Source: Anaerohalosphaeraceae bacterium (GTDB taxonomy: Bacteria; Planctomycetota; Phycisphaerae; Sedimentisphaerales; Anaerohalosphaeraceae). From it: a stretch of 64,000 nt of DNA. The stretch covers positions 33,665-97,664 of the forward strand of contig JBNRMN010000003.1 in the NCBI GenBank assembly GCA_050309605.1, read 5' to 3'. Made by a program: the position numbers and the translations under genes. Shown here in pieces: positions 1 to 64,000 of this stretch. How positions within the stretch are numbered: position 1 is the first letter of the stretch; every line of letters begins with the position of its first letter. The notes beneath the pieces are model-generated. The model was not told the origin of the DNA, made no database searches, and was given only the letters and a program-made list of their open reading frames with translations.

Positions 1-227
1 TCATCGGCCCGGGCAATCAGATCGGTCAACACCGGGTCCTCAAAGGCCGTCCACCACTGCTCCAGGGCCGCCACATCAACCGGCTCGGTCGGCGCCGTAC
101 CGCTCCACTGCTGCGGCAGTTCCATCTCCGGCCGCTCATAATCCGGCCCAACCGTGCAGCCGACCACGGCCAGCAGTGCCAGCCCGGCCACGCCCGGTCC
201 GCATAAAGACTTCAAAGAGTTCAACAT
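1..227 (-). CDS. Efflux outer-membrane lipoprotein, NodT/OprM family (5' part only; runs off the window)
   Basis: Manual translation from ATG at 227: MLNSLKSLCGPGVAGLALLAVVGCTVGPDYERPEMELPQQW...EQWWTAFEDPVLTDLIARAD. It has a lipobox plus the GCxVGPDYxRP and WWxxFxDPxL motifs typical of NodT/OprM. Confidence 0.85.
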   Translation of the reverse strand, partial: MLNSLKSLCGPGVAGLALLAVVGCTVGPDYERPEMELPQQWSGTAPTEPVDVAALEQWWTAFEDPVLTDLIARAD

Positions 228-289
228 TGGTTAATCCTTTTCACTATAAACACACCACAGGCTGCCTTCAAACCTCTTGTGCCCCGATT

Positions 290-898
290 TCACCCGTTGG
301 ACGGCGACAAATACACGCGAAACATCTTCAGCAATGACGCCGCCTCGCGCTGCGGGTCAAAGTCGCCCAGTTCAGGCACCATACACAGCGTCCCGATCAT
401 GGCACGCTGGAAAAAATCAGCCGCTTTTTTCGGATTGACCGCCTTAAAAAGGCCGTCCTCGGCTCCCTTTTGAATGATGCTTGACATCAGCACCTTTTCC
501 CGATTGACATGGTCGTGTTTGACAGCCATATCGATCTTGCAATAGACTTGTGCCTGATCCAAAAAACGAAAATACGCGATATTTCGTGAAAAAAACGTAA
601 ATGTCGCTTCCAAAAGAGCATACAACTTTTTGGCCGGCGTCTTGGCCGCCCCGACAGCCTCGCGCTGATGATGGCGAATCTGATCAAAGAGCCGAACCGC
701 GGTGTAAACCAGCAAGGCGTCTTTGTCCTTGAAATAGTTATACAACGTCCCTGTTCCAATGCCGGCCGCCGCCGCCACCCGCTGCACGGTTAATTTCTCA
801 AGTCCATATTTTTTAAGGACTTCAAGCACCGCCGCATACGCCGACTCCCGAATATACTGCTCTGTAAATGCCTGTCGTTTTTGGGATAATTGTCCCAT
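290..898 (-). CDS. TetR/AcrR family transcriptional regulator
   Basis: N-terminal HTH LTVQRVAAAAGIGTGTLYNYFKDKDAL; lies directly upstream of the efflux OMF gene. Confidence 0.95.
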   Translation of the reverse strand: MGQLSQKRQAFTEQYIRESAYAAVLEVLKKYGLEKLTVQRVAAAAGIGTGTLYNYFKDKDALLVYTAVRLFDQIRHHQREAVGAAKTPAKKLYALLEATFTFFSRNIAYFRFLDQAQVYCKIDMAVKHDHVNREKVLMSSIIQKGAEDGLFKAVNPKKAADFFQRAMIGTLCMVPELGDFDPQREAASLLKMFRVYLSPSNG

Positions 899-921
899 AG
901 ATTCACCTTATCTGTAATAAA

Positions 922-963
922 TGAATGGCCGTTCACCGTAATGAACAACGGTTCACAAGTCAA
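922..963 (-). promoter_or_regulatory. Sigma70-type promoter of tetR overlapped by two palindromic operator candidates
   Basis: Minus strand TTGACT(963-958)-N17-TACGGT(940-935). Palindromes TGAAT-GGCC-GTTCA (922-935) and TGAAC-AACG-GTTCA (942-955) repeat at exactly 20 bp. Confidence 0.7.
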
Positions 964-1132
964 GAAAAAAATGGTGGAATTTGAATGCTGCTTGCCTTGA
1001 GATTTTCGGTGGACAGCAAGATAAGTGTAGAAATACGGGTAATTTTGGTATTTTTCCGGCCCCAAAACCGGTATCATCAACCCGCAGACAATTTAGTATG
1101 GATGTGAAAACTTTGGGTCAGGAGACAAAGCA

Positions 1133-3574
1133 ATGGCAGGACAGCGGCTTCGGGACTATCTGAAGGCGGGTAAATTTGCAGTTACAGCCGAGCTGACCAG
1201 CGGGCCGGGCTATCAGGTTGGACCGTTTGTTCAGTTCCTGAAGGACTGGCAAACATCGGACAAACAAATGCCGCAGGGGTTCCACTTTGCCGGCATCACA
1301 TTCCCCCAAAACCCCGGCGGCGCGGCCAATCTCGATCCGGCCGACGCCCTGGCGGTGATGGCCGCTGACGGACTGCTGGACGGCCTGGACTATATCCCCC
1401 ATATCAGCTGCAAAGACAGCAATACCGATGCGCTGATCAGTACACTGGTCGGCTACCGCACGCGCGGCATCGAAAGCGTGCTGGCCCTGACCGGCGATAA
1501 ACCGCTGACGGCCAAGGGCGTCTTCGAGGTCGAATCGGTCGGCCTGCTGGCGATGATTCAGAAACTCAATCGCGACGCGCTGCTCAAGGCCAAATCCGGC
1601 CAATGGGACGCCGTGCATCGCTTTTTTGCCGGGGCGGCGGTTTCGCCGTTCAAGTACACCGAGGCCTCGCTGATGCAGCAGTACTATAAAATGGAAAAAA
1701 AAATCGCCGCCGGAGCGCAGTTTCTTATTACCCAGGTCGGCTGGGACTGGAAAAAGTCCGTCGAGCTGATGCGCTACCTGAAGGACAACGCCATCGACAC
1801 CCCGGTCATCGGGAATGTCTATTGGCTGACCACCCGCACACCGGCGCCGCGGCTGATGCACGACATCAAGCTGCCCGGCTGTTACGTCAGCGACGCCCTG
1901 CTGGCTCGACTGCAATCCGAAAGCGTTGATGAGCACATTGAACGCGCCGCCCAGCAGACCGCCATGTACAAGGCCATCGGGGCCGCAGGCGTGGACATCG
2001 GCGGTGTTCACGACGTTGAGATTTTTATGCGCATCCTCAATCGAGCCGCCGAAATCGGCGATCAGTGGGAACAATACAAAGACAACCTCTGCTGGCCCGC
2101 TGAAAAGGCGTTCTATCTGTATGACGACAACGGCAAACAGACGGCGTTATCGGCGCCGAAGAAAAAATGCAACGAACGGTTCTTTAACCTCATGCACCGG
2201 GCGATTTTGGACCCGACGTATTGCGGTTTTCGGGCGTTTCGGGCAACGCTGCGGGCGTTTCGAGCCGACCGCGACGGCAGTTTCAGCAACAAGGCCTTTA
2301 ACGGGATCGAAAAACCGATCAAGTACTGGCTGTTCGAATGCGAAGAATGCGGCGATTGCTACTTGCCCGAAAACTTCAGCTATTGTACAATCGGCGGCTG
2401 TGAAAAAGGGCTGGACAATGCCCCGTGCGGCGATGCCACGGTTGACGGCCGGTGCGGCAATAACCTTGAACGGCTGTGTATCGGCGAAAAAATTTATGAT
2501 TCCGCCGCCGCTGAACCGAACGGGCGCCAGACACTGCGCCGGCAGATTAACCGCCCGCGCAAGCCGGAACTGGAACATACCAGTTCGATTATTAATTATC
2601 TGTTTGGAAAGGATCATACGATGACAACACCGCTGCTCGGCATCGGTGAGGCCATTCACGCCTCAATTCCGAAAACAGGACAGGTGATGCGCGAGCTGGA
2701 CGCCCTCGGCCCGGACGCCTATACCGCCTCCAGCGGTCCGCTGGATTATATCCGCGCCCTGATTGAACAGCAGGCCGACGACGGAGCCGCTTATATCGCC
2801 GTCAACCTGGACGCCTTCGGCGAGACCGATCCGCAGCGGGCGGTGAAGATGATGGTGCAGTACGCCCGTCTCGTACGCCGCTGGGGCAAAGGCGTGCCGC
2901 TGTGCGCAGACAGCAGCAACGACGATGTGCTCAAGGCCGGCCTGAAGGAATGGTACAATACCGATCAGGCCGTCAAGCCGCCGCTGTTGAACTCGATCAA
3001 GGTCTATACCGCCGATGCGATGATGCCGCTGAAAAAGGAATACGACTTTGCCTTCATCGGGCTGCTGGTCAGTGAAGACAAACCCACCGGCCCCGGCGGT
3101 TCGCATTCGGTTGAGGAATTGGTCAGTCTGGCCAAAACCCTGTTCGACAAGGCGATGCAGCACGGCTTTAAGCCTCACGAGATATTCTTTGACTCGACCG
3201 TCTTCCCGATCGCCATTGATATGCCGATGGAGCCGGGCGTGCCGGGGTACACCTATCGGGCGTTTGAAACCATCAAACGCATCAAGAATGATCCGCAGAT
3301 GAAAGATTGCCACTGTTCGCTGGGCATCAGCAACTGCTGCCGCGACCTGCCGGGACGCAAGATCGGCATCTGCCGTGCCTATGTCGCCAAGGCGATGGAA
3401 TACGGACTGGACGCCGGCATCGTCAACACCGCCCACCGCTACGGCGAAAAAGACCCCGACCCGGAACTGGTCAAGCTCATCGACGCCTATGCCAAACTGG
3501 ACGGCTCACCGGAACGACTCAACGAGGCGATGACGCTGATGGGCCAATTTTGCGCCGCGACGCGAAAAGCCTGA
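1133..3574 (+). CDS. metF: Methylenetetrahydrofolate reductase (MetF) fused to a Cys-rich MTHFR_C/MetV-like domain and a pterin-binding (AcsE/MetH-like) methyltransferase domain
   Basis: MetF motifs FAVTAEL, PHISCKD, LALTGD, KKIAAGAQFLITQ; 8-Cys CEECGDC...C...C...PC...C...C; C-terminal IGEAIHAS, LCADSS, LLNSI, FFDSTVFP, LGISN, GLDAGIVN. Confidence 0.85.
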   Translation: MAGQRLRDYLKAGKFAVTAELTSGPGYQVGPFVQFLKDWQTSDKQMPQGFHFAGITFPQNPGGAANLDPADALAVMAADGLLDGLDYIPHISCKDSNTDALISTLVGYRTRGIESVLALTGDKPLTAKGVFEVESVGLLAMIQKLNRDALLKAKSGQWDAVHRFFAGAAVSPFKYTEASLMQQYYKMEKKIAAGAQFLITQVGWDWKKSVELMRYLKDNAIDTPVIGNVYWLTTRTPAPRLMHDIKLPGCYVSDALLARLQSESVDEHIERAAQQTAMYKAIGAAGVDIGGVHDVEIFMRILNRAAEIGDQWEQYKDNLCWPAEKAFYLYDDNGKQTALSAPKKKCNERFFNLMHRAILDPTYCGFRAFRATLRAFRADRDGSFSNKAFNGIEKPIKYWLFECEECGDCYLPENFSYCTIGGCEKGLDNAPCGDATVDGRCGNNLERLCIGEKIYDSAAAEPNGRQTLRRQINRPRKPELEHTSSIINYLFGKDHTMTTPLLGIGEAIHASIPKTGQVMRELDALGPDAYTASSGPLDYIRALIEQQADDGAAYIAVNLDAFGETDPQRAVKMMVQYARLVRRWGKGVPLCADSSNDDVLKAGLKEWYNTDQAVKPPLLNSIKVYTADAMMPLKKEYDFAFIGLLVSEDKPTGPGGSHSVEELVSLAKTLFDKAMQHGFKPHEIFFDSTVFPIAIDMPMEPGVPGYTYRAFETIKRIKNDPQMKDCHCSLGISNCCRDLPGRKIGICRAYVAKAMEYGLDAGIVNTAHRYGEKDPDPELVKLIDAYAKLDGSPERLNEAMTLMGQFCAATRKA

Positions 3575-3621
3575 GACCGGGGTGAAGCCAGCCTTTCGGA
3601 ACGTTGGCCTCGCATTTACTT

Positions 3622-4275
3622 TTAAGACGGTTTGGCGTGTCGCCCAATCAGCCAGTCGCACCAGGTGTCAAACCCCTGTCCGGTTTCAGCAGAGACCTGC
3701 AAAATCGATGCATCAGGATTGACAGCCTGAATATCGGCCAGCACCCGCTCCAACCGAAACGGGATATAGTCCATCAGGTCAATCTTGTTGATGAGCACCA
3801 CATCCACTCCCGCAAACGTCCCGGGATATTTGGCGGGCTTGTCGTCGCCTTCCGGCACACTCAACAGCACCACCCGCCCCGATTCGCCCAGATCAAAGGC
3901 GGACGGACACACCAAATTTCCTACATTTTCGATAAAAATAATATCTTTTGAGGCCGCATCCATCGCTTTCAGGGCCGTGGCAACCTGCTCGGCGCTGAGA
4001 TGGCAGGCCCCCTGCGTTTCGATCTGAACCGCCTCAGCACCGGTTTCCCGAATCCGTTGGGCATCGTGATCGGTACGGATGTCGCCTTCGATCACCGCCA
4101 TGTGCAATCGATCGTGCAGCCGCCGGATGGTCCGGGCCAGCAGCGTCGTCTTGCCCGAACCGGGCGAGGAAATCACATTCAGACACAAAATGCCGTTTTC
4201 AGCAAAAAAGGCTCGATTTTTTTGGGCAAATTGGTCGTTTCGACTCAAAATCTTCTGATTCAATGAAACTTTCAT
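3622..4275 (-). CDS. hypB: Hydrogenase nickel incorporation GTPase HypB
   Basis: SSPGSGKTTLL, VIEGD, GACHL, IENVGNLVCP, EGDDKPAKYP, NKID. Confidence 0.93.
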   Translation of the reverse strand: MKVSLNQKILSRNDQFAQKNRAFFAENGILCLNVISSPGSGKTTLLARTIRRLHDRLHMAVIEGDIRTDHDAQRIRETGAEAVQIETQGACHLSAEQVATALKAMDAASKDIIFIENVGNLVCPSAFDLGESGRVVLLSVPEGDDKPAKYPGTFAGVDVVLINKIDLMDYIPFRLERVLADIQAVNPDASILQVSAETGQGFDTWCDWLIGRHAKPS

Positions 4276-4304
4276 ACCGGTTCCGTCTTTGTTGTCCCTA
4301 CTTG

Positions 4305-5321
4305 CTATACGATTAACTCATTGCCGACTTTACGGGCACGCTGCGGTTTGTCAAGGTTGATGTTCAGTGCCATACCGATTTCGACCAGCAGATTCCAGCC
4401 CGCACACAGGAACACATACGGATTCAGCGCCCCGGCATCCGGCACGCGGATTGTCTCAAAACGGGTATCGCGAGCGGCAATGGCCACGACCTTCAGCCCG
4501 ACGCCCTTGACGAGTACGTCCTCAAATTTTTCTTCCTCATCGGCAATCGGATCGACCACAAATACCACATCCTGCGGGTCCATCACCTCTTCGATGCCGT
4601 GAACGGCGTAGGTTCCTTCGAGAAAGTCGCTCTTTTTGCGGGTAATCTCGTTGGTCTTGAGCGTCAATTCCTCGGCCACCCCGTCATTGTAGCCGGCAAA
4701 ATAGATCGTCGGCGCTGCGGCGGCAGCCTTGACGATCGCGGCCTCAATCGGCAGCGTCAGGGCGGTTTCGATCTTGTCCGCCAGCGCCGCACAGGCCAAG
4801 GCGTCAATCGACCCGTCGATGTGCCTTACGATGGACTCGTAAAAGAGCGCCTGTTCGACGACGCTTTTCGTCGCTGCGACCGCCTGCTCCCAGCCGCATG
4901 TCAGGACAAATGTTTGCGTGCAGGCCTCCTCCAGCAGCGTGCCGGCATTGGCCGTCAGTCCAAATCGATTGGCGTTGCCCGACTCGGCCAGTTTTTTCGC
5001 CAGCAGCACCACTTCCTTCGTCCGACCCGAATTGGACGCGCAGAACACCGCAAACTTCGACAGATCGTATTGAAACGCCTGCCGCGAACCTTCGGTGTGC
5101 AGACTCACATCCAGCCCCCGCGTCAGCGCTTTGCGAATCGCGTTCTTGGCCGGGAAAATGCGGCTGGACCCCTCGCCGGTCATCAGCAGCCGACCGACCG
5201 AAGCGACCCGAGCGGCCGCGTCCTTGGCCTGTTCGCGGTCAAATTCCCTGACAATGCCGACCGTCTCCATCATCTCCTGTACCAACGCATACTGTGCGTA
5301 TCTTTGATCCTGTGTGTTCAT
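4305..5321 (-). CDS. SIS-domain sugar-phosphate isomerase (resembles the GlmS isomerase domain; no glutaminase domain)
   Basis: TGEGSS, ASNSGRTKE, EQAVAATKS, ELTLKTNE, HGIEEV, PQRARKVG. Start taken at MNTQ (5321); uncertain. Confidence 0.8.
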   Translation of the reverse strand: MNTQDQRYAQYALVQEMMETVGIVREFDREQAKDAAARVASVGRLLMTGEGSSRIFPAKNAIRKALTRGLDVSLHTEGSRQAFQYDLSKFAVFCASNSGRTKEVVLLAKKLAESGNANRFGLTANAGTLLEEACTQTFVLTCGWEQAVAATKSVVEQALFYESIVRHIDGSIDALACAALADKIETALTLPIEAAIVKAAAAAPTIYFAGYNDGVAEELTLKTNEITRKKSDFLEGTYAVHGIEEVMDPQDVVFVVDPIADEEEKFEDVLVKGVGLKVVAIAARDTRFETIRVPDAGALNPYVFLCAGWNLLVEIGMALNINLDKPQRARKVGNELIV

Positions 5322-5381
5322 GTGTGCCCTCATTTCTGCAATAGTTTGAATTTGGTTAATGATTTCAGCAAATTCTCTTTC

Positions 5382-5565
5382 GCCCCGAAGGGGCAATATA
5401 AACCAGCCCAGGGCAACGCCCTATCGGGCGGCTCGCGCCGCCGCGCTGTTGTAATGTGCTCCCCTCCTTACCAAGGAGGGGATGTCCTGCGTCAGCAGGA
5501 CAGGGGTGGTTGCGTCATTCACAGCGCTACGCCCCATCGGGCGGCTCGCGCCGCCGCGCTGTTGT
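5382..5565. repeat. Composite REP-like palindromic element with a 30-bp direct repeat
   Basis: GCCCCGAAGGGGC (5382-5394), AGCCCAGGGCAACGCCCT (5405-5422), ATCGGGCGGCTCGCGCCGCCGCGCTGTTGT at 5423-5452 and 5536-5565; hairpins CCCCTCCTT-acc-AAGGAGGGG and TGTCCTGC-gtca-GCAGGACA lie between the two copies. Confidence 0.75.
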
Positions 5566-7776
5566 TTAGTTTACCTCCTTTTTGAGCAAGCGTTCAACCT
5601 GCTGCTTATACTGCTCGGTTTGCTCCTGCACGAGCCGAACAAATTCATTATCCTGGACCGTACCAATAGCAGCGGTCATCTCCTCAAGATGGCGATACGT
5701 CGCCTGCCGGAAGGGATTGTCAAAATCCTTTTTTCGCGAGTCATACACCCGACGGCAAATCAGCTCCTGTATCGCAACCGATTGCCTCAGCGCATCAAGC
5801 CATTGCGTCCGGCTGAGCATCTCGGTCTCGTACAGCCCGCACAGCACGGCAAAGGCGTGTTTCTGTTTTTCCAGCGGATAGGCCGCCCACAACTGGTCAT
5901 AGCGACGGTGAATCGCCTCCCACGAATCCAGCACGCCCGCACCGATATCGGCCCGCAGCTTATCCACATCGCCGGCCGGCACAAGCTGACCGCCCAGATT
6001 GACCCACTGGGCGACGCGCGGGCCGCGCAGCGCCTTCTGTACCGCCTCAAAATCCGCTTCGGGATTGGCCTGCATATATGCCAGCACGTTGCGCACGGCG
6101 TAATAATAGAGCATCTGCACGTAGGCTTCATCGCCTTTCTGCGGCTTGCAAATGACCGCCTTGCGAGATGATTTTTCCAGGTGTTCGCCGAGCACCTCAA
6201 GGCCGTTGACTGCCTCGGCCGGGCCGTTCAGCAACGCACGCCCCTGCCGGATCAACGCATCCTCGCTTAAGGCATCGACCGATTGTCCCGCTCGGCGGGC
6301 GGCGGCCTTGCCCGTCCACAACGCCAGCAGCCTGCGAGCGCTGAGAATCTCTTCAACCGTATCCGGCGCCAGCGGGTCGATCTCAATATGCTGGACTTTC
6401 TTCAGGCGTTTGTCGCGACTTTGAAATTTCCACGAATTGCGCGCCAGTGCATACATATTCGACCGCCACCAAAACGCCGGAATCACCTCAAGCTGATCAC
6501 AGGACACGTTGTTATTCAGCAGGCTGAACGGCAGCGGAATATCCAATTCCGCCGGATAATCGCCCTTGGCCAGCAGTACAAACGACGCGAACCGGCTGGA
6601 ATGCTTGATGCTCGTACACAGTCCCGGCCAAAAGCCGCGCCCGGCCTGAACCTCATTGTCATTGGCCCGGCTGTTGTGATTCGATCCGATGGTCGCCCCG
6701 GCGGCCATGTTGCTCTGGCCCAGCACGACCGCCGCAATCAAAAATGAATTGTTATGATGCTGTTCGTGCGCCGGAAAAATCAGATTGTTCAGCACCTCGC
6801 AGCAGGAAATCGTCGAGTTGTCGCCCAGAAAGGAATTAATCAGCCGCGCGCCGTACTTGAGATTCGAATGGTCGGCCAGCACAAACCGCACCGCCTTGCA
6901 GCCGTAAAAAATATGGCAGCCGTAGCCGATAATGCCGTTGACCAGCTCGACGCCTTCGCCGATCTGCGTGGGTTCCTGAGACGAGGAATTGAGAGTCAGA
7001 TTTTTGAGCTTGTTGGCGCCCTTGATATAGGCGTGCGAGCCGATCTTGACATCCTTGAGAATCCGCGAGTTTTTGATCACGCACTGATCGCCCACCGTTC
7101 CGTAATACCCCCGCCGGGCATCAAATTTATTCTGCGTATAGTGTTTGAACTTCTCCTGCATCGCCGTGTCATCGCGGTATTTGGCCCACAGATAGGCGTC
7201 CGCCGCAATCATTCCGTCAAACGGCATCACACGACGACCTCCGGCCTCATTCATCAGATCCAGCCAGACGCGCACCGACTCCGGCTCACCGTCTTTGAGG
7301 ATACCGTTTCCGAATTTGGCGTGGTTGGTCGTGTGCATCTCGTCGATATTGGCCAGAATACACCGGTCGCCGATGATGTAGTGCGCCAGATAACTGACAT
7401 TGTGAATCGCCGCGTCATTGCCGATGTCGCAGGCGACAATCTGACTGTTCCAGATACCCGTCGGAAGCTGCAGGTCGTGATGCTCCAGCACCGCGCTGCA
7501 CAATCGACCGATTCGAACCAGGCCGAAAAAACTGCTGTTCTTCACCTGGCCGGGGTCAAACTCGTCGGTCACCAGCAGTTCATCCCAGTTCTCAGCGTTA
7601 TTGCCGTTTTTGACAAGCTGTTCCAGCTCATCGGCGCGCAGATGACGCCACGGCGGGAGCGGCTGAGGGTTTTGCTGATTGCGAAGGGTGTACTCATCCT
7701 GCCCGGAACGCAGATACTCCGAAGGCACAAAATCCCGACCGATGCCGCCGGCAGATTTAATCAAGACATGTTCCAT
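5566..7776 (-). CDS. DUF4954 family protein (left-handed beta-helix-like core)
   Basis: 736 aa; motifs KFGNG, NEAGGR, ISCCEVLNNLIFPAHEQHHNNSFLIA, GSNHNSRANDNE; hexapeptide-like I/V-G repeats. Confidence 0.75.
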   Translation of the reverse strand: MEHVLIKSAGGIGRDFVPSEYLRSGQDEYTLRNQQNPQPLPPWRHLRADELEQLVKNGNNAENWDELLVTDEFDPGQVKNSSFFGLVRIGRLCSAVLEHHDLQLPTGIWNSQIVACDIGNDAAIHNVSYLAHYIIGDRCILANIDEMHTTNHAKFGNGILKDGEPESVRVWLDLMNEAGGRRVMPFDGMIAADAYLWAKYRDDTAMQEKFKHYTQNKFDARRGYYGTVGDQCVIKNSRILKDVKIGSHAYIKGANKLKNLTLNSSSQEPTQIGEGVELVNGIIGYGCHIFYGCKAVRFVLADHSNLKYGARLINSFLGDNSTISCCEVLNNLIFPAHEQHHNNSFLIAAVVLGQSNMAAGATIGSNHNSRANDNEVQAGRGFWPGLCTSIKHSSRFASFVLLAKGDYPAELDIPLPFSLLNNNVSCDQLEVIPAFWWRSNMYALARNSWKFQSRDKRLKKVQHIEIDPLAPDTVEEILSARRLLALWTGKAAARRAGQSVDALSEDALIRQGRALLNGPAEAVNGLEVLGEHLEKSSRKAVICKPQKGDEAYVQMLYYYAVRNVLAYMQANPEADFEAVQKALRGPRVAQWVNLGGQLVPAGDVDKLRADIGAGVLDSWEAIHRRYDQLWAAYPLEKQKHAFAVLCGLYETEMLSRTQWLDALRQSVAIQELICRRVYDSRKKDFDNPFRQATYRHLEEMTAAIGTVQDNEFVRLVQEQTEQYKQQVERLLKKEVN

Positions 7777-7894
7777 TGGCTGCTCTCGCTATACAAATTC
7801 AAAACCTGAATTCTCGAACACTATATGATTCGGCCGCCGCTTCTATGAATCGGCAAAAAAGTGTAGCGAAAACACCCGAAAATCGCAAGAAATA

Positions 7895-8980
7895 TCACTC
7901 GGCGGGAATAATTTGCATCGCTTGGAGCTGGATCGGATAGGTGATCTTCCGGCAAAACGCCTGATACTCTTGATCCATCACAGCCGGATCCTTTCCGAAA
8001 TAATGGGCAAACAAGGCACGGGAAATCTGTATATTCCAGCCGACGGTCAGGGCCATATCGCGATCGGCGGCGATACGAAGCAGTCTCTCATCCATCGGCC
8101 AGTCGCCGTGCGCCGCCCCATGCAGCATGGCATGATAAGCCCGCAGGCGCATACCATATCCTTCCTCGCGCAAAAAGCGAACCAGGGCATACACCTGCGC
8201 ATAAAACGACGCCGCCCCGTGAGGATCGCCGTTGTAGCCGCTGAGCATTTGCCCGGGATGGAGCACCAGCAGCTCATTGAGAGAAATCAGCCGTCCCTCA
8301 AGCGATTGCAGCTTGAGCGTGCCGAGCCGCATCATATTGGACGTCGGCTGAAAGACAAACCGGCCCCGCTCATAGCGGCAAGTCTCAAACAATGTGGCAA
8401 TGCCCTCATCCAGCCAGCTTGGCAGACGATAAGCAAAATACTGCTGGGTAAATTGATGCCAGCCCTCATGGCCGAGCACCGAGAAGGTCTGCCGACGACC
8501 GATATCATACGCCACACATACGCCGTCGGCGACATACGCCCCGGCCTGGATTTGAAGGTAAACATCCGCATTGTCGCCGGCGGTATCGCGAGTGAAGGCT
8601 TCCCACTGGTCGCGCGTACCGAACAAGTACACGACCAGCGGCTCGGAACTGGTCAGCGGCCGGGTCAGTTGACTTTGGTACGCCCGAAATGCCGACTCAA
8701 GAAAAGACGGCACCTGGCGCAGCATCAGCGGCTCCAGGAGAGTTGAATGAATACGGTAGTGGGCGGTTTCAATCTCCACACCCTGGCCGTAAGGATTGTC
8801 CCATGCGTGAACGTGCCGCACGGTCGGCTCGGCTCGTAAATACTCCGCAAGCCCTTCAGGGGTCGTCAACTTCGACGATGACGAATCTGAGGCGGGCGAA
8901 ATAAAAGAGGAAACAGAAGGCGATGCGCAGCCCATCCACCCCATCAGAAAACAGAGGATCAGAACAGTCAATAGAGGCAT
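7895..8980 (-). CDS. DUF1570-like putative zinc metallopeptidase, probable lipoprotein
   Basis: HEGWHQ...PSWLDEGIATLFE (HExxH + E) and FYAQVYALVRFL; hydrophobic N-terminus ending WMGC. Start uncertain (8980 or 9067). Confidence 0.65.
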   Translation of the reverse strand: MPLLTVLILCFLMGWMGCASPSVSSFISPASDSSSSKLTTPEGLAEYLRAEPTVRHVHAWDNPYGQGVEIETAHYRIHSTLLEPLMLRQVPSFLESAFRAYQSQLTRPLTSSEPLVVYLFGTRDQWEAFTRDTAGDNADVYLQIQAGAYVADGVCVAYDIGRRQTFSVLGHEGWHQFTQQYFAYRLPSWLDEGIATLFETCRYERGRFVFQPTSNMMRLGTLKLQSLEGRLISLNELLVLHPGQMLSGYNGDPHGAASFYAQVYALVRFLREEGYGMRLRAYHAMLHGAAHGDWPMDERLLRIAADRDMALTVGWNIQISRALFAHYFGKDPAVMDQEYQAFCRKITYPIQLQAMQIIPAE

Positions 8981-9554
8981 TGACGCCCCACAGAGCCGTC
9001 GCCTATAGCCTGGAAATAATAGTCCATTAGTTTTCGTCACCTGCACTCCAGATGTCGATCCATTCATTCGGTTAACCCTCCGCCTCGCTGTCGCGTTCGT
9101 GGCACCACTATCGCGTTTTATGGACGCGGCATACACATCAAGAAGTCCTATAATAGCAAACACAACCGTTTGTGTCAAGAAACTTCTTTGTTTCGGAAAA
9201 ACCCGACTTAACACATCCTGTCTTAATAAATTATTCCGGATACACAACTCCGTTTCTCATACCACGATTGTAACTTAAACTGACCGAAAACCGAATCCAT
9301 TATGATATAACTATAGTCTATAAAAGATGTTACAGTGTTCTCAAAAAAGCCGTAATGAAGGCTCGCTCTAAAGGGCGAATCCTCAATTTTGATCTATACT
9401 CTTTGATTTGTGATCTCTCAAGCTGACCATCGGTCAAATTGAGAATGATAATTCGTTGATACCCACAAGAGGCAGCATAAGTTCGCATTATTTTAGTCCT
9501 ATATTATCACTGTTCTGCTCCCCAAAAGCAACAACATCCTCGTTACCGTGATTT

Positions 9555-10556
9555 TCAGGGGATCCGCTGAGCCGGCACGCCCTCAAACGTGATCTGAACC
9601 GGCTTGATGAATCCGTCCCGGTCGAATTCCATTATATCAATGCAGGTCACGCGGTGATTATGGTGCGTCTCGGTCAGCGGACGGCGGTGATAGACAATGT
9701 ACCACCGGTCTGTGCCGGGCACATGCAGCACCGAATGATGGCCGGCGCCGGTGGCCACGTTCGGATCCTGCTTGAGGATCTTGTCAATGCGTTCGAACGG
9801 CCCCAGCGGCGAATCGGCAATCGCATAAGCCACGCTGTAATCCGGCCCGCCCCAGCCGCCTTCGGACCACATAAAATAGTATTTCCCATCCTTTTTGAAC
9901 ATAAATGGCCCCTCGACATAGCCTTTAGGGGTAACCTCTTTATAAAGGCTCCCGTCGTCGAACGGTACCAGATCGGTAAATTCGTCATTGAGCTTGACCA
10001 CATTGCAGTGCCTCCATCCGCCGTAGTACATATAATGCGTCCCGTCCTCGTCGCGAAAGATGTACTGGTCAATCGGCTGCGCGCCGTTGACAATGTCGTT
10101 AATCAGCGGCCGGCCCAATAGATCGTGATACGGCCCCTGCGGCCGGTCGGCCACCGCCACGCCGATACCGCCAACCTGCCCCGGGTGCACGTCATTGGCC
10201 GCAAAGAACAAGTAGTACGTGCCGTCCTTTTCAATCACGCCCGGCGCCCACATCGCCCGCCGTGCCCACGTGACCCGCTCGCTGTCCAGGATACGCTCAT
10301 GTTTGGTCCACGTCACCAGATCCTCGGACGAAAAACAGTCAAAATGAAGCTGCTTGTCGTACTCATCCGAATACGTCGGGAAAATCCAGTACGTCTTGTC
10401 GTAAATGATCGCCTCCGGATCGGCATACCACCCCTCAAACAATGGATTGCCCGACATCGCCGGCTCGCTCGGCTCCGGTTCCACACACCCGACAAACCCC
10501 AGCCCCCCCGCTGCCGCCAACATAACCAAGCCAACTTTCTGATGGATATTCGACAT
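9555..10556 (-). CDS. Glycoside hydrolase family 43, lipoprotein
   Basis: NPLFEGWYADP, WAPGV, IDQYIF, VEGPFM, GHHSV; lipobox FVGC; SD AAAGGA before ATG 10556. Confidence 0.92.
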   Translation of the reverse strand: MSNIHQKVGLVMLAAAGGLGFVGCVEPEPSEPAMSGNPLFEGWYADPEAIIYDKTYWIFPTYSDEYDKQLHFDCFSSEDLVTWTKHERILDSERVTWARRAMWAPGVIEKDGTYYLFFAANDVHPGQVGGIGVAVADRPQGPYHDLLGRPLINDIVNGAQPIDQYIFRDEDGTHYMYYGGWRHCNVVKLNDEFTDLVPFDDGSLYKEVTPKGYVEGPFMFKKDGKYYFMWSEGGWGGPDYSVAYAIADSPLGPFERIDKILKQDPNVATGAGHHSVLHVPGTDRWYIVYHRRPLTETHHNHRVTCIDIMEFDRDGFIKPVQITFEGVPAQRIP

Positions 10557-10576
10557 GATTCTGTATCCTTTCGGTT

Positions 10577-11143
10577 TCAATCTTCAATCTCATTCCACAT
10601 CGCCCCGAAAACCTCGGCGCTGAACAGGTAGGTTTCGATGTCTTTTTGTTTCCAGGCGTCCCAGTCCAGCCCGGCTTTATGGGCACAGCAATAACCGAGG
10701 AATTCTTCTTTACTCCAGCCGGTCTCGGTCGCCACCTGGGGCAGAAAGCAGCCGCTGTGCAGACCGTCGGTGATATAAATGCCGTCGATGCCCAGCCGCA
10801 GGCTCAGGGGATCGTCGGTTTTTTGCATCGGCGTCAGGGCCGAAATCTCAATATGCAGATCGGACAGTTCGGCTGTCGTAATCGGGTCGTGCACAAAACG
10901 CGGGTCGCGGCGGGCCGCGGCAACGGCCATCTGCGCGACCATCTGACACAGCGGTTTTTCGGCCTCAAACTGTCCGATGCAGCCGCGCAACTGCGCGCCG
11001 TTTTTCAGCGTCACAAAACACCCCCGCGGCTCGTTCAGCGCCGGATCGTCGCACACCTCCGCCGGCGGTGCGCTCCCCCTCACGGCCGCGGCAACCGCCC
11101 GCTTGGCAATCCGCAACAACGTCTGTTTTTGTGTCTCATTCAT
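10577..11143 (-). CDS. AMMECR1-domain protein (AmmeMemoRadiSam system protein A)
   Basis: GCFVTL, LRGCIG, DPRF, IEISAL, FLPQVA, CAHKAGL. Confidence 0.92.
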   Translation of the reverse strand: MNETQKQTLLRIAKRAVAAAVRGSAPPAEVCDDPALNEPRGCFVTLKNGAQLRGCIGQFEAEKPLCQMVAQMAVAAARRDPRFVHDPITTAELSDLHIEISALTPMQKTDDPLSLRLGIDGIYITDGLHSGCFLPQVATETGWSKEEFLGYCCAHKAGLDWDAWKQKDIETYLFSAEVFGAMWNEIED

Positions 11144-11175
11144 AAACAACTCCATAAATCCTGAAACAAAAAGAC

Positions 11176-11255
11176 GCACCGAAGGTGCACTTTAATTTTA
11201 GCCCAGGGCAACGCCCTGGGTTAAAGACGTTCCATCGGATTCGTTCTGAAAGAGC
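11176..11255. repeat. REP-like palindromic element
   Basis: GCACCGAAGGTGC (11176-11188), AGCCCAGGGCAACGCCCTGGG (11200-11220), GTTCTGAAAGAGC; same layout as 5382-5422 and 38552-38640. Confidence 0.7.
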
Positions 11256-11292
11256 AACATACCCTTCCGCTAATCTGGCTTGTACTGTGTTT

Positions 11293-11976
11293 TTAGTCGA
11301 ACATATGTCCGAGTTTTCGGATAAGATACACCAGCCCGGCCAGCAGGACAATCAGAACGACAGTCGCAGTGTTGAAATATTTTTCGATGAGCTGTCGAGC
11401 GCGCAGGCCGAACAGACGAAACAGCAGCCCCTCGCCGCCGAACCGCATCGTTCGAAACACCAGACTCACGCCGATGAACTTGACCGGCGACACCTCGGCC
11501 ATCCCGCCGACCCAGCTAAACAGCATATACGGCACCGGCGTCAGCGCCGAGATGGCAATCGCCCAAAAGTCGTATCGCTGATAATACTCCAGCGCCAACT
11601 GCGCCTTGTCGCCCAGCGCCAGCGGCCCGACGCTGACGGCCTCAAAGAACGCCACCACCCGCTCCGGACCGATCGCCAGCCCCAGCAGAAACGCGATCGT
11701 CCCGCCCAGCACTGAAAACACCGAACAGATCAGCCCGTAATGAATCGCCTTGCGGGGCTTGCCCATGCCCAGCCCGACCACCAGCACATCGGCCGGGATC
11801 GGCACACAAATCGGCTCGACAATCGCCAGCACAATCAGCGCCGGCACGCCGTACTTCGTATCCGCCCAGCCGATGACCCAGTCATACAGCCGCCGATGCC
11901 ATTGCCACCAGGCGTACGTTTTGGCGGGGCTGTTGTCCGTTGGATTTGCCGAAGTCGTCTGCGTAGTCAACTGCAT
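11293..11976 (-). CDS. YqaA/DedA (VTT-domain) membrane protein
   Basis: RRLYDWV, EPICVPIPAD, SVLGG, ALTPVPY, RTMRF; SD AAGGA before ATG 11976. Confidence 0.85.
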   Translation of the reverse strand: MQLTTQTTSANPTDNSPAKTYAWWQWHRRLYDWVIGWADTKYGVPALIVLAIVEPICVPIPADVLVVGLGMGKPRKAIHYGLICSVFSVLGGTIAFLLGLAIGPERVVAFFEAVSVGPLALGDKAQLALEYYQRYDFWAIAISALTPVPYMLFSWVGGMAEVSPVKFIGVSLVFRTMRFGGEGLLFRLFGLRARQLIEKYFNTATVVLIVLLAGLVYLIRKLGHMFD

Positions 11977-12001
11977 ACCGTCCTTTTGAATTGTGTTCTC
12001 A

Positions 12002-12958
12002 TTACTGCACACCGCAGACGTTCATTTGCAATGTATAAACGGCCGGGCCGGCGGTGATGAACAACGTCCGGCGGTCTTTGCCGCCGAAGGTCACGTTGGC
12101 CGTCCAGCGCTGGGGGACTTTGATGTGTTCAATCTGTTCGCCGTCGGGATTGAACACCAGCACGCCGTCGCCGGTCAGATACAAATTGCCGCAGCAATCC
12201 AGCGTCATTCCGTCGGACCCCGGCTCGCAGAACAGCCGCTTGCCCGTCAGTGATCCGTCCGGCTCAATGGCATAGGCCCAGGTCTTGCGATCCTGAATAT
12301 CGGCCACATACAGCGTCCTGCCGTCGGGCGTGCCGATGATGCCGTTGGGCTTGACCAGGTCATCGATGACGCGGACCAGGTTCGTCCCGTCGGCGTCGAT
12401 ACGATAGACACCCTCGACGGATTGTTCAGGGGCGGGGTCGCGGTCCCACCATGGCCGCCGATACAAGGGATCGGTAAAATAGATCCACCTTTTTTGCGGA
12501 TGCACCCAGGCGTCGTTGGGGCCGTTCAGCAGACCGCCGTCATAGCGCTGCGCCAGGACATGGTGCTCTTTGGTGCGCACGTTAATCCGCCACAGCTCGT
12601 TGTGTTCGTCCGCGCAGGCAATCAGCATCCCGTCGGAATCGAAGACCATCCCGTTGCTGCGGCCGGCCGGCTGCATAAAGGTCTTAAGCCGTTTGTCAAT
12701 GGTGTAAATCATAATCTGATCATTCGGCTGGTCGGTAAAATACACATTGCCCGCCGCGTCTGCCGTCGGCCCCTCGGTAAACCGAAATTCCGAAGACACC
12801 TCCACCAGTTCCGCACCGGGTGCAATGATCCCTTCGACCGCGGACACCGGCCCGCAGCCGCACGTGGCCGCACACCCGCTCAGCGCCGCCATAACCAACA
12901 CCACCGCCGCGGCAGCCAGGGCACTTGCCATTCGATATTTCCAATAATTTTGCTTCAT
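12002..12958 (-). CDS. SMP-30/gluconolactonase/LRE family protein, exported
   Basis: FTEGP, SNGM, NGPND, YFTDP, PNGI, DGMTLD, NVTFGG; signal peptide/lipobox. Confidence 0.9.
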
Positions 12959-14388
12959 ACCTTTAACTCTACCTTTCTATTCAATACGTTTCGGTATTTT
13001 CGTCGGATGGGGGTGACGATTTCGGCAATGAATTCATCGACCTGTTCGGGGGCGCGGCCGATGTAGTCTTTGGGATTCATCACGTCGGCAAAGTTGACGT
13101 TCGCAAACGCGGCGTCGGCTTTGAGGCGGTCGATCAGATCGTTGGGTTGGCCGTGCTGTTTGACCTGTGCGGCCGCGGCGTGGGAGTGGACGCGAATCGC
13201 CTCGTGAAGCTGCTGCCGGTCGCCGCCGGCCCGCACCCCGGCCATCAGGATATTCTCCGTCGCCATAAACGGCAGTTCCGCCTGGACCCGAGCGGCAATG
13301 ACCTTCGGATACACCACCAGTCCCGATGCGACATTGATGAGAATCTCCAGAATGCCGTCGGCGGCCAAAAATGCCTCGGCAATGCTCACCCGCCGGTTGG
13401 CCGAATCGTCCAGCGTGCGCTCCAGCCACTGCTCGGCGCAGGTCATGGCCGGGCTGGACGCCAGGCTCATCACCAGCCGGGCCAGGCCCGTCGTTCGCTC
13501 GCAGCGCATCGGATTGCGCTTGTACGCCATCGCCGAGGACCCGATCTGCGATGTTTCAAACGGCTCTTCCAGCTCTTTCAGATTGGCCAGCAGTCGGATG
13601 TCGTTGCACATCTTATGCGCCGACGCGGCCGCCGAGGCCAACACATCGACAATGTATTTATCGATCTTGCGCGGGTAGGTCTGGCCCGTGACCACGCACC
13701 TGCGCGAAAAGCCGAATGCCTTGGCCACCATCTCATCGAGCTTGCGTACCTTGGCATGATCGCCTTCAAACAGCGCCAGAAACGACGCCTGCGTGCCGGT
13801 CGTGCCTTTGGCCCCGCGAAACGGCAGCGTCTCGATCCGCCGCTGGAGTTCCTCCAGATCCATCGCAAAATCATACGCCCACAGTGTCGCCCGCTTGCCG
13901 ACGGTGGTCAGCTGCGCCGGCTGATAGTGGGTAAAGCCCAGCGTCGGCATCGCGCGGTATTGTTTGGCAAATTTTCCCAGCCGGTCGATCAGCGCCGCCA
14001 GTTTGCCGGCCAGCAGCCGCATCCCCTCGCGCATGATGATCAAATCCGCGTTGTCGCCCACATAGCAGCTTGTCGCACCCAGATGAATGATCGGCGCCGC
14101 CTTGGGCGCCGCGTCGCCGAACGTATGCACGTGCGCCATCACATCATGGCGAAACGTCTTTTCATACGCCGCGGCCTTTTTGTAGTCAATGTCCGTCAGA
14201 TGCGCTTCCATCTCGGCAAGCTGGGCGTCGGTGATCTGCAGACCCAGTTTCTTTTCGGCCCGCGCCAATTCCAGCCACAACCGGCGCCACGTGGTAAACT
14301 TCATATCCGCCCCGAACAGCTCGGCCATCTCCTTCGAGGCGTTCCGCTCCACCAGCGGGCTGGTGTAAATATCCGTATGTTGTGTCAT
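12955..14388 (-). CDS. purB: Adenylosuccinate lyase
   Basis: [35 protein letters not shown]. Confidence 0.97.
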
Positions 14389-14405
14389 CGCAATTCCTTT
14401 ATTCA

Positions 14406-14468
14406 GACACAGTATCACACTGATTTAACAGATTATTCATTCTGTGTTTATCTGCGTTAATCTGTGTC
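14406..14468. repeat. Imperfect inverted array of ~10-mer ACACAGATTA-like units
   Basis: GACACAGTATCACACTGATTTAACAGATT faces ATTCTGTGTTTATCTGCGTTAATCTGTGTC; fills most of the gap between the aldo/keto reductase gene and purB. Confidence 0.55.
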
Positions 14469-15408
14469 AAAGTATGTTTTCGATTTCCCTGATCGTTTCC
14501 TCATCCAGCGTCCAGTCGCCGGCGGCCAGGGTTTCCTGAATTTGTTCGGGTCTGCGGGCGCCGACGATGGCGCTGGTGACTTCTTCTCTGCGCAGCACCC
14601 ACGCAATCGCCAATTGGGCGACGGTCTTGCCGTGCCGGTCGGCAATGGCGCGCAGCGCTTCGACCGTCTTTAAGTTTCGCTCAAACTGTTCACCCTGAAA
14701 ATTCGGGTCGCCGCGTCGATGATCATCCGGAGCCAGCGTGTTGAGATATTCCTTTGTGAATTTTCCGGTCAGCAGGCCCTTTTGCATCGGGCTGTAGCAG
14801 ACCACGCCGATGCCGTGCTCTTTGCAATAGCCCAGCAGGTCGTTTTCAATATCCCGCCGCAGCAGACTGTACGGCGGCTGAATCGCCGCAACCGGATGCA
14901 CTGAAGCCAGCCGCTCCAGATGATTGACCGTCACATTGGACGCCCCCAGATAGCGCACCTTGCCCTGTTTGACGCAGCGGGCCATCGCTTCCCAGGCCTC
15001 TTCGATCTGCTCGTCGGGGTCGGGCCAGTGCATCTGATACAGGTCGATGGTTTCCACCCCCAGCCGCCGCAGGCTGTCGTCGCATTCCCGCAAGATGCTC
15101 CGGGCGTCCAGACAGCCATACTTTTCGCGCCGGTCGTTCCAGAGCAGGCCGCACTTGGTGGCGATCAGCGGTTGTGGCTTCATTTCCCGCAATGCCTGCC
15201 CGACGACTTCCTCGGAGTGTCCGCAGCCGTAGATCGGAGCGGTATCGATCCAGTTAATCCCCCCCTCAATGGCCGCGATGATCGTCCGCACCGACTCGGC
15301 GTCGTCCTGCGGCCCCCAGCCGAATTCCCACGGCCCGCCGATGGCCCACGTGCCCAGCCCGATGGTCGTCAATCTCAAATCCGTTTGTCCCATTGGTCGT
15401 GTTCGCAT
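14467..15408 (-). CDS. Aldo/keto reductase
   Basis: IGLGTWAIGG, WIDTAPIYG, ATKCG, DLYQMHWP, GASN, YSPM, AQLAIAWVL. Confidence 0.95.
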   Translation of the reverse strand: MRTRPMGQTDLRLTTIGLGTWAIGGPWEFGWGPQDDAESVRTIIAAIEGGINWIDTAPIYGCGHSEEVVGQALREMKPQPLIATKCGLLWNDRREKYGCLDARSILRECDDSLRRLGVETIDLYQMHWPDPDEQIEEAWEAMARCVKQGKVRYLGASNVTVNHLERLASVHPVAAIQPPYSLLRRDIENDLLGYCKEHGIGVVCYSPMQKGLLTGKFTKEYLNTLAPDDHRRGDPNFQGEQFERNLKTVEALRAIADRHGKTVAQLAIAWVLRREEVTSAIVGARRPEQIQETLAAGDWTLDEETIREIENIL

Positions 15409-15602
15409 CGCAGTTTCTCCCATTTATAGTGTTCAAAATCCATTATTATCCTAAAATCGCATACCATCCTGTGCAGTGTACCAGACGGCCCCCTGTTCGG
15501 CAAGATTTGCTTTCAGTGCCGACAGACCATCGCGCCCAGCGCCACGGGTCTTTTGTGCGGACAATTGTTGCAATCCGTCCGCCGAACGCCTAAGATACCG
15601 CC

Positions 15603-16301
15603 ATGATTCCAAAAACGAAAAAAGAACTGGCACGGTATTTCGACCATACCCTGCTGCATCCTACCGCCGTGGAGGCCGACGTCCGTCGGCACTGCGATGA
15701 GGCGCTCCGGTATGGGTTTTACAGCGTTTGCGTCCAGCCCCGATGGGTCAGCGTGTGTGCGGACCTCCTGCACGCCACCGACGTTCAGGTTGTCTCCGTC
15801 GCGGGGTTTCCCTTTGGCGCAGACAGGCCGCAAATCAAGGCGGCCCAGGCCGAGGCGGTCATTCAGGACGGCGCCGACGAGGTGGACTTCGTCGCCGATC
15901 TGGCCTCCATCCTGACCGGCGACGCGACGTATTTGAGTCGCGAATTCGCGAGCGTGCGGCGAGCGTGCCGAAAGATGCATCCGCCGGTCGTCCTGAAGGT
16001 CATCATCGAATCGGCGGCCCTGACCGATGAGCAAATCCGCTTTGTCTGCGGCATCGCACAGGCCGCGGGCATTGACTTCGTCAAGACCGGCACCGGCTTT
16101 CTGCCGGACGGCGGCGCACGGGTCGAGCACGTTCGTTTGATGGCACAGGCCGCGCCGAAATGCAAAATCAAAGCCGCCGGCGGCATCAAGACCGCCGAGC
16201 AGGCCCTGGCGATGATTGGCGCCGGCGCGGCGCGTATCGGCGCCTCGGCCTCGGTACATATCGTCGATCAGTTTCAACCCCACGATGACATCGCGCACTG
16301 A
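15603..16301 (+). CDS. deoC: Deoxyribose-phosphate aldolase
   Basis: FDHTLL, GFPFG, GADEVD, LKVIIE, FVKTGTGF, IKAAGGI, RIGAS. Confidence 0.95.
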   Translation: MIPKTKKELARYFDHTLLHPTAVEADVRRHCDEALRYGFYSVCVQPRWVSVCADLLHATDVQVVSVAGFPFGADRPQIKAAQAEAVIQDGADEVDFVADLASILTGDATYLSREFASVRRACRKMHPPVVLKVIIESAALTDEQIRFVCGIAQAAGIDFVKTGTGFLPDGGARVEHVRLMAQAAPKCKIKAAGGIKTAEQALAMIGAGAARIGASASVHIVDQFQPHDDIAH

Positions 16302-17706
16302 AAACCCGATACGGTGTCGCCCGCACCTGCGCCCCGGCGACGTCAAGGCCGATCTTGAGTCGTTGGCACAAGTCGTCGCCGCCAAAGACGCCCCGGCGAT
16401 TGTGGGCGGCAACGCGTCCGTCAAAGGCGTCAGCATTTTCGCCGCCGAACCGGTCGAAACCTTTGAGTTTCATCTCCACGAAAGCCGCCCGTTTGAAAAA
16501 CTGCGGCGTTTCTTGTCCCGATACACACTGACCCCAACCGATTGGCCCAACGGCCTTTTCAGCGGCGGCTGGATCGGTTATTTCGGCTATGAACTGGGGC
16601 GTTTCATTGAAACCCTGCCGCAGCGAGCCTGCGACGATATCGGTCTGCCGGTCATCCGTCTGGCGTTTTATGACAAGGCGATCCTCTATGACCACACCCA
16701 TCACACATTTGCATTTGTCGCCGTTGAGATGGACGACCATGAGTCGGTCGAATCCAAATTCGCCGTGCTGGCCGGGTGGCTCAATGAAGCGGCGCACACC
16801 CCCGCCCATCCACTCGAACATATCAAGCCCTATGAGTACGCCCCTTCGGCCTTCCAAATCAATATGACCCAAGCGGCGTATTTTGCGGCCTTGCGGCGTA
16901 TCCATCGGCACATCATCGACGGCGACGTCTATCAAATCAACTTTTCGCAGCGATTTTCGACGCCGTTTTCCGCTCGCTGCATCGATTTATTCCGTCGGGT
17001 GAATCACAACAACCCCAGCCCCTATGCGGCCTATCTGGCCTGGGACAACTCAGCCGTCGTCAGCGCCTCGCCGGAGCTGTTTCTCGACGTTCGCAAAGAC
17101 CGCGTCCGCACCTGCCCGATCAAAGGAACCCGCCCGCGAAATCCCATGCTGCCGGACAGCGCCCCGACCAATCAGGCGCACTGCACCGCCCTGCTTGACA
17201 GCGAAAAAGACCGGGCTGAATTGGCGATGATTGTTGATCTGGAGCGTAACGATCTGGCGCGGGTGTGTGTACCCGGCAGCCGTTACGTCTCTTGTCCGCG
17301 TCGAATCGAAATCTTCCCCACGGTCTATCACGCCGTCGCCGAGGTCGAAGGCCGTCTGGCCCAACCGCCCGGCCCCGACCGCATTGAAGTCTTACTCAGG
17401 GCGACCTTCCCCGGCGGCTCCATTACCGGCGCACCCAAAATCCGAGCAATGGAAATTATTGACGTCCTCGAACCGACCGCACGCAGCATCTATACCGGCA
17501 GCATCGGCTGGATCGGCCTGAATTTCGATATGTGCCTGAACATTGCTATAAGGACCGTCGTCGTCCACAACGAAGTCGCCTTTGTTCAAACCGGCGGCGG
17601 CATCGTCGCTGATTCCGACCCGCAATCCGAGCGGGATGAGTCCCTGACCAAAGCCGGGGCATTGCTGGCGGGGATACAAAACACACCAATACATATTCAA
17701 ATATGA
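16285..17706 (+). CDS. pabB: Aminodeoxychorismate synthase component I (TrpE/PabB family)
   Basis: GWIGYFGYE, GDVYQINFS, SPELF, PIKGT, ELAMIVDLERNDL, FPGGSITGAPKIRAM; start probably ATG 16285, overlapping the deoC end. Confidence 0.85.
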   Translation: MTSRTENPIRCRPHLRPGDVKADLESLAQVVAAKDAPAIVGGNASVKGVSIFAAEPVETFEFHLHESRPFEKLRRFLSRYTLTPTDWPNGLFSGGWIGYFGYELGRFIETLPQRACDDIGLPVIRLAFYDKAILYDHTHHTFAFVAVEMDDHESVESKFAVLAGWLNEAAHTPAHPLEHIKPYEYAPSAFQINMTQAAYFAALRRIHRHIIDGDVYQINFSQRFSTPFSARCIDLFRRVNHNNPSPYAAYLAWDNSAVVSASPELFLDVRKDRVRTCPIKGTRPRNPMLPDSAPTNQAHCTALLDSEKDRAELAMIVDLERNDLARVCVPGSRYVSCPRRIEIFPTVYHAVAEVEGRLAQPPGPDRIEVLLRATFPGGSITGAPKIRAMEIIDVLEPTARSIYTGSIGWIGLNFDMCLNIAIRTVVVHNEVAFVQTGGGIVADSDPQSERDESLTKAGALLAGIQNTPIHIQI

Positions 17707-17839
17707 ATATGTATGTTCTTTTTTGGGACAATGCATAAATTATTTTGACTTGATTGCATTATTATGAGAAAGTAGGGCGTTATTTTGGAGGGGGAGTCGT
17801 TGCATGATTCACGGTGATACGATTTCGGAAAGGACCACA

Positions 17840-19285
17840 ATGCAGCTCATCAAGCGTCGTGATTTTATGAAACAGTCCGCCGCCGTTACAGCGGGACTGA
17901 TGACCGCATCACTGCCGAGCCGTATTCTCGGCGCCAATGAAGATATTCGCGTCGGCGTCATCGGCGTCGGCCTGAACGGTTCCAACCTGGCCGAGCGCGT
18001 CAGCAGAATCCGCGGCGCCCGGCTGGTCGCCATGGCCGATCCTGACCCGGCCTATCAAATGCAATCCCTCAAAGACAAATTGGCCGGCGCCGATAATCCG
18101 GTTCATGTCGAGACCATGACCGATTTTCGTCGGCTGCTCGACCGCAAAGATATTGACGCGGTCATTATTGCTTCGTGCAATCACTGGCACGTGCTGCACA
18201 GTATTTACGCCCTGCAGGCCGGCAAACACGTGTATGTTGAAAAACCCCTCTCGCACAATGTATGGGAGGGGCGTCAACTGCTCAATTTGGTCAATAAGAC
18301 CGATCTGGTTGTCGAAACAGGCGTTCACCATCGGTCGCGGGAATGCTGGCCGCAGATCAGGGAATTTCTCAAAGAAGGCAAGCTCGGACGTGTGCTGGCC
18401 TCGCGCGGGTTATGCTACCGGCTCCGCGACGGCATCGGCAAGCTGGATACACCCCGCACCCCCCCGGCCACCTGCGATTACGACCTGTGGCTCGGCCCGG
18501 CGGACGATGAACCGCTGATGCGTCCGCAGTTCCATTACGACTGGCATTGGGTCTGGAACACCGGCAACGGAGACATCGGCAATCAGGGTATCCATCAGGT
18601 CGATATCAGCCGGTGGCTGATTGATCAGGACCGCTATCCGGAGCACATCTTCAGTATCGGCGGACGACTGGGAGTTGACGACGCCGCCGAAACACCCAAC
18701 ACACAAGTGATTTACTTTGATTATAAGCCCATCCCGCTGATCTTTGAAGTCCGCAATCTGCCCGTGGAGCCGGGCATCCGCGCCATGCCGGTCTATAAAA
18801 ACGCCCGCGTCGGCTCCATTCTTGAATGCGAAGAAGGGTTTATTTCCGAGTCGGCCGCCTATGACAAAAACGGACGACGCATTCAGCAATTCGAAGATCG
18901 CGGCGGCGGCAACCATTTGCCCAACTTTATTGAAGCGGTCCGCAGCAATCGGCCCGACAAGGTCGCCTGCCCCATTCGGGACAGCCATTTATCCTCGGCC
19001 CTGTGCCATTTCGGCAATATCTCCCATCGCATCGGACAAGCCGCCTCTCCGGTGAAAATCGCCGAGATCATGCAGTATAATCCGCTGGTCGCCGAGGCCT
19101 GGCATCGCGGTCTTGACAATCTCAAGATCAATCACGTTGATGTACAAAAAGACAACGCCGTGCTCGGCGCTGTCCTGCGCATCGACAACGACGCTGAACA
19201 AATCACCGGCCCCTTTGCCGAGCTGGGCAACCCCCTGCTCAAACGCACCGGCCGATCACCCTGGGTGATACCGGAAATCACATAA
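17840..19285 (+). CDS. Gfo/Idh/MocA oxidoreductase with Tat signal peptide
   Basis: KRRDFMK Tat motif, VGVIGVG, HVYVEKP, YDLWLGPA, GDIGNQGIH; SD AAAGGA before ATG 17840. Confidence 0.92.
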   Translation: MQLIKRRDFMKQSAAVTAGLMTASLPSRILGANEDIRVGVIGVGLNGSNLAERVSRIRGARLVAMADPDPAYQMQSLKDKLAGADNPVHVETMTDFRRLLDRKDIDAVIIASCNHWHVLHSIYALQAGKHVYVEKPLSHNVWEGRQLLNLVNKTDLVVETGVHHRSRECWPQIREFLKEGKLGRVLASRGLCYRLRDGIGKLDTPRTPPATCDYDLWLGPADDEPLMRPQFHYDWHWVWNTGNGDIGNQGIHQVDISRWLIDQDRYPEHIFSIGGRLGVDDAAETPNTQVIYFDYKPIPLIFEVRNLPVEPGIRAMPVYKNARVGSILECEEGFISESAAYDKNGRRIQQFEDRGGGNHLPNFIEAVRSNRPDKVACPIRDSHLSSALCHFGNISHRIGQAASPVKIAEIMQYNPLVAEAWHRGLDNLKINHVDVQKDNAVLGAVLRIDNDAEQITGPFAELGNPLLKRTGRSPWVIPEIT

Positions 19286-19352
19286 GACAAACTGCTTCCC
19301 GGCCGCGGCCAACACCCAAACCGCAGGCCGGAACCCGGACAAACGCGAGAAA

Positions 19353-19658
19353 TCAGAGGATTTCGTTGCGCGTTTTGCCATCCATGGCGCCGTCTTCGCC
19401 GTCGATGATCTCAACCATCTTTCGGATTTCTTCGTCGTCCAGAATCCCTTTGCCGGTCAGCAGACGAATCAGCGCCGCAATGTACAACTTCAGTTGGTCG
19501 CATTCCCGCTGAACCGCCATCAGTTCCGCATCCTGCGACTGGCCTTCGTCGTGCATCTGCATCAGCGATTCTTTTAGTACCTTGATGTCCTTTTCGCACT
19601 CGGCGATATCCAGCCGATTGCCGACATCACCCAAAAAAAATGTACGTCCCCAGCCCAT
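19353..19658 (-). CDS. Hypothetical small coiled-coil protein
   Basis: 101-aa ORF with SD AAAGGA and heptad pattern; no recognised family. Confidence 0.7.
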   Translation of the reverse strand: MGWGRTFFLGDVGNRLDIAECEKDIKVLKESLMQMHDEGQSQDAELMAVQRECDQLKLYIAALIRLLTGKGILDDEEIRKMVEIIDGEDGAMDGKTRNEIL

Positions 19659-19718
19659 AAAGATCCTTTATCATTAAGATTGGCACGGTCAAACATCGTC
19701 TTAACGCTTAAACAGACG

Positions 19719-21557
19719 TTAATTCGATGTCTCCGGTGGTGCGGGAATATCCATCATCTCCATCAAAAAGCCGTCCGGACGGGTGCGAATCCAACTGAGA
19801 CTCAGCCCGAAATAGGAACGCACTTTTTCAAAGTCCGGAAGCGCTTCAAACGCCGGCAGCAGGGAAGCAACCCAGTCATTTTGAATATCCAGTTCAATCA
19901 GGCCGCTCAGTTTGCCGCTTTTCAGAGTGGCCCAGGCCTGTTGTCCGGCCATCTGCATATGCTCAATCGTCGCCATTCCCGCATCGGGCGGAACCTGTGA
20001 CATCGCCCGACGATACCACGCCTTCTCGCTCAGCGATTCGGCCTGCGGCCGGCTCAGACGCTGAATCGCCTTTTCCACGGCAATCTGCCCGCCCCAGAGC
20101 AGATGCGTCTGGGTCACGGCCAGCGCCAAAGCGTTTTCGCGCGTCTGCTGCGTATCCATTCCCGTCATAAGCAAACTCTCCAGCGGAATCGCATACAGCG
20201 TATAACCCAGATAGTCCCGCTGCAACTCCGGACGACCGGCGGCCAGAAACTGGCTGTGCAGCCCCGCGACGGACCGATTGAGCCGCTCGGCGTTGCGTAC
20301 CGCTACGGCAAACAGTTGCTCTTCGCGAAAACCGTCCTCTTTCGTCGGGTCGGTCTCAACGCTGCTGAAATAGATCATCTGGTCGCCCAAATTGTCCAGC
20401 AGGTCGTCTTTAAGAATGACGCCGGGTGACCCGTCGGCCTGCGGCGGCGTAATCGGATTGTTCATCACGGCCGCAAACATCGGATTGATCGCCGTCAGCA
20501 TCCGAAACAACTCCGCCGTTGCGGACGGAATGTCGAGATTGATGAAGGCCATCTGCCCGGCCTGCGGATCAACAAACACCGGCGGACGAAACGGCTTGCC
20601 GGCCATTTCCAGCATTTTCAAGATGCCGCGACGGGGACTGCCGGCAGCCAGCAGGGCTTTGATGCTGCAATCCGTCCCGACCGACGGCGCAATCGCCATC
20701 GCCGCCGACAAGCCGGACAAACCGTCCAGACCCAGTGACGCCAATTCCTTGCGCATAGCGCCGGCGGCCTCTTCATCGCCGGACATAAAAGCCTTTTCCA
20801 GCAGCAGCCGTAAATTCAAGTACAGCTCCGCATCATACCGCGGCCCGACCGCCCGGCGCGACCGCTGATAGTCCGCATCATCGGCCAGGGTCCGGCTTTG
20901 CGCCCCGCCGAGCTGGCCCAGCGTAAATTGAACCGCCGCCAGATCGTTGCTGACCAAAAGGCTGTCGTCAAAAAAACAATAATAAGTCGGCCTCGGCTCA
21001 GGCGGATCCATAGCAGGACTTTGCGAGTCTGCCTCGAGCGCCGGAGCGGGCTTTTGCATCGTGATGATGTCATAACCGCGATAGCGTTCCAGTTTTCGGT
21101 GAGCACCATCATCAACCTGCTTTTGAAATCCTCTTTCGATGATCTCGCGCACCTGCTGACTGTGCCGGCCCCACTGCACCAGCCCCAGCAAAGACGGCTC
21201 GGATTCCCATAGCGGTTGGTCTTTCGGAAAACGGGCCGCCAACAGGAGCCGTCCGGGCGGCAGCAGGCCGTCCTGGGCCATCACGCGCAGCAGCTCATCA
21301 TTGTGCTCCTGAACAAACGAGTCAAGCTGCGTTTTAAGTTTGTCAACAAACGGCTGCATGGACGGATCTTTATACAGGCCATACAAACGGGTTTTCTCCA
21401 GTTGCTCTATCGCCTGCTCAGCGTAGTTGACAGTCAGCATCATCACCGTATCCGGCCCAAGCAGTTGCGCACTGTCCGGCAGAACGGTAGGTTGGGCACA
21501 CACCATCGAAATCATCGACATCAAAAATCCGGCCGGCAATCCGTAAATCCGCAGCAT
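19719..21557 (-). CDS. Exported hypothetical protein (DUF3352-like)
   Basis: Signal-peptide-like N-terminus, SD AAGGAG, 612 aa; family call tentative. Confidence 0.65.
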   Translation of the reverse strand: MLRIYGLPAGFLMSMISMVCAQPTVLPDSAQLLGPDTVMMLTVNYAEQAIEQLEKTRLYGLYKDPSMQPFVDKLKTQLDSFVQEHNDELLRVMAQDGLLPPGRLLLAARFPKDQPLWESEPSLLGLVQWGRHSQQVREIIERGFQKQVDDGAHRKLERYRGYDIITMQKPAPALEADSQSPAMDPPEPRPTYYCFFDDSLLVSNDLAAVQFTLGQLGGAQSRTLADDADYQRSRRAVGPRYDAELYLNLRLLLEKAFMSGDEEAAGAMRKELASLGLDGLSGLSAAMAIAPSVGTDCSIKALLAAGSPRRGILKMLEMAGKPFRPPVFVDPQAGQMAFINLDIPSATAELFRMLTAINPMFAAVMNNPITPPQADGSPGVILKDDLLDNLGDQMIYFSSVETDPTKEDGFREEQLFAVAVRNAERLNRSVAGLHSQFLAAGRPELQRDYLGYTLYAIPLESLLMTGMDTQQTRENALALAVTQTHLLWGGQIAVEKAIQRLSRPQAESLSEKAWYRRAMSQVPPDAGMATIEHMQMAGQQAWATLKSGKLSGLIELDIQNDWVASLLPAFEALPDFEKVRSYFGLSLSWIRTRPDGFLMEMMDIPAPPETSN

Positions 21558-21590
21558 GAAAGCTCCTTTTCAGTTTAAGAGTGTGATATA

Positions 21591-22571
21591 TTAAAATTCT
21601 GACAAATCAGGCGTTTCCTTATTGAGCCGTGCATCGGGCTGTAAATAGCGGTATCCGGTATTGGGATTGTCTTTGTCATAAGCGAAGGACTCATAGTGGT
21701 CGATAAAGTCGCGCACGTAGTGAATCGGAATCGCAAAGCCCAGCCCGCCGAATTGTCGGGCGCTCATATTGGCCACGCCGATCACGCGCCCGGCCATATC
21801 AAACAGCGGCCCGCCGGAGTTGCCCGGATTCAGGTCGGCGTTGGTCTGGATATAAACCAGCCCCTCAAACGCCCGACTGACCGTCGTAATGGTCCCCTCG
21901 CTCAGGGAACGTTCCAGCCCCAGCGGATTGCCCACGGCAAATGTGCTCTGCCCGACTTGAACCGTACCCGGACGGGACAGCGAAACAAACGGAAAGGCCT
22001 CCGTCGCATCGTCCTGTACCTTCAGCAGCGCCAAATCGATAAACGGATTGAGCGCAACAATACGGACATCGCGAAAATTCCGGCGTTCAAAACCGCTGCG
22101 GCTCTGTTCAAACAGCGTCACCGTAATCTGCGTCTCCCGTTCGATGACGTGGTAATTGGTAATCAAATACCCCTGGGGGTTGATGAAAAATCCCGACCCC
22201 AGACCGACCGGCGTCGAAACCATCACCACCGCGGGACTGACCATTTTGTAGCACTCTTCCAGCGTTCTGATTTGCGACTCGGCGGTATGATACAGGCTGT
22301 CTGCGGCAACGAATGCCGGAACGCCTTCTTCGGGATCCGGCTGGTTCGGGTCATGCGCGCTCACTTCCGGCTCCAGGGCGACAATATGTGCTTTGGGAAC
22401 AACCAGGACCGTGTATCCCAAATCCAAAACCACCCCTGACGCACGATCCGCCAGAACCGGCGCTGTCAGCCGTGCCCCCGAATCAAGCACAAGAGTGTCC
22501 GCTTTGACGAGAACCCCCAAAAACAGCATCATCCCCGCCGCATACATCGCTAAGAATTGTTTGTGTGCCAT
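21591..22571 (-). CDS. Trypsin-like serine protease (S1C, no PDZ domain)
   Basis: GSGFFI, ITNYHVI, DLALL, GNPLG, NPGNSGGPL, LGFAIP. Confidence 0.92.
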   Translation of the reverse strand: MAHKQFLAMYAAGMMLFLGVLVKADTLVLDSGARLTAPVLADRASGVVLDLGYTVLVVPKAHIVALEPEVSAHDPNQPDPEEGVPAFVAADSLYHTAESQIRTLEECYKMVSPAVVMVSTPVGLGSGFFINPQGYLITNYHVIERETQITVTLFEQSRSGFERRNFRDVRIVALNPFIDLALLKVQDDATEAFPFVSLSRPGTVQVGQSTFAVGNPLGLERSLSEGTITTVSRAFEGLVYIQTNADLNPGNSGGPLFDMAGRVIGVANMSARQFGGLGFAIPIHYVRDFIDHYESFAYDKDNPNTGYRYLQPDARLNKETPDLSEF

Positions 22572-23168
22572 GATCAGGCTCCTGAACAATACAGATTATG
22601 GATTCTTTAATTATAAGGTTTTTGCCGATTCGAGAAACGCAAAATTTCACGATTTCGAAAAAATCGACTTATGAACTCTATCGGCTCATGCCGGTCGAAA
22701 CATAAGTCTTCCAGCAGGTCCGATAGTATCCTGCCTGAGCGGGATGAATAGAAAGGGTGTTAAGTTATGCAAACATCGCAAGATATTGTGTATTACCTAC
22801 ATTTTCCAGCTTGCCATTGAACAATAGAATCAGTAGTCGATACACAAGGGCCGGATAACGTTTTTCTGGATTAAAATAAGGATTTTCCCGATTTATTCGA
22901 GATAAAGTACTGAGTATAAAAGATTAAAGGTTTTTAGAAAAAAATTGAAGTTTGACGGTTCGAACTGACGATATCAGTATTGCAACGGTTGCATATGCGT
23001 AATTGCAGCCGACAAATGACATACAAGATGTTGTGGGTGAAGAAAAAGCAAGAGGCCTCATAAGGATTCGAGGACGCAATGAACGCAGGCGACAGACACG
23101 CTGTTGCCGGTCGCTGATACGGCAGGGAAGGCCGAATGAGCGATCCATCATGAGGTTGGATTAAAGAT

Positions 23169-23483
23169 ATGGAAAATTCGAAAACAAGACGATTTCAATT
23201 GGAGATGCGGCGACTGGCGGAACGGCAATGTCGGGTACGCATCGGCAAAGCCGAGCAGCAGTTGTGCTGGGCCTCGCCCGATTTTCCGACCGAGCGCGTT
23301 ATCCATCATCTTGAAACCAATCCGATTGGGCGCCTGTTGAAGCTGATTGCCGCCCTGCCGGAGGTTCGCTACGAAAAAATCAAACACGCCCGACGGCAGC
23401 TTTCACTGTCCGACGAGGCGCTCAATGAACGGCTGGATTTGGCGCTCGACCGCGTGCTTGAAGAATTGACGACCGAAGGATAA
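23169..23483 (+). CDS. Small protein with a FlgM (anti-sigma28)-like C-terminus
   Basis: C-terminal LPEVRYEKIKHARRQL...LDLALDRVLEEL resembles the FlgM xxxRxEKVxxxRxxI...LDxALDxLL pattern. Confidence 0.5.
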   Translation: MENSKTRRFQLEMRRLAERQCRVRIGKAEQQLCWASPDFPTERVIHHLETNPIGRLLKLIAALPEVRYEKIKHARRQLSLSDEALNERLDLALDRVLEELTTEG

Positions 23484-23582
23484 CACCGACAACGCAAACC
23501 CGCTTCACCGCGGTCAAACATCGGTTCCCACGTTCAGCGGACGGGAGAGGACAGTCTTCGGCGTCGAGGAGAGCAATTCCGA

Positions 23583-24023
23583 TCAATGATGCGACTCATC
23601 GGAATGATAGTCGTCTTCATCCAGACTGACCGGCTTATAGCCCGGCTGTTTGGAACGTTCCACTTCCTCATCAAACGCGCGAAGGACAGTCTCCTGAATC
23701 AGCCGGCGACATTTGGCGTTGATGGGATGTGCGATGTCGGCGTGAAGCTTCGTTCGACCCTGCGAATCCGGATGGATGCGGTTGTCCGGCAGTTTGGCGC
23801 CGCACGTATTGCAAAATTTAGCCCGCAGGTAATTTTTCCCGCCGCACCGCGGACAATGATCGCTCATTTTGCGAGAGGGCATCGCAACGAACAAGCCGCC
23901 GGCGCCTTCGATGACTTTGATGTCCCGAATGACGAATTCATTGTCGATGGTCATCGAGCAAAAGGCCTTGAGACGGTCGTCCGGGTTGGACACAAGTTTG
24001 ACTCTGACTTCGCTGATTTCCAT
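23583..24023 (-). CDS. spoVG: SpoVG family protein with zinc-ribbon insertion
   Basis: [35 protein letters not shown]; inserted CPRC...CNTC. Confidence 0.92.
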
Positions 24024-24041
24024 AGTCTGCCTCGCATTTAA

Positions 24042-24932
24042 TTACCACCTATTGTCGTTGACGAACCTGCTGTCGCAGTTGAACGTGTCTTTGAGCCAAC
24101 GCTGCAGCCGAGGCATCCGCTGTCGGTCGGGATTCAGGATATACATAGCCGATCCGCTTCCGCTCAGGCAGACCTTTTGGCCGCAGAAGGCTTGGCACTG
24201 TTGTTTCAGCTCTGCCAGCTCCCGATGTAACGAAAAACAGCTTGTTTCCAGCATATTTGCGCATATTTGCACGATAGAATCAATACTCTTTTTCGCCGCG
24301 AGGGGTTTTATTTGAGCCGCCCAGCGCTCATAGGCGGTCTGATCGTGCGTGTAGTTTTCGTAAACACTTTTTGTTGAAACACTTACATTTGGCGTCAAAA
24401 CCAGCGCCTCAAAGGCAATTTTTTGTTCCAACGGACGGATTTTTTCGCCGCGTCCGGAACAAAAAGACGCCGGTCCATACAGAAAAAACGGAATGTCGCT
24501 GCCCAGTTCCGAGGCGATCTCGTGCAGCAGTTCCCTCGGCTGGCCCAGTGCGGCAAAGCGATTCAGCCCCAGCAAGGCCGCGGCTGCGTCGCTGCTGGCG
24601 CTGCCCAGACCGGTACCGGCAGGGATTTTTTTAGTCAGCGTAATCCGCAGCGGCGTGGAGCGATTGGCCGCTTCCAGCAGCCGACGGCACGCCCGATACA
24701 CCAGGTTGTCCGGCCCGTCCGGTGCCCAGTGCGGCCCGGTACAGATCAGCTCAATCCCGTCGGTTCGACCCGGCTCAAACAGCAGCTCGTCATACCAGTT
24801 GATCTTGGCCATCAGCGTCTCAAGCTCATGAAACCCGTCCGGCCGCTTGCCGGCCACCAGCAAAAACAGATTGAGCTTGGCCGGCGCATACACCAGCAGC
24901 CCCCGCTCGGTCGTATTGAACTGTTCGGCCAT
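24042..24932 (-). CDS. ispE: 4-diphosphocytidyl-2-C-methyl-D-erythritol kinase
   Basis: APAKLNLFL, DGFHEL, KKIPAGTGLGSASSDAA, LGSDIPFF, LSGSGS. Confidence 0.96.
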   Translation of the reverse strand: MAEQFNTTERGLLVYAPAKLNLFLLVAGKRPDGFHELETLMAKINWYDELLFEPGRTDGIELICTGPHWAPDGPDNLVYRACRRLLEAANRSTPLRITLTKKIPAGTGLGSASSDAAAALLGLNRFAALGQPRELLHEIASELGSDIPFFLYGPASFCSGRGEKIRPLEQKIAFEALVLTPNVSVSTKSVYENYTHDQTAYERWAAQIKPLAAKKSIDSIVQICANMLETSCFSLHRELAELKQQCQAFCGQKVCLSGSGSAMYILNPDRQRMPRLQRWLKDTFNCDSRFVNDNRW

Positions 24933-25018
24933 CGCATTCCTTATGCTGAATTTCAGATGCGCTTTTTCTTTATTTTACCGCTGTGATTCATACAACGCAA
25001 ATGATGTTCAGGGTGGGC

Positions 25019-25050
25019 AAAAAAAAGGGCGAACACGTCGGTTCGCCCTT
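25019..25050 (-). terminator. Rho-independent terminator after the PfkB kinase gene
   Basis: 10-bp perfect stem AAGGGCGAAC/GTTCGCCCTT with a 6-nt loop, followed by a T run on the minus strand. Confidence 0.85.
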
Positions 25051-25084
25051 CTGAAATTGTCAGGGTCTTGGGGCGGTGTCGCGA

Positions 25085-26164
25085 TCAGCGTTTGACGCGG
25101 GCGTTGCCCTGCCAGATGCTCCAGACCTGCTCTTCGTCGGCCGGCTGGCCGTAGTCAGTCAGCATGGTCGTGGCCAGTGCGCCGGTGGCCCAGCCGAACT
25201 GTGCCCATTTTTGTGAGTCCCAGCCTTTGAGGATGGCATAGAGCATACCGCCGACAAAGCCATCGCCGCCGCCGATGCGGTCCAGCACGGTAATTTCGCG
25301 CGGCTCGATGACGTGCCACTCGTCGCCGGCGGCCATAATCGCTCCCCACAGGTGCAGATTAACGCTGACGACCTGCCGCAGCGTGGTCGCAAAGACCGAC
25401 GCATTCGGAAAGGCCTTTTTGGCATTGTTGATCATGCCTTTGAAGCTTTCGATCTTGGCGGCGATGTCTTTTCCCCCGGCCTCCGGACCTTCCAGCCCCA
25501 GACACAACTGGAAATCTTCCTCATTGCCGACCAGAATATCCGAGGCCTGAGCGATTTCGGTAAAAATCTCCCGCAGTTCCTGCTGGCGATCCTTCCAGAA
25601 CGAAGCCCGATAGTTCAGGTCAAACGAGATGCGCGTGCCGTATTTTTTTGCCGTGCGGGCCAGTTCCAGACAAAATGTGCCCGTCTCCGGCGACAGGGCG
25701 GCAATCAGGCCGGACATATGCACAATCTGGACGCCCTCTTTGCCGAACAGACGGTCGAGGTCAAAATCCCTGACATTGAGCGTTCGCCCGACCTCGCCGG
25801 CCCGGTCGTTGTGCACCCGCGGCCCGCGGCTGCCGTAACCGCTGTCGGCCAGATTGAATTGATGCCGATAGCCCCACGGTCCGCCCTGCGGAACTTCTTT
25901 ACCCTCGTAGTCCATATGGCGGCTGGCGAGATTATCTTTGATGAATCGGGCAATCGGGCTGTCCTTGACAAACGTCGTCAGCACCTTGACCGGAAGCCCC
26001 AGATACGATGCGACGCTGGCGACATTGGTCTCGGCGCTGGTGGCCTGCATCATCAGCATCTGGCCGCAATGCATCGGCTGGCCGTTGGTCGGCGTCAGAC
26101 GAACACCCATACTGGTCGGCACAACAAGACTGTATTGGTACTCTTTTTTAAGTTCAATACTCAT
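25085..26164 (-). CDS. kdgK: PfkB sugar kinase, 2-dehydro-3-deoxygluconokinase-like
   Basis: SFDLNYRASFW, GNEEDF, DRIGGGDGF. Confidence 0.8.
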   Translation of the reverse strand: MSIELKKEYQYSLVVPTSMGVRLTPTNGQPMHCGQMLMMQATSAETNVASVASYLGLPVKVLTTFVKDSPIARFIKDNLASRHMDYEGKEVPQGGPWGYRHQFNLADSGYGSRGPRVHNDRAGEVGRTLNVRDFDLDRLFGKEGVQIVHMSGLIAALSPETGTFCLELARTAKKYGTRISFDLNYRASFWKDRQQELREIFTEIAQASDILVGNEEDFQLCLGLEGPEAGGKDIAAKIESFKGMINNAKKAFPNASVFATTLRQVVSVNLHLWGAIMAAGDEWHVIEPREITVLDRIGGGDGFVGGMLYAILKGWDSQKWAQFGWATGALATTMLTDYGQPADEEQVWSIWQGNARVKR

Positions 26165-26242
26165 AACGACTTCCTTTCAATTGGCTCTAATTCGTGCGTT
26201 TACTGTGGCCGCATTTCTCTGTTATTGCTCACGACTTGAGGT

Positions 26243-26271
26243 ATTTTACAGTATCCGCCGCGGACAATCAA
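26243..26271 (-). promoter_or_regulatory. Sigma70-type promoter for the kinase gene
   Basis: TTGATT-N17-TAAAAT on the minus strand. Confidence 0.55.
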
Positions 26272-26405
26272 GAGGCAAGTTTCAATCCGAGCGCACAATC
26301 AGACTGCTGATCTCCTGTCGGCCCACGTGTTAACGTTTTTTTTCGGTTTTTCCCGCAACGGCAGCCAGTCGGCGGCATCATTTGAATAGAAACTTCGAAA
26401 AAAGG

Positions 26406-26433
26406 TTGCAATTGCACAGAGGAATACTACAAT
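26406..26433 (+). promoter_or_regulatory. Sigma70-type promoter for nfeD-flotillin
   Basis: TTGCAA-N16-TACAAT; GCAATTGC palindromes at 26408 and 26439. Confidence 0.5.
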
Positions 26434-26459
26434 TCCAGGCAATTGCAAAGGAGATGCCC

Positions 26460-27059
26460 ATGCTGTCGTTTATTGATGAAATGAGCGGTCTTGAACTGCT
26501 GTTTGTCACCTGTGCGGCCTTTGGTACCATTCTGTTTGTCATCCGGCTGGTGCTGATGTTTCTCGGAGGCGACGCCGAGACCGGCGATGCCGACGGACTG
26601 GACGGCGCCGACGGGGCAGACGGGATCGATACCGACTTTTCCGATTCCGATCTGAGTTTCAAGGTGCTGTCGCTGCAGGGCATAACCGCCTTTTTTATGA
26701 TGTTCGGACTGGTCGGCTGGGCCTTGGTCAGACAGGGCAATATCTCACCCCTTTTTTCCATCCTCGGCGGGACGATCGCGGGACTGGCGACGGTCTGGGT
26801 AATGAAGAAGATTTTTCAGATGGCCGGAGCATTGCAATCCAGCGGCACCATCAACCTGCAAAACGCCGTCGGTCAGGAAGGGCACGTGTATCTGACCATC
26901 CGACCCGGCCAGACCGGCAAGGTTCAGCTCACCGTTCAGGGCCGCTTGTCCGTCTTGAACGCCATGGCCGAGGGCAGCGAAGAAATCAAAACCGGACAGC
27001 GCGTTCGGGTGGTGCGCGTCAGCGCCGACACATTGGTCGTCGAAACACTGAATTCATAA
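26460..27059 (+). CDS. NfeD-like membrane protein (YuaF/YqiJ type)
   Basis: TM helices, SLQGITAFFMMFG, C-terminal OB fold (GQEGHVYLTI...GKVQ...IKTGQRVRV); SD AAGGAG; upstream of flotillin. Confidence 0.88.
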   Translation: MLSFIDEMSGLELLFVTCAAFGTILFVIRLVLMFLGGDAETGDADGLDGADGADGIDTDFSDSDLSFKVLSLQGITAFFMMFGLVGWALVRQGNISPLFSILGGTIAGLATVWVMKKIFQMAGALQSSGTINLQNAVGQEGHVYLTIRPGQTGKVQLTVQGRLSVLNAMAEGSEEIKTGQRVRVVRVSADTLVVETLNS

Positions 27060-27081
27060 GGATGGACTCTAACAGGAAGGA

Positions 27082-28767
27082 ATGACTATGCCGTCTTCAA
27101 CGATTATCTGGCTGTTTGTAATTCTTGCGTTCGTCATTCTGGTCTTATCAACGCTGATGTTTCTGGCGTCGCGGTATAAACGCTGCGCTTCGGACCAGAT
27201 TCTCGTTACATATGGTCGCGTCGGCAAGAATCAATCCGCACGCTGCATCCACGGCGGCGGCACGTTCGTCTGGCCGCTGATTCAGGACTATGCCTATATG
27301 AGCCTGACGCCGATGACGATCACGATTCCGCTGGAAAACGCCCTGTCGCTGCAAAACATCCGCATCAACGTGCCCAGCACGTTTACCGTCGGCATCAGCA
27401 CCGAGCCGGGGATTATGAACAACGCCGCCGAGCGTCTGCTGCGGATCAGTCCGCGCCAGATCGAGGAAATGGCCAAGGAAATCATCTTCGGCCAACTGCG
27501 TCTGACGGTCGCCTCGCTGACCATTGAACAGATCAACCAGGACCGTGAAAGTTTTCTGGAGTCCATCCGAAAGAACGTCGAGCCGGAACTGAACAAGATC
27601 GGGCTGTATCTGATCAATGTCAACATCACCGACATTACCGACGGCTCCAATTATATTGAAAGCATCGGCAAAAAGGCCGCCGCCGAGGCCATCAATACGG
27701 CCAAGATCGATGTGGCCGAACAGGAAAAGCTGGGCGCCATCGGCGAGGCGCAAGCCGTTCGCGAGCGAACCATCCGCGTGGCCGAAAACGCCGCCGAATC
27801 GGAAAAAGGCGAGAAAAAAGCCGAAGCCGACAAGCGCGTCTTTGTGCGTCAGCAGGAAACCTCCGCCTCGGTGGGTGAGGCTGAAGCCGACCGGGAAAAA
27901 GCCATCCGGCTGGCCGAGAATATGGCCCAGGCCGATAAGGGCCAAAAGAAAGCCGAAGCCGACAAACGCATCTATGTGCAGCAGCAGGAGGCCGAAGCCG
28001 TCAAGGGCGAAAAGAAGGCCGTCGCCGAGCAGCGCATTTATGTCCAGCAGCAGGAAGCGCTGGCGGTCTCCGGTGAGAACAAGGCCAAGGCCGACATCGC
28101 CGACGCCGACGCCCTGCTGGCCATCAAACGGGCCGAAGCACAGCAGAAAGGCGAGGTCGCCAAGCGTCAGGCCGAAGTGGAAATCCAAAAAGCCCAGTAT
28201 TTGGCCGAACAGCAGCGGCTCAACGCCGAAGTCATCGTTCGTCAGGAAACCGAAAAACGCAAAGTCGAGATCGAAGCCGAGGCCGAAGCCGAACGTCTCC
28301 GCCGCGAGGCCAGAGGGCAGGCCGACGCGGTACTGGCCAAATACGAAGCCGAGGCCAAGGGTATCCGGCAGGTGCTGGACAGCAAGGCCGCCGGTTACGC
28401 CTCACTGGTCAAAAGCTGCAACGGCGACGCCAAGGCCGCGTCCACACTGCTGATGATTGAAAAACTCGAAGAAATCGTCGCCCGTCAGGTCGATGCCATC
28501 AAGAATCTCAAGATCGACAAGATCACCGTCTGGGACAGCGGCGCCGGCGACAAAGGCGGCTCGTCCACCTCCCACTTTCTGTCCAGTATGATCAAGGCCA
28601 TCCCCCCGCTGCAGGATGTCGCCGGCATGGCGGGCGTGCAGTTGCCCGACTATCTGGGACGAATGGCCGAACACACAGAAGGCAAAGCCGAGGACAAAGG
28701 CCAATCCGAATCGTCAACACCGACCGCCAACAAAGACGCCAAAGGCATCAAACCCGCTACAGAATAA
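27082..28767 (+). CDS. Flotillin family (SPFH domain) protein
   Basis: N-terminal TM, RYKRC, GGGTFVWPLIQ, AAERLL, AEA-rich coiled coil, KIDKITVWD. Confidence 0.93.
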   Translation: MTMPSSTIIWLFVILAFVILVLSTLMFLASRYKRCASDQILVTYGRVGKNQSARCIHGGGTFVWPLIQDYAYMSLTPMTITIPLENALSLQNIRINVPSTFTVGISTEPGIMNNAAERLLRISPRQIEEMAKEIIFGQLRLTVASLTIEQINQDRESFLESIRKNVEPELNKIGLYLINVNITDITDGSNYIESIGKKAAAEAINTAKIDVAEQEKLGAIGEAQAVRERTIRVAENAAESEKGEKKAEADKRVFVRQQETSASVGEAEADREKAIRLAENMAQADKGQKKAEADKRIYVQQQEAEAVKGEKKAVAEQRIYVQQQEALAVSGENKAKADIADADALLAIKRAEAQQKGEVAKRQAEVEIQKAQYLAEQQRLNAEVIVRQETEKRKVEIEAEAEAERLRREARGQADAVLAKYEAEAKGIRQVLDSKAAGYASLVKSCNGDAKAASTLLMIEKLEEIVARQVDAIKNLKIDKITVWDSGAGDKGGSSTSHFLSSMIKAIPPLQDVAGMAGVQLPDYLGRMAEHTEGKAEDKGQSESSTPTANKDAKGIKPATE

Positions 28768-28778
28768 TCTCAGCGTGC

Positions 28779-29282
28779 TCAGTAGTAATAGGTCAGCGTC
28801 ATATCGACGCGCCAATTGTCTTTGCCCTGCGGCAGTTTCTCGAAGCTGAGCTGTTCGCACTGCAGCTCCGGCCAGCGAACCAGCATCGTCGAGAGGAACT
28901 TGGCGGTTCGTTCGATGTCGATGGTGCGAATCGAAAGCGTCGCTGAACGCGCTCGTTTTCCCGCACGTCGTGTTTCGCCGCGGGTATTCAGCGTGAAATT
29001 GGCCGGGGGAATAGAAAACAGCGTCGCGAACTGATTGACCGCCTGCGTAAAATCAAAGTCGCCGGCGGCGGCGCCGTCTTCCTGCTGATGGGTCAAACGC
29101 TGCGGCTCAATCGTGATGATCTGAGCCAGCAGCTCTTCGGCCGCCTCATAATCGTTTTTTTCGTTTTCCCACGCCGTCGCCGCACGGGGATAAAACACCG
29201 CGGCGGCCGCAACCGCCCACACGCCGGTCACCACGGGAATCGCAATATAATAAAACAACGGATTCTTCAGATAATCTTTCAT
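28779..29282 (-). CDS. T2SS GspM/PilO-like protein
   Basis: Single N-terminal TM plus coiled coil and ferredoxin-like C-terminus; last gene of the T2SS operon (call is positional). Confidence 0.55.
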   Translation of the reverse strand: MKDYLKNPLFYYIAIPVVTGVWAVAAAAVFYPRAATAWENEKNDYEAAEELLAQIITIEPQRLTHQQEDGAAAGDFDFTQAVNQFATLFSIPPANFTLNTRGETRRAGKRARSATLSIRTIDIERTAKFLSTMLVRWPELQCEQLSFEKLPQGKDNWRVDMTLTYYY

Positions 29283-29290
29283 CGCGGACC

Positions 29291-30724
29291 TCATTGTACC
29301 GGTTCAACCGTAAATTCAAAACTGTCGCGATTGCCCGCCATCGACATCCGTTCCTGGCCGAATCGCAAACGGGGATGTTTCTTAATGGACTCAAACAAAT
29401 CCAGCGTCGCGCGCCGACCGTTGGTATCGCCTCGGACCCGCATCGTGCGTTCCGTGAGGGTGATCTGCTGGATGATGACATCCACCGAAGGCGGCGCGTT
29501 GTTGACCGCTTCCAGCAGAAACGTCAGCTTGGCCGGTACCGATTTGTCGTCGCCGGGGCCGAGACCTTCCTGCACCCGACGGACATTGATCAAGGTACGC
29601 CGCAGGCGCGATGTAATCGCCTCGGTCGTCGGCGGGTTGCTGCCGTACATGGCCGCGCGATACTCCTGGGCCAATTTGGTGTTGAGCGTCTGGGCATAGG
29701 CATTCATTCGCCAGGTGCGGGACTGAAAATAAATCGCAATGGCCGCCAGCAGGATCGTCAGTGAAATGCCGGCCAGGCGCAAGCTGGATTCCATCATCTT
29801 GCGCTTGCCTTGGTAGGGCATAAAATCATGCCGAAAATCGGCCGTGATCTCCCGTTCCAGCGGCGCCATAGCCGCGCCGACAGCCATCAGCATGACCCCG
29901 CCCGATATATCGCGATCAGATGGTGTTTCGAAATTCAGCTTCTCGACAGCCGATTCGACGCGAACCGCCAGCCCCGTTCGTTCAGCCAGCGCCTGGCGAT
30001 CCACCCCCTCCGGCGCGTGGACAAACACCGCGTTTTTGAGCGGCTGTTCTTCCCCGGCGCCGGCGACGGCCAGCAATATCTCGCGCGTTAACGCGGCGGT
30101 GCGCTGCTGTTGGCCCTGCAGCAAAAACGACCGCATTTTCGGCGCATATCCGTCTTGACCGGGCTGGATAAAATAGCCGTTGTTCTCGGTCGCCAGAATA
30201 TACAGCGTATCGGGGTGTTTTGAGATGCCCAGCGTTCGCTCCAGCACGCGCGCCAGACACACCGCGTCCGGCTCAATCATCTCCGGATCCAGCCCGCCTT
30301 CCTGAATATCCAGCAAAATATCCGTAACCGTTTGACGATCGGCAGTGAAGGTCGCCACTTCCGAACCGGTCGGCAGCGGTCCGGTAATGGCAAAGGTAAC
30401 CGCCAGATTCATCGCATCGGTGGCCGCGGCCTCCTCAGCGTCAAACTTAATGGTGCTTTCCACCTGTCGCGGATCGCTGAATTCCGAGTGCAAATGGTAT
30501 TGGGTATAATAGCCGCAGTCAAGGGCAATGAACAGTCGTTCGACAGCCGCGCCGTCCCGACGAATCGCACCGGCCGCTTCCAGTGCCATCGTCTGGGCCG
30601 AATGACCTTCGGTCGGCTGAATGTCCAGGACAGCGGTGATCGTCCCCTGATCCTTTTCAGACAACCGAACGGCCAGCGCTCGATGACGGGCCAAATACAA
30701 ACCCACACTGTGTGTCTGTTCCAC
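29291..30724 (-). CDS. T2SS GspL-like (PilM/PilN-like) protein
   Basis: Actin-like N-terminus (VGLYL...TIKFDAEE), one TM near aa 320 and a PilN-like periplasmic end; GTG start. Confidence 0.65.
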   Translation of the reverse strand: MEQTHSVGLYLARHRALAVRLSEKDQGTITAVLDIQPTEGHSAQTMALEAAGAIRRDGAAVERLFIALDCGYYTQYHLHSEFSDPRQVESTIKFDAEEAAATDAMNLAVTFAITGPLPTGSEVATFTADRQTVTDILLDIQEGGLDPEMIEPDAVCLARVLERTLGISKHPDTLYILATENNGYFIQPGQDGYAPKMRSFLLQGQQQRTAALTREILLAVAGAGEEQPLKNAVFVHAPEGVDRQALAERTGLAVRVESAVEKLNFETPSDRDISGGVMLMAVGAAMAPLEREITADFRHDFMPYQGKRKMMESSLRLAGISLTILLAAIAIYFQSRTWRMNAYAQTLNTKLAQEYRAAMYGSNPPTTEAITSRLRRTLINVRRVQEGLGPGDDKSVPAKLTFLLEAVNNAPPSVDVIIQQITLTERTMRVRGDTNGRRATLDLFESIKKHPRLRFGQERMSMAGNRDSFEFTVEPVQ

Positions 30725-30758
30725 GTTAATGACTCCCGTTTATCTTGTATCTTCTATT

Positions 30759-30800
30759 TTCCGACTTCCGACTTCTGTCTTCTGTCTTCTGATTTCTGAC
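30759..30800. repeat. Heptamer tandem array between gspK and gspL
   Basis: TTCCGAC TTCCGAC TTCTGTC TTCTGTC TTCTGAT TTCTGAC. Confidence 0.9.
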
Positions 30801-30804
30801 TGAA

Positions 30805-32232
30805 TCACAATCCATACAAAATCGCCAGTTGTTCCACATTTCGGTCTTCTTTAATCACCGTTGCGACCGCCGAGACATGTGCGTTTCCGCTCTGACCGAC
30901 AACACGAATCAGGAAAAAATTGCTGGTTGTTGTCAGATAGTCTTTGGCACGTTCAATCGCGATGCTGTCGCCGTAAAACGCCTGTTTCAACTCATCAATG
31001 TTTTGAATCGGTTCTTCCTGGCGTTTGCGGATAATCTTTTCGGCCAACTCGGCCGGGTCGCCGCCGCCGAAGGTCAGTGCCGCTTCCAGCACATGCCGCG
31101 GGGCGGTATTGACATTGACCCGCTGCGACCCCCACAACGCCAGATACTTCAGCGGCGATTCATCCGGCAGCGCCGTATGTGCGGCGGGACGAGCCAGCGA
31201 CTGGCGATCCAGCAGGGCGCTGTGAAACAACTTGGCAAAATCCGCCGCATGGGCAACGGCCGGGCGCTGCGGAGCGGCCTGAGCCGATTGGGCCTGCTGT
31301 TGGGTCGGCCGTGCCCGCGCCGTGGTGCGCGTTGTGGTGAGGCGTCCTGCCGACTGAGTCCGAGCGGCGGCTGTACTGCGCTGCGGCTGCAAGAGAATGG
31401 CACTGGGGTTCAGCTCAAAGGTTTTATACTTATAAATCTCCTCGAGCTGTTCTGTCAGCATTTTTTGCTCAAGATCACTCATCCCCATCCAGTCGCAAAA
31501 AGTCGCCAGCACAGCCTCGGCCTGTTTGTTGACCGCCTCCCGATTGGTAATCGCCCAGGCCAGCGGCATTTTGGCGTTTTCATCTTCAATCGTAATGACC
31601 GCTCTGGCCGAACCAATGTGCAGCTCAATCGGTTCAATCACATACGGCCACGGCGGACCATACGGGCCGGGCACCTGAATATCATTCGGGTCGATTTCAA
31701 TAAACGTATCCCCCGAATCGATGTCAAAATCGGCCGTTTGCGCCTCATCGGCGGGCGGCCGATTGGGGTCGTCAAGCGACAAACCGAACATCTCCGCCAG
31801 TCGGCCGAGCATTTCCGTGCTGCTCAGCTCCGGGGGATTGTTCAGCGACGCATCGGGCTTGAGTACTTTTTCGAGCTGTTCCTCGGTGGCCGTTTCGGCC
31901 CAGTTCTGCAAAAAGATGCGATATTGCCGGTCGTTCATCACAAACAAATCCGAGAAATCCGGAAGATCCTGACGCTCCGACAGCCTGAATCTCTGACGCG
32001 GCAGGGTACTGAGCACGTATTTCATCGCCGAATCCAGCGCATAGCGTGCCCGCTGGTATTCGACCATATACGCCTGACGCCGTTTGACCATCGACACACG
32101 AACCGACAGCCCTGCCAGCAGCGACGAAAGCACCACCAGCGCCACCACCGCCACGACCAGCGCCATGCCGTCGGTGCGTCGAAACGTGCAACATCTTGTC
32201 AGTCCTTGTCGATTCATGGTCGCTCTGATCAT
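30805..32232 (-). CDS. gspK: T2SS minor pseudopilin GspK
   Basis: G/MALVVAV cleavage motif without Glu5; ITIEDENAK; VNVNTAPRHVL HhH-like motif. Start may be 32217. Confidence 0.85.
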   Translation of the reverse strand: MIRATMNRQGLTRCCTFRRTDGMALVVAVVALVVLSSLLAGLSVRVSMVKRRQAYMVEYQRARYALDSAMKYVLSTLPRQRFRLSERQDLPDFSDLFVMNDRQYRIFLQNWAETATEEQLEKVLKPDASLNNPPELSSTEMLGRLAEMFGLSLDDPNRPPADEAQTADFDIDSGDTFIEIDPNDIQVPGPYGPPWPYVIEPIELHIGSARAVITIEDENAKMPLAWAITNREAVNKQAEAVLATFCDWMGMSDLEQKMLTEQLEEIYKYKTFELNPSAILLQPQRSTAAARTQSAGRLTTTRTTARARPTQQQAQSAQAAPQRPAVAHAADFAKLFHSALLDRQSLARPAAHTALPDESPLKYLALWGSQRVNVNTAPRHVLEAALTFGGGDPAELAEKIIRKRQEEPIQNIDELKQAFYGDSIAIERAKDYLTTTSNFFLIRVVGQSGNAHVSAVATVIKEDRNVEQLAILYGL

Positions 32233-32235
32233 TGC

Positions 32236-33060
32236 TTATGTATCCGATTCGGGCATCAGTTCTGCATCCGTCTCATCGTCAATCGGTATCTCATCGGCAT
32301 CAATTTCAATATCATTCGGGTCGATTTCGGGCACTGTCTCGGAATCCAGCTTGCGCGGAATAAACTGGTACGGGATATACCGCGTGCGATCCACGGCCAC
32401 CGTGCGATAGAGAATTTTTTCTTCCGGCACGCCCAGGCGACCAGTGGGCAACTCCTCCAGCGGGGCAAACGACACACCGATTCGCACCGCCGTCGGCAAT
32501 GTTTCCGATGTCCAGGTCGCGCCCAGGGCATCGCCCTGTTGGGAACGCAACTCAAAATGCGTCAGACCATCCGTGATCGGAATATACAACCCGGCGCTGG
32601 GCGAAACGTCCGAGCCGGTTTCAATCACCTTGTCCTCAAGATTCAGCCCGTCGTGCATCCGATACAAAATCAGCGACTGCGTAAACGGGTCATACGTCGT
32701 TTGCCAGACCACACGTTCATAGACTTCCGCCCGCGGCGGATTGCCCTTGCCGTAATATTTGTTTTCCAGCGTCAACTGCGCCGAATTGTAGCCGTTGTCG
32801 TATTTGTTGCGAAACTGAATCGTCGCGTCAAACCCCGGCGCCGCCAGCCGGTCGATATCCTCAGCGACTTTCTGCAGAATCTCCCGCGCCAGCCGGTTTT
32901 CGTCCAAATGACCGGTCAACTGGCTCACATCCCGCCGAACGCGATGGTACATCTGCAAGACCGCCGTCAGCAGCGCCGCCGACAGCGCCAGCACCACCAG
33001 CGTCTCAATCAGCGTAAACGCCGCAGGACAAAGACGGTATGGTTGGGCATATTGTTTCAT
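32236..33060 (-). CDS. T2SS minor pseudopilin GspJ-like
   Basis: A/FTLIETLVVLAL N-methylation motif; LPTAVRI near the C-terminus; position in operon. Confidence 0.75.
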   Translation of the reverse strand: MKQYAQPYRLCPAAFTLIETLVVLALSAALLTAVLQMYHRVRRDVSQLTGHLDENRLAREILQKVAEDIDRLAAPGFDATIQFRNKYDNGYNSAQLTLENKYYGKGNPPRAEVYERVVWQTTYDPFTQSLILYRMHDGLNLEDKVIETGSDVSPSAGLYIPITDGLTHFELRSQQGDALGATWTSETLPTAVRIGVSFAPLEELPTGRLGVPEEKILYRTVAVDRTRYIPYQFIPRKLDSETVPEIDPNDIEIDADEIPIDDETDAELMPESDT

Positions 33061-33999
33061 TTATAAATTCATTAAATACACAACAAATGGGATCAGTTCT
33101 TCCGGAATACCCTGAAATTCTCTACGCACATCATCGGCTGTCCAGACCTTCTGAGGATCATCGAACGAAGGCTGTTGGCCACCGTCCGATGGGCCGGCAG
33201 GATCCGACGGCGTTGCCGGCCCCTCTGACGGGCTGGATGTCCCCGGCGACGGGGAGCCGGACGTCCCCGAACCGCTCCAGCCGATGTACTGCGGCACATA
33301 GGTTCGGGAAAACTCATTGTATTTGTCAAAATCCATTCCGATACGGTCGAGAAAACGGTTTTCTTCCTCGCGCAACTCTTCGATGAATGTCGGATAATCG
33401 TCGTCGAATCCATATTTTGAGATATAATCGAGTTTTTTACGTCGCTGCCGCTCCAGAAAACTCGTATAGGCATCCACGTCCATCCCGGCCTGCTGCAGAT
33501 AGGCGACGGTGGTTTCCTGAATGGCCGCTTCATCTTGCCCGGCCGCCGTACCCGACAACAGGCTCAGATATTCCTCTTCGGCGCGTTGCTGCTGAAGAAT
33601 CTGACGCACCACAGCCCCCGGCAGATTCGTCAGCCAGTGTTCCAGTTCAACTTCCTGATAGTCGCCTTTGCTGTCGGTGTAACCGGCCGAGCAGATTGCC
33701 CGCACCCACATTGCGTTATTGATCGGCTCGTGAAACGGCTCAATGACCACCTGCCATTGAATTTCCGGATGAATCTCGCTGACGCCGTATTCGACGGTAT
33801 CTTTCACATTATTCAGCGAAAGCAGCGATTCCATATTCTGCCGAGCCGTCTCAAAGGCCGCGTTTTGAAGACGCATATCCATCAACGCCCCCACGATGCG
33901 GTCAAGAATCGTCATCGCCGTACCGGTCATCAGCACAACGATCACAATCGTCACCGCCACTTCAACCAGTGTAAACGCCTTGCAGGATTTCGTCGTCAT
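33061..33999 (-). CDS. T2SS minor pseudopilin GspI-like with long C-terminal extension
   Basis: A/FTLVEVAV motif after ATG 33999; lies between the H- and J-like genes. Confidence 0.7.
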   Translation of the reverse strand: MTTKSCKAFTLVEVAVTIVIVVLMTGTAMTILDRIVGALMDMRLQNAAFETARQNMESLLSLNNVKDTVEYGVSEIHPEIQWQVVIEPFHEPINNAMWVRAICSAGYTDSKGDYQEVELEHWLTNLPGAVVRQILQQQRAEEEYLSLLSGTAAGQDEAAIQETTVAYLQQAGMDVDAYTSFLERQRRKKLDYISKYGFDDDYPTFIEELREEENRFLDRIGMDFDKYNEFSRTYVPQYIGWSGSGTSGSPSPGTSSPSEGPATPSDPAGPSDGGQQPSFDDPQKVWTADDVRREFQGIPEELIPFVVYLMNL

Positions 34000-34003
34000 T
34001 TCG

Positions 34004-34031
34004 TCTGACCTCTGACTTCTGACCTCTGTAT
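34004..34031. repeat. Heptamer tandem array between gspH and gspI
   Basis: TCTGACC TCTGACT TCTGACC TCTGTAT. Confidence 0.8.
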
Positions 34032-34633
34032 TAGAACGGCACCCGGTCGGCTGTCTGCGGCAGCAAAATCTCCGCATCGCCTTCGATCAACCGCACCGGC
34101 TTGCCGAGACGGTGGATCACAATCGACCACGGACGCCCGTCGCGATCGCGCAGCACTACTTTGCCGCCGAATTGCCAGCCGGCACGACCGGCGTAAAACC
34201 GCGCTTCAGTAAACGTCTCGCCGCGGTCGCGGGTATCTTCTAAATCATCATAGAGCACATAATCAAACTGAAACTCGTCGTCAAACCGACCGACCGTGAT
34301 TATCGCCTCATCATCCGGCAGCGTCTGAAAATCCAATGTCTCAAACTGCCGCAGGATATACACGTTGTTCAGTTGATCCAGAATCACCGCATACCGGCGG
34401 TCGCTCTGAAGGGCCGCCTCATAAGCCATCTGAAACGTATTGACCAGCGCCTCGGCACGGCTCTTGAAGCGCGTGTTGCCCCACATCGCGCCGAAGCCCA
34501 GCATCGCCACACCCGTCATCAGCCCAATCAAACCGACGACCATCAGCAGCTCGACCAGCACCATCGCCTTCAGCGACGGACGAAGCGACGAAGCAGAGTC
34601 TTTTTTCGTCAACCGACAATCGTCAATCGCCAA
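34031..34633 (-). CDS. T2SS minor pseudopilin GspH-like
   Basis: A/MVLVELLMVV motif; start uncertain (TTG 34633 or 34612). Confidence 0.7.
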   Translation of the reverse strand: MAIDDCRLTKKDSASSLRPSLKAMVLVELLMVVGLIGLMTGVAMLGFGAMWGNTRFKSRAEALVNTFQMAYEAALQSDRRYAVILDQLNNVYILRQFETLDFQTLPDDEAIITVGRFDDEFQFDYVLYDDLEDTRDRGETFTEARFYAGRAGWQFGGKVVLRDRDGRPWSIVIHRLGKPVRLIEGDAEILLPQTADRVPF

Positions 34634-34635
34634 TC
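34608..34635. repeat. Heptamer tandem array at the gspG/gspH junction
   Basis: GTCAACC GACAATC GTCAATC GCCAATC. Confidence 0.75.
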
Positions 34636-34637
34636 GC

Positions 34638-35072
34638 TTAGTCCACATCGGTGCTGTACAAGTCCGTGTCATAGCCTTCACCGCCCTCGCGACCGTCAGC
34701 GCCGTAACTGATAATCACGAACGGCTTGCCGCTTTCGGGATTGAGCTGATAGATAAACTCATTTTTCCAGGCGTCGCGCGGCACGGTCGTTGTTTCCAGA
34801 TAACCGCCCGGCGTCCAATAGTCCACATCCGCCGGCTGCTCAACCAGTTCGTACAATCCCATCTCTTCCGTCGGATAGCGACCGGTGTCGAGCTTGAACA
34901 TATTGACCGCCTGATGCAGCGTCTTGAGCGTCGCCTTGGTGGTGGTGACCTTGGCCTTTTCGGTCTGACCCATAAAATTCTTGGCCGCCACACCCGCCAG
35001 CAGGGCGATAATCAGCAGCACCGCCATCAGTTCCACCAGCGTAAACCCGCGATTCGTTTTGATCTGTCGCAT
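34638..35072 (-). CDS. gspG: T2SS major pseudopilin GspG
   Basis: G/FTLVELMAVLLII, FKLDTGRYPTEEMGL, DAWKNEF, SYGADGREGGEG. Confidence 0.95.
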   Translation of the reverse strand: MRQIKTNRGFTLVELMAVLLIIALLAGVAAKNFMGQTEKAKVTTTKATLKTLHQAVNMFKLDTGRYPTEEMGLYELVEQPADVDYWTPGGYLETTTVPRDAWKNEFIYQLNPESGKPFVIISYGADGREGGEGYDTDLYSTDVD

Positions 35073-35154
35073 AAAGACCTCTCATGTTGAAATGTTAAAA
35101 AGTCGAAGCATTAAATATTAAATAAAATCCAAATTTAGCATTCAAAATTCACAC

Positions 35155-36369
35155 TTAAAACTGAGTCACCGAATACTGGAACAGCGGCATCAGCGTCGCG
35201 TAGGCAATCGCCCCGATAATCAGCGCCATGAACACAATAATCACCGGCTCGACAATAGCACTGAGCCGCTCGATCACCAGATCCGACGACGCTTCCAGAT
35301 TCTCGCTGATCATTCTGAGCATCTGTTCCAGTTCGCCGCTCTTTTCGCCGACAGTCACCATATGCGAGATCGTCGGATCCAACACCCCGCTGTCGCGCAG
35401 CGGTGTGGCAATATCAGCTCCGGACAGAATCCGTTCACGAGCCTGCTTGATGGCATCGGCCATAATGACGTTGCCGGTCACCTGCGAAACCACACGCAGC
35501 GACTCGGCCATCGACAGCCCCGACCCCAGCAGCGTCGCCAGCGTCGAGGTAAACCGCGAAACGATCCGCTGTTTGAGCAGCGGGCCGAAACCGGGAAGAT
35601 TCAGCAGCAGTTTATCGCGCAGATAGGCCCCCCGCCGTGTCCGCACCAGCCGCTTATACAGCAGCACAAACCCGGCCAGGCCGGCCATAATCACGATCAC
35701 CCACCAACTGGTCAATACATTGGATACGCCCATCATAAATGTCGTCATCCACGGCAGCTCCTGTCCGGTACGGATTAACTGTTCGGTAATTTTGGGAATC
35801 ACCACGATCATAATCACCAGCAGCACCACCATACAGACGAACATCAGGATGATCGGATACATCATCACCGTCGTCATCTTGGCCTCCAACCGCTGGCGCT
35901 TGTCCATAAACGCCGCCATCGTTGACAGCGTTTCGGGCAGAGAACCGGTCACCTCGCCGACGCGGATCATACTGACATAGATCAAATCGAAAAACTGGTC
36001 ATACTCGTCCATCGAATCGGCCAGCGATTCGCCCGTTACCACCCGGTCGCGAATTTCCGTTACCGCCGCGCGAAGCTGCGGGTCAGAAACCTGCCCGATC
36101 AACACCGACAGCGCCTCGGTCAGCTTGATGCCCGAATTGAGCATCGTGGCCAGTTCCCGCGTAAAGCCGACCACCTGTTTGCGGCCGCTTTTGCGCATCA
36201 GGCTGCCCAGCGACTTGCGGGTCGTCTCCATCCGCACCTGATCTATCTGCGTCGGATGCAGCCCCCGCGCCCGCAGATGCTTGCGCGCAGCATAGGCGTT
36301 CTCGGCCGTTACCGTCCCTTTTTCGGTCTTTTTGGCGGCGTTGATCGCAATGTATTCAAATCGAGGCAT
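35155..36369 (-). CDS. gspF: T2SS inner-membrane platform protein GspF
   Basis: MPRFEY, FTRELATML, GEVTGSL, MYP, GEKSGEL, EPVII. Confidence 0.95.
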   Translation of the reverse strand: MPRFEYIAINAAKKTEKGTVTAENAYAARKHLRARGLHPTQIDQVRMETTRKSLGSLMRKSGRKQVVGFTRELATMLNSGIKLTEALSVLIGQVSDPQLRAAVTEIRDRVVTGESLADSMDEYDQFFDLIYVSMIRVGEVTGSLPETLSTMAAFMDKRQRLEAKMTTVMMYPIILMFVCMVVLLVIMIVVIPKITEQLIRTGQELPWMTTFMMGVSNVLTSWWVIVIMAGLAGFVLLYKRLVRTRRGAYLRDKLLLNLPGFGPLLKQRIVSRFTSTLATLLGSGLSMAESLRVVSQVTGNVIMADAIKQARERILSGADIATPLRDSGVLDPTISHMVTVGEKSGELEQMLRMISENLEASSDLVIERLSAIVEPVIIVFMALIIGAIAYATLMPLFQYSVTQF

Positions 36370-36373
36370 AATG

Positions 36374-36751
36374 TCATTGACGATGGACGATGGACGATGG
36401 ACAATTTTTTCTGGCGGTTTTTCGCGCGGTGATAAAAATCGCCGTCAGTTCATCGGCCTCCTGCATTAACGGTTCCACTTTCTGTTTCGGCAACATTTTT
36501 TCTTCAACAATGATTTCGAACCAAAACAGCGTTTCATCGACTTCTTCCACGACAATACTCAGTTTGGCAACAAATCCCGCCTTTGACTGAGCCAGACAGG
36601 CAGCTCGATAATTGGCCGCCACCGACGTTGACGATCGGATGATTTGCCCTCGGACATGCCGGCCCAGTAGAGTATCCGGCAGCGCATGGCTCATTTTTAT
36701 ACATCTTAAAGCGAATTGTTTGGTACGTCTTTTTAATTCGTGGCTATCCAC
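36374..36751 (-). CDS. Four-helix-bundle protein (23S_rRNA_IVP / TIGR02436-type)
   Basis: LKRRTKQFALR, QIIRSSTSVAANYRAA, FVAKLSIVVEEVDETLFW, EADELTAIF; GTG start with SD AAGGA. Confidence 0.92.
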   Translation of the reverse strand: MDSHELKRRTKQFALRCIKMSHALPDTLLGRHVRGQIIRSSTSVAANYRAACLAQSKAGFVAKLSIVVEEVDETLFWFEIIVEEKMLPKQKVEPLMQEADELTAIFITARKTARKNCPSSIVHRQ

Positions 36752-36790
36752 GTCATTTTCCTTTGTCCATCATCAATCGTCCATCGTCCA
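36377..36790. repeat. 28-bp inverted repeat of four heptamers bracketing the four-helix-bundle gene
   Basis: 36377-36404 TTGACGA TGGACGA TGGACGA TGGACAA versus 36763-36790 TTGTCCA TCATCAA TCGTCCA TCGTCCA; 25/28 complementary. Confidence 0.9.
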
Positions 36791-36792
36791 TC

Positions 36793-38496
36793 CTAAATGG
36801 TATCCGACTGCGTCACGCGCAGCACCTCGGCGATGGTCGTGATGCCGGCGGCCACTTTGCGGGCGCCGTCCATCCGCAGCGTCTGCATCCCCGCTTCCAG
36901 CGCCGCTTTCTTGATGGCGCCGGCGGTTTGCCGCTGATACACCATCTCACGAATCTCTTCGGTGATGGTCATCAGTTCATAGATGCCCGTCCGCCCGCGA
37001 TAGCCGGTGTCAAAGCACTTGGCGCAGCCGGCCCCGACGTAAAACATCGGCTTGTCGCCGGCGGTATCCAGCCCCAGCTCATGCAGCTCCTGCGGCGACG
37101 GCTCATAAGCCGTGCGGCAATCCGGACAAATCCGACGCACCAGACGCTGAGCCATCACCCCGATCAGCGACGAACTGACCAGATACGGCTCAATCTTAAA
37201 ATCAAGCAATCGGCTGATCGCCCCGGCCGCGTCGTTGGTGTGCAGTGTGCTGAACACCAGGTGTCCTGTCAGTGAAGACTGAATGGCCATCGCCGCCGTC
37301 TCGTGGTCGCGCACCTCGCCGACCATAATCACATCCGGATCCTGCCGCAGAATATGCCGCAGGGCGTTGACAAACGTCATCCCCTTCTTGAGCGAGACCT
37401 GCATCTGACTGATGCCGTTGAGCTGATACTCAATCGGATCTTCCACCGTCATAATATTCTTAACCGTCGAATCAAGCCGGTTCAGACAGGCATACAGCGT
37501 CGTGCTTTTGCCGCTGCCGGTCGGGCCGGTCACAAAGATCACCCCGTGCGAACGGTTGATCATTTTGTCAAAGGTTTGCTTGTCTTGCTCAAACAACCCC
37601 AGCTCCTCAAGCGTCAGGATGCCGCTGCTCTTATCAAGCAGACGCAGCACCGCCCGCTCGCCGAAGCTGGTCGGCACGGTACTGACGCGCAGGTCAATCT
37701 CGCGCTGGCCAATCCGCACGCTGCACCGTCCGTCCTGCGGCATCCGCCGCTCGGCGATATCCATCCCCGCCATCACCTTGATACGCGAAATCACCAGACT
37801 CAGCACATTGCGGTTCAGCGTCAGCGTGTCATACAAAATGCCGTCGATGCGGTAGCGCACCTGAATCTTGGTCTCGAACGGATGAATATGAATATCGCTG
37901 GCCCGCATTTGCAGCGCCCGAAACAGGATATCGTTGACCAGCCGAATGACCGGCGGACGATTGACCACATCGAGCAGGTCTTCGGAGCTTTGCACCTCAT
38001 CGACCAACTGGTCCAGATTCTGCGAATCCAGTTCCTCGGCCACTTCCTCGATGACGGTGTTTTTCTGCTCATAGGCCACATCAATCGCCGCGGTGATGGT
38101 CGCGCGGGTGCTCAGCGCCGTCTCGACGGGCAGGCCGAGCATCTTGGACACATTGTCAATCACCGACACATTCAGCGGATTGGCCGTAACGACCAGCAGC
38201 CGCCCGTTCTCCGCATCGGGGCGATAGCCGATCAGGTAATGATGCTGCGCATACGGCGCGGGAACCGATTCGACAAATTCCTGCGGTACATGCCCGGCGT
38301 CAATCTCGTCAAAAAACGAGATTCCCAGTGCCTCGGCAAACAGCCGAAGCACCACATCCTCGGTAAAGTTCGGCGCCGTCATCAACACCTGATCGATGCG
38401 CCGACCGTCGGAGGCATGCTGACTCAAAAAGTCCCGAAGCATCTCGGCGTTGACGACACCGCTTCGCTGGGCTGCCTGTATCAATAAGTCTTTCAT
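36793..38496 (-). CDS. gspE: T2SS ATPase GspE
   Basis: RASDIHI, DIAERRMPQDGR, GPTGSGKSTT, LRQDPDVIMVGEVRD, STLHTN, CPDC...CAKC. Confidence 0.97.
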   Translation of the reverse strand: MKDLLIQAAQRSGVVNAEMLRDFLSQHASDGRRIDQVLMTAPNFTEDVVLRLFAEALGISFFDEIDAGHVPQEFVESVPAPYAQHHYLIGYRPDAENGRLLVVTANPLNVSVIDNVSKMLGLPVETALSTRATITAAIDVAYEQKNTVIEEVAEELDSQNLDQLVDEVQSSEDLLDVVNRPPVIRLVNDILFRALQMRASDIHIHPFETKIQVRYRIDGILYDTLTLNRNVLSLVISRIKVMAGMDIAERRMPQDGRCSVRIGQREIDLRVSTVPTSFGERAVLRLLDKSSGILTLEELGLFEQDKQTFDKMINRSHGVIFVTGPTGSGKSTTLYACLNRLDSTVKNIMTVEDPIEYQLNGISQMQVSLKKGMTFVNALRHILRQDPDVIMVGEVRDHETAAMAIQSSLTGHLVFSTLHTNDAAGAISRLLDFKIEPYLVSSSLIGVMAQRLVRRICPDCRTAYEPSPQELHELGLDTAGDKPMFYVGAGCAKCFDTGYRGRTGIYELMTITEEIREMVYQRQTAGAIKKAALEAGMQTLRMDGARKVAAGITTIAEVLRVTQSDTI

Positions 38497-38516
38497 AACG
38501 TCAATTCAAATCAACC

Positions 38517-38640
38517 GTAGGGTGGGCCACGCCCACCACGTCATTTCCACACGCCCCGACAGAGGCGTCAAGTCATTTAGCCGGGGACGCAAGCCCACGG
38601 AACAAATGACACCAAAACATCCAAAGCCCCGAAGGGGCGA
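38517..38640. repeat. GTAG-type REP followed by a GCCCCGAAGGGGC-type palindromic element
   Basis: GTAG-GGTGGGC-cac-GCCCACC (38517-38537); CGCCCCGACAGAGGCG...AGCCGGGGACGCAAGCCCACGG...GCCCCGAAGGGGC (38552-38638). Confidence 0.7.
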
Positions 38641-38656
38641 AAGTCTTTTTTCTTCA

Positions 38657-41600
38657 TCAATTACCATGCCTTAAAACACGTTCGGGACTCATTGGCTTTG
38701 GTTTGATTCCCGGCCAATCTTCATAGAGCTGCATCTCCGCTTCTCTATCTTCAAACTCTAACCGATATTGATTCGACAAGTTCTTCAAATCTTCACTGGT
38801 CAGATCTGTACCCGGACGCAGAATATTTGCTTTCACAAAGACATATAGTTTATTCTCCTGACTGGTATTTGATGTTGATCGGAACAAGCCGCCCAGAAGC
38901 GGCAAATCTCCCAGAATCGGCACCTTGGTGCCGCCCTTGCTCTGATTGATCTTGTCCATACCGCCGAGAATAATCGTATAACCGTCCGGTACGGTCACTA
39001 CGGTCGTCACATCACTTTCAGCGCGATCCGGCGGTTTTTGACTCGTTGTGTCAAAATTTATAAAATCTGAGCGATTCAGAATAATCTCGAGCCTTAAATT
39101 ATCTCCTTTACTGATACGCGGTGTAATATCCAGCTTGATACTGGCGTCATAAGGATCAAATTCGACTGTTTCTGTCTGAATAGGTTCACCGCTTTGCGTT
39201 TGCTGAATATTGGTCGTGCGCCGTGTCACATAGGTTGTTGACTTGGTCTCAATGGTTCCCTGTTCATTGTCATTCACCAATAACTTGGGATTGGCCATGA
39301 TACGACCATAACGCTTTCTTTCCATTGCCGTCAGCAAAGCCATCACCTTGTCATTACCGTAAAATCCGGTGAACTCGCCGCGATTGGCCTGCAGATCAAT
39401 GAATCGTGAACGATCACTGTCGGGGCTGAGTAATTTATCTAAAATATCGCCCTTTGTAATCACACTTTCACCGCTGCCTTGTATCGTTCCTGTCAATCCT
39501 GATGTGTTGGTTAAGTCAGGAATACTATTGAGAACATTAATCGCATAATTAAAATCATCGTCGCTGGTGATTTCCACCAATGTACAATCCAGCAGTACCT
39601 GCGGTCGATATTCGTCCAGCTCGCGAATCAGCTCACCGAGCCACTGCTGGTTGCGCTGATTGGCATAGACAATCAGCGAATAGGTCTTCGGATCAGGAAC
39701 AATCCGAATACGCTGTTCTTCACCGGACGGCAATATAGCCGCTTGACGCGAACGCGTCTGAATACGAGCATCCGGCTCTGATCGTGTTCCCTCGGCTGCT
39801 TCTTCGTAGGTTTCCTGGATCAGCCTATTTAATATCTCCGCAAGTTCGTCCGGCGCCTGATTTTCCAGCGCATAGACCATATACGGCGCAAACATCCGCT
39901 CGCGCTGGCGGTCGGCGTGGGCGATGACCATCGCGATGGCCGCATGCTGACGCGGCGTGGCGTGAATCAGCAGCGAGTTCGTCGCCGGCAGCACCGCAAT
40001 TTGCGGCTCGGCGGCGGTGATCTCGCGTTCCGTACCCTCCGGCGTCGGCAGCGCCATCGGCGGCGCCCCCTCCGCATCGGGCTGGGTCTGCCGCTGCTGC
40101 GTCGCTCGCCCGGTCGTGCCGCCTGCGGCGCGCGGGCCGTCCGTCGCGGCGGTTGAACGCGCCGAGATGATCCCCAAATCCGTCAGCGTATCCAGAATCA
40201 TCTGCGTATCGACATACTGAATCTCATACTCGCGAATCGTCCGCTGGTCTTTCTGCGTCACGTCCACATGGGAGATGACCAATTCAATCGCCTTGTGCTG
40301 CTCCTCGGTGGCGTTGACCAGCAGCGAATTGGTCGCCGCACGCAGCGAGATATACGGCTCATCGAGCGTGCCGGCGCCGGACACAGTCTGGGCCTGGCGG
40401 GCCTGAGCTGCCTGCTGTTGCTGCAGCGCCGCCTGCTGCTGGGGCGTCAACTGCTGTCCCGGCCGCACCGTCGGCGGACGGGCCGCGGTCGGCTGCGCGG
40501 TACTGACCGTGACCCGCGCCAGACCCAGCTCGTTGAGCACGGTAATCACTTCAGTCGCTTCCACATGCTGAATCACATATTCGCGAACAGTTCGTAAATC
40601 ATGGCTCGGTACATCCAGACTTTCAATCAACCGATTGACAATCTCCAGCTCCTCCGCATAACCGATCATCAGGACGCGATTGGTCCGTTCGTCCGCCTCC
40701 AAATAAACCGCGTCTTGATTCGTCGCCGTTTGAGCCTGCTGCTGGGCACGTGCCTGGGCCTGCTGACGCGCACGCTGTTCAGCGAGCTGACGCGCCCGTT
40801 CTGCGGCCGTCGTTGCCCGCGGCTGAGCGGTCGGCTGAGCCGCCGCCGGCTGGCCGGAAACGGTAATGCTGACGCCCTGAATCTCGCCGGCCAGCGCCTT
40901 GACCTTGGGCACAAGATCCGCCGCCGGCATATAACGAATCTGACGGAACTGAAAATCTTTCGGGGCGCCGGCCACATCAATCATCGCCAGCACGTCACGA
41001 ATGCGTTCCATCCGAAACGCATAATCCGTTACAATCAGCGTCCCGGTTTCCTTAATCGGAATAAAATCAGCCCCCAGCTTCATTTGCGTCAACATATTCC
41101 GCGCCGAATCGGCATCGATATGGTCTAACTCAAACACACTGCTGACCACCACATCCCCCGGCTGAATCGGCTCATTCGGCAGCCGCAGCACCGGATCCAC
41201 GTTGGCCACGTCCTGCGTGCGGGCAATCGTGACCAGCCGGTCCCGCCGGGTCATCACAAATCCGCGAAACCGCAGAACCGACTCAAGCAGCGAATATAGA
41301 TCCTTGATCCGAATCGTCCCGTCATGAACCTTGAGCATCACTTTCTGATTCCGCAGAATCGCCGGGTCATACATATAGTTCAGTCCGAGCTGCTTGCCCA
41401 CCAGTTCCACCAGGTCTTCGACTTCCACTTCTACGGGCAGAGTAATGGTCAATTCCAGCTCCTGCTCGGCTTTGTCTTCGGGCAGTTGCGTGCCGGTCAC
41501 GATACGATGATCGGCGGGCGTCGGCTCGGCAACGTCAGGCGTCGGCTCGTCCGCGGGCAACGCCGCTTGGTCCTCGTCCTGCGCCGGCGACTCAGCAGTC

Positions 41601-42547
41601 GGCTGTTGGGCCTGTTCGGACGTTTTCATCAGCATCTCCAGCACCGCAAGCAGGCCCTCATCAGACGCCTCGTCTTGGTCGGCTGACATCTGTTCCATCT
41701 GCCTGCGAATATCCTCAATCGCTTGCTGCTCCGGATCGACGGCCTCTTCCGGCTTGGGCTGCGGTTCGGATTCCGGCTCCGGCTCCGGTTCGACCGGCTC
41801 GGCAGGTTCCGCAGCGGTATGGTCCGGCGTTGCCGTGTCCGTTGTTTCTTCAGCGGCCGATTCAACCGCATCGGGCTCGGCGGGGATATCCGACGGCGGC
41901 TTCTCGTCGCCGAAAAGCTCAGCGGCGATCTCGGCCAGCGAGGGCCTCTTTTCCTCAATCGCCGCCTCGACCGTTTCGCTGTCTTTTGGATCGGGTTCGG
42001 AGGGGGCCGTTTTTTCCGTTTTCCACGTGTCAATAAAGGTTTCTATTTGGTCCAGCACATCAGCCGAGGCGATCCCCATCACCGTCCCTTCGAATAGATC
42101 GACTATCGCCGGATTGGGCGAACCCGAAGGCGGCGCATTGAGCAGCGTGCCGATGGTCAGGCTGCGCAGACGCACCGCAAGCTCTTCCTGCTTCGGCGCC
42201 GGCACCTGCTCGGTCGGAACCAGCAGCGGGCGAATCTCGACCGGCGATTCACTGTCGGCCAGGGTAACCACCGACGTGGCCTTGATCAAATCCTGCGTCC
42301 GATCGCTGGTCACGATAAGCACATCCGGCGAGAGTTGATTATACTCCGTGCCGAGGTTCAGCCGTTCGAGCATCGTCTGAACCGTGCGGCTGTCGTTGTG
42401 GCGAAGACGAAAGATGCGACTGCGCAGCGGACCGCGATCGGTTTGCGAATACGCAAAAAGGCACGCCAGCATTAACATCAGCAACCCCGGTCGAGTCATT
42501 TTGTTCATAACCTGACACCTGTTATTCTCTGAATTCTGATTTGTCAT
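38657..42547 (-). CDS. gspD: T2SS secretin GspD, very large (1296 aa)
   Basis: Several N-domains (DERTNRVL, ATNSLLV, ATNSLLI, KTYSLIV) and a secretin domain (PQVLLD, ANPKLLV, KVPILGDLPLLGGLFR). Confidence 0.92.
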   Translation of the reverse strand: MTNQNSENNRCQVMNKMTRPGLLMLMLACLFAYSQTDRGPLRSRIFRLRHNDSRTVQTMLERLNLGTEYNQLSPDVLIVTSDRTQDLIKATSVVTLADSESPVEIRPLLVPTEQVPAPKQEELAVRLRSLTIGTLLNAPPSGSPNPAIVDLFEGTVMGIASADVLDQIETFIDTWKTEKTAPSEPDPKDSETVEAAIEEKRPSLAEIAAELFGDEKPPSDIPAEPDAVESAAEETTDTATPDHTAAEPAEPVEPEPEPESEPQPKPEEAVDPEQQAIEDIRRQMEQMSADQDEASDEGLLAVLEMLMKTSEQAQQPTAESPAQDEDQAALPADEPTPDVAEPTPADHRIVTGTQLPEDKAEQELELTITLPVEVEVEDLVELVGKQLGLNYMYDPAILRNQKVMLKVHDGTIRIKDLYSLLESVLRFRGFVMTRRDRLVTIARTQDVANVDPVLRLPNEPIQPGDVVVSSVFELDHIDADSARNMLTQMKLGADFIPIKETGTLIVTDYAFRMERIRDVLAMIDVAGAPKDFQFRQIRYMPAADLVPKVKALAGEIQGVSITVSGQPAAAQPTAQPRATTAAERARQLAEQRARQQAQARAQQQAQTATNQDAVYLEADERTNRVLMIGYAEELEIVNRLIESLDVPSHDLRTVREYVIQHVEATEVITVLNELGLARVTVSTAQPTAARPPTVRPGQQLTPQQQAALQQQQAAQARQAQTVSGAGTLDEPYISLRAATNSLLVNATEEQHKAIELVISHVDVTQKDQRTIREYEIQYVDTQMILDTLTDLGIISARSTAATDGPRAAGGTTGRATQQRQTQPDAEGAPPMALPTPEGTEREITAAEPQIAVLPATNSLLIHATPRQHAAIAMVIAHADRQRERMFAPYMVYALENQAPDELAEILNRLIQETYEEAAEGTRSEPDARIQTRSRQAAILPSGEEQRIRIVPDPKTYSLIVYANQRNQQWLGELIRELDEYRPQVLLDCTLVEITSDDDFNYAINVLNSIPDLTNTSGLTGTIQGSGESVITKGDILDKLLSPDSDRSRFIDLQANRGEFTGFYGNDKVMALLTAMERKRYGRIMANPKLLVNDNEQGTIETKSTTYVTRRTTNIQQTQSGEPIQTETVEFDPYDASIKLDITPRISKGDNLRLEIILNRSDFINFDTTSQKPPDRAESDVTTVVTVPDGYTIILGGMDKINQSKGGTKVPILGDLPLLGGLFRSTSNTSQENKLYVFVKANILRPGTDLTSEDLKNLSNQYRLEFEDREAEMQLYEDWPGIKPKPMSPERVLRHGN

Positions 42548-42560
42548 CGATTAGTCCCGT

Positions 42561-43616
42561 TCATTGATCGTTTTCGGATGACGGCGTCGCATCGCCTGTC
42601 GGTGCCTCGTCGGATGAGTCGGTATCGCTCACCTCGACGTGGTCCTCAGCGGTCTGCTGTTCAAGTGTTGTTTTTTCTTTTTGCAGAAGCTGCAAAAGCT
42701 GCATCCAGGCCTCCTGCTCCCGCCTTTGCTCGTCAGACGAAACATGCGGGTCGTCGCGGTGCATGATTTCCTGAATGCTGGCGATGCTCTCCTGAAGTGA
42801 TTCTTTCTTTTCTTCCGGCGACGGCTCGCGGACCGACGCGCGAACGCGATCAATCCGTCCCTGAACATCGACGCGCTCAGAAGGCAGACGCGACGCATCC
42901 CGCGCTACGCGAATCGGTCCGGCGGCGCCGGCCTGACGTTCGTCCGATTCATCAGCGGCGGTCTCGGAGACCTGTGAAACCGCGGTCGTCACCCCGCTGG
43001 GCCCGCTCGAACGAGCCGAGGCCGTCGCGTCTTCTTTCAGCAGCGACCGAACGCGCGGCTGGGGCGTCGGCATAAAAATCTCCGAGTGCCGTTTGCCATC
43101 CTGGAACAAAACCACGCTGCCGTCATGGACCTCGTGAAGAACCAGATGTTCGACTTGTTCGCCCCGGCGATACCACTTGGACGGCCCGACCACCGGTTTG
43201 AGCAGCGCAAACGACCGCTCCGGATCACTTTCCGAGCGAGCGGTAGCCACCAAATCAAACCGCACCGATACCGGACGCGGCGGCACAACTCGCATCGGAC
43301 GTTCAGGCTCCGGATCCGGCTTCGGATCCGGACGTTGTCGCTGGGCCGTTTGAGCGGGCGGCGGATCGGGTTTGGGCGGAGGCGGCGGGTCAATCCGCAA
43401 GGCAAACTTTTTGGCCTGGGTCACCAAGGGCGAAACGGCGTCTTCTTTGTCGGGTGCGACCTGAACCTCGGTTTTGAGTTTCTCAACGATACCCGGCTCA
43501 GCAAGAAACGCCTCGATTTCCGCATCGCCTTTCAGCCCCCATAAAGCCAATAAAACCACACCGCAGACCGCCGAGGCAGCCAGCAAAAAACTTGTTATCC
43601 GCAGTGTTCTAACCAT
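42561..43616 (-). CDS. GspC-like protein
   Basis: N-terminal TM, Pro-rich linker, HR-like segment (FDLVATA...FALL...WYRRGEQV...EVHDGSVV); immediately upstream of gspD. Confidence 0.55.
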   Translation of the reverse strand: MVRTLRITSFLLAASAVCGVVLLALWGLKGDAEIEAFLAEPGIVEKLKTEVQVAPDKEDAVSPLVTQAKKFALRIDPPPPPKPDPPPAQTAQRQRPDPKPDPEPERPMRVVPPRPVSVRFDLVATARSESDPERSFALLKPVVGPSKWYRRGEQVEHLVLHEVHDGSVVLFQDGKRHSEIFMPTPQPRVRSLLKEDATASARSSGPSGVTTAVSQVSETAADESDERQAGAAGPIRVARDASRLPSERVDVQGRIDRVRASVREPSPEEKKESLQESIASIQEIMHRDDPHVSSDEQRREQEAWMQLLQLLQKEKTTLEQQTAEDHVEVSDTDSSDEAPTGDATPSSENDQ

Positions 43617-43754
43617 TAATACTCCGACACATCCTCATAAGGCGATAACGATACACAACAAGCTGAGCTGATTCCAAACCCTTAGACACCTCAGAGGGCA
43701 TTTTGTTCCCTCGTTGAAGGCAATGAATTGCCCTCTAAACAAATCAAAATGTGT

Positions 43755-44888
43755 CTAATTCAGCCTAAACCAGGCATTGCAGCGAATCGACAATTCCTGA
43801 CCGCTGGTCAGCTTGATTTTCAGCTCGTCTGATATATATCGGCGAGTTGGGGTCGGAGCATCGGCAGAAGGCGTGATTTTTACCATAATTTGAAGATGAT
43901 TTCCATCATGCCTCTGGCTGTCGATGGACATCATCCCGTTTGTGGAAGAATACGACTCAATCTCAACTTTCTGATCATAATTGCTGCGGATCCAGACATC
44001 CCGAATGATCTCTTCGCCCGGCGCGATATTTTGCAGAATTATCCGCGGACGCGACACCTCAAAAAAGGGTTTGGCACTGAAATGCACCGCCAACAGCCCC
44101 GCTTGCGGATGATCGGTTCGTACCTGAATCAAACCGGTAGGCGTTGTTCCAAGTTTTTCCATATCCACTTTCGGATCAAGTATAAACTCGGTCGCCCGCT
44201 CTGATCGATCAAACGGGATCGTCATCACCCCGTTGGTCGCTGAGGCGCTGGTTATCGCAAAGGCCTTGCCGTCCGTACTTGTGACGCTCAATTTCGGCAT
44301 CCCGGCATTGTCCTGATCCAGCAGCAAAGACACTTCCTTCGGACTGATTTCGACATTAACGACCACTTTGGCCTTGATAGTCAATTCGTATTGCGGGTTT
44401 TTAGGGTCATTTGTATAGACATATATCGGCTTAACATCCGTCACACCGCTGGAGGCCGCATTATACCGAACGTTAAGCATGCCGGATTCTCCCGGCTCAT
44501 ATTCACGCTTCTTAAGATCCGGAATCGTGCAGCCGCACGGCGCATGAAACCGCTCAATTTTCAGGACCTCACTCCCCTTGTTTTCAAACTTAAAATCAAC
44601 CGTATGAGATGAACTTGGGCCGACTTGACCAAAATCGTGCACCGATTCTTCGAACCAAATCACAGGCACTGCATCCGCTTCCGGCTCCGGTTCAGCGGCA
44701 GACTGCGGTTTGATCGGCTCGTTTCGAGGCACGGCAGGCTCAGCAGAAGCACGAACAGCAGCGGCGGATCGCGGCGGATCACTTACAAGGGGTTCCGGCT
44801 CCGAAACAACTGCTTCTCCTGAGGCACATCCTGCGATCAACGCGATGAATAAAACAAGTCCCCACGCAAAAAAATGACCCAATCTCAT
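43755..44888 (-). CDS. DUF1573-domain lipoprotein
   Basis: Lipobox IAGC; HDFG...FKFENKG...PCGCT...PGESG; SD GAGGAG. Confidence 0.8.
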   Translation of the reverse strand: MRLGHFFAWGLVLFIALIAGCASGEAVVSEPEPLVSDPPRSAAAVRASAEPAVPRNEPIKPQSAAEPEPEADAVPVIWFEESVHDFGQVGPSSSHTVDFKFENKGSEVLKIERFHAPCGCTIPDLKKREYEPGESGMLNVRYNAASSGVTDVKPIYVYTNDPKNPQYELTIKAKVVVNVEISPKEVSLLLDQDNAGMPKLSVTSTDGKAFAITSASATNGVMTIPFDRSERATEFILDPKVDMEKLGTTPTGLIQVRTDHPQAGLLAVHFSAKPFFEVSRPRIILQNIAPGEEIIRDVWIRSNYDQKVEIESYSSTNGMMSIDSQRHDGNHLQIMVKITPSADAPTPTRRYISDELKIKLTSGQELSIRCNAWFRLN

Positions 44889-45013
44889 AGTAAAACTCCT
44901 CAAAATTGAAAAGATTTTCAAACAGGGCTTTTATGTTTACGCCGATAAATGCAATTAAGTTTACCAAAAAGAGGTTGACTGACAACAGTATTTCGGTCGA
45001 TTCCGGATATGGC

Positions 45014-45042
45014 TTTACACAAAGAGGACCGGCCGTTACAAT
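45014..45042 (+). promoter_or_regulatory. Sigma70-type promoter for the glycosyltransferase operon
   Basis: TTTACA-N17-TACAAT. Confidence 0.5.
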
Positions 45043-45132
45043 TTCCGGAGTCGATAAAGGCTCGGCCCATAATCGGTCAACATGAATTCGTCATGGACGG
45101 CGTTGCCCACTGTTCCAGATGAGGAGTTCGCA

Positions 45133-46104
45133 ATGAACAACACGCAACAGCCGGAATTGTCTTTGGTCATTCCGGTATTCAACGAAGCGGACAGTCTGCC
45201 CGGCTTGCAGCGTGAAATCGTCCAGGCCCTGGACGGCCTCGATTATGAAATCCTCTACATCGACGACGGCAGTTCCGATGAGAGTTTTCGGGTTCTCAAC
45301 GACATACAGCGGTCCTGCCCGCGCGTGCGGCTGATTCGCTTTCGCCGCAATTTCGGCCAGACCGCCGCGCTGAGCGCCGGGTTTCGCTACGCCCGCGGCA
45401 AGGTTATCGTTCCGTTGGACGCCGACGGCCAGAACGACCCTGCCGACATACCGCGATTGGTCAGCAAACTCAACGAAGGCTGCGACATCGTCAGCGGCTG
45501 GCGCAAAGAACGCAAAGACAATCCCGTCACCCGCACCCTGCCGTCGCGGATCGCCAACTGGATGATCGGCCGCATCACCGGCGTGCGGCTGCACGATTAC
45601 GGCTGCACACTCAAGGCCTATCGCGCCGAATCGCTCAAACCTATCCGGCTGTACGGCGAGATGCACCGGTTCATCCCCGCGCTGGCCAGTTGGGGCGGTG
45701 AAAACGTGACCGAATTGGTCGTCAACCATCGCCCGCGCACCGCCGGCAAGACCAAGTACGGCCTGAATCGCACCTTCAAGGTGATACTTGATCTGATGAC
45801 CATCAAATTTCTTGCGTCCTTTTCCACCAAACCGATCTATATCTTCGGCGGACTGGGCGTCTTGTGCTTTTTTGGATCGTTTCTGTCAGGGCTGGTGGTC
45901 ATTTTGATGAAGCTCATCCAAAACTATTCGATGAACCGCAACCCGTTGCTGATTGTCTCATTGATGCTGATGACCGCGGCGATTCAGTTTGTGCTGATGG
46001 GGCTGCTGGCCGAAATCCTCGTTCGCACCTATCACGAATCGCAGGATCGTCCCATCTATGTCATTGATAAAATAATCGAACCGTCGGAAACGACTGTCTC
46101 CTGA
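45133..46104 (+). CDS. GT2 polyprenol-phosphate glycosyltransferase (ArnC/GtrB-like)
   Basis: LSLVIPVFNE, DDGS, RNFGQTAA, DADGQNDP, DYGCTLK, two C-terminal TMs; SD GAGGAG. Confidence 0.92.
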   Translation: MNNTQQPELSLVIPVFNEADSLPGLQREIVQALDGLDYEILYIDDGSSDESFRVLNDIQRSCPRVRLIRFRRNFGQTAALSAGFRYARGKVIVPLDADGQNDPADIPRLVSKLNEGCDIVSGWRKERKDNPVTRTLPSRIANWMIGRITGVRLHDYGCTLKAYRAESLKPIRLYGEMHRFIPALASWGGENVTELVVNHRPRTAGKTKYGLNRTFKVILDLMTIKFLASFSTKPIYIFGGLGVLCFFGSFLSGLVVILMKLIQNYSMNRNPLLIVSLMLMTAAIQFVLMGLLAEILVRTYHESQDRPIYVIDKIIEPSETTVS

Positions 46105-46112
46105 AAGGTCCT

Positions 46113-48275
46113 ATGGCGCGTCGAAGAAAACCTGCAAACCCGTCGCCGCCGGCTCAGTCGGCCCGGAGGCCGTCCGCTTCAACATCCGGCCTGCTCGTCG
46201 CCCTGGCGGCCGTGCTGCTGCTGGGCGGCATCCCGTTTGCACTGGGCAAATACATCGAACTGAACACCCCCGACCCCTTTGACGGCGGCGCGTATGCCTA
46301 CTCGGCTCAGCGGCTGCTGACCGGCGCGCGGCTGTGGGTCGATGAGCACTCCTCCGCCCAACCGGGGACGCTGCTGTGCAACGTGCTGGGCATCAAGCTG
46401 TTCGGATTCAGCGACGTCGGCCCCAACATCATCCAGATGCTGCTGCAAATCGGCGGGCTGGCGATGCTGTTCTTCACCGCCCGGCGGCTGTTCGGCAACG
46501 TGGCTGCGGTGGTCTCGACGTCGCTGGCGGCGGTGATGCTCTCAGCACCAATCATCGCCAAATACGGCAACGTCAAAGAACAGTTTATGATTCCGTTTTC
46601 CATCGTCGCGGCCTGCGCCTTTGTCCTGCACGAAACCGGCTCAAAAAAACGCTGGGCCGTTATCGCCGGCGCTGCCGCCATCATTCCTTTTTACTTCAAA
46701 GCCACCGGCATCGCAATTGTCGTGGCGACGGGAATCTATCTGATCGTCAAACTGCTTGTCAACCGGCGGCAATGGAAATCCATTTTTCTGACGATTGCCC
46801 TCTGGACCGCCGGGGCGGCGATGGGGTTGGGTTTGCCGGCCATCCTGTATGTCTGGCAGGACGCACTGGACCGCTTTTGGCACACGTTTCCGGTGATTCT
46901 TCTGCAAGGAATTATTCTCTTTTCAGCGTTGGCGTTCGTTGTGTTCGCTTTGGCGTATCATATCGCCTGGTCAAAGGCGTTCCGAGCACTTGCCCGGGTG
47001 CATCGGCTGACATGGATTGCCGGCGGGACGGTTCTGGTTCTGACCCTGATCGTCGCAGCCGTTCTGATTATCCAAACCGAAGGCGCGGTGCCCGAACACG
47101 ACATCCCGTCTTATCTCCGCTCACTGCCATTTATTCAATATCCCGTGATGGCCCAAAGCTGGCTGTTTCATCGGGCCTACCGCATCATCGATGCCTCCGG
47201 TATTCTGGCCGAGGGCGGTTACGTCGGCCTGAGCCGTCAGGCCCGTCCGCTTTCCGAACAGGCCCCGCAGGTGCTGCGTTACTATCGCGCCGTCGGGGCG
47301 GTGCTGTATCCGGCGCTGGCGGCGTTTCTGATGTGGCTGGGCCACTGGCTGCGGCGGCTGACCTCAAAGCGTCCATCCGACAGCCCGCTGCACGCCGCGG
47401 CGGGGGTATGGGTGCTCTGGTGGCTGATCGATACCGCACTGGTTTGGGTCAGCCCGCATTCGTATGAACAATATTACCTGCCGATGTGCGCATCGGGCGC
47501 CGTCTTGTTCGGATATGCCGTCTGGCGGTGGAACCGATGGCTTCGACGCCGCTCTGATAAAATGCCTCCGCTGGCCGTCGGGGCGTCGGCGGTGGTGCTG
47601 CTGGGCATTTTTGTCTTTCCGGTCTTTGCCGGGTACACCCACAGTCCCGATACCGGCAGCGAATACAAAAACGTTCAGACCGGCCGACCCGAACGCCGAC
47701 GCGGATTGGCCCAGAGTCTGGCCGCCGTGCAGCGGCAATCCGCGGCCTTCTGGCAGCAGCTTGCCGATTATATCCGAGACAACAGCACCCCGGACGAAAC
47801 GCTGTATGTCTGGGGCTGGTATCCGGGCATCTATGTCCGCGCCGAGCGGATGGCGCCGGTGCCGCGTGCGTATGAAGCCGAGATGCACATTATCCCGCCG
47901 CGTGTCCTGGATCGACAAATCCGCACCCTGGTCAGTCGGTTCGAGGCCGACCCGCCCCGCTTTATCGTCGATAGCCGAAAGCAGCATTTTCCCTTTGACG
48001 GACGCCCGCCGCTGGAACTGTGGCCGATTGTGCCGGCCAATATGTTCGGCAATGCCCAGCCGCGACTGCTGGGCAATGATCCGCGCGAAATCGAGGTCTT
48101 CGAGCGCACCTGGAGCCAAATGCTCACGCAGCGCTTCGGCCAGGACGAAGCCGAACGCTTCGACGCGATGAAGCCCTTTCGCGATTTCGTGATGACACAC
48201 TATCGTCTCGTCCGACAATTCGGCATCCACATGCTGTATGAATATCGTTCAACACCGGCGACATCGACCCCATGA
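46113..48275 (+). CDS. GT-C fold (ArnT/PMT-like) integral membrane glycosyltransferase
   Basis: Many TM helices, DPFDGGAY first-loop acidic motif, QYYLP, DETLYVWG...IY, PPRFIVD. Confidence 0.7.
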   Translation: MARRRKPANPSPPAQSARRPSASTSGLLVALAAVLLLGGIPFALGKYIELNTPDPFDGGAYAYSAQRLLTGARLWVDEHSSAQPGTLLCNVLGIKLFGFSDVGPNIIQMLLQIGGLAMLFFTARRLFGNVAAVVSTSLAAVMLSAPIIAKYGNVKEQFMIPFSIVAACAFVLHETGSKKRWAVIAGAAAIIPFYFKATGIAIVVATGIYLIVKLLVNRRQWKSIFLTIALWTAGAAMGLGLPAILYVWQDALDRFWHTFPVILLQGIILFSALAFVVFALAYHIAWSKAFRALARVHRLTWIAGGTVLVLTLIVAAVLIIQTEGAVPEHDIPSYLRSLPFIQYPVMAQSWLFHRAYRIIDASGILAEGGYVGLSRQARPLSEQAPQVLRYYRAVGAVLYPALAAFLMWLGHWLRRLTSKRPSDSPLHAAAGVWVLWWLIDTALVWVSPHSYEQYYLPMCASGAVLFGYAVWRWNRWLRRRSDKMPPLAVGASAVVLLGIFVFPVFAGYTHSPDTGSEYKNVQTGRPERRRGLAQSLAAVQRQSAAFWQQLADYIRDNSTPDETLYVWGWYPGIYVRAERMAPVPRAYEAEMHIIPPRVLDRQIRTLVSRFEADPPRFIVDSRKQHFPFDGRPPLELWPIVPANMFGNAQPRLLGNDPREIEVFERTWSQMLTQRFGQDEAERFDAMKPFRDFVMTHYRLVRQFGIHMLYEYRSTPATSTP

Positions 48276-49387
48276 ACATTCTGATGCTCAATTATGAATA
48301 TCCGCCCGTCGGCGGCGGCGCGGCGCCGATTACGGCGCAGCTTTGCGAGCATCTCGTCCAACAGGGACATTCCTTAGACGTCGTGACAATGCGCTACGGC
48401 AGCTTGCCGCATACTGAAGTCGTCAACGGCGTGCGCATCTTTCGAACCCCGTCTTGGCGCGCCCGTCCGGACATCTGCCGCACCGGCGAGATGGCTACTT
48501 ATCTGCTTGGCGGACGGAAACCCGCCACGGCACTGGCGCGGGAACGCCAATACGACCTCATTCACGCGCATTTTATTATCCCGACCAGTCCGCTGGCCCG
48601 CACCCTTCGCCGCCGCACCGGCATCCCGTATCTGGTTACATGTCACGGCAGCGATGTACCCGGCTACAACCCGGATCGTTTCGGCGTGCAGCACAAACTG
48701 CTGCTGCCGTATTGGAAGCGGCTCGTTCGCAGCGCCGACGCTCTGGTCAGCCCCAGCGAAAATCTGAAACAACTGATGCTGAGTCATTGTCCTGATCTGA
48801 ACATTCAGATCATCCCCAACGGCTATGAACCGGCCGGATTCAATCCGGCGCACCCGCGCAAAAACAACATCCTGCTGTGCAGCCGCCTGTTTCCGCGAAA
48901 AGGCTTTCAATACGTCATCGAGGCCGTTAAGGATCTGTCGCTGGACTGGCAGGTGCACATCATCGGCGACGGGACATATCTGGAACAACTCAAAGCCAAA
49001 GCCGACGGCTCCAAAACTCCCGTCATCTTTCACGGCTGGCTGGACCGCGACTCGGCCGAATTCAGGGAATTGTACGAGACCAGCTCGATTTTTATCCTGC
49101 CCTCAGAGGCGGAAAACTTTCCCACCGTCCTGCTGGAGGCGATGAGCGCGGGCCTGGCCGTCATTGCCAGTACCGCCGGCGGCTGTCCGGAAGTCGTCGG
49201 CGATGCCGGCCTGCTCGTCCGCCCGCGCGATACAGACGATATTCGCCGTCAGTTGATTCGGCTCATAGACGATCACGCACTTCGAGCCAATTTGGTAAAA
49301 AAAGCCGCTGAACGGGTCAGGTTGTTCTCCTGGCAAACTATCACACAACAGCATCTGAAACTGTATCAAGCCCTCATTGCCCAATAA
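48272..49387 (+). CDS. Glycosyltransferase family 4
   Basis: YEYPPVGGG, HGSDV, IPNG, RKG, ENFPTVLLEAM. Confidence 0.93.
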   Translation: MNILMLNYEYPPVGGGAAPITAQLCEHLVQQGHSLDVVTMRYGSLPHTEVVNGVRIFRTPSWRARPDICRTGEMATYLLGGRKPATALARERQYDLIHAHFIIPTSPLARTLRRRTGIPYLVTCHGSDVPGYNPDRFGVQHKLLLPYWKRLVRSADALVSPSENLKQLMLSHCPDLNIQIIPNGYEPAGFNPAHPRKNNILLCSRLFPRKGFQYVIEAVKDLSLDWQVHIIGDGTYLEQLKAKADGSKTPVIFHGWLDRDSAEFRELYETSSIFILPSEAENFPTVLLEAMSAGLAVIASTAGGCPEVVGDAGLLVRPRDTDDIRRQLIRLIDDHALRANLVKKAAERVRLFSWQTITQQHLKLYQALIAQ

Positions 49388-49436
49388 AGACAATCCCTAA
49401 ACACAACAAGACCACTTCACATTTTCCATCTTTTCC

Positions 49437-49464
49437 TTGAAGCCCCTGTTTGTGCCGGTATAAT
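49437..49464 (+). promoter_or_regulatory. Sigma70-type promoter for pdxJ-dapA
   Basis: TTGAAG-N16-TATAAT. Confidence 0.6.
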
Positions 49465-49496
49465 GAATTGCTGAAAATCACTTAAGGACGCACAAC

Positions 49497-50219
49497 ATGG
49501 CTTTGCTGAATGTCAACATCGATCACGTGGCGACGATTCGTCAGGCCCGCCGGACCGACGAGCCGGATCCGGTCTGGGCGGCGGTGCAGTGTGAGCTGGC
49601 CGGGGCCAACGGCATCACCGTGCACCTGCGAAAAGACCGTCGCCATATTAACGACCGCGACGTGCGGCTGCTCAAAGAAACCGTCGCTTGCAAGTTCAAC
49701 CTCGAAATGGGGATGGACGAGGAAATCATCAAAATTGCCGAAAAAATTCGTCCGGATCAGGTCACGCTCGTGCCCGAACATCGCGCCGAGCTGACCACCG
49801 AAGGCGGCCTGGACTGCGTCGGCCAACTGACGCGCCTGACTGAAGTCGTCAAGCGGATGCACAAAAAGGGCATTCTCGTCAGCACCTTTATCCTGCCGGA
49901 CGAACGGCAGATTTTGGCCTCGGCCGAGGCCGGCTGCGATGCGGTCGAACTGCATACCGGCCCTTATGCCAACGCCAAAACCGATGCGCAAATTGAAAAA
50001 CACCTCAACGAGCTGCGCGACGGTCGTGATACGGCCCTGGCCGCCGGGCTGGTCGTTCACGCCGGACACGGCCTGACCTATCGCAACATCCGGCCCGTCG
50101 CACGCATCGAAAAACTCGGTGAATTCAACATCGGCCACAGCATCGTCGCCCGCGCCGTGCTGGCGGGGCTGGCCCGCGCCGTCGAGGAAATGAATAAACT
50201 CATCAGACAACCGTTTTAA
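49497..50219 (+). CDS. pdxJ: Pyridoxine 5'-phosphate synthase
   Basis: [35 protein letters not shown]. Confidence 0.97.
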
Positions 50220-50241
50220 CGTTGCATTTTCAGGAGACCGT

Positions 50242-51120
50242 ATGATGTTTACCGGTTCACTTGTCGCTTTAGTGACCCCGTTCAGTGATGGACAAGTCGA
50301 TTTTGAGACGCTTGATGAACTTGTAGAGTTTCACCTTAACAGCGGCACCGACGGCATTGTCCCCTGCGGCACCACCGGCGAATCGCCGACGCTCAGCCAT
50401 GAAGAGCACAAAGCCGTCATTGAACGCGTCGTCAGCATCGTCGATGGTCGGATTCCCGTCATCGCCGGCACCGGTTCCAACAGCACCGCCGAGGCCATCG
50501 AACTGACCGCTCACGCCCGCAAAAGCGGCGCCGACGGCTCGCTTCAGGTCTGTCCCTACTACAACAAACCCACCCAGGAAGGCCTCTATCAGCACTTCAA
50601 GTCCATTGCCGAAGAGGTCGATATTCCGCTGGTGCTGTACAATATCCCCGGACGCTGCGGCGGCAGCGGCCTTGCGGCCGAGACCATCATCCGACTGGCT
50701 GAACTGGAAAACATCGTCGCCGTCAAAGAAGCTTCCGGCAGCCTTGACCTGGCCAGTGAAATTGCCCTGGCCACGGATTTGACGCTGCTGTCCGGCGACG
50801 ATTCGCTCACCCTCCCGATGGCCTCAGTCGGCGGCAAAGGCGTCATCAGTGTCGCGGCCAATATCGTCCCGGCCGATGTCAAGGCAATGACCGATCTGAT
50901 TCTCGAAGGGGATTTGACCTCGGCGCGCAAGTGGCACCAGAAACTCTTTGCACTGGCCAAGAATATGCTCGGCCTGGCGACCAACCCCATTCCGGTCAAA
51001 ACCGCTATGGCCATGCTGAATCTGGCTTCCGATGAGCTGCGTCTGCCGATGACACCGCTGACCGCCGACCAGCAGACTCAACTCAGACAATGCCTCAAAG
51101 AGTACGGCCTGCTGACCTGA
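50242..51120 (+). CDS. dapA: 4-hydroxy-tetrahydrodipicolinate synthase
   Basis: ALVTPF, GTTGES, PYYNKP, LYNIPGR, VKEASG, SGDD, NPIPVK. Confidence 0.97.
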   Translation: MMFTGSLVALVTPFSDGQVDFETLDELVEFHLNSGTDGIVPCGTTGESPTLSHEEHKAVIERVVSIVDGRIPVIAGTGSNSTAEAIELTAHARKSGADGSLQVCPYYNKPTQEGLYQHFKSIAEEVDIPLVLYNIPGRCGGSGLAAETIIRLAELENIVAVKEASGSLDLASEIALATDLTLLSGDDSLTLPMASVGGKGVISVAANIVPADVKAMTDLILEGDLTSARKWHQKLFALAKNMLGLATNPIPVKTAMAMLNLASDELRLPMTPLTADQQTQLRQCLKEYGLLT

Positions 51121-51206
51121 CGTCTTGGGTTCCTGCCGACTGAGCCTGCATCACAACGCGCCGCGGCCTGACTGTATTTCGCCGGGCCGTGCGCGTCGGG
51201 GTGGGG

Positions 51207-51548
51207 TTATTTCTTTCCCGCTTTCGGCTTGATGTAAATATAGCCTTTGCCTCTGCCGGCGGACTGAAAACAATTATACTGATGCAGATAAAGGGTAACC
51301 GTACTGACCGTCAAACCGGTTTTTTCGGCGATTTCCTGCTGCGACTTCGGACGCGAACTCATCACCTTGCACAGTTTATACGGGCCGGAACCGACGTTCG
51401 GATGATCTTGTTTGACCACATCCTTTTTGGTTTGAATGCCCTGCACAATAGCATGGATTTGCGTATCCAGCGCCTGAACTTTTTCCATCAATTTGGCGCG
51501 CCGGGCGGTCAGATGCTTGAGCTGCGTGAGCTGTTTTTTGTTCTGCAT
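51207..51548 (-). CDS. Small basic protein with N-terminal coiled coil and C-terminal HTH
   Basis: Lys/Arg-rich; SQQEIAEKTGLTVSTVTLYL HTH; SD GGAG. Confidence 0.7.
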   Translation of the reverse strand: MQNKKQLTQLKHLTARRAKLMEKVQALDTQIHAIVQGIQTKKDVVKQDHPNVGSGPYKLCKVMSSRPKSQQEIAEKTGLTVSTVTLYLHQYNCFQSAGRGKGYIYIKPKAGKK

Positions 51549-51708
51549 TTCAGAATCTCCGCATTAAAAGAACAGATTTTTTTCAAAATTGACATCGCCC
51601 ACCATATGACTGATTCAAAGCAATGTCAAAAGAATTCCGCAAGCCCCCCCTATGAAGACAGGAATTCGGCGATCGTGTCCCCTTGAGATGCTGAATTGGT
51701 GCGGTATG

Positions 51709-52326
51709 TTACCCGCGGATGATGTCGGCAATGATCATCAGACGACTGATGTTGTCGCGCTCGGACTCGCCGAGTTTGCTGTAAATGTAGCGAATCGTCT
51801 CCTTTAATTCCGGGATGACGACATGCTCCAGCACGTTGACCCGGCGACGTGTGGTTTGCAGTTCCGAGGCCAGCAGTTGGGCCTGCTTTTCCGCCTCGGC
51901 CAGCTCGATCAGGTTGTCAAACGCCCGTTCCAGCGCCCGCAGCGCCACGTCCAGTTCCCCGCTGGTGGTCCCGAAGCCGTAACACATTATATCACCTTCG
52001 ATTTCCTTGGCCAAACGAGGCACTTTGACGCTCATAATCGACGCAAAGCTCAGCGCCAGCCGGAACCTCTTGGTCGGAATTTCCATCGCCGCACGGATAT
52101 TCTCCGGCTCCATCGTCGCACGGGCCATCATAAACCGCCGCGTGGTTTCCAGCAGCTCCTGTTCGACTTGTTTGCGCAGGTCTTTGAGCGTGCGGGCAAT
52201 CTGCACCAATTGACGGCTGATCTCATCGCGCTTTTCACTGAGCAAACGATGTCCGCGAGCGGCCAGCTCCACTCGCCGCCGCAATTGAAGCAATTCCATT
52301 CGTGTCGCATTGACGTTTTGAAGCAT
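51709..52326 (-). CDS. ntpD: V/A-type ATP synthase subunit D
   Basis: NATRMELL, GHRLLSEKRD, TRRRVNVLE. Confidence 0.95.
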   Translation of the reverse strand: MLQNVNATRMELLQLRRRVELAARGHRLLSEKRDEISRQLVQIARTLKDLRKQVEQELLETTRRFMMARATMEPENIRAAMEIPTKRFRLALSFASIMSVKVPRLAKEIEGDIMCYGFGTTSGELDVALRALERAFDNLIELAEAEKQAQLLASELQTTRRRVNVLEHVVIPELKETIRYIYSKLGESERDNISRLMIIADIIRG

Positions 52327-52399
52327 ATCAATAACTTTCTTCAGCTGCGAAATATCAAATCAACGCAGCACGGACTTGGCTGCGCACGCTCATTCGCAG

Positions 52400-53788
52400 C
52401 TAAGATGATGAGTTCCTGAATTTCGGCATATATTTGTCAATCAGATCCTGATCGATACGTTTCAATTCCGCATTCTCAAACATACTCAGCAGTTCCCAAC
52501 CCAGATCCAGCGTCTGCTCGACGGTGCGGTTCTCGTAATACCCCTGCGAGATATAGCGGCCTTCGAACTCGTTGGCAAACCGCATATACTTCTGGTCGTC
52601 TTCGGAGAGGGCCGCCTCGCCGAGAATCGTCGCCAGCTCCTGCGCCTCTTTGCCGCGGGCATAGGCCGCGTACAATTGGTTGTACAGCGCCGCATGGTCA
52701 TCGCGGGTCTTGCCCTCGCCGATGCCCTTGTCTTTCAGACGCGACAGACTCGGCAGCACATCCACCGGCGGCAGCACACCCTTGCGATACAGCGGCCGGC
52801 TCATAATGATCTGCCCTTCGGTAATGTAACCGGTCAAGTCCGGCACCGGGTGGGTCTTGTCGTCTTCCGGCATCGTCAGCACCGGCACCAGCGTAATCGA
52901 ACCGGTCTTGCCCTTGACCCGTCCGGCCCGCTCATAAACCGTCGCCAGGTCGGTATAAAGATACCCCGGATACCCGCGACGCCCCGGCACTTCCTTGCGG
53001 GCGGCGCTGATCTCGCGCAGCGCCTCACAGTAATTGGTCATGTCATTGAGAATGACCAGCACGTGCATATCTTCCTCAAACGCCAGATATTCCGCAGCCG
53101 TCAGCGCCACACGCGGCGTGGCAATCCGCTCAATGGCCGGGTCGTTGGCCAGATTGATAAACAGCACCGCACGCTCGATCGCGCCGGTCTGCGTCAGGTC
53201 GTTGATAAAGAACTGAGCCGCCTCGAACGTAATGCCCATCGCCGCAAACACCACTGCGAACGCCTCGCCCTTGCCGCGCACCGTGGCCTGCCGCGCAAGC
53301 TGGGCGGTAATGTCATCATGCGGCAGACCGGAACCGGAAAAAATCGGCAGCTTCTGCCCGCGGACCAGCGGATTCAAGCCGTCAATCGTGCTGATACCCG
53401 TCTGAATAAACTCGTTCGGATAGTCGCGGGCAAACGGATTGATGGGGTTGCCGTTGATGTTCAGCTTTTGGGTCGGGATGATCCGCGGCCCGTCGTCTTT
53501 GGGCACCCCCGTACCGCTGAAGACGCGACCGAGAATGTCTTTCGATACCGCCAGTTCCATCGGCTTGCCCAGAAACCGCACGGTCGTATCGCTGACATTG
53601 ATGCTCTCGGTGCCCTCAAAAACCTGCACCAGCACCTTGTCGTTTTCCACCTGAAGAATCTGGCCGTGCCGTATCGAGCCGTCGCCCAGCTCGATATCCA
53701 CGATATGCCCGTATTTGGCGTTCTCAACGCCTTCAACCAGCATCAGCGGACCGGCAATTTCCGACACCGTCTTATATTCTTTCAGCAT
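52400..53788 (-). CDS. ntpB: V/A-type ATP synthase subunit B
   Basis: [42 protein letters not shown]; start at MLKEY with SD CAGGAG. Confidence 0.97.
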
Positions 53789-53815
53789 TGCATACTCCTG
53801 TTCAAATAAGGGCAT

Positions 53816-53881
53816 ATCAAAAAGCAAAATTGAAATCTCTGCATTGATTTTTTGCTTTTTGATTTTCAATCTTTGATTTTT
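53816..53881. repeat. Inverted heptamer arrays with no enclosed ORF, between ntpA and ntpB
   Basis: ATCAAAAAGCAAAA (53816-53829) is the exact reverse complement of TTTTGCTTTTTGAT (53850-53863); further TTTTGAT-like units run to the ntpA stop. Confidence 0.8.
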
Positions 53882-53882
53882 G

Positions 53883-55658
53883 TCAGGCCGCGACCGGACT
53901 TAATTCTTTGATTTGTGCGTTGATTTTTTCCTGAATCGCCGTAATTTTTTCTACGTCATCATTCGGCAGATACTTGGCGCGGGCGATCTCCTCACGCACC
54001 GACAGCTTAAACAGATCGGACGTTTCAATGCCGTTCTCAATGGCCGCCAGTCCCTGCTGGTGGAAATGCAGGATCAGCCGAAGCATCTCGTATTGTTTAT
54101 CCACCGGACTGAAGGTATCCACCTCATGGAACGCATTCTGGTGCAAAAAGTCCTCGCGGATACTGCGGGCCGTCTCCAGCGTCATCCGGTCCTTGGCGCT
54201 GATCGCCTCGGCGCCGACCAGACGCACGATCTCGGCCAGTTGCGATTCCTGTTCCAGAATACCCATCGCCTCCTGAACCATACGGGCAAATTCCTTGCCT
54301 TTGGCCTTGTCTTCAAACGTATCCGGCAGGTACTGCTTGTAGAACGAATAACTCGTCAGCCAGTCAATCGCCGGAAAGTGCCGCTGCTGTGCCAGTCGCG
54401 ACTGCAGCGACCAGAACACCTTGACCACATGCAGCGTCGCCTGCACCACCGAATCGGACAAGTCGCCGCCGGGCGGGCTGACCGCCCCGATAATCGACAG
54501 CGCCCCTTCGCGCTCCGGCGAGCCGGTACACACCACACGCCCGGCGCGCTCATAAAACGACGCGATTCGGGCACCCAGATAGGCCGGGTAGCCCTCTTCG
54601 GCGGGCATCTCTTCCAGTCGCGTCGAGATTTCGCGCATCGCCTCGGCCCATCGGCTGGTGCTGTCGGCCATCAGCGCAACCGAGTAGCCCATATCCCGAT
54701 AGTACTCGGCAATCGTGATGCCGGTATAGACAGACGCCTCACGCGCGGCCACCGGCATATCCGAAGTATTGGCAATCAGCACGACACGCCGCATCAGCGG
54801 CTCGCCGCTGTGCGGGTCTTTCAATTCCGGAAACTCCATCAACACGTCGGTCATCTCATTGCCGCGTTCACCGCAGCCGATATAAACCACCACATCCGCG
54901 TCGATCCACTTGGCCAACTGGTGCTGCACGACCGTCTTGCCGGTACCGAACGGTCCGGGGACACACGCCGTGCCGCCTCGGGCAATCGGAAAGAACGCAT
55001 CAACGACACGCTGGCCGGTAATCAGCACGCTGTTGGGATTGAGCCGCTGCCGATTCAATCGCGGCCGACGGACGGGCCATTTCTGAAGCATCTTCAACTC
55101 AGTCTTTTGGCCGTCCGCCCCGACCACTGTCCCGATGACCTCGTCAATGGTAAACTCCCCTTCGCGCAGACCGTCGAGCTTGCCCGACACGCCGGCCGGC
55201 ACCATAATCTTATGCAGTACCAGCGACGATTCCTGCACCTGACCGATGACATCGCCGGGCTTGACCTCCGCGCCGTTGTCCATCGTCGGCTCAAAGGCCC
55301 ACTGGGTTTCACGCTTCAGACCCGGAATATCACTGCCGCGCTGAATGAAGCTGCCCTGCTGCTCGACCAGCGCCTCCAGCGGACGCTGAATGCCGTCATA
55401 AATACTGGAGATCAGCCCCGGCCCCAGCTCCACGCTCAGCGGCGCGCCGGTATTGCGGACTTCTTCACCCGGCCCGATACCCGACGTGTCTTCGTACACC
55501 TGGATACTGGCGCAGTCGCCGTGCAGTTCCACGATCTCGCCGATCAAATTCTCTCCGCCCACACGCACCACGTCGTACATTCGGGCGCCGACCATCCCTT
55601 CGGCAACGACCACCGGGCCGGCGACCTTGATGATTTTGCCTGTTTTTGTTTCCGCCAT
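53883..55658 (-). CDS. ntpA: V/A-type ATP synthase subunit A
   Basis: [41 protein letters not shown]. Confidence 0.97.
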
Positions 55659-55734
55659 CGTCAAACCTTTATGTCTAATCCCATCGTTATGAACATCTCG
55701 CGCACATCTGACATTTCAAACCCAATACCTCAAC

Positions 55735-55783
55735 TCTGACATCCGACATCTGAATTTTGAATTCTAAATTCTAAATTCTAAAT
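55735..55783. repeat. Heptamer tandem array between the subunit F and subunit A genes
   Basis: TCTGACA TCCGACA TCTGAAT TTTGAAT TCTAAAT TCTAAAT TCTAAAT. Confidence 0.88.
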
Positions 55784-55800
55784 GCTCCTATCCCAGCGCG

Positions 55801-56121
55801 TCACCCTTTCAATATATTAATCCCCGTAGCCATCTTCAGCATCCGGCCCAGCGACTCGGTGGCAATCCCCGACGGCGCTTCCGTAAACGGCACCACCACC
55901 ACACACGGCGTGGGATGACGCTGCACGTCCTCAAACACCGACTGCGCCGCACGGGCCACATTCTCCGAAACCACCACCAGCGCATACCGCTCTTTGAGAA
56001 TCGTCCCGGCCGCGGCGACAACCTTGTCCGTCTGCGGTTCCGTCGCAAAGGTATCCAACCCCAGCGCCGCAAACGGCATCACAAAATCGCCGCTGCCCAA
56101 TACCGCCACTTTGCCTTCCAT
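55801..56121 (-). CDS. V/A-type ATP synthase subunit F
   Basis: KVAVLGSGDFVMPFAALG...ATGINI; position in operon. Confidence 0.9.
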   Translation of the reverse strand: MEGKVAVLGSGDFVMPFAALGLDTFATEPQTDKVVAAAGTILKERYALVVVSENVARAAQSVFEDVQRHPTPCVVVVPFTEAPSGIATESLGRMLKMATGINILKG

Positions 56122-56142
56122 ATCAACGTCCTCAATACAATC

Positions 56143-56225
56143 TCAAAAATATAAAATCAAAATAGCGGACAGTCCTTCGGGCTGGACTTCCTCAATTTTG
56201 AATTTTACATTTTTACGTTTTCATT
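56143..56225. repeat. Inverted degenerate heptamer arrays between the subunit C and subunit F genes
   Basis: TCAAAAA TATAAAA TCAAAAT ... ATTTTGA ATTTTAC ATTTTTA CGTTTTC with a central AGTCC-TTCG-GGCT hairpin. Confidence 0.65.
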
Positions 56226-56230
56226 ATCGA

Positions 56231-57280
56231 TCACATCCAGTGCCCCAGCCGATCCAGCATCAGCTTGCTGCTCAGGCCGTTTTTCCTGCCGACCAGCATC
56301 ATCCGCACCGTGCGGATTTCCGCTTCCTTGGTCAGCAGATACGCAATCACCGGCTGCGGGCCGGCCGTAATCTGACCGGTTGTTTTCAAAAAGCCCATCA
56401 GGTAATCTTCACACTTCTGCTCCAGCCGCAAAAACGATCCCTCAGTGCGAAGATAGCCGATCGATTCATCCAGCAGTTCCGCATACGGCGTCGCGTAAAA
56501 CACCGCCGGGATCGCCTCATAGGCCGTATCCAGACCCTGGATAAATTTGCCCCGATCCACAAAACCGTGCGGCAAAAACAAGTCTCGCTCGTCCCGCTCG
56601 GCGGCCTTCAAACGAAGCATGGTCCGCAGATTATGCAGATCAATCTGAAGCCGCGCCAGCGACAAACCAAACGGACAGTCCTGCGGGCCGGCCCAGCGCA
56701 CCCACCACGCGGCCTCGACGCGATCAATCGCATAGTCGATCCGGCGAATATCCTTATTGTCATAATACCCCAGCACCGCCGCCTCAACGGCTTCCTGAAG
56801 ATAATCCGGCAGCCGCGCATAATCTTCCTGCTCGAAAATTTCTTCAAATTCCTCCGCCGGCACGCACCCTTCATTGCTGTAATCCAGCCCCAGCGGACGT
56901 TCGGTCACCACACGCCGCACCGCCAGCCGCATATTGGCAAAATCCTCGCGCGAACGAATCAGCATCACGGTCGCCTTGTTCGGCATCAGATCGGCAAACA
57001 GCGAACGCACCGCCGACCGCCGCTCCAGCAACATCGTCTCAATCGCCGCTGAGTCGGCCCGTCCGTCAATCGCATACTCGGTTCCCGACAGCAATTCGAC
57101 CGCCGCGGCAAACGATTCGGCGTTGGCCATATCCACGAACACGCCGCGCGGCAGCATCTGCGTGGCCAGCACACGCACCTGCGCACACGCATAGGCATAC
57201 TCCCAGTTCTCGCCCCCCACAGGCGGATACCGGAAAAAGTCCAATCCCGTCAAATTCTGGTCATTCACTGCTGCTGTCAT
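56231..57280 (-). CDS. ntpC: V/A-type ATP synthase subunit C
   Basis: YACAQVRVL, IDLHNLRTMLR, YLLTKEAEIRTVR. Confidence 0.9.
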   Translation of the reverse strand: MTAAVNDQNLTGLDFFRYPPVGGENWEYAYACAQVRVLATQMLPRGVFVDMANAESFAAAVELLSGTEYAIDGRADSAAIETMLLERRSAVRSLFADLMPNKATVMLIRSREDFANMRLAVRRVVTERPLGLDYSNEGCVPAEEFEEIFEQEDYARLPDYLQEAVEAAVLGYYDNKDIRRIDYAIDRVEAAWWVRWAGPQDCPFGLSLARLQIDLHNLRTMLRLKAAERDERDLFLPHGFVDRGKFIQGLDTAYEAIPAVFYATPYAELLDESIGYLRTEGSFLRLEQKCEDYLMGFLKTTGQITAGPQPVIAYLLTKEAEIRTVRMMLVGRKNGLSSKLMLDRLGHWM

Positions 57281-57316
57281 GGCTTACCGTTTCGCTGGTT
57301 GTCGTTTCGCAATTCA

Positions 57317-57907
57317 TCATCCGAAAAGCCGGGACGCCAGTTCCATTTCCATGGCCTCGCGAAGCCGTTCGACAAGCACTTCCACGGCCGCGTTGACCTG
57401 CACCCGGCCGCGCTTCAGAATAAAGCCGCCTTTGATCTCGGCGCGCCGGTCGCTGAGCCGCAGATTGCCCTTAAACCCCGTCCCCAACTGCCGGTTGACT
57501 TGTTTGATGAAATCCCCGGTAATCCGCTTTTCGTCTTTGCCGACAATCACTTCTTCATCGCCGGTCTCAACGGCTTGGGACATAAGTTTCGTGATCAGGG
57601 CCTTGTACGACTCATCGGGCATCTTGGCGATGCGATCCTCGGCCCTGGCAAACACCTCGTCGAGCAATTCCGTTTTGGCCTTCAGCAGGGCGCGGGCGTT
57701 TTCCATTCGCGCCGCCGCCAGCATCCGCGAGCGCCGATCCTCGGCGGCCTCGGCGGCCAGCCGGTCGGTCTCCTCGCGATACGCCGAAAGCTCATCCTCA
57801 AGCTGCCGCATCTTTTCATCGCGCTTCTCGGTGGCTTCCTGAACGATCGCCTCGGCCTGCTGTCTGGCCTCCGTCAAAATCTTATTGATTACCTGTTCGG
57901 CATTCAT
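57317..57907 (-). CDS. ntpE: V/A-type ATP synthase subunit E
   Basis: Long charged coiled coil, IKGGFIL, terminal LF. Confidence 0.9.
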   Translation of the reverse strand: MNAEQVINKILTEARQQAEAIVQEATEKRDEKMRQLEDELSAYREETDRLAAEAAEDRRSRMLAAARMENARALLKAKTELLDEVFARAEDRIAKMPDESYKALITKLMSQAVETGDEEVIVGKDEKRITGDFIKQVNRQLGTGFKGNLRLSDRRAEIKGGFILKRGRVQVNAAVEVLVERLREAMEMELASRLFG

Positions 57908-57962
57908 AGCTATCCCGTCTGCTAAATGTCTTCGTGCCGGTTTTGCGATCCGCGCCCGGTGC

Positions 57963-58442
57963 TCAGTCAATGCCGATGAAAATCAGCAGGAACGACACCA
58001 AAAAACCCAAAATCGCGTAAAATTCCACCAGCGCCGCATAGACCACGCCCGCTTTGACGCCCATCTCCGGCCGTTTGGCCGCCATCTGGATGCCGCCGGC
58101 ACAAGTCTTGCCCTGATGAATCCCGCTGAACAGACCCGCAATACCCACCGGAAGCGACGCGCCGAAAATCATAATCCCCTGCGCCAGCGTCAGGTCCGCA
58201 AGCCCGTCGCCGCCGAACAGGTTGATCTTGATCATCACAAACAGCGAGATCACCAATCCGTAAATCCCCTGCGTACTGGGCAGCACCACCAGCAGCGTCA
58301 TCAACCCGTACTGTTCCGGTTTCTCGCTGAGGATACCCGTCGCGCTGCGAGCGCCGATACCCAACCCGATGGAAGAACCGATACCCGACAAAAACGTCGC
58401 AAACGCCGCGCCGGCAAACGCAAGTGCCAATCCGTATTCCAT
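57963..58442 (-). CDS. ntpK: V/A-type ATP synthase subunit K (4-TM proteolipid)
   Basis: GIGSSIG, LPSTQGIYG, SGIHQG, LVEFYAILG. Confidence 0.95.
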   Translation of the reverse strand: MEYGLALAFAGAAFATFLSGIGSSIGLGIGARSATGILSEKPEQYGLMTLLVVLPSTQGIYGLVISLFVMIKINLFGGDGLADLTLAQGIMIFGASLPVGIAGLFSGIHQGKTCAGGIQMAAKRPEMGVKAGVVYAALVEFYAILGFLVSFLLIFIGID

Positions 58443-58466
58443 TGCTGTTACCTTTCCTTCGAAAAA

Positions 58467-60464
58467 TTACTGTCTATTAGAGTTCTCGTTATGTACGATG
58501 GTTACGTGTTCATAATCATTGCGCAGCGGCTTGAACTCCCGACCGCCGCCAACAAAGAATTTCGGAAAAAACTCCACAAACTGAAGCCGCAAACTATGCA
58601 CAAACGCGCTGAGCAGCGACAGCGCGATATTGACCGTGTGCCCGCCCACAAACATCACCAGCCCCAGCAAAAATCCGATGTACGGCACATCCATCACCAA
58701 CTGGGTCAGAATGTTGACCGCCATCCCCAGCCCGGCCGTGACCATCCCCAGCGCCATAATCCGCACATAACTGAGCATATCGCCCAGATAAAACACCGTG
58801 CTGAACACCGCAAACGTACCGCCGCCGATCCGACCGGCCAGACCGCTGTTTCGCTCGGTAAACCAGAAGATCAGCACCGCCATAACCAACGCTGTATAGC
58901 CGGCAAGCGTGCCGAGTACCGCCGGCAGCACATCGTTTTTCGCCAGGGCAAACAGCAGCAGGCAATTGAGCAAAACCAGCCACGTCAGCTTTTCGAAGAT
59001 CGCCGCAGCGTAATTCTTCTGCAGCAGATAATTGACAAACCCGATCCCCAGCCCGAACAGCACCTGGATATACCCCAGCGCCAGGGCAATCCCGATAAAG
59101 ATCAGCGGCTGCTCCATCGGATCAAACAGCATTATCTTTTCGCGCGCCGCGTTCAGCGCCGCCCCGATACTGCCCTCGCCCTGCGGCAGCAGGGTCTGAA
59201 TCGTATCGGCAAACCAGCCGCCCGTCAACGCCCCGGCGATAATGGTCAGCCCCGAACAGACCAGCAGCATCCAGATCGCTTTTTTGTCGCCCTGCAGTTT
59301 TTTGAGCACCCACGCCAGCAGCGCAATCAGCACTAAACCGTATCCCGCATCCGTCAGACACAAGCCGAAAAACAAGGCGAAAAACGGCGCCAAAAACACC
59401 GTCGGATCCACATCCCGGGTCGAAGGAATGCCGTACAGCCGCGTAATCGTTTCAAACGGACGCACCGCCGGCGGATTATCAATCTCCACCGGACAATCCT
59501 CATCCTCTCCCGGCGGCACAATCGAGACCGAAGAAGCGCCAAACCCGCTGACAATCTGCTCCAGTCGCGGATAGTCTTTGGCCTTGACCCAGCCTTCAAA
59601 AAACAGGGCGTGCTCACTGGCCGGGGCCGCATCCCGCGCCCAGACCCGCGCCACCAGATTCGTGTAATGATCATGCAGGATCTGAAGCGACAAACGCTGT
59701 TTGGCCAGCTCGGCGGCGTCCGTTCGGGTCTGCTGCAATTCGGTTTTACGCTGCGTGAGCCTGGACTCAAGCTGTTCGCTAATCTGCCGGACCGTACCCG
59801 TATAATCGTCAAAATGAATCGCATCAAAATCGGCCTGACGAAGGGCTTTTTGCACCTCTGCGGCCGATTCCTTCAGACACACCACCAGCACCGCGGTCGC
59901 GCGATGAGCCGGCCCGACCGTTTCGACTACAGCCCCCAACTCATCAAGCGTTTCAAAAAGCGACTCGGCGTTCTGTTCGGGAACAAGCCCTGCAAAACAC
60001 ACCGAGCTGTCCAACTGCGTCAATTGCTCAACCGGCAGCGCCAGCGGCAGCCACGGTCGAAGCTTATGGATTTCTGCGCTCAACCCGTCGATCTCCTGGT
60101 GGAGCGCGTCCATTTTTTTCTGTGTTTTTTCCGTCCGCTCCAGAACCGCCATCGCCTCCCGCCCGCGTACAATCTTGGCGTATTCACGGTCGGAAACCTG
60201 CGCCCGCGGTGCAAACAGCCCTCCGGACGACTTGTCGGCAAACGGCTTGAGAAAGGTAATCGCCCGATTGAGCCGATCGGCTTTGTCCTCAAGGTCGCGC
60301 GGCCGCTTGAACTCACTCTGAAGCTCCGGCCATTCCTTGGTGACCATGGCCCGCTCCGCATCCAGCACCTGCACGGTCCCGGCCTGCTGCAACGCTTCCA
60401 ACAAGGCCTCGGACTCGCTGCGGTGGGTGACAATCATCACTTTTTTCATCGGGGCTATTGCCAT
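58467..60464 (-). CDS. ntpI: V/A-type ATP synthase subunit I
   Basis: MKKV, EGWV, YGIP...DPT, DAGYG, SYVRIMALG, HSLRLQFVEFFPKF. Confidence 0.96.
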   Translation of the reverse strand: MAIAPMKKVMIVTHRSESEALLEALQQAGTVQVLDAERAMVTKEWPELQSEFKRPRDLEDKADRLNRAITFLKPFADKSSGGLFAPRAQVSDREYAKIVRGREAMAVLERTEKTQKKMDALHQEIDGLSAEIHKLRPWLPLALPVEQLTQLDSSVCFAGLVPEQNAESLFETLDELGAVVETVGPAHRATAVLVVCLKESAAEVQKALRQADFDAIHFDDYTGTVRQISEQLESRLTQRKTELQQTRTDAAELAKQRLSLQILHDHYTNLVARVWARDAAPASEHALFFEGWVKAKDYPRLEQIVSGFGASSVSIVPPGEDEDCPVEIDNPPAVRPFETITRLYGIPSTRDVDPTVFLAPFFALFFGLCLTDAGYGLVLIALLAWVLKKLQGDKKAIWMLLVCSGLTIIAGALTGGWFADTIQTLLPQGEGSIGAALNAAREKIMLFDPMEQPLIFIGIALALGYIQVLFGLGIGFVNYLLQKNYAAAIFEKLTWLVLLNCLLLFALAKNDVLPAVLGTLAGYTALVMAVLIFWFTERNSGLAGRIGGGTFAVFSTVFYLGDMLSYVRIMALGMVTAGLGMAVNILTQLVMDVPYIGFLLGLVMFVGGHTVNIALSLLSAFVHSLRLQFVEFFPKFFVGGGREFKPLRNDYEHVTIVHNENSNRQ

Positions 60465-60577
60465 AGAGACCTATTCCGAATTCTTTCGCTATCTTTTCTG
60501 TTTATCGCAAAGACTCGTGATACCCGGCGTCAACACGAAACGAACAAGCCAATAAGGACTCAAAATGCCGGCCCAAA

Positions 60578-60886
60578 TCAGACCTGCTCCAGTTTGTCAA
60601 CAATCGCACCAACACACGAATCAAGCTGACTGCGCGCCGCCTGCCGGACAGACTCGATTTCCTGACGCCCCTGCTCCAAAAGCTCATCGACCTGGTCTTT
60701 TGCCTCCTGCTGAGCATCGGCAACGGCGTCTTCGATCGCCTGCTCACGCTGCTTTTGAGCCTGTTGGAGTTGCTCTTCATACTCACGACGGGCTTGCTCA
60801 GCCATTTCAGCCGCCTCTTTTCGGGCCTTTTCTACAATCTCTTTGGCCTGATTTTCCGCGTCTTTGATTTGTTTGATCAGTTCCAT
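60578..60886 (-). CDS. V/A-type ATP synthase peripheral stalk subunit G/H
   Basis: IKQIKDAENQAKEIVEKA charged coiled coil; first gene of the operon. Confidence 0.85.
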   Translation of the reverse strand: MELIKQIKDAENQAKEIVEKARKEAAEMAEQARREYEEQLQQAQKQREQAIEDAVADAQQEAKDQVDELLEQGRQEIESVRQAARSQLDSCVGAIVDKLEQV

Positions 60887-61042
60887 AGTCTGCGTTTTCC
60901 GAAAAAAAGACTCTTTTTACATAAAAAAAGATTTCCAATCTTTTTATTGTTACAAAAAGCACATATTTCAAGCCAACTCATACAAGTCAGAGGGGATTTT
61001 ACTGTTTTATTGTTCAATCTCAAGCATTATCCGTCATTTTTT

Positions 61043-61738
61043 TCATTTTTCCGACGTTTTTTCAACCATCCCTTTCTCTTCCATCGCCTTGAGCACCAGT
61101 GCTGCAATGTCGGCTTTCGAAAAAACCGCATTGTCAAACACAAGATGAAACGCCGGTTCGCGCGGATTTTGCTGGGCGTAAAAGGCCCGCAAATGCGCCC
61201 GTTCTTTTTCGATGCGATCCAGTTGGGCCGCCGCGGCCTGACGACTGATCGACTCCCGTTGACAAAGACGAGCGATGCGCCACTCTTTGGGCGCTTCCAC
61301 ACGCACACTCAACCCGTTGGCCACGTCCGCCGCGGCCGCGGCGCTGCCCTGACCAATAATGATGCTGTAACCGTCAAAGGCCAGGCCGCGAACCATTTTG
61401 GTCACATTATTGAGTATCTCAAGCCGATCCGGAACGCCGTTTTTTTTCAGTCCGCGAAGAAAATCCTTAAACAAACTGGGCCTGGAAGTTCGCTTTTTTT
61501 CCAGCAATTCAACATCCACCCCCGTATCCTCGGCAAGCCGAGCGAGCAATTCCTTATACCACACGCGCCAGCGTCGCTGTTCATCCCGCTCATTGAGCCG
61601 GTCGGCCAGTGCCATGCCCAGCTCATACCCATCACAACCGTACTGCCGGGAAATCGTCAGATAAGGACCGGGGGCTTTCTTTTTCCGTTCGGTATCAAGA
61701 TGCTCCCGAAGATAAGACGATAGGGTCGGTTTTGTCAT
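61043..61738 (-). CDS. Cytidylate kinase-like family protein
   Basis: LTISRQYGCDG, IIIGQGS, VRVEAP..WRI, FHLVFD. Confidence 0.85.
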   Translation of the reverse strand: MTKPTLSSYLREHLDTERKKKAPGPYLTISRQYGCDGYELGMALADRLNERDEQRRWRVWYKELLARLAEDTGVDVELLEKKRTSRPSLFKDFLRGLKKNGVPDRLEILNNVTKMVRGLAFDGYSIIIGQGSAAAAADVANGLSVRVEAPKEWRIARLCQRESISRQAAAAQLDRIEKERAHLRAFYAQQNPREPAFHLVFDNAVFSKADIAALVLKAMEEKGMVEKTSEK

Positions 61739-61880
61739 AAACGCATCCTTACACCAGAATTTCACCAGCCGGTCACCGAAAGGTTCTGATACCTACTGCC
61801 TGATTTCGATAGACCGTAACCGCAATCAGGTTGGTTGTCAACTATTTCTCGGCGATTTTCGCCCAGGCCAGGCCGGCTTC

Positions 61881-62597
61881 TCAGCGTGCCGCCGCCAATG
61901 CCGCTGCCAGCGTGATGGAACCTTCATAAAGGGCACGTCCGATAATTGCCCCGGCCGCACCGATGGATTTGAGATAGGTGATATCTTCTACTGTGGTCAC
62001 GCCGCCGGCGGCCACGACGGGTGTACCCACGGCCTTGACAAGCCGAGCTGTCCGCTCCAGATTCGGCCCGGCCAGCATCCCGTCTTTGCTGATGTCTGTA
62101 TAAACGATCGCCGCTATCGGCACATCCGCTGCCCGTTTGGCAAATTCAAAAAGATCCAGCCCCCCCTCTTCCAGCCAGCCCTCGGTGGCCAGATTCGCCC
62201 CGCGAGCGTCCAGACCCAGCACCAGCCGACGGGGATACCGTTCGGCCATCCGGCAGAACCAGTCGAATTGTTTGACCGCGCTGCTGCCCAGAATCAGCCG
62301 CCTTACCCCCGCCTCAAGCATCGCGGCAATCGCCGCTTCGTTGCGAATCCCGCCGCCCAGCTCAATGTTCAATTCCGGATATTGCCGCGCGATGGCCGCG
62401 ACCGCCGGTGTATTGACCGGACGACCCGATTTGGCCCCGTCCAGATCGACCACATGCAGCCATGTCGCCCCGGCGGACACGAATTCGCCGGCCTGCGCTG
62501 CTGGATCGTCCCGGTAGGTAATCTGCTTGTCATATTGACCCTGCAAAAGCCGCACACACTTTCCATCAATCAAATCGATCGCCGGCAATATATCCAT
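61881..62597 (-). CDS. hisA: ProFAR isomerase HisA
   Basis: ILPAIDLIDGKCVRL, HVVDLDGA, GGGIR, TDISKDG, AAGGV, GRALY. Confidence 0.97.
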   Translation of the reverse strand: MDILPAIDLIDGKCVRLLQGQYDKQITYRDDPAAQAGEFVSAGATWLHVVDLDGAKSGRPVNTPAVAAIARQYPELNIELGGGIRNEAAIAAMLEAGVRRLILGSSAVKQFDWFCRMAERYPRRLVLGLDARGANLATEGWLEEGGLDLFEFAKRAADVPIAAIVYTDISKDGMLAGPNLERTARLVKAVGTPVVAAGGVTTVEDITYLKSIGAAGAIIGRALYEGSITLAAALAAAR

Positions 62598-62603
62598 AGT
62601 CAA

Positions 62604-62645
62604 TAATTCTTAATTCTTAATTCTTAATTTTCAATTCATAATTCA
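62604..62645. repeat. Heptamer tandem array between the ACT gene and hisA
   Basis: TAATTCT TAATTCT TAATTCT TAATTTT CAATTCA TAATTCA. Confidence 0.88.
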
Positions 62646-63070
62646 TAGAGTTCTTCGTTGGTCAGGATGCGGAAGTCAAACCGACCGATCAGTTCGGCGA
62701 TGTCCACCTCATCGGGATTTTCAAACTCCATAAAACACAATCCCTGCCGGTCATTGGGCGAGACAAAACCGTACATATCCTTGATGTTGACGTTCTTTTT
62801 CAGCAGGGCCGACGTCAGCCGGTCCAGATTGCCGGGCTTGTCCGGCGCGGTAATCGCCAGCACCTCTTTGAGCGCACAGGCAAACCCACGGTCCGACAGC
62901 GCCAATTGCGCCTTGTCCGGCTTATCGACGATCAGCTTCATCAACCCGAACTCGCCGCGATCCTGAATCGTAAACGCCCAGATATTCAATCCCTGCTCTT
63001 CAAGAATCGCACACACCGAATTGACCCGACCGGGCCGATTTTCCATAAATATCGTCAACTGCTTGGCCAT
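62636..63070 (-). CDS. Tandem ACT-domain protein
   Basis: QLTIFMENRPG, FGLMKLIV, DKPGNL, NIKDMY; SD AAGGAG before ATG 63070. Confidence 0.9.
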   Translation of the reverse strand: MAKQLTIFMENRPGRVNSVCAILEEQGLNIWAFTIQDRGEFGLMKLIVDKPDKAQLALSDRGFACALKEVLAITAPDKPGNLDRLTSALLKKNVNIKDMYGFVSPNDRQGLCFMEFENPDEVDIAELIGRFDFRILTNEELYEL

Positions 63071-63089
63071 AATAGACTCCTTGTCCGTT

Positions 63090-63755
63090 TTAATCCGGAT
63101 GATTTTCCCAGAAGCTGCGTACTTTTTCAAACCGTTTAACCCGTTTTCCGATTTTTCCGATTTCACCGGGATAAAATCGGTCCAGAAGGATATCACACAA
63201 CATCAACATCCACTGCTTGCGTGTAGCTTTGGGGTCAATGCATAAGCGATTCGAATTGGCTATCTGAATTTGTCCCCACCCCAATGCTCCAATGGTTAAG
63301 CAAGACCAGCTAAGATATTCAATCGGCACAAAATGAACACGCGACACGTTCACCGTGTAGTTTTGGATATCGTAAACCACCATAAGTACAACAAAGTAGT
63401 TGCTGTCATCTTCGTAAAATGTTGAAAGCCGCTCCACCGACGTCAAATTCGGCATGTTAAAGTCCGTACTCGTCCGATGCGTCTTAACATCCACACGATA
63501 GTAGCAGCCCTTTTTGTCTTCAAATGCCAAATCCGCCATTGCCCGACGAGCAAATATCGATGAATAGTTCTTTATGATATTCTTACCGACAATCTCTTCA
63601 AAGTAATCGGCAAGTATATCCTGAACCGCATCACCTACGGCACGTGTGCTTTTTGAGGTCGGTCCGGACAAAAAATCCTGCTGTTGATTCAGGAACAACG
63701 CAATGTCTTTTTCTACTCGTTTGTATTTGTTTGTAGTAAACAGTTGACTTTTCAT
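63090..63755 (-). CDS. Putative type II restriction endonuclease-like PD-(D/E)XK nuclease
   Basis: AD-x12-DVK catalytic-like motif (MADLAF...VDVKT), NMPNL; visibly lower GC than its neighbours. Confidence 0.55.
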   Translation of the reverse strand: MKSQLFTTNKYKRVEKDIALFLNQQQDFLSGPTSKSTRAVGDAVQDILADYFEEIVGKNIIKNYSSIFARRAMADLAFEDKKGCYYRVDVKTHRTSTDFNMPNLTSVERLSTFYEDDSNYFVVLMVVYDIQNYTVNVSRVHFVPIEYLSWSCLTIGALGWGQIQIANSNRLCIDPKATRKQWMLMLCDILLDRFYPGEIGKIGKRVKRFEKVRSFWENHPD

Positions 63756-63778
63756 ATAACGCCAATTCCTTCAATTAA

Positions 63779-64000
63779 CTCAAGTTGACTGACTTTTCTG
63801 ATCGGGATTTTGGATGAAAATGGTGATTATTTCAACAAAAAACGGCAATCTGTCCGATAAAAGGGTTGGAAACAGCACTTTTATACAGGAGACTGCCGTT
63901 ATGTTTAAGATCGTCCGTTTCCCGAAAAAACTCGAATCTTTCTTCCAACCGCTTGAAAATCAGTTCCACTGGGACCATTTTGAATACTTTCGCACGCTGG
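63779..64000 (+). mobile_element. Probable left end and transposase 5' end of an IS (IS701/IS4-like), truncated by the window
   Basis: ORF from ATG 63901, MFKIVRFPKKLESFFQPLENQFHWDHFEYFRTL; its SD CAGGAG overlaps the right arm of an inverted repeat (AACGGCAATCT 63841-63851 / AGACTGCCGTT 63890-63900); element boundary is a guess. Confidence 0.5.

Follow-up and report, generated by a model that had tools for sequence, protein, structure and literature searches.

In the window (the whole stretch of 64,000 nucleotides that was analysed), a small gene lies between gspE and gspF of a T2SS operon, and all three genes are on the minus strand (Table 1). The gspE stop and the gspF start are 423 nt apart. 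In the sense of the mRNA, the sequence past gspE reads UAG GA UGGACGA UGGACGA UUGAUGA UGGACAA, and the end of the inserted ORF reads UUGUCCA UCGUCCA UCGUCCA UCGUCAA UGA. A repeat search returned these arrays as the arms of an inverted repeat, 29 nt long, 90% complementary and with 358 nt between them, and a hand count over 28-mer arms gave 25 Watson-Crick pairs, one G-U pair and two mismatches. The 3' arm ends 6 nt upstream of the gspF ATG, and the stop UGA of the ORF lies 4 nt upstream of it. The gapped inverted-repeat score was 57, as compared with a mean of 27.1 (sd 3.4, maximum 37) in shuffles, and the ungapped z-score was 19.4; a chance origin of the arm complementarity is excluded. When the region 36360-36800 was folded as RNA, the arms were paired with each other in both the MFE and the centroid structures. 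The GTG start of the ORF is backed by alignment with orthologues beginning MDxxELK, and the purine-rich stretch that precedes it is likely the ribosome-binding site. No sense-strand terminator was found within the cassette, nor was any transposase or reverse transcriptase, the ORF filling the loop. The earlier note on this DNA had described a 125-aa four-helix-bundle gene between two commonly adjacent genes, the two heptamer strings, their pairing and a loop of about 360 nt, and our analysis reproduced each of these points.

Table 1. Features of the gspE-gspF junction and of nearby heptamer arrays (positions in the window)
Feature	Position	Strand	Basis or remark
gspE (T2SS ATPase), upstream host gene	36793..38496	-	Pfam T2SSE, E 1.1e-137; stop codon 36793-36795
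5' arm, four heptamers (UGGACGA x2, UUGAUGA, UGGACAA), G-rich	36763..36791	-	Starts 1 nt past the gspE stop
Purine-rich stretch AGGAAAAUGAC, from 5' arm to GTG start, in the loop at the stem base	36752..36762	-	Sequence
ORF of the 125-aa four-helix-bundle protein (PF05635/TIGR02436; S23p, '23S rRNA IVS protein')	36374..36751	-	PF05635, E 1e-13
3' arm, four heptamers (UUGUCCA, UCGUCCA x2, UCGUCAA), C-rich	36376..36404	-	Encodes the final ~10 residues of the ORF
gspF (T2SS platform protein), downstream host gene	35155..36369	-	Pfam T2SSF, E 1.4e-53
Solo array GCGAUUG GCGAUUG ACGAUUG UCGGUUG, G-rich, directly past the gspG stop	34607..34637	-	gspG by Pfam T2SSG
Solo array UCAGAAA UCAGAAG ACAGAAG ACAGAAG UCGGAAG UCGGAAA, a few nt past the stop of the T2SSK-like gene	30758..30800	-	T2SSK match
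T2SSK-like gene	30805-32232		Pfam T2SSK match

The cassette protein scored 51.9 bits against PF05635 in Pfam (cut-off 33.8) and 76.1 bits against TIGR02436 (cut-off 24), and it matched PDB 2RLD with an E value of 4.6e-15. Its AF2 model (pLDDT 92.5) has helices at residues 5-21, 28-52, 57-83 and 89-115, predicting an up-down four-helix bundle as in 2RLD and 2GSC, whereas residues 116-125, encoded by the 3' arm, have low pLDDT and no helix and are predicted to be a disordered tail. Foldseek matched the model to 2RLD (TM 0.79/0.90), to 2GSC (TM 0.77-0.81) and to Avd, the accessory protein of DGRs (4DWL, TM 0.72/0.81), as well as to DGR RNP entries, including 8UBE. The background given for the family in the earlier note, namely its first discovery in 23S intervening sequences, its likeness to Avd and its lack of a known function, was confirmed from the literature and by Foldseek. 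PF05635 is described as the commonest Pfam family beside DGR reverse transcriptases in the accessible part of PMC10053308. Avd is a homologous four-helix bundle, but the cassette gene stands alone inside its hairpin, with gspE and gspF as neighbours and no template/variable repeat pair. No RVT_1 match was found in the window's own genome (G000, 99.73% complete), and a reverse-transcriptase or DGR route for the cassette was rejected on this ground.

Cassettes gained, lost and copied with their arms

The cassette immediately follows the stop codon of a gene in the same orientation. It forms a distinct unit, in that gain, loss and copying to other junctions all include the arms. We compared the gspE-gspF junctions of 29 relatives (G-numbers other than G000 denote related genomes, of which G003 and G006 are congeners). 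Ten of them hold a cassette, eight are empty with 8-19 nt between the genes, and eleven are intermediate. All ten cassettes belong to one protein subfamily, 53-84% identical to the window's protein. The G002 cassette protein shares 56-57% identity with that of the window, as compared with 93-97% for gspF. In G003 and G006, the cassette with TGGACGA arms also lies between two permease genes (its protein being 85% and 79% identical, respectively); G006 holds both copies, and the permease junction of G000 is empty, with a 26-nt spacer. At the nucleotide level, the gspE-gspF and permease-junction cassettes are 80.7% similar over 424 nt. The match starts 5 nt ahead of the end of the gspE stop and stops 7 nt short of the gspF ATG, with nothing beyond, meaning that the similarity is coextensive with the arms and the ORF. 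A second lineage, with AAAAGGN units, occupies leuD-leuB and a further junction in G005, and G000 is empty there, its spacer being 10 nt long. In a third pair, in G052, two unrelated stop codons precede the arrays, and similarity begins precisely where the array does.

No target-site duplication was visible in three filled/empty comparisons, the sites being about 20% diverged, such that short duplications may be hidden, and no enzyme for cassette movement was identified. Presence and position of the gene across relatives are not conserved as they would be for a member of the T2SS operon. Terminal inverted repeats, the lack of a transposase and presence/absence polymorphism are shared with MITE-like elements, and the target duplication and the many near-identical copies of MITE-like or Correia-type elements were not found. 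A DNA read contig (X11) joining 36360 to 36790, about 90% alike with 26 letters on its shorter side, may come from an empty or replaced allele in a relative, but joints of this kind call for caution and it was not counted. No sequencing run recorded as RNA was listed for this region; the four runs compared with it were all contigs, and the two labelled 'TRANSCRIPTOMIC' are flagged as probably DNA.

The earlier note had taken the element for a self-contained cassette bounded by heptamer arrays, either an mRNA intervening sequence or a small mobile unit without a transposase, and had proposed a search for empty alleles at related junctions and for inverted 7-mer arrays beside the paralogues. The empty junctions, the second-locus copies with the same arms and the lack of a transposase inside agree with the mobile unit, and the gene is not stably syntenic without repeats. 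As for the paralogues, all seven in G000 were found to be flanked by inverted period-7 arrays, each with its own unit, and five of the seven were clearly above shuffles.

Layout and decay of related cassettes

The same layout was observed well beyond G000. In a set of 46 cassettes from the own genome, its relatives and the phylum, 42 had an inverted-repeat score of at least 14, which was reached by only 1/46 and 2/44 controls displaced by 800 nt; the best period was 7 in 38 cassettes of this set. Among loci from many phyla, 56/79 passed, as against 4/77 and 1/75 displaced controls, and the period was 7 in 52 of those passing. Altogether, 101 good stems were available, with a median length of 32 nt, arms typically made of 4-5 units and a median distance of 3 nt from the stop to the arm. 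The upstream gene was co-oriented with the cassette in 81 and opposite in 8. G-rich 5' arms numbered 86 and C-rich ones 14; the stop-codon counts did not support stop codons or a need to encode protein as the cause of this polarity, with stops in all three frames present in 31 5' arms vs 20 3' arms. Of the 86 cases checked, 50 had the ORF stop ahead of the 3' arm, 35 had it within the arm and 1 had it beyond. The family is carried by 80/151 genomes of the phylum sample, with up to 18 copies per genome, and its members were found in leu, opp, ffs-dnaX and many other contexts.

We then considered how the arms evolve. Mismatches in the 101 stems showed no excess of G-U over A-C (183 vs 162, where composition predicts about 1.05:1) and thus gave no sign of long-term selection on an RNA helix; a process acting on DNA may keep the arms alike. 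Orthologous cassettes have the same unit family in both arms, with copy numbers that differ and no position-by-position correspondence, which we count against the explanation favoured below. Paralogues within one genome have a median identity of 32-34% and private arms, only 7/45 and 4/45 pairs sharing 7-mers; shared units occur only among close relatives (at least 79% protein identity).

Related cassettes decay into ORF-less heptamer hairpins. The ffs-dnaX junction of G000 is such a hairpin, and cassettes lie there in G003, G006, G012, G033 and G027; likewise, the leuC-leuD junction of G003 is a hairpin, and G000 and G006 hold a cassette there. In G000, breaks or truncations affect three of the seven cassette ORFs. 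Searches with HMMs of A1 and A3 revealed no decayed copies beyond the seven known in the six-frame translation of G000 and in six long gspE-gspF spacers. Tandem arrays in G000 are dominated by period 7, with 65 arrays as compared with 2 at period 8, 2 at period 10 and 0 at period 11. Clear partners were found for only a handful of these 65, and most are solo, which also counts against the favoured explanation; therefore, arrays behind stop codons exist without any stem. Two solo arrays lie in the window (Table 1), and no complementary partner was found for the one past gspG. Single-linkage grouping of the 65 arrays collapsed into one chain, leaving unit families unseparated; therefore, a match between solo-array and cassette units is not claimed on statistical grounds.

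Comparison with known elements

On our best reading, the cassette has the same build as the ORF-bearing 23S rRNA intervening sequences (IVS), placed here in the short gspE-gspF spacer. Such IVS are described in helix 45 of Coxiella burnetii and also in Leptospira, Brucella and Haemophilus; the Coxiella IVS is 428-444 nt long with a 28-bp terminal stem, has tandem heptamers (GACAGAT) before the S23p ORF in copy numbers that vary between strains, and is cut by RNase III in mid-stem in vitro (PMC4990558). As far as the accessible text of that source goes, both elements have in common the S23p/PF05635 family, the size class, an ORF enclosed by terminal inverted repeats forming a stem of about 28 bp, heptamers of variable copy number just upstream of the ORF, and ORFs prone to decay. 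Unlike the IVS, the cassette lies between two protein genes of an operon and not in a 23S rRNA helix, and of the two, only the rRNA element has been shown to be cut by RNase III; an RNase III is encoded in G000. The excised Coxiella IVS RNA is reported to be labile and S23p to be probably not made (PMC4990558), which we again count against the favoured explanation. In its accessible part, the same paper presents the heptamers as local to one species, and inverted arrays are not given as a family-wide boundary. By blastn with the 23S gene of G000, none of the other 147 loci is located in 23S, so the comparison with rRNA IVS rests on PMC4990558. The 23S insert of G000 itself carries a different ORF.

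A single small gene between inverted short repeats, with the same repeats scattered behind gene ends, is also found in REP/RAYT (REPIN) systems. RAYT is an HUH/Y1 transposase, whereas the cassette protein is a four-helix bundle without such a motif. No link to an HUH/Y1 route was shown, only an ordinary solo heptamer array being present near the two Y1_Tnp genes of G000. Correia elements (CREE/NEMIS) of Neisseria are, in the portions of the literature available to us, likewise small, with inverted-repeat ends and no transposase, located near or between genes and co-transcribed with them. They differ in having no ORF, in occurring as numerous, nearly identical copies that share one conserved terminal repeat, and in duplicating a TA target; here, each lineage has its own heptamer unit and 1-2 copies per genome, and no duplication was seen. 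CREE RNA hairpins are described as bound by RNase III, being either cleaved or protected, with altered expression of neighbour genes (PMC2649163).

Period-7 arrays are reported to be over-represented in intergenic DNA near gene ends, often as inverted pairs, with 70-75 pairs in Xanthomonas (PMC4692102, PMC4679880). The cyanobacterial STRR, GGGAATC of Xanthomonas and TAACTGA of Beggiatoaceae resemble our arrays in being intergenic, of period 7 and often in inverted pairs, but, as those texts present them, they have one dominant unit per genome, whereas here units vary by locus and the array pairs enclose a gene. The accessible text of the two papers makes no link to PF05635 genes ('four helix', 'S23' and 'intervening' occur 0 times). 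A general description of inverted heptamer arrays bounding PF05635 genes outside rRNA was not found in the literature covered, which excludes subscription journals.

Interpretation and rival explanations

We consider it fairly probable that the element is an IVS-type cassette with neither promoter nor transposase, consisting of one S23p/PF05635 gene in inverted heptamer arrays, that is co-transcribed with the operon and cut, in all likelihood, by RNase III. Read-through from the T2SS operon would transcribe the cassette. In the RNA, the arms would form the 28-bp stem, loop out about 360 nt and bring the gspE stop beside the gspF start. By analogy with the 28-bp heptamer-built stem of the Coxiella IVS, the host RNase III would cut this stem, setting free a monocistronic RNA, clamped by the stem, that encodes the four-helix-bundle protein, and severing the operon mRNA at the gspE-gspF boundary. 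The element may persist since this arrangement is cheap for the operon. For a DNA copy to move, an enzyme supplied in trans would be needed, or else replication or repair mediated by a hairpin.

A rival explanation is a purely DNA-level selfish element, in which the arrays serve as terminal repeats or as an ssDNA hairpin for a trans-acting enzyme (e.g., an HUH/Y1 transposase) or arise by replication slippage, the RNA stem being a by-product without a processing role and the ORF a passenger. Cassettes indeed move together with their arms, the stems lack a G-U excess, the arms evolve in concert by unit and not by compensatory pairs and outlast the ORFs, as seen from the damaged ORFs and ORF-less hairpins, and G000 encodes two Y1_Tnp proteins. 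However, the two Y1 genes carry GC-rich REP-like palindromes of their own and not heptamer hairpins, no target-site duplication was seen, and the strand-specific placement, visible both in the co-oriented upstream genes and in the G-rich 5' arms, is not required of a DNA-only element; moreover, a 28-bp duplex, once transcribed, could plausibly be cut by RNase III regardless of its origin. We regard this explanation as rather unlikely. The vertical inheritance of an ordinary T2SS accessory gene, with flanking repeats from local slippage, is far less probable still. The ten junction cassettes form one subfamily, which would fit an old, vertical origin for part of the distribution, but the junction is empty in eight relatives, the cassette protein of G002 has diverged far more than gspF, a same-armed cassette lies in an unrelated operon of the congeners, and the family occurs in many other contexts. 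The filled/empty comparisons and the second-locus copies already contradict it.

Doubtful as well, and in our view less likely than the DNA-level element, is a self-recognising regulatory module, in which a pentameric ring would bind the 4-5 tandem heptamers of its own arms, as ssRNA or ssDNA, in a TRAP-like manner, would control the stem, its own translation and gspE-gspF coupling, and might act on solo arrays of the same unit. Solved relatives have five chains, as in PDB 2RLD and in Xcc0516, which is described as a homopentamer of four-helix bundles (PMC4990558, PMC10053308). The homologue Avd is part of a DGR ribonucleoprotein according to the Foldseek matches 4DWL and 8UBE, the arms typically have 4-5 units, each paralogue within a genome has a private unit, and conserved polar residues (Q36, R39, T42/S43, N47, E69/70/73) line the helices. 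Against this, the match of unit and protein is what common descent would lead one to expect, units being shared only among close relatives, and the two commonest kinds of solo array in G000 (GAATTCN-like and GTCAGAG-like) are similar to arms found on cassettes with damaged ORFs (C96 and C67), a resemblance noted by inspection and not confirmed by clustering.

Returning to the IVS-type cassette, we tentatively suggest a wider meaning, as a possibility that probably does not hold in full. PF05635 genes with inverted heptamer arrays could be widespread non-autonomous cassettes, so far undescribed as judged by our literature search, that home to the first few bases past stop codons or RNA-gene terminators and spread between operon junctions and into rRNA helices, the 23S IVS being only their most visible landing site. 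By decaying to ORF-less hairpins and solo arrays, they could be a main source of the excess of intergenic heptanucleotide repeats (STRR, GGGAATC and TAACTGA), which has long lacked an explanation, and an Avd-like pentamer could read 4-5 heptamers as the cassette's own nucleic-acid-handling factor. The S23p/IVS protein family is very large and present in many phyla, and it has been without a function since its discovery in rRNA IVS. It becomes tractable here, with a gene that travels with heptamer-built arms, lands behind stop codons and leaves hairpin scars, which provides a clear cis element, a candidate nuclease in RNase III and a candidate ligand for the protein. A possible origin is also offered for some, at least, of the heptamer repeats between genes. 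In annotation, operon inserts of about 420 nt, such as those in gsp, leu and opp, are to be seen as accessory and outside the pathway.

The heptamer-armed cassette between gspE and gspF

We looked at the cassette within the T2SS operon, a region in which all genes are on the minus strand. In mRNA sense, the 5′ arm starts one base after the gspE stop UAG with the units UGGACGA, UGGACGA, UUGAUGA and UGGACAA, and the purine-rich AGGAAAAUGAC lies between it and the GTG start of the cassette ORF. This ORF ends with UUGUCCA, UCGUCCA, UCGUCCA and UCGUCAA followed by UGA, the gspF AUG being 4 bases downstream of that stop. An inverted-repeat search gave 29-nt arms with 90% complementarity and 358 nt between them. 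The earlier note had described inverted heptamer arms around the ORF as a 28-mer with 25 Watson-Crick pairs and one G-U pair; the sequence and a hand count (25 Watson-Crick, 1 G-U, 2 mismatches) confirmed this. The gapped inverted-repeat score was 57, whereas shuffles averaged 27.1 and reached 37 at most, and the ungapped z was 19.4, an arm-to-arm match far above chance. When 36360-36800 was folded, as the earlier note had suggested, the paired arms closed the element in both the minimum-free-energy and the centroid structures. No terminator-like site was found on the sense strand of the cassette.

Features of the T2SS region and its heptamer arrays (window coordinates)
Feature	Position	Strand	Remark
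Long secretin gene	38657-42547	minus	gene of the region
gspE	36793-38496	minus	T2SSE, E 1e-137
125-aa ORF	36374-36751	minus	PF05635, 51.9 bits vs cut-off 33.8
gspF	35155-36369	minus	
gspG	34638-35072	minus	
Solo G-rich heptamer array	34607-34637	minus	directly after gspG stop
Further pseudopilin-like and T2SSK-like genes		minus	
Solo G-rich heptamer array	30758-30800	minus	directly after stop of T2SSK-like gene

The cassette protein scored 76.1 bits with TIGR02436 ('four helix bundle protein') and matched the solved Bacteroides protein 2RLD (E 4.6e-15). An AlphaFold model from an alignment of 16 relatives (pLDDT 92.5) showed four helices, the last ten residues, encoded by the 3′ arm, being disordered. 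Foldseek ranked 2RLD first, followed by Xcc0516 (2GSC), the DGR protein Avd (4DWL) and then DGR ribonucleoprotein entries, and the available text of PMC10053308 agrees on PF05635 and Avd. The family background proposed previously (PF05635/TIGR02436, first discovery in 23S rRNA intervening sequences, likeness to Avd) is therefore right. Membership of the window copy in a DGR was rejected because the genome, at 99.73% completeness, gave no RVT_1 hit for a reverse transcriptase.

Generality, placement and movement of the cassettes

Seven PF05635 matches were found in G000, the genome of the window. Inverted 7-mer arrays, predicted for the flanks of the paralogues, were present at all seven: each has a period-7 array upstream and its reverse complement downstream, with a different unit in each. 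Compared with shuffles, five of these arm pairs were clearly above and two were weak or decayed. Along leuA-leuC-leuD-leuB, all three junctions hold cassettes, each with its own unit (C33:73334-76322; loci L003, L004 and L006). We then measured an inverted-repeat score, with 14 as the pass mark, and the best period, with windows shifted by 800 nt from the same loci serving as controls. One set comprised 46 cassettes (7 from G000, 9 from other gspE-gspF junctions and 30 best hits, one from each of 30 genomes of the phylum). The score was reached by 42 of them, compared with 1/46 and 2/44 controls, and the best period was 7 in 38, 8 in 4 and 9 in 2. Another set came from a one-genome-per-species scan that returned 80 loci, of which 79 were used (L114 was too close to a contig end), from Acidobacteriota, Clostridia, Bacteroidota, Planctomycetota, Verrucomicrobiota, Chloroflexota, Desulfobacterota, a candidate-phylum bacterium and others. 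Here 56/79 passed, compared with 4/77 and 1/75 controls, with period 7 in 52 of the 56. The sets include mutual relatives and several orthologous loci, so that they are not independent samples, and the controls are displaced windows rather than matched small genes; despite this kinship the contrast is large. The heptamer-armed layout of PF05635 genes is a rule, not an accident.

A good stem was present in 101 of the 125 cassettes, and the placement of these 101 was recorded using crude ORF calls for the flanking genes. Up to 300 nt upstream, the nearest gene was co-oriented for 81 cassettes and opposite for 8, and 12 had no gene there. The 5′ arm started a median of 3 nt after the upstream stop, and the 3′ arm ended a median of 13 nt ahead of the start of a co-oriented downstream gene (n=61). 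Cassette placement is thus strand-specific. The arms are also polar: G outnumbered C in the 5′ arm of 86 stems out of 100 and C outnumbered G in 14, the 3′ arm having the opposite polarity. Stop codons or coding need were not supported as the cause, since neither stop-codon content nor ORF-stop position explains it.

The gspF orthologue was taken from 30 genomes belonging to the genus, the family and the order, 29 loci including both gene ends. Ten junctions held a cassette, with spacers of 423-520 nt and a different heptamer unit in each, and 11 were intermediate (43-357 nt), five of which (L014, L022, L026, L028 and L030) had a period-7 array or a long hairpin and no ORF. The empty alleles anticipated by the earlier note were found in the remaining eight (8-19 nt). 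In G002, a genome of the same genus, gspF is 93-97% identical, the cassette protein only 56-57%, and the arms are different.

Other occurrences of the window cassette's subfamily were mapped. In the genomes G003 and G006, cassettes with TGGACGA-type arms like those of the window (85% and 79% protein identity) lie between two permease genes, and G006 has both this copy and one at gspE-gspF. The orthologous permease junction of G000 is empty, with a 26-nt spacer. The window cassette and the G003 copy share 80.7% nucleotide similarity over 424 nt; the matching stretch opens 5 nt ahead of the end of the gspE stop codon and closes 7 nt short of the gspF ATG, with no match outside. Similarly, AAAAGGN-type arms are found at leuD-leuB in G000, G003 and G006 and at another junction in G005, where G000 has a 10-nt spacer only. 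Finally, G052 carries a pair with 94% identical proteins and 88% identical DNA over 452 nt, whose similarity begins exactly at the array after two unrelated stop codons. The cassette is facultative and moves together with its arms; the empty junctions, the second-locus copies with the same arms and the similarity ending at the arms bear out the idea of a self-contained cassette bounded by heptamers.

No target-site duplication was seen at the compared sites, which are about 20% diverged, so that a short one could be hidden. The cassette contains no transposase. Two HUH/Y1 (Y1_Tnp) genes of G000 (C63:13043-13384 and C90:77804-78064) are bordered, like RAYT genes, by GC-rich REP-like palindromes of their own, unrelated to the cassette arms. 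An ordinary solo heptamer array is found just behind one of them and just ahead of the other. A single metagenome DNA contig from sequencing run X11, about 90% alike, joins 36360 (gspF start) to 36790 (gspE end), skipping 429 nt with a shorter side of 26 letters; in a relative, this allele may be empty or replaced. At leuD-leuB of G003 (L181, C20, about 3270-3650), the 5′ arm and first cassette codons are directly duplicated around an extra small ORF, membrane-spanning by look, followed by the normal four-helix-bundle ORF in a tandem, cassette-array-like order.

Relics, solo arrays and a 23S rRNA insert

Three of the seven G000 cassette ORFs are damaged (in-frame TGA, missing N-terminus, truncation). 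Between ffs (SRP RNA) and dnaX, five relatives have a cassette where, in G000, two heptamer arrays form an ORF-less hairpin around a loop of 14 nt; leuC-leuD holds a cassette in G000 and G006 and a bare hairpin in G003; at another junction, G003 has a cassette and G000 a remnant of the 3′ arm only. Since relatives hold cassettes at these places, some solo arrays and hairpins, though not necessarily most, are demonstrably cassette relics. An ORF-less hairpin of TGGACGA, the window's arm unit, with a loop of about 19 nt (C63:61171-61228), lies right after the stop of a minus-strand gene (61230-62429) and appears to be a miniature form derived from the window cassette's lineage. G000 has 65 period-7 tandem arrays of three or more units, compared with 2 of period 8, 2 of period 10 and none of period 11. 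Most of the 65 are solo and within a few bases of ORF ends, an excess resembling that of Nostoc, Xanthomonas and Beggiatoaceae. With the two solo arrays of the table, three junctions of the T2SS operon therefore carry heptamer arrays, the full cassette being only at gspE-gspF.

The 23S gene of G000 (C1:63548-66367) exceeds the expected length by about 360 nt across Rfam model positions 15-2044. The insert (L148:1769-2073 and 2373-2475) has an inverted repeat of 22 nt (95%), whose arms are 261 nt apart and enclose the start of a 118-aa ORF, and after it a second hairpin with a 57-nt loop. This ORF is not PF05635; its only NCBIfam match, 'group I intron endonuclease', is sub-threshold (17 bits vs 56). 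By eye, its N-terminus is GIY-YIG-like. G000 thus carries an intervening sequence in its rRNA whose cargo is different and whose arms have no heptamer build.

Proposed processing and significance

We regard the 23S IVS of Coxiella burnetii as the closest precedent. According to the available text of PMC4990558, it is 428-444 nt long with a 28-bp terminal stem, has three to four tandem GACAGAT heptamers just before the S23p ORF in strain-dependent number, is cut mid-stem by RNase III in vitro and yields an RNA that is labile once excised; its ORF is decaying and probably untranslated. The window cassette shares its protein family and heptamer construction and equals it in size and stem length, but lies within an operon, not in 23S rRNA. 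We find it rather probable that the arms pair within the operon transcript and that RNase III, which is encoded in G000, cleaves them. Cleavage would release a monocistronic cassette RNA with ends clamped by the half-stem and would part the gspD-E portion from the gspF-onward portion. Such processing is the most likely reading because of the Coxiella-like build, the presence of the enzyme, the co-orientation with gspE and the lack of a terminator. The stem base would set the gspE stop and gspF start about as near as in empty alleles, and this geometry, with only 4 nt from the ORF stop to the gspF ATG, may explain why the operon tolerates the insert.

The pairing itself is probably not kept by selection on the helix. 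Mismatches in the 101 good stems comprised 183 G-U and 162 A-C, where composition predicts about 1.05:1, showing no G-U preference, and in orthologous cassettes both arms retain one unit family, but changes in one arm are not compensated position by position in the other. It is therefore probable that a DNA-level process renews the complementarity of the arms, either the copying mechanism or concerted evolution between the inverted arrays. An attractive candidate role is that a pentameric cassette protein may read its own heptamers: its relatives form rings, the arms are 4-5 units long and each paralogue has a private unit, although descent alone would yield this unit-to-protein match.

PF05635 genes outside rRNA have been annotated by the thousand. 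The available text of the Coxiella paper mentions heptamers for one IVS (PMC4990558), and intergenic heptamer repeats of Nostoc, Xanthomonas and Beggiatoaceae are described without a tie to a PF05635 gene in the available text of PMC4679880 and PMC4692102, where 'four helix', 'S23' and 'intervening' do not occur. Our literature search returned no description of inverted heptamer arrays as a general boundary of the family, of its placement behind stop codons, or of filled, empty and scarred alleles. In this host, an organism known from its assembly alone, the element of the window is an IVS-type cassette living in operons.
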